A stretch of DNA of 64,000 nt from contig CM022671.1 in assembly GCA_012295275.1 (NCBI GenBank), forward strand, positions 31,372,001 through 31,436,000. Reading direction: 5' to 3'. Each line of letters starts with the position of its first letter. Positions within the stretch are counted from its first letter, which is position 1. The DNA is from Chrysomallon squamiferum (lineage: Eukaryota > Animalia > Mollusca). A model generated the notes under the pieces. It was not told the DNA's origin and did no database searches. It saw only the letters and a list, made by a program, of their open reading frames with translations. A program made the position numbers and the translations under genes. This document shows, in pieces, positions 1 to 64,000 of this stretch.

Positions 1-47
1 TGTATTCTATGTCGAATGAACTCATCCATGTTAGCTTTTGCCCTTCT

Positions 48-87
<40 letters not shown>

Positions 88-417
88 TTTGTTTGTTTTG
101 AGAAAACAGTGCCGATTGGTCAAGATGTATCCAATGAAATAGCGCGGTTTATTTTATTTTTATTATTGTTATTATTCTAGCCACTGATTCAGCAATGATT
201 ATTCTCTGTAGAAGTTACGTCAGTATGACGTCATGCAAAATATTAGAAATGACGTAGATGAAAGAAGAATTATGGAGTACCTGCATAATAAGGATAATGT
301 ATATGATTAGTTTGTTTTGGTATTTTTTGTTTACTTACTTACGTTTAAAAACAATTTGTTTTAGAGATCGAGGACGTAAATAAAAGAAATAGCTTTTGCA
401 GAATAGAGATCTTCTAA

Positions 418-986
418 ATGTCAGTTAACCAAAAATATACGAAGAAAAATAATAAGGAAATTTGTAATAGCGATTTTGGTATTCTCTGTTATCGGTGCCT
501 TCGGAGAGAATTTCAGAAGAAAAATTTTGGTTTACAACATGATGTTCCGGAACTGTTTGTACAATTACAGGTCAGTTACTGACTGTCAAGCAAAATAATT
601 TTGTTTCTGATGTTGTTTCTACGAAATTTTCAACAAACTACTTCTGCTACAACTATTTACAGGGACATATCTCAGATATGGCCGATGTGGTACATGCTTT
701 CTATTAAAATCATACAACCAACCCTCGGAAAGTTTTTTTTTATTATTTATTTATTTATTATTTATTTATTTATTTATTTTTATTTATTTATTTATTTATT
801 TATTTTTTTTATTTATTTATTTATTTATTTATTTTTATTTTATTATTATTATTAATTTTTTTTTGATCGATATATGATCTAGTTTCTTATTATCACGGGT
901 GCGAAGCACTATGTTGCTAGATTAGCTCGTTAAGCCGTTTATATTTTTTTAGCTGATATTATTATTATTGCTGCTGCTGCAACCAT

Positions 987-1065
<79 letters not shown>

Positions 1066-1255
1066 TTAATTAATTAATATGACATGTCAAATGTATTATT
1101 GTTCCCGTCTTTGTCTTCATTTTGTTGGTGAAGTTTTCCTTCTTATTATCATTGGTATCCATATTATTATTATTATTATCATTTACATCGTCATTATTAT
1201 CATCATGATTATCATCATCATCATGATTATCGCTGTTGCTGTTGTCATCATCGTC

Positions 1256-1298
<43 letters not shown>

Positions 1299-1950
1299 CA
1301 GTTTGGTGGTGAAAACAAAGACATGTATTTCATAATTTGGAGTGGTATCAGTTCCTTCGTTTCATTAAGCTTGGTGTTTACTTCCATGCTACTCCACAGT
1401 TATTACGACAGGTCAAGGAAGATGATGATGTATCTCACGGTCTGGAGTCTTCTCTTGTTGCCATTGACCTGTCTCATCAACTTAGCTAATTCACTTTACG
1501 TCCGAAAACGACGAAGCGACATAATAAATGGTAAGGTGAATTACTGGTGAATAACAAGGGGAGTTATAAGGTGAATAATAGATGACTTATAGTTTAATAT
1601 CAACGAATTTAGTAGTAATAAAACTTCATATATTAGTCAGACTTAAAATAACGAATTCTGCATAACGAACTTCCAGCCTTGTTAGATGGTGATAAACGTA
1701 AATCTACTGGCATAAAATAATCATTAAAAAAGTTTCGCACAGAAACAAACATGATGAAAGCAGTGAAGGTTGCCAACGCGCATGCTTTCACCCTCACTTA
1801 AACTTGCACACAATTAAACATATACACGCACCATACACACAAAGACAAATACGGAGTAAAGTTGTGCTGTCATCAAAAATTGACAGAGATTTCAGAAATA
1901 TCAGGTGTACCGTCAGTTAGCAAATCTGAGATGGACGAAACAAACAAACA

Positions 1951-2014
<64 letters not shown>

Positions 2015-2018
2015 GTAA

Positions 2019-2049
<31 letters not shown>

Positions 2050-3032
2050 ATAGAAATTACAATTTTGTGCAAGCTAGAGAATGTATTAGGCAGAATTCGA
2101 AAAATGTTGTTCATGACCATTGCCTATTACTTTTCAGGAACATGCAAGATGATGCCTTGGTTCCTGAAAGTGGGTTGGGTCACGCACAATGTTGCTCATG
2201 TTTCGGCTTTTTTTGTCTCCGTAATGTTCTGGCAAATGGTGTATAAAGGTAAGAACAATGTTTTTGTCAAAATAGTTGCATCAAAAGATTGATTTTTTTT
2301 TTTTTTTTTTTTTGGTCAGTTCAGAAGAAGAGCCCACGACGGTTTTATTCTGGTTTCAAAACTTACCAACTGACGCTAAGAACGAATGGTCTAAATAATT
2401 CTTTACAGTTTCAAGTTATTATTTTATTGTTGAGTGCAACGTAATAGTTAATAATAACGTTGTGTCTGTAAGAAAATGGCGGTGCCCATATAATAAATGA
2501 ACAAACAAAACATAACTCGGAAGTATGCAACATATGTTCAGATACTTCTGAACCAAAGATACACTAAGGTAAAATTGATATTCCAAAGAATTTATATATA
2601 TATTTATTTATTTATTTATTTACTGGTCTTCTTCCTTTCTTTTCAGGCGATAATGTTTTCACAAAGTCCAGAATATACACATTCCTGTATCATGGTTGTA
2701 ACATAGTCTTCGCTATGATAAATCTTGTTGTATCCCGTATCCCGACGAGACTGTTACACTTCTACCAGCCAATTATCTTCTGTTTTATATATACATCAAT
2801 CAATGCGGTTTACTATGAGATTACTTCCGTTACCGTTTATTCCCTTCTTGATTGGACGACACTTAAAAAAACGTCAATTTTGTTTTTGTATTCAATTATT
2901 GTACTTATTTGTTTACATGTTATCATTTACGTCATCGCCTCTTTAAGAGACTACTTATTTAGTCTCTGCGGTTCAGATTACAACGAAGTGCACCCTCTGT
3001 CGGTGACAGGCGAAAGCAGCCACTTATGGTGA
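418..3032 (+). CDS. Rolling stone (Rost)-like multi-pass membrane protein, paralog 1; 4 coding exons 418-570, 1302-1530, 2138-2248, 2647-3032 (~292 aa)
   Basis: ATG at 418 directly after an in-frame TAA. GT-AG junctions in phases 0,1,1; 879 nt total. Motifs REFQKKNFGLQHDVPELFVQLQ|FGG, YLTVWS, PWFLKVGW..HN, YHGCN..INLVVSRIPTRLLHFYQP, VYSLLDW resemble recalled Rost-family motifs and match the two neighbouring paralogs. Confidence 0.85.
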
Positions 3033-3515
3033 CAGACATCGATGTATGAAAATACTCTACTTGACTTTCTGCTAGCTTTAGAAAAAAAAAAAAAAAGTAA
3101 TAATAATAATATTTATTTATTTATGTTTTGTTGTTTTTATATTTGAAAGAATGTTTCTTTATTATGGTTTTTAATTTAATTTAATTTTTATTCATTCACT
3201 TACTTTGAAATGAATGAGAACTGAATTTGAGTTACAGTTATAAGATTTCAACAAATCAGGGGTTCTTTCGACTGAACATTCGTAGAAACAACTAATTGTA
3301 ATAAATGATCAACAGTCTTATCATGCTAAAAATTAAGAATGTTCTATGAAACAATCTTATAACAACTATAAATCCGTCACTCGTTTCGATCATGTTTATA
3401 TGTACGGAAAAAAATTTTTTTTGTCAGAAGTTAAAAAAATCCTTAGTAACCAATGATAGCTATCTTTCTTAGTACAAATGTTTTGAAGATTACAGTAAAT
3501 AAAAATTTATTTATT

Positions 3516-3563
<48 letters not shown>

Positions 3564-5748
3564 TCCTTAATTTCCTTCTGTGACGAAAGAAAACCGCAGT
3601 TTAATAATCGTTGTTTTAAATTTACATTTGCAATGGTAGACATACTAGCATTTAATGTTGTAGTTCTTCAAACGATAATTTACAACAACATTAAGCTGAA
3701 GCTCGTTCGTTAAATAAGTTGTTGGGGTCATAGGTCAAACATTACAATCTTCGTTATATCGATTTAAAGCAGTATATAGGTAGGTCACTGTCATTTTGTA
3801 GAACCACCGTCTGCAGGTCGTAAATTCGTAAAGGTTTATGAAACCTAGCTGATTGCTAAGCCACTCTTTAATCTGAATTTACTGTTGAACTGCTGGTATG
3901 AAGCAAGTTTTTAACTGACTTACAATATCTCGAGTTGATAAAATGTATCCTTAACCCATGTGGCCAATGAAAAAATCTGTTTCGTCCAGTGTTTAGTGAA
4001 TATAGCAGATTTATCTAATAAATAAAACAAACCATTCCATGAATTTAGTGCAAACGTCTATTTCATTAACTAAATGATAATAGTTTACAACCTATAGTTA
4101 ACTGATAACAATATCATCCATTCGTTCAATCATTAGTTAATATTATAATATGTAAAAAAAAACGGATAATACTGAACTCTGTCTAGTAAATATATAAGTG
4201 TAAACTGAATTTTCTTTATTATTATTATTATTATTATTATTTTATTATGAAATAAGTAAGTTAAGAATTCTCCTCTGAAGAAAGACGTGAACAATCGAAT
4301 GTACAAATAAGTAAATGAAAAACAAAATAATAAAAATAATAGCGATGATGATCATGATGATTACAATAATAATTATAATAATGATAATGATAAAAATATT
4401 AAAATTAATTAATTAAAATCAGTAATATATATAAATCTGTGAAACAAAGAAACCAATAAAAAAATGAATAAATAAATCAAGTGGACATCATTAACAACAA
4501 CAACAACAATTTAAAATAAATATATAAAGAAAGAAAGAAAGAAATAATGAAAGAAATACACGAAGAAATAAATAAAAATAATGTAAACGTATATATAAAT
4601 ATAAAAAATCAAATTAAATAAATAAACATACAAACAAACAAAGGAACGAACAAATGAACGAACGAACAAACTAACGAACAAACTCAGCCTAGGTGATAGT
4701 CAAATGACAGAAAAGCCAGCACATAAAAGATTTATGATGATACTGAGTTTCGAAATACTCTATTTTTATTAATGCCTAAAAATTGCTTTACATCGAAACT
4801 AGGTTTATTCCATGCGTTTAATGCTGAATTAATATCGAAACATTAACAACCAGTTAGAACAAGGAATATAGACGTGCAACAGGTGTTATCTGGATAATCA
4901 GAGAACTGTTTTCATTGATATTAATCACGCAGGAATGAAGTTTGTTTATTTTACTTTTATCATTAATCAGGCAAACACATAAATGAGAGAACCAACCCAC
5001 CCACCGCCAGAAAAAAAAAAAAAAAATAAATAAAAATAATAATAATAATTTTTGGATTGGATTTGCTTTTGCTAAGACTAGAGACAGTACAATGGCATGG
5101 ATGTCCAAAGACGTCAGTAAGAGTAGAGAGGTAATGGGTGTGGCGTTAGACTTTGTGTTGCGGGCTTTCAGGGTACTGCAGGCCGTTTGGAAAGTCGCCA
5201 GGGTGGTTGTGGAAACCCTGTTTACTGTATCACACCCATCTACTGATGGCACCAACGGTTTGTACACTAATTACTTCTTGTTTTCAGTTTCAGAAAGTGC
5301 AGGACCAACTTTATATTGAAGAGTACCTCATACATATAACACTAAACAGAATGTTAAAATAATGTAGCGTAACACTACACTGCAGAGGTTAGCTTAGCAC
5401 GAGCATAATGCAGAATCACTTAAAGTTATTTCGTATAATTATTAGGATACAGAAGTGAATAAATATTACAAGATTAAATAATTAATTATTCGGCCAAGTG
5501 ATTGAAACAGGGATGGTTACCGTAAGACAGAGAGAAATACCAAAATAATCATAATAAAAATAATAATAGGAACAAAAATAATGTTTACTATATTACTACT
5601 ATCGCCTTACTACTACTACTACTACTACTACTAGTATTACTACTACTGTTAATACTACTAGTATTACTACTATTGTTAATACTACTAGTATTACTACTAC
5701 TGTTAATAATGTTATATTTGTATTAAAAACTGATACAATCCAGATTCG

Positions 5749-7524
<1,776 letters not shown>

Positions 7525-8654
7525 CTGTGGAGTTGAAGTTCTGGAAAGGATCTGTGTTAGCACTGGTTCAGTAGCAACAGTCAATTTTTTTTAATAAATA
7601 TTAAATAAATAAATAAATTAAGTAAAATAAATTGAAAGTGACCTGTTATAACTCTAAGAAAAATACGCTAGGCTACTTTTCTGGGATTTAGAAAAAGAAA
7701 AAAAAAGAAAAGAAAAACAAAGTTTCATGAGATGACGTCTGATTTCATTTTTGACAAGGCAATTACCTCTTTGTTCCTTTATAAATCTGGAATAGTTTCA
7801 GTTTGAGGCAGCGACCGATTCACCTACTTGCCTTAAGGCACCTCTTGAAACACCAAAGTTAACTCTTAGGTATATTTCACTGCCGTATATTTTATTACTG
7901 TTTGAAGAGACGCTGGTGACAATTAATTTAGGAGCGGGTTCAACGAGGTCTTGTATAAATTATCATATCTCCATTCGCGTAATTTGTTCCTTACTCTTTA
8001 TTCTCTGTACTTTCCAGAAACTGTTCACTATGTTAGCATAATTTCTTTTAAATTTATATTTAAAAAATACAACTAAAACAACAACAACAACAAATGCAGC
8101 TCTACTAAAACGAGTCGAAACAGTATTTTAATGGAAATAGCAGTAACATAAATTATTACAAGTTCAGATTAGATGTAAGACTTTGTCGAGGCGTCATATT
8201 GCTATTTCGCAGTTTAAAGTGTGCAAGTGCCGTACGAATGAATTGTCTGATTAAATTCTTTATACTTCAAAGTTATTATTATTATTTGTTTTGTTTTGGG
8301 CGACCCATGATCGATCTTAAAATATGTTGCAAAACATTTGATTCATGTCGTGATTCATCGAATGCAGAGTAATACTATCAGTGATGACCGTATTTTCTTT
8401 CTTTCTTTATTTATTTTTCATTCTTGTCCACTTCTCATCACTAGAAGAAATTTGACAGAAAATCGGCCAGTCCTCTCTCTTCGATGACGTCACGAATGCT
8501 GATCATTATTGTTAACTACATACATATGCATGATCTTTTGTAGTTTTATTTCATTAAGAATTGACGAAAACGAAACAAAATAACAACAAAGAAACAACAA
8601 CAAAAAAACACAATAAAAAACAACAAAAAAACACAATAAAAAACAACAAAACAA

Positions 8655-8770
8655 CAACCAAAAAAAAATGCCCACAAAAAACAACAATAAAAAAACAACT
8701 AAAAAATGCCCACAAACAAACAACAACAATAAAAAAACAACTAAAAAATGCCCACAAACAAACAAACAAT
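8655..8770. repeat. A/C-rich minisatellite, ~3 units of ~39-43 bp
   Basis: aaaaaatgcccacaaa...acaacaataaaaaaacaact repeated. Confidence 0.75.
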
Positions 8771-9055
8771 AACAACAGCAAAATAATAGTAATAAATAAA
8801 ATAAAATAATAAAAAACAAAATTAAAATTTAGAATTATTTAGAATATATTTACACTGTTTCTTTGTATCATGAAAGGATACTTTAATGTCTGTTAACAAG
8901 TAAAATGACGTACTGTTACAGTCAAAATATACTTACAATAAAAAGAAACAGAAGAAATAGCTGTGGTAATAGCAATTGCAGCAGTAGTAGATGTAGCAAT
9001 AATAAAAATACTATTGAAAGTAGAGATTTTCATGAATTCGTTTAAGGGCGTAAAG

Positions 9056-9089
<34 letters not shown>

Positions 9090-9320
9090 CATTTCATAAC
9101 TATCAATAAAAATGTAATGTGTAATCCTCATCCATAAACGTAATCCCTTAATTTATTTTGATGGGTATACGTAGCCGTCTGCCAGCTCTCTTGACGTGTA
9201 ACTATGTACCCACAGTATAGCTGGTAATTTCTGTTTTCTTTTGCTTCCTTTGTTGACTGTGTCGCGTATGTTGGGAATCTATTTTAACAGCCATAAGTAA
9301 CACGAATTCTTACGCACATC

Positions 9321-10039
9321 ATGAGTTCAGGATCGTCACATGAGTCCACTGCGTCTTGCTGTAGGAAGAGCTATTTTCGACGACATTTATCGGCTGCAAA
9401 TTTCTTTCTAGAATATGATCATCCAGTGGATTTTGTTCAGTTCCAGGTAACTGAATACTCAGGCCATAAAGTATATTTTCTCCGAAAACATGTTATGAGT
9501 ATTGGCTTAATCAAAAAGTCGGGAACATATAGTTTCAAACACGGTGTTGCCTTAAATTTCAGTGCTTTTATTCAGGCCTTATATTTAAAATTAAAAGTAT
9601 ATTTTCTCGGAAAACCGATTATGAGTTTAGACTGTAAATCGTTAACCACATTTCTATTATTAGAAATTATACATACGATTTTTACTTCCTTACTCTGTTA
9701 ATTGATGTAAAATTTAATTACGAAATTCAATGACTTAAGCAGATTTTTGTTGTTGTTGTCGTTGTCATTGTTATTTTGTTTTGCTGAGGTATTTTTGTAT
9801 GTTTGTTTGCATACTTGTTTTTTAATTTTATTTTATTTTTTCTGTTTTTTTTTTTATTTTATTTTATTTATTGTCTCCCCATTCATCACCCCTTTCTGTT
9901 AAGAACTGTACATTTTTTCTAAAATCACTCGTATATATATTAGATCCAAGAAATTTTATTTTATTTTAATAAAATGAATTTTGAAAAAAAAAAAAATTTA
10001 TTACAAAATAAAAAAAAAATTAAAAAATTAAATATATAG

Positions 10040-10073
<34 letters not shown>

Positions 10074-11007
10074 ATAATAATAATAAAACTAAATCATTTA
10101 TCATCTCAAAACCAAAAAAACTAAAAATAAATAAAAATACATAAAAGAGATGAAGTAACTCCGTTACGTAGTAAACTGGATTAATAATAATAATAATAAT
10201 AATAAAGAATTAAAAAAATAGAAATCTTCGCATTACGTCACTTATTAGATTAGGATCGAAGCAAACGATTAATGGTGTCTAGACCAGTATATCCCCAAAC
10301 TTTGAAAGTCTCTGCATCCTTGATTCCATAACGTTTCCTCCATATAGAATAACTGGTCCCAAGGGGGTGCTATTAACCCTTAATTTAAAGTACGAATAGA
10401 GGGGGAGAGGATGTCCATTCTTACCGAACTCTGAGCAGTGACGAATTTTTAAAATGTAAAATTTGAATATACAATAATAATAATAATTATATTTAATGAC
10501 AATAATAACAACAAAAATAATAACAATACATACATACATACATACATATATATACATACATGCATACATACATAATGAAATAATGAAAACAAACAAATAA
10601 ATCATCATCATCATCATCATCGTCATCATTAATGAAATGATATATATCAGATGATATAGTGGATGATGTACGTGTTTAACTTGTCCGTCTTCGCCACTCA
10701 CATACAGCGCTTTATGTTTGTTACCAGTTATCTTATTCCCAGGTACAAAACCGTGGATGCGCACGCAGTCTTGTATTACAGAGTCTAATATGCATAATTC
10801 AGTTTAAGTACACTGTCGGTTGATGTTTCAGTAGCACATCGGAAAAAAAAAAAAATGGTTTGCAAACATTCAGAAGTGACGTTAACTCATCAATAAAAAG
10901 TATCGATAATTATTCGACTTCCGACTTTTATTTATCAATAATTATCGACTGCGACCCCTATTTCTACTACACCCGTAAAATTATTTTATTTTTTTATTTA
11001 TTTATTT

Positions 11008-11077
<70 letters not shown>

Positions 11078-11431
11078 CTATAATAATAACAGTGATGATG
11101 TTTTTCTAAGAATAATAATAATAATAATTAAAAAAAATGATTTTCTGTTAAATTTCAGTTTGGTGGAAAAAAGGCATATCTCATATGGCGCTGTTGTTGG
11201 GCGATTTACCATTTTTGTTTCCTTTTAATAAATGAATTCCTAAATTGGGAAGAAAGAGGATTCGGTAAATGGTTCATTTACCTTACGAACTTGTCTTATG
11301 TGGTTATCACATTGACTACTATTCTGGAGTTTATCGCAGTTATATATGTACACAAATACGACTTAGACATCCTGCATGGTAACTTCTGAGTTTTAATATA
11401 CTTAATATTATTATGGTTCTGTGTATGTGTG

Positions 11432-11484
<53 letters not shown>

Positions 11485-11817
11485 ATGCATGTATGTTTAT
11501 ATGTATCCATATCTGTATATGCTAACAAAACAAATAAATTAATAAATAATAACAATAACAGTTATAATAACAACAACAACAACAACAACAATATTTGTTT
11601 ATTTTTGCTATTTACTTATTATTATTATTATTTATATTATTATTATTATTATTATTATTACTGTTATTGTTTATTATAACAGATATCCGTAGGACAAGTC
11701 CAACGTACTGGAAAGTGATATGGGTTGTGTTTAACATCGGTAACTGCGCCTCGATTGTCGTATCTGTTTTATATTGGGGAATGCTGTATAGACGTAAGCA
11801 TTTATATAGCTAACGGT

Positions 11818-11910
<93 letters not shown>

Positions 11911-12284
11911 TAAATGGTTCCTGTCTTGAGATACAGGCTTTCTGCTGCGAAGGTAAGAATGGCGTAATTCAGCGAGGCTCTCCCAAGCTGTATCGGGCCA
12001 TTCAGACCGAATAGGTGAAAGCTGATATTTTAAGACAATAATCAGTTATTTACTAAATAACAAGTAATTTATCGAAGTAAACAGAGTTATGGTCCAATAA
12101 GATATAATTTTATCTAGTCCTCATTTCTTTCGACAACGCATGATGTTTTCAAGTCAAATATGCTAACATATGGATGGGCACACAAACATTTGTATATACA
12201 CATAGATGCAATATTAATAATCACAAATTGTGGATTCTGCCGATATAAACTCGGTAATTTAAGGAAAGGTGATATTATTATTAC

Positions 12285-12328
<44 letters not shown>

Positions 12329-12356
12329 GCGCCACCATCACCTCTACTAGTATTAT

Positions 12357-12397
<41 letters not shown>

Positions 12398-12855
12398 TTA
12401 CTACTACTACTACTACTACTAGTACTACTACTACTATTACTATTACTACTGCTACTTTTGATTTAATTATTTATTTCTAATTTTTCGTCACAGCTGAATA
12501 TCCAGTCACTTCAGTAGACATTGGCTTACACATCATGAACAGTGTTTACGTCATCTTGAACGTCAGCGTAGCAGCATTTCCGGTCAGGTTATTCCACTAT
12601 TACCAACCTTTCATTTACGGCACACTGTATGTTACTTTCACATTTTTGTATTACAAAGCTGGAGGAACTAACCCTGATGGACAGCCATTCGTTTATTATA
12701 TGTTAGATTGGAGGAAACCAGAGAGCACTTCAGTCTTCGTAGTTTTAACTTTGTATGGATGTATTCCACTGGTTCAAATCTTTCTGTTTTCCGTGTACTT
12801 GGCGAGAGTCGCTATCTTCAAAAAAGCAAAAACATCGGATGAAGAAAGCATCTGA
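9321..12855 (+). CDS. Rolling stone-like protein, paralog 3; exons 9321-9446, 11159-11378, 11683-11793, 12494-12855 (~272 aa)
   Basis: Same exon structure; 819 nt. Motifs NFFLEYDHPVDFVQFQ|FGG, KWFIYLTNLS, YWKVIWVVFNI, LHIMNSVYVILNVSVAAFPVRLFHYYQP, AGGTNPDGQPFVYYMLDWRKP (most canonical of the three). Confidence 0.88.
11821..11904. repeat. (AG)n microsatellite in rost paralog 3 intron 3
   Basis: Perfect dinucleotide run. Confidence 0.97.
12274..12452. repeat. Compound (ATT)n/(ACT)n microsatellite
   Basis: Trinucleotide runs; many similar AAT/ACT tracts occur across the window (e.g. 985-1065, 1951-2050, 63600-63690). Confidence 0.95.
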
Positions 12856-12880
12856 ACCATAATAGGGAACTGTTATAATA

Positions 12881-12925
<45 letters not shown>

Positions 12926-13737
12926 TTGGATTTGAAAATCGAACAGCGCGAGCGAATTTCGAAACAAAATTAAATAAATATATAAACTGAATCAAAAATA
13001 AAACTGAAAAGACACTTTTAGAGAAACGAAAAGAATAAATTCCCTATGAAATTCACAGCAGAAACATTCCGTAGAGACGTTTAAATAGAAAAAAAACACA
13101 CAAAAAAACGTAATAATATTTTCATCAATTATATTATGATAAAAAAAAAAGTTTCAATTTAAAATGTAGCTGTCGCAGTAGAAATAAATGATCTTTAAGA
13201 ATTCTTTATGCTTTCAAATTAACATTTTATAACTTTGGTCGAACTGTCATCACTAATAACAAAGAGTAAAAATAAAATAAAATTTGAACGCCGCCATTTT
13301 ATTCCTACATAACTATGTCGTGACGTCATCAAGTACATGCCGGACTGTTGGCTTGGTCCCCTTGGGTCCAACCTCGGAAATAGCAAGAGAAACGGTTCAA
13401 CGGTCTTGCATACAGATAATAATAAGAACATATTTTAAAAAGAGGATGTTGTGCACCAAAAGTTAACAATAATTTAAAAGCTGAAGTAAAATATGGCAAT
13501 GACTCAAACTATGGATATAAAAAGTGGTCTGGATTTTCTAAAAGAAAGAGAGCACCATACAAAAAAACAACAACAACATTTTCGACTTTTTAAAAGAATC
13601 ATTAATTCAAGACATTGGTTCTTCAAAAGCTGACCACCAATGGCGTCCAGTTCATTAACTATACAGGTAATGAGGTAAGGTTTACAAAACAGATAAATAG
13701 CTGTGTTTCGAGCATTTGGGAATTCGACCAAATCGGA

Positions 13738-13740
<3 letters not shown>

Positions 13741-13827
<87 letters not shown>
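13741..13827. repeat. (CT)n microsatellite
   Basis: Perfect dinucleotide run. Confidence 0.98.
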
Positions 13828-13831
<4 letters not shown>

Positions 13832-14010
13832 ATGGATTTGAAGGGAATCTATTTCTATATATATATTTATTAATTTTAATTAACTGCTGAATTATTACCA
13901 AAGACAGGAACGCACACTACCATATTTGATATACAGGCTTTGACAAGATAGGAAAATTTCTGAAATAGCCCTGTTTGGAAAAAATATAATATCTGAATAT
14001 GTTGGGGTGT

Positions 14011-14133
<123 letters not shown>

Positions 14134-15436
14134 CCTATCTAAAGACATTTTTCGCTAACAATCAAATACTAAATGCATAAACAACGGGTTTGGTATTAAT
14201 GTAATATAAAATATTAAACAGCTATCAAAGGCTTCTCAGGAATAACATCAACAAATCGATTTTCGATACTGACATTTTGTCGTAATTAATCTCGTTCTAC
14301 AAAAGGACAATGAACCGTTTTGTAACAAATAGCTTAATCCAGCACATTGCGTCCACGTTAATACTTTCATTAATATTTTTTTCTTTCTCACTACCTAGGC
14401 CAACTTTGCCTGTGTACAAAGTAAAAAGTATAAATAGTTTGGCTCGCCTGCCCTTTGGAGCACTGACCTATACAAATAAACAGAAGCGTCGACTTAAGAT
14501 TTTATAATGTGTGCAAAGTAATTGATTGCACCTTTACATAACGTAAATAGTATTCGCTTATTCGACACCGAACTAGAAGAGTATAAGATATAACAGTTTT
14601 TATATATGACATATATATATAAATATAATAAAAATAATAATAATTAAAAAAAAAAGATTAATAAAAACTGGACATTCGCCTTCCTGAACAGCTCCACAAG
14701 CCGGTTGAAAGGAACTTCTAATTAGATTAAGTTCGAGGTGTTCAGCTAGTTTTGTTATAAACTTATTGATGTAACTAGTTTCGGATTCGATTTCCAGTTT
14801 TGTAAAACTAAGATGTTTCATACGTGTTGTGCCGGTGGATTATTTTCGTATTTCCGTTTTGATAAAAAATACATTTGACTGAATATAGCAACCTGCATTT
14901 TATCCTTGTTATGCAGCTACATGTATCGAGTGGAATTATTTTGGAAAACTGATTTAAATGTGAACATTTCGAATCTTGATTGAATTATTACACTGAAAGG
15001 ATAAAGAAGTAGAAACACCTATGTGGATATATGAATTTTTTATTTATTTTCTTCTACGAAACTACATTCTTATCTGGAAATGAAATTCTTAGGCCAACTT
15101 CGTCAAGATACTTTTTAAAAAAATCAGGATAGACAATAATCAGTGGAATAAAATCAAAGTATTTTAGGCCTGCATTCTTAACAGCTGTGATGATGACAAC
15201 AATGACAACAACAACAAAACGTTCTAAGTACAACAAAATGGGGTTGTTTTGCAAATGAAAATGTTTAAAACAAAACACAAATGCAGCCTTTATTTTATCT
15301 TGGCATTTAAATTTAAAAATCTAAATTAGATTGTTCTAAAAAGTGACGAATTGTAATTTTAAAAGTCTGGATATTCTTGACATTATCATCTGTCAAACTA
15401 ATCAAAAATCATTTCACAGTATATTTTGTTCCTAAA

Positions 15437-15467
<31 letters not shown>

Positions 15468-15585
15468 GTAAATTGTTTTCGGACAACTAAGATACAAATG
15501 TAGACGACTATTTTTGTTACAATTTATCAGTTCCCAAATGGATATAAAAGGCCGGAAATGGGATTTCAAATTAATTTAAAAAATC

Positions 15586-15957
15586 ATGAAACCAGAATGG
15601 GGAAAACAGCCGGGTCTAACCCCATTTTTTCCACGATTCCGGACGTCGCAAAAGAAAAAGAAACGAGCAATGCGCTTGCCTGTTACACAGTGCACAGAAC
15701 TAGTGGTGGAAAACAACAGACGACAAACCCAGAAATCAATTTCACAGTCGTCTGCCTATCTTCGAAAACTACAGGCGCAACGGTATCGCGATGAAGAAAT
15801 TCGTATTAAAAAACCAAATGCTGCAAAATCTCAGTCCAGGTGAATAATAATGAATATTATTTATTGAATGAATGTAAACATTTAAAATAATAGGGCTAGT
15901 TACAGTTCCAGAGAGCGGACTACTATTGTTTTATGTAAGACCGTTTGCTCGTAATTT

Positions 15958-16010
<53 letters not shown>

Positions 16011-16795
16011 TCTCACACAAAATTTAAAGAGTAATAAAACAAATTAATAATTAATTTCTATTGTTTTTATTTATTTATTTATTTATCTTTCTTTCTTTCT
16101 TTATTTATTTTCTTTCTTTCTTTCTTTATTTTTCTTTACAGTTATTCGCAACATTAATTTTCTTATTGCTTTTTTTATTCACTAGACGCGTATCAAGACT
16201 GAGTCCCTGTCTGTCTGTGATGAACCCAGAACTTAAAAAGAATAACACATGTGAAAGTTTTACCAAGCAAACTGTGGTTTTACCAAGCATTTTGTCCAAA
16301 CATAGACAACAGTCAACGTGCAGTGACGGAAAATCAGAAGTGATAAGCTGCAGAGACAGCTCAGAAGAAAGTTCTTTTCTGGATTACCATTCTGAGGGCG
16401 AAATCTACACGTCTATGCCCGATTATAGATCCCAAATTGATAATGAACTATACGGCATGACAGTGGTTCCGTACAAATGCAGAAAACTGTGGTCACTGAA
16501 GAACAAAAAGATGTACTATTTAAAAAACCACAGTGAAATTCCCATTAAACAGACACTGGCGCTGCAGCTTAATGAAGACCGATGTTACGCCCTAGACAAA
16601 CATGTTCAGTTTATTAACACTAGTTGTATTTCGGGACGGACGATGTACAGACCCAGTCGAATGTCGGATCTGGATTCGCCAAGAACGGTTCATAGTGAAC
16701 GATCGTCTCTTGAGAGCCGTCTTGAACTTATGGCCATAGCGTCCGTCCAGGAACACAATCTTCCAGAAAAGACGGATCAGAAAAGTCCAACGTGA
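15586..16795 (+). CDS. Uncharacterised ~287-aa protein; exons 15586-15839 and 16186-16795
   Basis: Two complex-sequence ORFs join in frame (donor AG|gtgaat at 15839, acceptor actag at 16185, phase 2; 864 nt). An upstream acceptor at 15530 suggests a further 5' exon. No recognisable domain. Confidence 0.6.
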
Positions 16796-17973
16796 AATAA
16801 CATCACGTGAAGTATTGCATTGATATATGGATTATCTCCCCTGCATAAAAGACGACAAATGTTGTTCGTGTACGTCATTTCTTTTGACAGTTTTTTTCAC
16901 CTCTTGCTATCTATATTTTAAACATCTAGCGATTTTCCGTATTTATTAAAAAAAAAGAAAAGAAAAAAAGAAATAGTAGAGACGTAACATCGTGTAAGAC
17001 GGTTACCACCACCGTCTTAATACTAACATTTTGATCTACCAGTTTATACATATAGTATCATTTTAGTATAAATTATAATATAATTTTAATTTTAAATTTT
17101 ATTTTCAATTTAAACGTGAAATATAAAGGCAAAAAGAAAATTAAATCCATTTAGCAAACTTTGTTTTTTTAATTTGAATAAACTAACATCTTAGTTTTAA
17201 TATTTATGAAGTGTTGAGATGTTTTTTAAACCAATCAAAAAAAAAAAAAAAAAAAAAAAAACAAATATTATTTCAATATTTATTATTAAAAAAAATAATA
17301 TATATATATATATATATATACACAAACATAAATGAGATTAAAGAGGGAGAGAAAAAATAACATGTCAGTACTCAAACTATAATTCAAACAATAAATGTTT
17401 TAACTTTTCTGCTCTTCCTGTTCCATTTCAATATTCACTTTTCTCTCCGATTTCATGAACCTCCCCCATCCTCCCTCTCCCTCTCTTATATGTATATTTT
17501 AGCATGTATTTCATTTAAAATATTAACAATAGACTGATCAATGTTAAAATATGTGTAAAACTATACATGGGTAAAACAATAAACATTTATGTTTTGGTGT
17601 AATGGAAACCTTTTAGCTTTAGAATTTTAAAATGATACTAATAATTCTGAAAAAGTCTTTTTATCCCTTCTAAAACAAAATGATAAAATAAAATTTAAAA
17701 AAAAAAAAAAAAATGATAATGATTATGATGATGATAACAAAAGATGAATTTTAGGTCTATAAAATACAGGATTAAAATGAAATAAAATAAAGTATTAATG
17801 TCTGTAAAGCTCAGATTTCGTGGACTTGTATATATGTATGTATGTGTATATATATATATATATATAAATCAGTTGCTAGTAGGTCCACACTAGACGTTTG
17901 AATGCTGACTGAATAGAAACATCCACCATTTTTATTGCACTCAGATTATTGAATCGTTTTTAATTTTATTTCA

Positions 17974-27643
<9,670 letters not shown>

Positions 27644-28359
27644 AGTCTAAACTCTAAAAATATATCTGTACATTAAAAAGAAGTAATTCTTTACACGTTT
27701 AGAAATTAAATAGTTTATAAATTCTTGAAGAAAAAATAAATTATAAAATTACAATGAAATTAAACTTCATTATTATGATTACATGCTCGACGTTCAAATA
27801 TAATTTATCATCATGAACGATAATTAAATAATTTTGCGAAAGCAACAGTTTGCTGGCATTCTGTAACAAAAATGTAGTTCTATATTATTTTAATGACAAG
27901 AAACGCGGGAGTTGTGTCAGTATTTGAAATTAATTTAGTTCATATTTATGATATTAACTGACAAGTCTCACGTTTTCCTGTTTCTTTTGATCTTATAATA
28001 TCTAGTTTTTAACTAATTACTTTTATTATCAGGGCTTATATTAAAATAGCAAAACTTTGCGCTTATTTTCATTTAACTGACTAATGAATTAAGGTAATTA
28101 TACTTAGTTATCCTTTTAAAGCTGTTATATGCTAAAAATTTTACCGGTTGGTGCTATGAAATTGCATTCATAGTATTTAGTTTCGTATTTTTTGTTTTGT
28201 TTTGTTTTATACAAATAAACATATATTTTGGGAAATTTTTATAATGTATTTAATCCGGCTTCTGTTATAAGTATTATTTTTATTTAAAATGTTTTTTCTT
28301 TTATTAGTATCAAATACGAATAAATTATTTTTGTGTAGTTTCATTTTAAATAAATAAAA
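27644..28359. promoter_or_regulatory. Probable bidirectional promoter region shared by TMEM209 and LSM3
   Basis: Divergent ATGs about 716 bp apart. A YY1-like AAAATGGCGG overlaps the LSM3 start. An acceptor just upstream of the TMEM209 ATG implies a 5' exon inside this interval. Confidence 0.6.
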
Positions 28360-28665
28360 ATGGCGGATGATAGTGAGCAGGTGGGAATTTAAAATTGAAA
28401 CATAAATGCATTCTTCATGATGTAGCTATTTCTAATAACGTGACATGTATCTAATCATATGAAGAAATGATGTATTGTTTGTGATAAAATAATTTGTTAA
28501 AGTAATCCATAACATAGATTTGCAATTAAAATTATATTCTTTCATTTTGAAAGCTAAATTAAAGGGAGATCACCTGATTGATTAGTTACTAGTTGCATGC
28601 GATCATAAACAAATACGTTATTTTGTAATACTGCCAGGACACAATTTTAAAATTCATTATTTATA

Positions 28666-28706
<41 letters not shown>

Positions 28707-29602
28707 ATTCTGATATGCATTTGAATACTGAGTCGTGAGTGATATTGATAATCAAAAAGTGTTTTGTTTTATTTAGCAAATACCAGTTCAGACTGTGGAA
28801 GAACCATTAGATTTGATTCGTCTCAGTCTTGATGAAAGAATCTATGTGAAAATGAGAAATGATCGTGAACTTCGTGGTAGACTTCACGTAAGCATCTATG
28901 TAAACTATCAGTAGTACACTGAAAATCTTTGAAACATTAAAAAATTTCAGATATTGATTTTCCTCTTACATTTTATGATTTATCATTTTAACCTGACTGT
29001 GTTTTCATATCATAATTTCAGGCTTATGATCAGCATCTGAACATGATTCTAGGTGATGTGGAAGAAACTGTCACCACAGTAGAAATTGATGAGGAAACAT
29101 ACGAAGAGATTTACAAGGTTTTAAAATTATTTTTATTTCAGAAAAAACCAAAACAAAATCTCCCTTTTTTGGATATTTTAACTTGGGGACAAAGTTATGT
29201 TCAGAAAATAATTTCTGTCATGGGCTTGTCTGGCTTTGCTAATCATTTAGATAAAAAACTAAGCTTAATTTTTTTGTTTTTGAAAATGTTACATTATTTG
29301 ACAGCAGCCAGAATTTATTTTGCAGTATTTGATATACCATTGTTATTTATCTAGCATCAAACATATTGATTTCTCTGAAACTTGATCATTTTAAACAATG
29401 AAAACAAAACAAATTAAAAAGTATAAAAACAAAACTTAACATTATCATTATGCAAATCAAACTGCAGAGATTACTTCTATTTGATATAATATTTCAATTA
29501 TAATTTTTAAATTTTCAGTCAACAAAGCGAACAATTCCCATGTTGTTTGTCCGAGGAGATGGAGTGATTCTTGTTTCACCACCAATGAGAACTGGAACGT
29601 GA
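28360..29602 (+). CDS. LSM3: U6 snRNA-associated Sm-like protein LSm3; exons 28360-28380, 28777-28887, 29022-29117, 29519-29602 (103 aa)
   Basis: MADDSEQ|[37 protein letters not shown]|[32 protein letters not shown]|[27 protein letters not shown]: diagnostic LSm3 sequence. Confidence 0.98.
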
Positions 29603-32600
29603 TTAAAACTGAGGAAAACAAATTCTTGGTCATATGTTTTCAGGTCTTACAGTTGCATTCATATACCAGCTGCATGACAACATATTTTTCCAAGTTTAAA
29701 TTCTTGTTTTGTTGTCGGCAGAGACATATAAATTCACCTTTCCTCCAAAAAGGAAAAAAGCCCCAAAACATGTCCAAAACCTACAGAAAAATGTTTGACA
29801 TAAAATTCATTGATATGAGATATTTTTGAAATCTTAAATAAGATAACTAAATCAAATATTCTAATTTTTAGTTGCTGATATTTGCCATTAAACCCGCCCA
29901 AAAATTATTATAAAAGGATTGAACTGAAAAATACTTTTTACTTTTTTATACATTTTATTTAATGTAAGAAATCCAATTTCCAAGATATTTTGTATGGATG
30001 TGGACATGATAGTGAGTTTACAGATGTTTCAAGTTTATTTTATTTCAGTTTTAATGCAAAACTTGTAAAACTGAAATGTATTTACAACTGAATATTTTTC
30101 AAGTCAGCAGAAATGGTTTTCAAGATGAAAAATAATAAATCAAATGTTGGAAAATGTTATTTTCAAAATGATTCTTTATATAGATAATATTTAATGTCTG
30201 TCCATATGAATATTTGTATAATGTACTACAGTTCATTAAAACAAATTACTGGTATTTTGTGTATAGTCTGTGAAAAAACAAATATGATCAATTAAAATAA
30301 ATAAATTGGCCACCTTTGAAGTTATGGTCTGTTCAGCTTTATTGCATTAATTCCCTCTGAAAGGTCTCATCTTATTTAAATTTGGGACAAATCGTTCTCA
30401 AATGTATCCTGCATCATTTTGTGCTTTAAAGAAAACTGGTATATAAATGGGGTTTTCTACAGATGTCTATATTATACTGTAACAGAAAATAGTTTCCTTA
30501 CAGTGTAACATCAATCATGAAATTTGTTTAAAAACACCCAATAAATAGAAACAACAACAAAAAATATTAACACAGAAGCAAACTAAAAATTATTTAAAGT
30601 AAAATGTACAATTTATTTCATATATTGAAATTGCAAGGTTCAAAATTCTGAAACATAACCTGCATGTCCAGTCAGATGTTGGACAAAAATGGACAATGTC
30701 ACTGTGTAAATCTTAAAATGGTAGACTGTTTTTGTTGTTAAAATAAGATAAACAGCATTAAGTAGGAAGTAAATGCACACATGGTTGATGGAATATCTAT
30801 GTAATTTCCGAGACAGATAGAAATTGCTCAAGCCCAACACAAAAATGGTTAGTGGTAGTTTAACACATCAGATATTTTGGTTAAAAAATTATTAGTGAAA
30901 TAACTCCATAGCTTTGTCATTTTGACTAATTTATATGACAAACCAATAAATACATGATGTCCTCAATATTCCATCATCTTTTAACAGAATAATTAATAAA
31001 ACAAGCAGATTTCCAGATAATAATTTATATTATCAGTTATCTAATTAATTGTATGTTGTAACAAATTCTGAACATTCTAGCATTGTAATTATTGAGTAAA
31101 TTTTTTATCTACAAAGTTTCAGTAAACAATTCATTTGCCCTTACAGTAAATTGTTCCATAATTTACATTGGAAATGTTTTCAATGTTTACTTCTTGATTT
31201 TGATTTATATATGTGTTTGTCTGAAATGTTTTATTAAACAGGATTTTTAAAACTATTGCTACAGATTTAAATGGTGCAAAACACTTGGCAATTCAATTTC
31301 TTGGTTATTATTTTAACAGCCCAAGGAAATGCCCTTAGCCAAAAAAAAAAAAAAAAAAAAAAAATTCCCACGTAACCAAAAAAACCAGATTTTTGTACAG
31401 ATGTCTGTATAGTATAGTAACAGAAAATAGTTGACTTATAAAAATCCAATCATCAGTTAGGAAATCTGTTTAAATAAAAAAAAAAGAAAAAGATCCCCTC
31501 CCAACAAGTAAAATCCCCAACAACCACAGGAACATACATTCTTAAAATATAATGACTCTTGATCATATTTTAATTACTATATAATAATTTGTGCTATAAA
31601 ATAAATTTATCTTACTCAGGTAATGCAGTAATTAAAAATAAAATGATGTGTATGATATGGTCCTAGCCAGAAACATAAAAATATCAATTTCATACTAAAA
31701 TTCAGTTATATATAATCTCAGTTAAGCACCTGAGGAAAAAAAAACAAATTATCTAAAGCAATAAACATAGTAGAACCTGCCTACAAAAAAGAAAAAAGAA
31801 AAAAAAGAAGGAAAGAAAAGATAATAGTAATAATAAATAAAGTAAAGAAAAAAAAGAAGTTTATGGCCAACATTTAAAATGGATCTTTTTCCACTGTATA
31901 AAAACATTCAGACTGATACCATTACTGGTAATAAATGTGTTAAGACTGGGTTGACGTAGAAGCAAACTAACATTTAACAAGTAAATTATTATTACTGAAT
32001 TTACGTAAATAAAAAAACCCAATGGCAGCTTTTGATGCCAGGATGTCATTAAACATTCATTCATTTATTCATTGTAAGTAAGTCTTATAATTCATTCGTT
32101 CTGATACTGAAATTTCTGTACGAGATAACGGGAAAAACTTCCTCAAAACAGGGATTCTGTAATGTACTTCTTACATTACAATGCAGTAGACGTTGACAAA
32201 AATATGTCATACACACACACACATATATAAAATATCTTAACAGAGCTTTTATTCAAGATATACTAAACAGCTATCATAAAACAGGTGAGTAAATAACCTT
32301 TCTTATTTTAAATGTTTAAATGATACCAATTCACAATTACATTTTAATAGTTCATACACATCAGTTGTTGCACTCACATTTGATTGTCTGGGAAGGATTT
32401 ACACAAGTCAAATATACTCTGTTTAGTCTTACATCTATTTAGAATGGAAAATAATGTTTTAATTATATTAAATAGCTTAAAGACGACATTTTTTTTTTTT
32501 TTTTTATGAAGTAAATCTTCTATTTTTTTAACAATTATGTCCTTTTCCAAGTGAATACATGTTAATAATCTAAGTCTGGTTTATCACACTGAAAACTGAA

Positions 32601-33808
32601 GAGGGTAGGAAAACAAAAATATCTTTTGAAATTGATGCTACTTGTCAGAATTGTTCAGTTTTGATTGTTGTTGTTGCTTTAGCTTGACCACTATTTAATT
32701 CTGTGCATGTCACAGCAACATCATAAAATATTCAAGTTTATATGATGAATACCAATAAAACGCTAAAAATGATATTACTTGTATTGTTATGTCCATTAAG
32801 TAAGGACAACACTGAATACTCCTGAACCAGTGTTGTCTAAAATTATTTTCATCCATTAAAACCACTCCATGATTACTAGTGACATTTGCAAAATTGTTTT
32901 CACTAGACACATATATATATAAAAAAAATGTGATATGCATGTATTTCAATCATTACTGTGTGAGAATAGTAATGGATAGCATATAAGCCAGTCGTTCCCA
33001 GAATGGATGATACTGGTCCTCTTCGGGGCAATAGACATAATTTGAGAATGCAATATCAATCACTCAACTTCGATGAAGTAAATTAGTCGGTAGTTTCACC
33101 TGTCTTGCACTTAAAAACTAAGGTGTATTAAGATAGAGAGAAAAGTTTGGGAAATAATAACTTGAGCAAGTTGGTCATAATAATACTCTCCATCCGACAG
33201 GACCAACTGCTGTTACTATTTTAAAGGTCACTTCTTGTTAGAAATACAATAAAATACCCAAAGTAATAATAATTATATTTCAATAATGTGTAGGTTGACT
33301 ATTGCTGAATCACTTTGGTTACTTCATATTTATGTTTAAATTATTTTAAAATTATGTTGAATAATAAAATAAATTCACTGTTGAAGTGACCACATTTCAA
33401 CCACTGTTCAGTATGGAATATTAAATAACTGAACCATGTTACCATTGCTATGACCATAAATGTAATACTTTTTTATATGATGGACCATCTCTGGATAATA
33501 CTTATGTTTTTCAAACTGGCTTTCACAGGAAATAAAAGTCCAAAGTTTCTAATTAACATCACTGAATTTCTGCCACAATTATATCGTAATGATCCTCCTC
33601 TTGTTAAAGTGTCTGTTGTTAGTGGTGATGATTTTTAAAATTGACATAAAAACAAAAATGTTCACAAAAATTTCGAGGGGTATCAAATCATTATATTTTC
33701 TGTCAGGGTATTTTTTGTTTTTATTATTATTATTATTTTTTTTGTTTAGTAGTAGTAATGTTTTTAAATAGTTTGCCACAAGAAATGTGTAAATGTTTGT
33801 GAATAGCT

Positions 33809-45613
<11,805 letters not shown>

Positions 45614-45879
45614 TTTCCATTTTTTACTTTTTTTATATTTTAGTTTTGCAAAACAACAGTTGACTGGTTTAGGTACATCTGCAATATTTCGTGCTGATAA
45701 CGAAAGCGCCACAAAAATAACAATTTCAGTTTGTCTTGTGTTTTCTCGCTAGTCAAATGTTTCAAATTTTCGATTAGACAATGAAAATTCATTTTATATA
45801 TAATATAGTCTCACGTAATATTTTTGTCTGCGTAGAAAACAAAATAATAAGAGATAATATTTCAATACAAACAAAGAGT

Positions 45880-47550
45880 GGCATGTAATCGGTATTTCGA
45901 CATTTCGCTACTTGCATTGACATTCGTTACAATCACTGACAATGGCATTAAAAAACAAACTTGTCGGGGGACAAAAAGAAAGAAAGAAAGAATAAAAGGA
46001 CACAAAACAAAAGCAAAAACAAATGAAATAAAATAAATCAGACTCAGGATTTCATTTAAGATTTCTCTCATGTATGAAATAACGTAATGCAAACACAACA
46101 AAAAATATTTATTTTCGTCGATCCCGATTTGCTTTTTATAGTTTACTTATGCTTAATAATTATTATCTGGAGTCTAGTAATAAATAAAACAAAATCGTAG
46201 AAGTAGAAATATACCAAATATTTTTCAGGATCTTCGTTATTCCTTGTATCTACAGTCCGATACAGTCAAGCTGTTAAATTGTTAATTTAATATATATACG
46301 TAAATCTGTGCATGAGCTGTGCGTGCGTGTGATCTACTGACATTTGTGAACTCTAGCTAAAGTAAATACAATTAAATTGGTTAATATTTAAACAGGCTTG
46401 GCTGTGGATCTTTTAAATCATAAATCCAGGATATTTCGTAACGAGTTAATACCATTATAAAAGCAACAACAAAAAAGGACCATGCCACCATTATTTCATT
46501 TTATACTTTTATGAATTTTCAATACAGTGTAATATGATCGACCATGACCATTACTACTACTGCTATTTTTATTATCATCATGATCATGATTATTATTATT
46601 ATTATTATTATTATGTAATTAAATTGCTGATAACGAAAGCGCCACAAAGATAACAATTTCAGTTTGTCTTGTGTTTTCTCGCTAGTGAAATGTTTCAATT
46701 TAATTGTATCTATATTATAGCTGTTAATATAGATTTCAAAAATGGGAAATGTTTATGCAGTAACTAATATAATCTAATACTGTGAGGATTCAAACAAGCA
46801 ACAATCTAAAAAGTTAATATTTAAGTTATTGAATTATAAATATTTAAAACTACCTTGTTGTTGTTTATGCTGCTGTTGAAGATTCGAAAGATGTTTTAGA
46901 AGATAAATATAAACAAGCATTTCAGAAAGGTGTGTTGCCCACACTTCTGTTTGATACAATAAACTAGTAAAATCAAAAAAAAATAATAATAAAACGGAAT
47001 TTTGCTATTTGTTTATTTATTTGTTTGTTTATTTATTTGTTTATTTATTTATTTATTTTCTGACTTAACTGACTTGTTTATGTATTTGCTTATTATGTAT
47101 TTTTTTACTTGTTTGTTTACTTGCTTCCTATCTTGTTATTTATTATTTTTATTTATTTATCTGAAACTAAGCCTGCTCCGCAGAGTGTTTCTTTACGCTG
47201 GAAACGCACGAATAAAGTCATGAAAAGTATCATTTGATTTCAGGAAGATGTATCATTTGATTTCAGGAAGATGTAACATTACCAGTGAAGGTTTAACTCA
47301 GATCTAAGATATTCGGTCATTCTACTGAAATTAAATGCGTGGACGTATTCTCATTGTGCTATCAGGAAGAAACGTCTCGCATGACTCACTTCTATAAAGT
47401 GCTTTTTTTTGTTGTTGTTGTTGTATCATCTTTACAATGGTCGCTTAAAAGGAGAACAGAAGCCCTTAGACAAAACCTCGGTTATTAAATGTTTGTATTA
47501 CAAACATGGTGGTAAACACACATATGTTCTCACACACATGGATGTAGTCA

Positions 47551-47588
<38 letters not shown>

Positions 47589-48051
47589 CTAGGACATGTC
47601 TACATTGAACCACAGTTGCAGCTTATCGAAGTAATCACCCCATCGAATAGCAACAGTAGATTTCTTCTTTTATGTTTGCTATAAAACTGAAAATTTGACA
47701 CATATTAATAAATAGTATTATTCCAAGATACGAGGATTCAAACAAAGGGAAGTGTTAACTGAAACAGAATGATGTAATAACAGTGCAGAAATTCTTGGAT
47801 GTTTTCTCAGAACAGGGTTCTTCAGCAGTTGGTTGTTTACCTTTTGATAAAATCCTAAACTATATGTACGTGAATATGTATATGTATATATATATATATG
47901 TGTGTGTGCGTGCGTATGTTTGTCCTTGTGTGTGTGTGTAAAACGTGAATATAAAAAGAGAATGGAAAAACATATACCACATGCAGACATATACATACAT
48001 ACACAAACATAGATCTAAAAATTAAAAAATAAAACAACTCACATTTATTAT

Positions 48052-48082
<31 letters not shown>

Positions 48083-49785
48083 TTATTATGAAGAACACAA
48101 AGTTATTAAAATGTATTTTTCTTTGTTTCATTCCTATTTCATTCTGTCGTAAACTTATAGAAATTTAAAGATAAAATGTCGTTCAATTGTTGTATTGTTG
48201 TTATTGCTACTATCTCTACTGGTACTGCTACTACGACTACTACTACTATTACTACTATTACCACTACTACTGATTTTACTATCGTATTACTATTCCTGAA
48301 GCAACAAATACAAAATTGCTGCCTATTTATAGTCCTATATATAAAAACAAGATTTTGGTTTTAAAGTAGAATTATAAGAATTCACCAAAAATGTACATTA
48401 CATATCTGAGGAGCATGTAATCAGGTATTTCGATATTTCCCTATCTGCGTAGACATTTCTTACAAAAGAATTAAAAACGTTGGGAAGAAAAAAAAAAGAA
48501 AGAAAAAAAAGAAAGAAATTAAAAGAAAAAAGGACACAAAACAAAAGCAAAAACAAATAAATAAAATAAATCAGACTGAGGATTTTATTTAAAATTTCTC
48601 TCATGTATGAAATAGCAAAATATTTGTTAGGATCTTCGTTAGTCCGAGTACCTACAGTCAGTTTTTGGAACTGACTGTTAACAGGTTATGTTAATTAAAT
48701 ACAATTAAATTAGTTAATATATAAACAGGCTTGCCTGTAGATCTTTTAAAAATAAATCATAATTCCAGGTTATTTCGTTACGACTTAAGACTGTCATAAA
48801 AACAAGAACAAAAAAGAGCACGCAACCACTAAACGAACAACAATCCTCACAAAATCCAGCCGACAATAAGTAGTAAAACAACAACATAAACAGCATGCAT
48901 CGAAAAAGAATATTTCATGTTAAATCGTTTACGAATTTTCAATACAATATAATGACCGTCGATGACCATTTGCACTACTGCTATTATTACTATTATTATT
49001 ACTATTATTATTATTATTATTATTATTATTAAATCGTAATATTTCAGTTATGTAAATGTGTATATGTATGTATTAATAGCTGTTAATATATACTTAAAAA
49101 ACTAATATAATCTAATAGTCAGTATTCAAACCACCCTGCTTTTTTTATTTATTATTTTTTTTTTCGTATATTGAAGAATTAAATAATTTCGATATTTTAT
49201 CTTTTCTCTCAGACGTAGATACACGTCCTTATGTTAAATTTATTTATTTATTATTATTTTTCATTTTTTGTTGTTGTTGTTGTTGTTTTGGTTTTTTGCT
49301 GCTGTTGAAGATTCGAAAGATGTTTCAGAAGGTAAATATATACAAGCATTTCAGAAAGATATGTTGCCCATACTGTTATGTTTGATATAATAAGCTAGTA
49401 AAAAAGATCAAACGGAATTTTACTATTTATTTATTTGTTTACTTATTTATTTTCTGATTTAACTGACTTGTTTGTTTATTTGCTTATTATTTATTTGTTT
49501 ACTTATTTGTTTACTTGCTTACTAACTTGTTCATTTATAATTTTATTTATTTATTTGTATCTAAGCCTGGTTCGCCGAGAATTCCTTTACGCTGGATAAG
49601 CACGTTCTACAAAAATGAAGTCATGAAATGTATCATTTGAGCCGAGGAAGATATAACATTACCAGAGACGATTTACTAACTCAGATATATGATATTCAGT
49701 CATTATGATTTAACTTCCCACCGTGGACTTAATCTCATTGTGCTACCAGGAAGAAAAAAGCTCAACGACTCAGCTTTTTAAAGGA

Positions 49786-49819
<34 letters not shown>

Positions 49820-51218
49820 AGATAAATGATAAAAGAAAGAAAAAAAGAGGGTCGCTTAAAAGAGTAAACAACAACAGAAAGCAATACAAAACACCAACAA
49901 ACAAATCCTTCAATAAGGAGAATGCATGCCCTTAAACAAAACTTCAGGTATTAAATGTTTATATAAAACATATATATATATATACATGTATATATATTGT
50001 CACGGGGTCCAGGGGGTAAGAGGTGTTAGCTTTCAAGTAATAACGACCCTATTAAAATATGGCTCATTTCTTGTCTAGGGTTATTTTTTTTACACATGTA
50101 TACTTATTATTTAGTGGTTCAGGATGTGGGAATTGACGCTAAATGAAATACTGTAATTCTTAATTCTTTTAATTTTCCCTAACAGCTTATTGTTAGAAAT
50201 AAATATATAACTCAAACGCTCTATGGAGCATATACAGGTTACATCAAACTGATCAACACATCTCGTTGTAATCTCCTCGGCTCTTTTGTCTTTTACTTAA
50301 ATAAACACGACGCGGACTTCAGTGAAGTCAGCAGAGCGCAGCTTAGACAAATTATTTTTGTCTCTCGCTAATGATCGTTAATTGTTAGGCTCTTTCAGTA
50401 GAAATATAATTAATACATATTGTTAGGACTATTTGTAGAAATGAATGGTTGACATATTTACTTACTTTAAGGATATATATAGGTTAATTACAAGATGTTA
50501 AACTATTTTATGTAAGCCATTTAGGTAAATATTAAATAAGTAACGACATTTTCAAAAACTGTACCTTGAAAGTAGAACAATATAAAATATACTAAGTAAA
50601 AAAATAGCTACAAGTAGGCATAACCTAAATTGCGATCAGTGGCTTAGGAAATAAGTTAGGACCATTTTGTTACGTTAAAGAAACACAGTACATCTAAATA
50701 TCACTGAAAAAACTTTCCACAGCTTGATCGAAGCCCTATCAGGGTTAGGGACCCTCCTACGTGAGGTAAAAACACGTTTTGCCGTCATAACATATATATA
50801 CGTGAATATAAAATAGAGAACGGATATACACATACCACACGCAGACATATACATACATACACAAACACACATACGTACACATATAATAATGAAACAGTAA
50901 AACAACTCACACTTATTATTATATATTTTTATTATGAAGAACAAAGTTATTAAAATGTATTTTTTTTCTTTCTCATTCCGTTTTCGTTCTGTTGTAAATT
51001 ACAGAATTGTTTTTTTTATTTTAAAGATAAAATATTGTTCAACTGTTGTATTGTTGTTGTTGCTACTACTACTACCACAACTAGTACTATTTTTACTATC
51101 ATATTACTATTCCTGAACCAACAAGTACAAAACTGCTGACTATTTGTAATCTTACATATAACCCATAGGATTTAAGTTTTAAACCAGAATCATAACAATT
51201 AACCAAAAATGTACATTA
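45880..51218. repeat. Head-to-tail tandem duplication of a ~2.5 kb non-coding unit (copy A ~45880-48399, copy B ~48413-51218)
   Basis: Collinear shared blocks: gcatgtaatc(a)ggtatttcga, atttaaratttctctcatgtatgaaata, aaacaggcttgsctgtrgatctttta, gctgctgttgaagattcgaaagatgttt, ctttacgctgga, cgtgaatataaaa, accaaaaatgtacatta. Confidence 0.9.
49998..50792. mobile_element. Candidate solo LTR (795 bp), TGT...ACA termini
   Basis: Starts TGTCACG and ends CATAACA (imperfect terminal inverted repeat), flanked by TATAT on both sides. Present in duplication copy B, absent from copy A. No coding capacity. Confidence 0.6.
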
Positions 51219-51224
51219 TATACT

Positions 51225-51256
<32 letters not shown>

Positions 51257-51873
51257 AATAAAACTTAAAATAAAATAACATAGAATAAAATACTCCAAAA
51301 CATATACAAATATTGAATAGGTCACTTCATTCCTCCGAACTTAACTGGGACACTACATAATGAGTTATTTTTTATTTATTTTTTTCATTTTTTTTTTGTT
51401 GTAAATCTTTATTAGGCCGCTGTTATTTACTGTTAGTAAAAAATATATATCATCGAAAAATCAACATAAAGCTTATATCGTTAAAAATTATTATTATAAT
51501 ATTAATGCTCATATTGTATTAAAAAAAAAAGGTAAAAAAAAAAAGCGCGTGTTAGAATTTTTCAAAGCTATTACAATCGTCCGTTTAACTCACATATGAA
51601 TTCCAATCCAACAGAATGCTCAGTTACCATGGACCAGGCGATTCTGATTTGACTTTTTTAAAAGCTGCCTTTCTGATGAAATCAAACTGGTTTTACTTGA
51701 TTTAACATTAGCAGATTGTTCTAAAGAAAATTATATATTTAGTATTATTAATACACACTTTATAAAATAATGATTTAAAAAAATTGTAATCAATTTGTTA
51801 TACTGATCCCTATTGTCACCGATCGCTATTGGAAACTATTCAGTATCTTGTCTGTTATTATTTAGTCATAACA

Positions 51874-54800
51874 TCAAACGTACGACAGATCAGACTTTTC
51901 AGATACAAATGGAGAAGTCATTTCAGTCGATTCGGAATTGCTTCTCCGTCTCACTGGAACAGATGTACTCTTTCTGGGCAGAGTGTGCGATTCTGGGTCG
52001 GAAGAAATTTCTGCGTGTTTTACATCAGTGTTTTGTCCAGTCACTGCAGAGTTAGTCACCGAACATGGCGACATTGGTGTCAAACCCTGAGCATTAATTT
52101 CTGGCTCATAGACAGGGTGTATGTAATTTCCAATGTCATCGCCAGGGTTTGTGCAATTTCCAGCATTATCACCTGAAGAAAATTCTTGACAATCCTCTGG
52201 AACCGCGTTCAAACGCTGGCGCATCTCTAACTGAAACCGGTCTTCCGCTAACACGCCAGTACCAAGTGAAACTGTTGCTGGTAAAGATGGAATATTCCCC
52301 ATGTCTTCCTGTAGAGTATTTGCTTGTTGTATATTAGCGTGGACACTGCTGCTGGAAGTGTGAGTTGTAGATCCACTGGTGGCGCTGCTGCTAGTAGTTT
52401 TCGATTCTTGAGAAGACGTGCAACATGGTACAGGATTGGAACAAATGACGCTGAGATCAAAGGCCGCTCTAGAACGCGGACGAGTTGATGGATTCAGTTC
52501 CGTATAAGTATTTTCTGGCGACAGGTAACTGTTATTTTTATAATCTATAATAAAATAAAATAAATCCAGTTAATATATCCTGAATTCAATAACACGCTAA
52601 TATCAAACACTAATACATCATAATTCAATAATACACCAATATCAGACATTAGTACGACACACGCATAGACACCCAAACACACATTAGCTTTCATATAAAC
52701 AAAATTCCATCACCGATTAATTCAACACAATCACATGGACTTACCTTGTTTTCGGCGACTTAATTTCCTCCTGATGAAAAAGAAGGCTACGATGGCCAGA
52801 AACACAAGTGCGATAAAACAGAACACTGCTAACACTATCACCACAGGCTCAAGTTCTTCCGAACTTTTACCTCCTTGTGTTATAGAAGTTGAATTATCTT
52901 TTGACTGGCGATCAGAACATACGCGACACTGCGGAAAGTATTCACAGGATGAATGGAGGTGATACCCAGTTCTTCCAAGAACGTCGTAAAATTTAATACT
53001 TTCATTTTGTAAACGAAGTCCATTTTCTTCACTGAAGCTTCCAACCTATGAAAGTGACAGAACTGTTTAAGATTACAGTAAATATAATTACAGACACTTT
53101 CATGAAAATATAACTGAGTATTATCATTTTAATATTATTTGATTTCTTTTAAAATGATTGTGCATGCATATGAACAAAACAGTTAAGTAATGAAAACGAC
53201 ACTGAATAATAATAAAAAAATAAAAAATAAATGAAACGTGAATTTTTTCAGTGAATAATTATTTTTTTATTAACTGCCAGAAACTGACGAATTTCGAAAA
53301 AGTTTTACTTAATTATATTAGCACAATAGATCTTTTATGTGTAGCAGTAAACGACAAGTATTTAATTTTTTAATAATTATAAGATAAATGGAGTTTCTTT
53401 TATAAACATATTCGTATAAAAACAACTGTCACTACAGTACTGATTAGTACTAGAATTGATGCCAGAAGGATACTTTACCGCTACGTAAGCATATGAACCG
53501 TCATTTTCATTTCGCTGAATGTTGTTGATAACGAATCCAACGTTGCCGTTTCCTCCGTCAGTGAAGAGTCTGGCTCCATCTTTAAGATTCACATTTTTTA
53601 TATTTTCGAACATAAATTCGGTAGTGAGATTTTTGCACGGCCAAGTCGCACTGGAACAAGAAAGATAATTTTTAGCGTTTCTGAAACCATATCCTACTCC
53701 ATAAACGGTTTCGGTAACTCGAACAGACAAATCTTCAGCTAAGATTTTGTCGATGTCTTTTAAATCAAGCGTAAGATTCAAAAAACACTGTTTATTAAAA
53801 GTGTTGTCGAAACCCTGTGGAAGATTGCATTCAAAGTTATCTTGCCAGAAGTGTCCTAGCCAGGGATTTTCGGACATGTTGGCAGTGCTCCAAGTTAGCA
53901 TATCATCGTACAGTTCCTTGTTGGGTTTCTTAATGACATCAACAACCAAAGTGAAAGATCCACGAACCACCGTACCACGTTTGCCCTTGAGGACATCCGA
54001 ATTTGTACCCCAAGCCTCACTTCCTATAAATATTAACGGTTCTTTACGATCCTCCATCGTATCCAGAAGACCAGACAGTACGGATGCTATCCCAAAATAC
54101 ACAACAACTTTTGCTCCAGACTTTGTGATATTTCTGATAACCTGAACACGTTTGTTCCAGTCAGCATCCGTACATATTTCTTGAAAAACACCAATACAAA
54201 TGCCTCGTTGTTCTGCCAAAATTTTGAACTGTTCAGTATGTTTTCGTCCGTTTTCATTATTTATATTTAAAGTGGCTACATAACTAACTCCCAATTCTTT
54301 AACTAACTCGACCATTGCTTTCATCTGTACATTATCACTGGGAACAGTACGCAGAAAGAGAGGATACGTCACTTTATCATCGAGAACTACAGAAGTTGCG
54401 CCATACGATATTAAAGGAATACCTTTGTTTTGTAACGTCTGCACTGCACTGAGGGTGACGATGCTGGACTGGGCACCCACGGCTGCAGCAATTCTGTTCA
54501 CATCTATCTCCTCTTTAGTGCGAGGATCTTTCAAAGGAACCTTTCCGCTGAGAATGGAATTAAGGAGAAAGCTGGCTCTCAGAGGATTGTAGCAGTCGTC
54601 GAGGGCTATGACCCCGAAATTGATTCCAGTTTCATCTTTCAAGACATGTACGGCGCTGAGAAAAGCTAACAGAGCGTGCAGTCCCCGCTGACTGTATGTC
54701 TCGCTACACAGGAAATTTTGACTGATGTGAGGTGTGTGAAGAGAAAACAGACCAAGCAAGAGAATGTCGCCAGGGATGTAGGCAAACGGAACTTCTGGAG

Positions 54801-56443
54801 TTTTTCGACATTCTTTGCAGACCTTTTTACAAGCCGAAGTAGGCAAGGTTCCAGTCGTTCTCAATTGTGTCATTAGAGTCTTGTTGAGACTCAGTTTATC
54901 ACCAGTGTAATTTCCAATCTGTGAATACATAGATAAATAGTAGTAGTAATTGTAGTAATAGTAGTATATATAGAGTAATAATAGTAGTAGTTATATTAGT
55001 AACAGTAGTAGTAATTGTAGTAGTGGTACTAGTAGTAATACTAATAGTAGCAGAAAGTGTTCCAGTAGTTACTCAAATTAAATTTATTTCTCACAAAAAA
55101 CACCCCAAAAAACAAAACAAAAACAAAAAAACTTCCCTATCCCTAAATCAAACGAATAAAAAAATAAAAACATACATATAAAATATGTCAGTTGTTTCTT
55201 CCAAAATATATTTACCAGATGAAAATGTCCACCCGAAGCTTGGTAAACAATGTAGAGAGGACAGTTGATTGCAAGCAGATCACCAGTGCTAGTCACGTTC
55301 AATATTCTGTTATTGTTGAAGAACAATTCGGGAACCATTTCTCTGCTAAGATCTGCATATTCAAAGCGTTCTGGTCTTTTATCAGGATATATTCCTTCAT
55401 CTATTTTTTTGAAAAATTCTGGACACGAGACATTCTGCGCACCACACGTATCCCTGAACACAGTTTTAGCAATGTTTGCTAGCACGTAAGTGGCATCAAA
55501 CGCGGACGTCACATAATCGTACATTGAGAACTTTGTCTCTACATTCAGGCTGGCTGCACAGGCCGGCAGATTTACGTTCGTAGTTCCTGCGGGAGAGCAT
55601 TTGAAAATTCGTTCAATGTATTCAGTGATCCACGAACCCCACTTCTGTTTCACAGCAACGTCCCCAGCGTGGTTGAGAACGTCAACTATGTTGTCCCGGA
55701 CATCGCTTAACAATGCTCCAGGCGGTGATATAACAATAACCATGTTTTCATAAGGTTGTAATTCCAAGGCTAGCTCAGGATCCCTGCCAACGCCGTCTGT
55801 CATGATCCAGTGGATATTGTGGACTTTATCTTTTTCCGGACCCCACGTTGCCGATTTTTCTGTGATAGTTCGATACAAAAGAGTCGCCTCTTTACTGAAA
55901 CCGTAGTAAACACCCCCAACATTTTCATCTAATGTTGTTTCCAGGTCAATGAAGAGAGTTCTAATAAAAATTTCCAAACTTTTCCGAAGGTCTTTATCGT
56001 TCCTCCTGACCACGTAAGTCTTGAATATGCAGATACCTGAGTCTTCGGCGAGTTGTCGGAAAAATTCAAAACCTTCGGTGCCATATTTGTCATCAGTGTG
56101 CACGCCAACGATATAGCTCCATTTGAGACTCTTAACAATGTCCAGAATTACCTGATAACAGGAGAAAAAAACCCCAAAATATAACTGAATGTCATTGTTA
56201 CTAAAGAGTATGGCGGGTACATTTCTCTTTACACACACTACACATCCACCCATACTAGTACACATTATACACATACAAACAACACAGGCAGACACAAACC
56301 ACACATACATGTACATATACACACATTCAAACACAATTACAAACAGACACATACGCAGGCAGAACATGCATCCTTAAACAAAACCGAATTAGTGGGAATG
56401 AAGAAATTAAATACTGAGTAAATCAGTTCAAGAATCTTGGAAA

Positions 56444-56479
<36 letters not shown>

Positions 56480-57937
56480 AGTTTCTATAAGCTTATGTTT
56501 GACATGCAGCAGATTTGTTATCCTCTATGAAACCATATTACACATAAACATAAGCTCACCAATGAACATATACATACACACATGTACATATATACCCATA
56601 CCTTGCTCTGCAAGGCATCAGTCGGAATTGTACTGATGTAGTTTGGATACAGAGTTTTGTTGGTCAGTTCTCGCGTCGTGGCAGATACGCCTATCATCGG
56701 AAGATGACTGGTACTCAACATGTCCGCCACAGCAGCCGTCGTCTGGCTGACAGTCGTTCCGATTATTCCTGAAAAGCAGACGAACATCGGAAGAATAAAA
56801 ATTAACGTTTTATTAATAAAGTTATCCAGTATTAGTCACATGATTTTTTTTTTTTTGGTTTGTTTTTACTAAAGACGAAATCAAAAAAAAAGATAAATCT
56901 TATCAGTCAGTAGCGAAGATGATTTTTCTCGTTTATTTAATTATTTTATTTTATTTTCACAGATTTACATAAATGTTATTATGGTCATGGAACCACACAC
57001 ACACAAAACAGACACACATACACATATACATAAAGAGAAAGAAAGAAGGACAGAGAGAGATAAACGGATAGAGATGCAGAGACAGTATATATATATATAT
57101 ATGTTTTCAGTTTATAGAATGTTAGTCGAGGGTCGTCATACATTTATTGAATCAAAACAGCATTCCTGATAAGAACACTGTGACAGTCTTAAACAATATT
57201 TGAACGAACAAAGAAAACATATTTAAAAAGTAATTTATTTTTATGGGTGACCGATTCTAGTGATATACATTTACAAGGTGCTGTTTGTCAAAAGATTTTT
57301 CCTCATGAATATCTTGTACGAAGATTACTTAGAAGTCTGTAGACGATTTCATCATATCTTTAAACATACAATTTAATTATTTCACTCTCTACTTACCAGC
57401 AATTGGCGTTTGCAGAGTTTGATTGCAGCTGCCATCCCAGATTCTGAAAAGGTTTTGCAGGGCAGTACTTTTCAAACCACAGTCATCAAATATCTTGTAT
57501 CCTGTCATAAAATTATAGTATGAAAATTTGTGTGTCTAGATATGTTTGTATGCATATGTGTATGCGATACTTATGTTAATATATTTGTTTGCTTGAATGT
57601 GTAAATTTGTATTTTTTCCAACAAAAGAAAACAAACTAACAAGAAAAAAAACTGACAACTCACCAATCTGAATTCCAGGTATAAACGACTTATTGGGATT
57701 GCCGTTTCCATTCAGCTTGTTTATTGCCCAGTCTATGGAAATAGCGTTCTGAATCTCGGTACTCGAGATCGAACCGCATAAACCACCGTCCGGCTCATGT
57801 ATTTCCAGAATGTAAATAAAGTAGATGTCACCTGCAACAGATTTTGGTTCCGATTCACAGAACAAGAGAGAACCTTTGGTATTTACAAACAAACACAATG
57901 AAATACTCAGTAAAATACTGATATACTCCATGGCCAT
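51874..57937 (-). CDS. Single-pass receptor with two tandem class C GPCR (mGluR/CaSR-like) Venus flytrap domains; exons 57937-57664, 57501-57397, 56768-56602, 56151-55216, 54918-53479, 53045-52745, 52544-51874 (~1297 aa)
   Basis: Signal peptide (ISILLSISLCLFVNTKG). VFT1: GDIYF..IHE, FIPGIQIGYKIFDDC, GIIG, YPNYISTIPTDALQ, LKWSYI, DDKYG, SGICI. VFT2: PGDILLLGLFSLH, FGVIALDDC, IPLISYGATS..LDDKVTYPLFLRTVPSD, GSEAWG, NPWLGHFWQDNFEC. One TM helix VVIVLAVFCFIALVFLAIVAFFFI followed by RRKLSRRK, then a Ser/Thr-rich tail. 3894 nt, all GT-AG, no internal stop. Confidence 0.9.
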
Positions 57938-58557
57938 TGTCAGATCACTGAAATTTATGATGATTTTTTTTTTCTTTTAGCATCAGTTGGTTGTTGTTGT
58001 TTTTTTCTGAAGTAATTACTGAATTATGATGTTAGGCTAAACTTTTACAACAATTTGAAAAAAGAACGCGTAAAATAGTAATGTAAAAACATCAAGTGGA
58101 CAAAAACAAAATTCCACGCGGAGAAAAAAAATACCCCAAGAAGATAACCAGTCACAATAACATTTTTTTGGATTGTTTTTGTCTTATATTCATTTCAATC
58201 CCTCCGTTGTCCGAATTTTAACCACGTAATCCGTGTAGTAGAAATATTCACGTAAATCTAACATCGTTCTTTTAAATGTCATGCCTGCGTAAGTAAAACA
58301 GCCTGTTCACGAAGCTATTATTTGATCTATAAACTTGTAACCCAAATCCAAGGGTACACACGTAAAGTAAGGTATGCTATCTAGGTAGGTAACGTGAGAA
58401 TTCCGGGGCAGTGAACCATTGCGTTTTTGAGGGCTTCCATTATGTATCAGAAAAAAAGAAGATTAGCCGAGTACTTCAATAGAAACATGAGTGGGAAAGA
58501 GTGATTTCTGTTTTCTAAATTGAACATTTAACTGCTTTATAATTAAAGAGATGCTCA

Positions 58558-58591
<34 letters not shown>

Positions 58592-59493
58592 AAATAAGAT
58601 AAAACAATCTCTGTAGAACGCATGTTACTTTAAAGTATAAAAGTAAACCTTTGCAGAAAATAATTATCATCATGATCATCATTATTATTATTAAAAGACG
58701 TTTTATTTATTTATTTATTTATTGTATTATTATTTTATTATTATTATTATTTTATCAAAATAAGTATCTAAATAAATGAATTACATATCTGGAAAAAATA
58801 TCGAAAATAAATAAAGTGTAAACAAATAACAAACGAACGAACGAATACATAAATAAATAAACAAATAACAAAAAAGTAAATGTTAATAATAGTTAATAAA
58901 TTAATAACCAGCTTATTGAATGTATGAACAGATGAACAGAGGTGCGTGATGTGGCAGACGTCAACTGCACGGATGAATGAACAGATATAATCTTTAACCT
59001 TAAAACGGCGGCTGGCAAAAGAGATTATGCGACAGAGACTTTTAAAAATGAATGTAATAGAATAAACTACAAAATAAGGAAAGAAGTATCAGGTGTTTGA
59101 ATTTGTCAGTGCTATAGCTTACTTATTCGTTTAAATATATATTCTTTTCAGTTAAATATTTTTGTTGTTGCTAATTATATGAATTATGGTCATTTTTCAT
59201 CATGGATTTTTTTTTTTTTTCTACACTGTACAACAACAATAACAACAACAACAACACAAAAAGACAACCAACAAACCTGCCCCAAACAAATAAACAAACT
59301 AACAAAATGAGAAAGAAAACAAACAAACAAAACTTTTATTTCTGTTTATGGATGTGTTAGTAGATAAGGGTATATATTATCTAATATGTACACATAAACA
59401 AATCTGTACTGTACGTTAGGACGTATGGATCTTTCTGAAAACGGATAGCCGGTTGTACCACTGAGTTCAAAATATGGAATCAGAATAATTGGG

Positions 59494-59543
<50 letters not shown>

Positions 59544-59632
59544 GTGCTTTTTAAAAATTGTTTTCATAAATCTCACTGTATTTTCAGTGTCATGGTCCTT
59601 TTCGTTTAGTTTTATCATCATCATCATCGTTA

Positions 59633-60160
59633 GAAATAATCGGAATGGTATTACTAATTCATATATTATTGTTGTGTGAAGGCATAGTCATAGCAGCAGT
59701 AAATGCAACAGTAATGATAGTAATACTTTAAACATACGTGTACATATACAAATGGTAAGTCTGGAGATAGCGTTATCAGTTTTCATAATATTAATAATAA
59801 TTCATCATGATGGGGGATGTAAAACAAACATCCTGATTATTTTTCTTCCTCTTTTCCTACATTTTTGCTCAACTGCAGTTCACTTTCATTCTCCATCGTA
59901 TCTTTTTTTTTTTTTTTTTTTTTTTTTTCTTTTTTCTTTACTGTATAGCACAATACTCGGAAATATAATCGGAATGATATTACTAATTCATATTATTGTT
60001 ATTGAAACAGAAAATGCAAATGTGATGATAATACACTTTAATATAATATTACTGATGATAATAGTGATGAAAAAAATGGTAAGCCTGGAGATAGCGTTAT
60101 CAGTTTCATAGTATTAGCAATAATTCAATATGAAGGGGAATGTAAAAGAAACATCTTTAT
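59633..60160. repeat. Diverged direct duplication, period ~320-330 bp
   Basis: ataatcggaatgrtattactaattcatat and atggtaagyctggagatagcgttatcagttt...atgtaaaasaaacatc each occur twice (~59635-59830 and ~59963-60155). Confidence 0.8.
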
Positions 60161-61459
60161 TCTTCTTTTTTTCCCCTTTTTACCAACATTTACGCTCCCC
60201 AGGAGTCCACCGTGACCTTGTTTTTTTGTGGGTTTTTTGTCTCGTTATTACGAAATACTTTGTCCGGGTTTTGTCGAGATAAAAAATACGCATGCTTATC
60301 AGAGCGTTGACTGTATCAATGTATGTTTTAGACAGTTAATGTTCAAAGTGTACAAGGAAAATAGTATTATATGCTGCATAGTTACATATATTTAAACGTC
60401 TGTTTCGTTTGTTACAGGCTATTAACTCAAAAAATAATAAATTGCATAAAATAAGGATTTTGTAGCACTGTATAATTGTTTATTTTTTCTCGTTTTTATT
60501 TGTTTGTTTGTGTATTATTATTATTATTGTTGTTGGTGTTGTTGTAGATGTTTATTTATTTATTTATTCATTTGACTACCTAACTGTCTCTCTATTAGAT
60601 TGTAAAAAACAAGATTATTCCAGTCAGCAAAACGTGATATATAAATTTTTATTTAAACACGTCTTTGTAGATACAGGCACTTCAGTATAAATGGATGCAT
60701 ATATGTTGTCTATGTGTGTGTGTATGTGTGTGTTAGTATAATTTTAAGACGTTCATATTATGAACAGTTATGTAACAGATTAAGGACGAATTTCATATTA
60801 AAAACCAAACACAAAACAAAGGTCAAAGATCACAAAATATACACTCTCTGTTGAATTCGAACATGCTGTAAATTTCCATAATACGAAAATTTGTCCGGCG
60901 ATTTTCGGGTTTTCTAGACCGTTTGTAAAACTTACTGAACAACTCAGTTTGGTGACGGTATGACTCTTTATCGTACTGAATTCATATTAAAATTAATATG
61001 ATTATATTATCTTGGTTAATTAATCTAATTAACAATACGGTAAAAATGTGTTGGATTTCACGGATCATGCATGCAGCCATTATTTTTCTCGCGCTATAAG
61101 AATAATAAAATTAAGCGTTTATATTTTTATTTTATTTTATATTTTTTTCATTTTTAAAATAAAAAAACAACAAAAGAACCAGTCATTATGAATTAAAACA
61201 CCAGATAAACATTATTTTATCTCACTATCAATGTTCATATTTCCTCTGAGTATTAATTTTAATCCGTTATATAGTATCTGATACGACTTCATAATCGTTA
61301 CTGAAATGATTTACAAAATAGATTTAACGAGTGTGTACGAACAACTATTTTTTCTTTTCTTCTCCAGCTAATGTTGTTTGGCAGGTATTCCAGACGTTGG
61401 TAGTTTTGCATAACGTGACTAAATGTCAAACCGAGGCTATTTATAGCGCAAGTAAAACA

Positions 61460-61594
61460 ATGGCTGCGCCTGTAACTCGTGAAATCCGAGACATTTGTAC
61501 CCTATTGTTAATTAGATTAACCAAGATTATAGCAGAACGAAACTTTGAGTTTTTCAAACCTGCCCAAAAAGGATTTTCAGTAGTATCCAGGGGA
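61460..61594 (+). other. Candidate first coding exon of an unidentified gene (MAAPVTREIRDICTLLLIRLTKIIAERNFEFFKPAQKGFSVVSRG)
   Basis: aaaacaATGGCTGCGCC start context resembling the LSM3 and muskelin starts, 45 open codons, then a gtaagc donor. No downstream exon identified in the window. Confidence 0.4.
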
Positions 61595-61647
61595 GTAAGC
61601 TACAACAAAACAAAAACAATATCTGATCCTAAAAAACATCGCATTCA

Positions 61648-64000
<2,353 letters not shown>

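Follow-up and report, generated by a model that had tools for sequence, protein, structure and literature searches.

The locus described here raises the question of what kind of receptor is built when two Venus-flytrap (VFT) domains are anchored by one membrane helix and joined to neither an enzyme nor the seven-helix part (7TM) of a GPCR. In the VFT receptors known so far, the binding event is relayed to a 7TM, kinase, cyclase or channel. The gene lies in a window of Chrysomallon squamiferum DNA (the whole 64-kb stretch that was analysed), where a first-pass annotation had proposed a seven-exon reading frame of 1297 amino acids and a distinct, two-site sensor.

Gene model and domain architecture

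The locus consists of seven exons on the minus strand, 3894 nt that encode 1297 amino acids and end in one stop, and its six introns are all of the GT-AG type (6/6).

57664..57937, minus strand: exon 1, residues 1-91, signal-peptide-like start and first part of VFT1; 59% identity to the Gigantopelta protein
57397..57501, minus strand: exon 2, residues 92-126, VFT1 lobe 1; GT-AG; 74% identity to the Gigantopelta protein, gap-free junctions
56602..56768, minus strand: exon 3, residues 127-182, VFT1 pocket residues S134, T157 and D177 (residue mapping); ANF_receptor match, 2e-8
55216..56151, minus strand: exon 4, residues 183-494, remaining VFT1 with Y205, C223 and D301; ANF_receptor match, 8e-9; joined to exon 5 in RNA
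53479..54918, minus strand: exon 5, residues 495-974; its first part holds the VFT1 end and the first three-cysteine linker (C524, C528, C531), with RNA cover
53479..54918, minus strand: exon 5, VFT2 part, with S646, T669, D689, N717 (substituting for the pocket Tyr), C735 and E795; ANF_receptor match, 2e-30; mGlu5, 7e-35
52745..53045, minus strand: exon 6, residues 975-1074, VFT2 end and second three-cysteine linker (C1008, C1014, C1017); both junctions in two RNA runs
52745..53045, minus strand: exon 6, membrane part, with stalk, single transmembrane helix 1042-1060 and basic cluster (hydropathy)
51874..52544, minus strand: exon 7, coding part, residues 1075-1297, Ser/Thr-rich tail; acceptor set by an RNA joint; no Pfam match
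51874..52544, minus strand: exon 7, tail motifs Y1081-L-S-P, Y1088, Y1215-I-H-P and C-terminal L-S-Y-V
51439..51873 (at least), minus strand: transcribed 3' UTR; two runs have RNA contigs that extend out of coding exon 7 as far as 51439

Transcription was followed in contigs from three RNA runs of one study and from one further run of unstated kind. The join of exons 4 and 5 was seen in all three RNA runs (with a loose contig end that matches the last part of exon 4 exactly), those of exons 5 and 6 and of exons 6 and 7 in two of the three each, and in all three contigs continue past the stop codon and enter the 3' UTR. No contig spans the whole gene, and the RNA joints cover exons 4-7; where RNA was sparse within exon 5 (at 95% likeness), this was not counted as evidence. 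The junctions of exons 1-4 rest on the gap-free alignment with the Gigantopelta protein, to which identity is 54-80% across exons 1-6 and 33% in exon 7. An exon-7 acceptor at 52514, which would give 1287 residues, was ruled out, since the RNA joints place the acceptor at 52544; the proposed frame of seven exons and 1297 residues therefore stands. The RNA passes from exon 6 to exon 7 and on to the stop.

The product is a cell-surface receptor that combines two mGluR-type VFTs in tandem with one transmembrane helix and lacks both enzyme and 7TM. In the Pfam search exons 3 and 4 match consecutive parts of the ANF_receptor profile (54-108 and 109-169) and together represent VFT1, exon 5 represents VFT2, and no 7tm_3, NCD3G, kinase or cyclase match was found over the seven exons, which is the domain content that had been predicted. 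Across the window, the class C 7TM profile gave nothing better than E 0.01 against 2022 six-frame open reading frames, and a kinase motif search found none. There is one strong hydrophobic segment (1042-1060, Kyte-Doolittle 3.5), followed by RRKLSRRK and a tail of 237 residues; the N-terminal hydrophobic stretch is weak (1.7), and the signal peptide was assigned by eye. The nine-cysteine domain (PF07562/NCD3G) is absent from the seven exons and from 21 relatives, and its place is taken by a three-cysteine linker, spaced C524-x3-C-x2-C after VFT1 and C1008-x5-C-x2-C after VFT2. The introns that close the two VFTs share identical position and phase, and the ectodomain carries 13 N-glycosylation sequons. 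Hydropathy, Pfam and the relatives described below thus all agree with the order of two VFTs, cysteine motifs, one helix and tail given in the first-pass annotation, and gene, window and relatives alike agree with its statement that 7TM, kinase and cyclase are missing.

The best solved sequence relative is mGlu5 (E 7e-35); the best 60 PDB sequence matches are all mGluR or T1R, with no NPR structure among them. For the ectodomain of the Gigantopelta protein AlphaFold predicts two VFT folds (pLDDT 83), with an uncertain placement of one against the other (pTM 0.53), and Foldseek gives mGlu5/mGlu1 as the best match of this model. The helix-C 'LF' residues of canonical mGluR rows are not conserved here.

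Relatives and evolutionary origin

The double-VFT single-pass design is a conserved family common to molluscs and a brachiopod. The same architecture was recovered in 58 of the 172 relatives fetched, the named ones being molluscs and Lingula, and a further 59 of the 172 were left unclassified as fragments or fused gene models. Two ANF stretches are present in 20 of the first 21 relatives and 7tm_3, NCD3G, kinase or cyclase in none (0/21); a 7TM match was found neither in the gene or window nor in 21+7 relatives. Several relatives are single Logan contigs of 4.2-5.4 kb, as expected of mRNAs, and several paralogues occur per genome (two named each in Lingula, Solemya and Potamilus). Word-based searches returned three proteins with one alignment and, with Lingula VFT2, one additional unnamed relative and no further named phylum. 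In databases the members are unnamed or automatically labelled as mGluRs; an ESM Atlas cluster of 105 members, for which 7tm_3 is not shown, bears the label 'Metabotropic glutamate receptor 6/7/8'. In the openly accessible main texts searched, neither tandem-VFT single-pass receptors nor multi-VFT GPCRs are described, and none of six gene identifiers appears; within this scope the earlier remark that no characterised family is recognised holds. Supplements of GPCR-repertoire papers may list such domain strings.

A second VFT proved to be typical of another group, the multi-VFT class C GPCRs, which are built of tandem units of ~480 residues (2-5 VFTs, each followed by a three-cysteine linker) and keep 7tm_3; they were found in a nemertean, molluscs, chelicerates, a hemichordate, a crinoid and amphioxus. 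The phylogeny places both VFTs of the double-VFT gene within this lineage: VFT1 groups with unit 1 of the four- and five-VFT GPCRs (support 97-98, three trees) and VFT2 is sister to units 2-4 of the five-VFT GPCR (support 97 in two trees, 91 in one), all values being SH-aLRT from trees without VKR, NPR or GABA-B units. A single clade of VFT1 and VFT2, as internal duplication would give, was rejected (p-AU 7e-9), and descent from unit 5, the one next to the membrane, was rejected at the borderline (p-AU 0.046). Because of these placements, the gene is likely a truncated offshoot of the five-VFT class C GPCR lineage, and not of Venus kinase receptors or of internal duplication. The comparison supports the view that tandem VFTs with three-cysteine linkers define a class C GPCR lineage, inside which the double-VFT family would branch. 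The architecture had been called distinct, which is true of the single-pass form and has to be refined for the second VFT. The single helix shares only generic hydrophobicity with the 7TM part of the multi-VFT GPCRs (window E 0.11), and it could not be traced by comparison to a former TM1. Presumably, the family goes back to a duplicated copy of an ancestral multi-VFT class C GPCR in which the two leading units survived, the other unit or units disappeared together with the 7TM, and a transmembrane helix and a tail were acquired, all before the split of molluscs and brachiopods.

The gene can be set against several known systems. With class C GPCRs (mGlu1-8, CaSR, T1R, V2R) it shares VFT sequence and fold, the alpha-amino-acid pocket and the lobe-2 cysteine, but it has two VFTs, a three-cysteine linker for the nine-cysteine domain, one helix for seven and a long motif-bearing tail. 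The invertebrate multi-VFT GPCRs, uncharacterised database entries, resemble it in tandem units, three-cysteine linkers in place of NCD3G and in-register homology, and differ in having 7tm_3 and 2-5 units, whereas the double-VFT family has two units and one helix. NPR-C is likewise a single-pass receptor of VFT fold with no catalytic domain; natriuretic peptide receptors, however, possess one VFT of another subtype, bind a peptide at the dimer interface and, in NPR-C, end in a short tail. Non-catalytic tyrosine-phosphorylated receptors bind proteins through ectodomains of Ig or lectin folds. In vertebrate immune cells such receptors carry tyrosine docking sites on an unstructured, enzyme-free tail, a functional analogy for which homology is not claimed (PMC5365251, excerpt). 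Venus kinase receptors are also single-pass, invertebrate and equipped with an amino-acid-binding VFT (PMC4026697, excerpt), but theirs is one VFT, reported to be closest to GABA-B, with a tyrosine kinase (PMC2680970, excerpt), where the window gene has two VFTs of the mGluR type and lacks a kinase. SmGBP, a truncated mGluR of Schistosoma, is an mGluR-derived VFT that has no 7TM and still binds glutamate (PMC3206071, excerpt); it is one VFT of 488 residues lacking cysteine linker, C-terminal helix and tail.

Ligand pocket and cytoplasmic tail

The alpha-amino-acid group is held in mGlu1 by S165, T188, D208, Y236 and D318 (excerpts of PMC4026697 and PMC2680970). All five residues are present in 45 of 59 family VFT2 units and in 36 of 59 VFT1 units, the lobe-2 cysteine in 58/59 of each, and the units of multi-VFT GPCRs have a complete pocket in at most 3/8 per unit, below VFT2 of the double-VFT family. 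Among the first 21 close relatives the pocket is complete in 20 VFT2 vs 9 VFT1; it is complete in VFT1 of the window gene and of several gastropods and degenerate in that of oysters and cephalopods. The earlier notion of a two-site sensor thus holds only in part, since VFT1 retains the pocket much less consistently than VFT2. In the window gene VFT2 has Asn (N717) at the Tyr236 site, where RNA of the runs' organism keeps Tyr; near this site five residues are not the same in RNA and window, and 17 of the 23 listed variant codons are non-synonymous. The glutamate-specific distal residues (Arg78 and Lys409 of mGlu1) were not found in the window gene: the Lys409 site, R/K in 28/59 family VFT2, is occupied by Tyr395 in VFT1 and Leu891 in VFT2, and Ala stands in VFT2 opposite the Arg of the mGlu5 'GIQR' motif. 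Glutamate is therefore doubtful as a ligand, because Asn, Leu and Ala occupy the three sites in VFT2.

The tail motifs were initially picked by eye, and the relatives in the following counts share ancestry and are not independent. Y-[ILV]-x-P occurs in 34 of 58 tails (24 are without it; P0105, probably a cut GPCR, was excluded), that is in 20/37 of the window gene's clade, vs 4.9 after shuffling, and in 14/21 others, vs 0.9, and it is under-represented in ectodomains (10 vs 21.3). Around tyrosines, L at +1, P at +3 and I at +1 rank highest among 140 position-residue pairs. A C-terminal V/I/L ends 33/37 proteins of the window gene's clade (5.9 expected), and outside this clade it is not enriched (5/22 vs 3.0). 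ITIM-like motifs are weakly enriched (19 vs 9.8, p 0.013); NPxY, YxxL/I, PxxP and PPxY are not enriched in the family tails. A juxtamembrane Y-[DENH]-[DE]-[PLIV] was present in 11/20 first tails, from which it was picked, and in 4/19 later ones (0.3 expected), and is absent from the window gene. Median tail length is 286 residues in the window gene's clade, and some second-clade members have just 20-60. Conserved tyrosine motifs in a domain-free tail, the mark of non-catalytic tyrosine-phosphorylated receptors, are thus found here, and the suggestion that signals pass through recruited adaptors gains support from the tail sequences.

Proposed function and its alternatives

Pocket conservation and tail motifs together point to a likely amino-acid sensor with a putative SH2/PDZ adaptor output. 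The reading to which we lean, by a narrow balance, is that the single-pass tandem-VFT protein likely senses an amino acid or a related small molecule and likely signals via SH2 and PDZ adaptors on its tail. Ligand would close a flytrap, VFT2 in most members and possibly also VFT1 where it is complete, as in the window gene and several gastropods. Closure would be relayed via the short linker, whose third cysteine would pair with the conserved lobe-2 cysteine, as in class C receptors, and would alter receptor pairing or clustering. A cytoplasmic or partner tyrosine kinase may then phosphorylate the Y-[ILV]-x-P sites, so that SH2 proteins are recruited, while the C-terminal V/I would tether the receptor to a PDZ scaffold.

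It is unlikely, though worth keeping in mind, that the protein is an obligate co-receptor or trafficking subunit with no signalling alone. In that role it would use its VFTs to pair with a class C GPCR, the five-VFT relative being the most plausible, and would supply this partner with ligand sites, scaffold anchorage and a phospho-tyrosine output. Its two VFTs are homologous in register to the five-VFT GPCR (units 1 and 2-4), both genes are present in one species, Babylonia, and class C receptors act as dimers (PMC4026697, excerpt); however, the tail has conserved motifs of its own, and several paralogues per genome in Lingula, Solemya and Potamilus exceed the needs of one fixed partner. Somewhat less probable is a role in clearance, as a decoy or as a ligand buffer, comparable to NPR-C or SmGBP; ligand would then be bound and internalised or buffered, and no signal would follow. 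The 20-60-residue tails in the second clade would suit it, and tyrosine motifs can act as sorting signals. Non-catalytic VFT proteins are known, SmGBP binding glutamate with no 7TM (PMC3206071, excerpt), but the sorting-type NPxY and YxxL/I are not enriched, the tyrosine motif that is enriched carries Pro at +3, and tails in the window gene's clade are long.

Slightly less probable again is an adhesion or recognition molecule, with the VFT pair as a rigid stalk that binds either a partner protein or some variable cue from the environment, like iGluR amino-terminal domains, and with vestigial small-molecule binding. VFT1 pocket decay in several lineages and the 13 sequons fit such a role, as do the differences between RNA and window near the VFT2 pocket Tyr and the mostly non-synonymous variant codons, which could mean diversifying selection; against it stand the five amino-acid-binding residues, complete in VFT2 beyond any multi-VFT GPCR unit. 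An artefact of the gene model, either two adjacent mGluR-like genes, both truncated, or the leading part of a longer GPCR with distant 7TM exons, is hardly credible: RNA joints are limited to exons 4-7, every contig falls short of the full transcript and fused models of canonical class C genes exist among the matches (P0022, P0140), yet the VFT1-VFT2 junction, helix exon and stop are all joined in RNA, this order and length recur in 58 proteins, and a 7TM exon is absent from the 64-kb window.

Beyond the adaptor-coupled sensor, a broader proposal may be put forward tentatively, at somewhat less than an even chance: that molluscs and brachiopods possess an undescribed animal receptor class, in which a branch of the class C GPCRs with stacked flytraps traded G-protein coupling for phospho-tyrosine/PDZ signalling, giving enzyme-free two-site small-molecule sensors, with a polymorphic pocket in the window species. 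Since members are unnamed or automatically labelled mGluRs that have no 7tm_3, repertoires based on 7tm_3 would miss the family. If the proposal is true, the VFT sensor fold would gain a new output, the change of a GPCR into an adaptor-coupled receptor would have a clear example, and the family would offer a simple two-unit model for communication between the stacked flytraps of the giant 4-5-VFT GPCRs. With orthologues in Aplysia, Octopus, oyster and mussel, the family could be tested as candidate amino-acid or settlement-cue sensors.

Gene model, transcripts and surroundings of the receptor gene

The double-flytrap receptor gene consists of seven exons on the minus strand, all six introns being GT-AG, and encodes 1297 aa.

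Exons of the gene model (window positions)
57937-57664, minus: exon 1
57501-57397, minus: exon 2
56768-56602, minus: exon 3; Pfam ANF_receptor lies in exons 3-4
56151-55216, minus: exon 4; Pfam ANF_receptor lies in exons 3-4
54918-53479, minus: exon 5, Pfam ANF_receptor
53045-52745, minus: exon 6, GT-AG joins to exons 5 and 7 in RNA contigs
52544-51874, minus: exon 7, acceptor at 52544 set by RNA joints

The first-pass annotation had described a protein of about 1297 aa with two Venus flytraps (VFTs), a single TM, a long tail and neither 7TM, kinase nor cyclase, and this outline was confirmed throughout. Pfam found two ANF_receptor regions, while none of the seven exons gave a hit to 7tm_3, NCD3G, kinase or cyclase; one strong TM segment (residues 1042-1060) is followed by a 237-aa tail, and the weakly hydrophobic N-terminus was judged by eye to be a signal peptide. 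The RNA joints, which place the exon-7 acceptor at 52544, bear out the length and rule out an alternative acceptor giving 1287 aa.

The RNA evidence, contigs of three RNA runs from one study and of one run of unknown kind, covers window positions from 50000 up to and including exon 5. In each of the three RNA runs the contigs of exon 5 read on into the exact sequence that ends exon 4, which ties VFT1 to VFT2. Two RNA runs join exon 5 to 6 and exon 6 to 7, with GT-AG at the intron ends, and contigs of all three continue past the stop codon into UTR sequence. Splicing into 7TM or kinase exons, which the annotation had named as refuting its reading, was not seen in these joins, which run from exon 5 through the stop, and the 2022 six-frame ORFs of the window gave no match to the 7TM profile or kinase motifs. 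No single contig covers the whole gene, and the exon 1-4 junctions are based on gap-free alignment to the Gigantopelta protein, not on RNA. In the 3' UTR (51783-51829) nine other bases stand for 45 in all three RNA runs, without splice signals, which is likely an indel polymorphism.

Across 51874-54918 the divergence between the runs and the window is about 3-4%. In the coding differences listed, from 40 of 140 rows, 17 of 23 variant codons are non-synonymous, and one listed variant alters the penultimate residue. By hand comparison, 8 of 30 bases at 54227-54256 (exon 5, aa 715-724) differ in contigs of two RNA runs, while a contig of the third stops exactly at this stretch; five residues are changed, including Asn717 to the pocket Tyr, and all five match Gigantopelta. 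The Tyr form may represent an allele, a paralogue or a sister population.

A segmental duplicate (34039-36588 and 61630-63982, 82-96% identity) lies on both sides of the gene, and each copy contains exon-like frames, near-identical between the two, that belong to a Kelch-repeat gene, which we take to be muskelin-like. An older local tandem duplication (45881-48404 and 48413-51222, 71-80% identity, period ~2.5 kb) lies just downstream. The two rolling-stone-family exons are likely tandem paralogues.

Other exons in the window
38595-38867, minus: Kelch-repeat gene
7111-7521, plus: rolling-stone-family membrane protein, PF21534
12481-12852, plus: rolling-stone-family membrane protein, PF21534

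Relatives and origin of the single-pass receptors

Exon 5 as query brought up 21 proteins that lack 7tm_3. They come from gastropods, bivalves, a chiton and cephalopods, as well as from unnamed Logan contigs, and the best match is the protein of Gigantopelta aegis (61%); 20 of the 21 have two ANF stretches. The Gigantopelta ectodomain was modelled by AlphaFold as two VFT folds (pLDDT 83, pTM 0.53) and matches mGlu5/mGlu1. A profile search against 1.84 billion representative sequences, with the best 150 matches used, enlarged the family. Among 172 fetched proteins, 58 have the clean layout of two VFTs and one TM; four have one VFT and one TM, five are canonical, and 19 combine several VFTs with several TMs, one of these being a fused canonical gene model. 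In 27 no TM was called, and the remaining 59 are unclassified. All single-pass members with a name come from molluscs or Lingula; names were obtained for only 30 proteins, so the range may be wider. In a second single-pass clade (P0088, P0091, P0099 and relatives) the tails are short, with a median of 86 aa, Trp usually occupies the Lys409 site and the Y-[IL]-x-P motif is strong; there is more than one copy per genome.

Class C GPCRs with two to five tandem VFTs and without the nine-cysteine domain (protein handles)
P0032-P0035, P0042, P0044, P0045, P0049
Further: P0051, P0053, P0054, P0071, P0083, P0102, P0111, P0128

In 15 such proteins tested 7tm_3 is present and NCD3G absent, and their units close with the same 3-Cys linker as single-pass units. 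Five units occur in the nemertean and molluscs, four in the hemichordate, crinoid and chelicerates, and two or three in amphioxus; the chelicerates among the hosts are scorpions and a tick. Three of these GPCRs each lie on one Logan contig of 8.6-10.2 kb, and P0149, from the nematode Romanomermis, combines five units with a partial 7TM.

The VFT phylogeny proposed by the annotation was built from units with the linker omitted, rooted on T1R/V2R rows, with SH-like supports and with VKR, NPR and GABA-B absent; the groups tested were named after the first trees had been seen. VFT1 clusters with GPCR unit 1 (support 98, 97, 97 in three trees), and VFT2 has units 2-4 as its sister group (97, 97, 91). 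AU tests on 44 units rejected VFT1 and VFT2 as one clade (7e-9) and a clade of all multi-VFT GPCR units without single-pass ones (3e-57), and placement of VFT2 with membrane-proximal unit 5 was only borderline rejected (0.046). The simplest reading is that the window receptor would be a multi-VFT GPCR truncated after its second unit; its TM could not be traced to the 7TM of the GPCRs. Descent from VKR is improbable, since PMC2680970 reports the VKR flytrap to be GABA-B-like.

Ligand pocket and tail

Five alpha-amino-acid pocket residues of mGlu1 are named in PMC4026697 and PMC2680970. All five are found in 45 of 59 VFT2 and 36 of 59 VFT1 units (20 and 9, respectively, among the 21 closest sequences), and in 4- and 5-VFT GPCRs the pocket is complete in at most 3/8 for any unit. 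The window VFT1 pocket is complete (S134, T157, D177, Y205, D301); in VFT2, N717 replaces the pocket Tyr and Leu occupies the Lys409 site, where 28/59 VFT2 units have R/K. This conservation makes an amino acid the likely ligand class of the single-pass family; glutamate is one candidate within that class.

The window tail has no Pfam domain. The tail motifs were initially picked out by eye, and the relatives counted share common ancestry. Of 58 tails, 34 contain Y-[ILV]-x-P; shuffled tails of either clade have it much less often, and ectodomains contain it less than expected. When 140 position-residue pairs were scanned without bias, the top three ranks went to +1 L, +3 P and +1 I. The pattern resembles sites at which PLC-gamma, Crk or RasGAP dock through their SH2 domains. 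The window tail has two Y-[ILV]-x-P sites, Y1081 and Y1215, the latter also in Gigantopelta. PDZ ligands are marked by terminal V/I, and C-terminal V/I/L ends 33 of 37 proteins in the window's clade (5.9 expected) vs 5 of 22 beyond it (3.0 expected).

Possible mechanism and standing of the family

We lean, by a modest degree, towards a receptor whose flytrap would be closed by ligand, closure being passed on via the short linker to receptor pairing or clustering; the tail would then be phosphorylated by an external kinase, SH2 adaptors would dock, and a PDZ scaffold would fix the location. Only the anatomy is observed here, the later steps being inferred. That the protein serves as a co-receptor of a class C GPCR seems unlikely, a clearance or decoy role rather more so, and an adhesion or recognition molecule is slightly less probable again. 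The gene is real, expressed and conserved, and an artefact is extremely improbable.

Measured against the defining features of class C GPCRs, VKR and NPR, the window receptor belongs to none of them. The annotation recognised no characterised family, and likewise neither the tandem-VFT single-pass architecture nor the multi-VFT GPCRs were found described in the open-access main texts searched, among them PMC4026697, PMC12716839, PMC2680970, PMC2246102, PMC6307864, PMC5365251, PMC3206071 and bioRxiv 10.64898/2026.04.13.718258. An atypical VFT receptor is reported from Entamoeba (PMC12965686). The window receptor is best read as a single-pass form that branched off a multi-VFT GPCR lineage, both of them undescribed; it is assembled from known parts, and its family may, as we tentatively suggest at somewhat less than an even chance, constitute a new signalling class.
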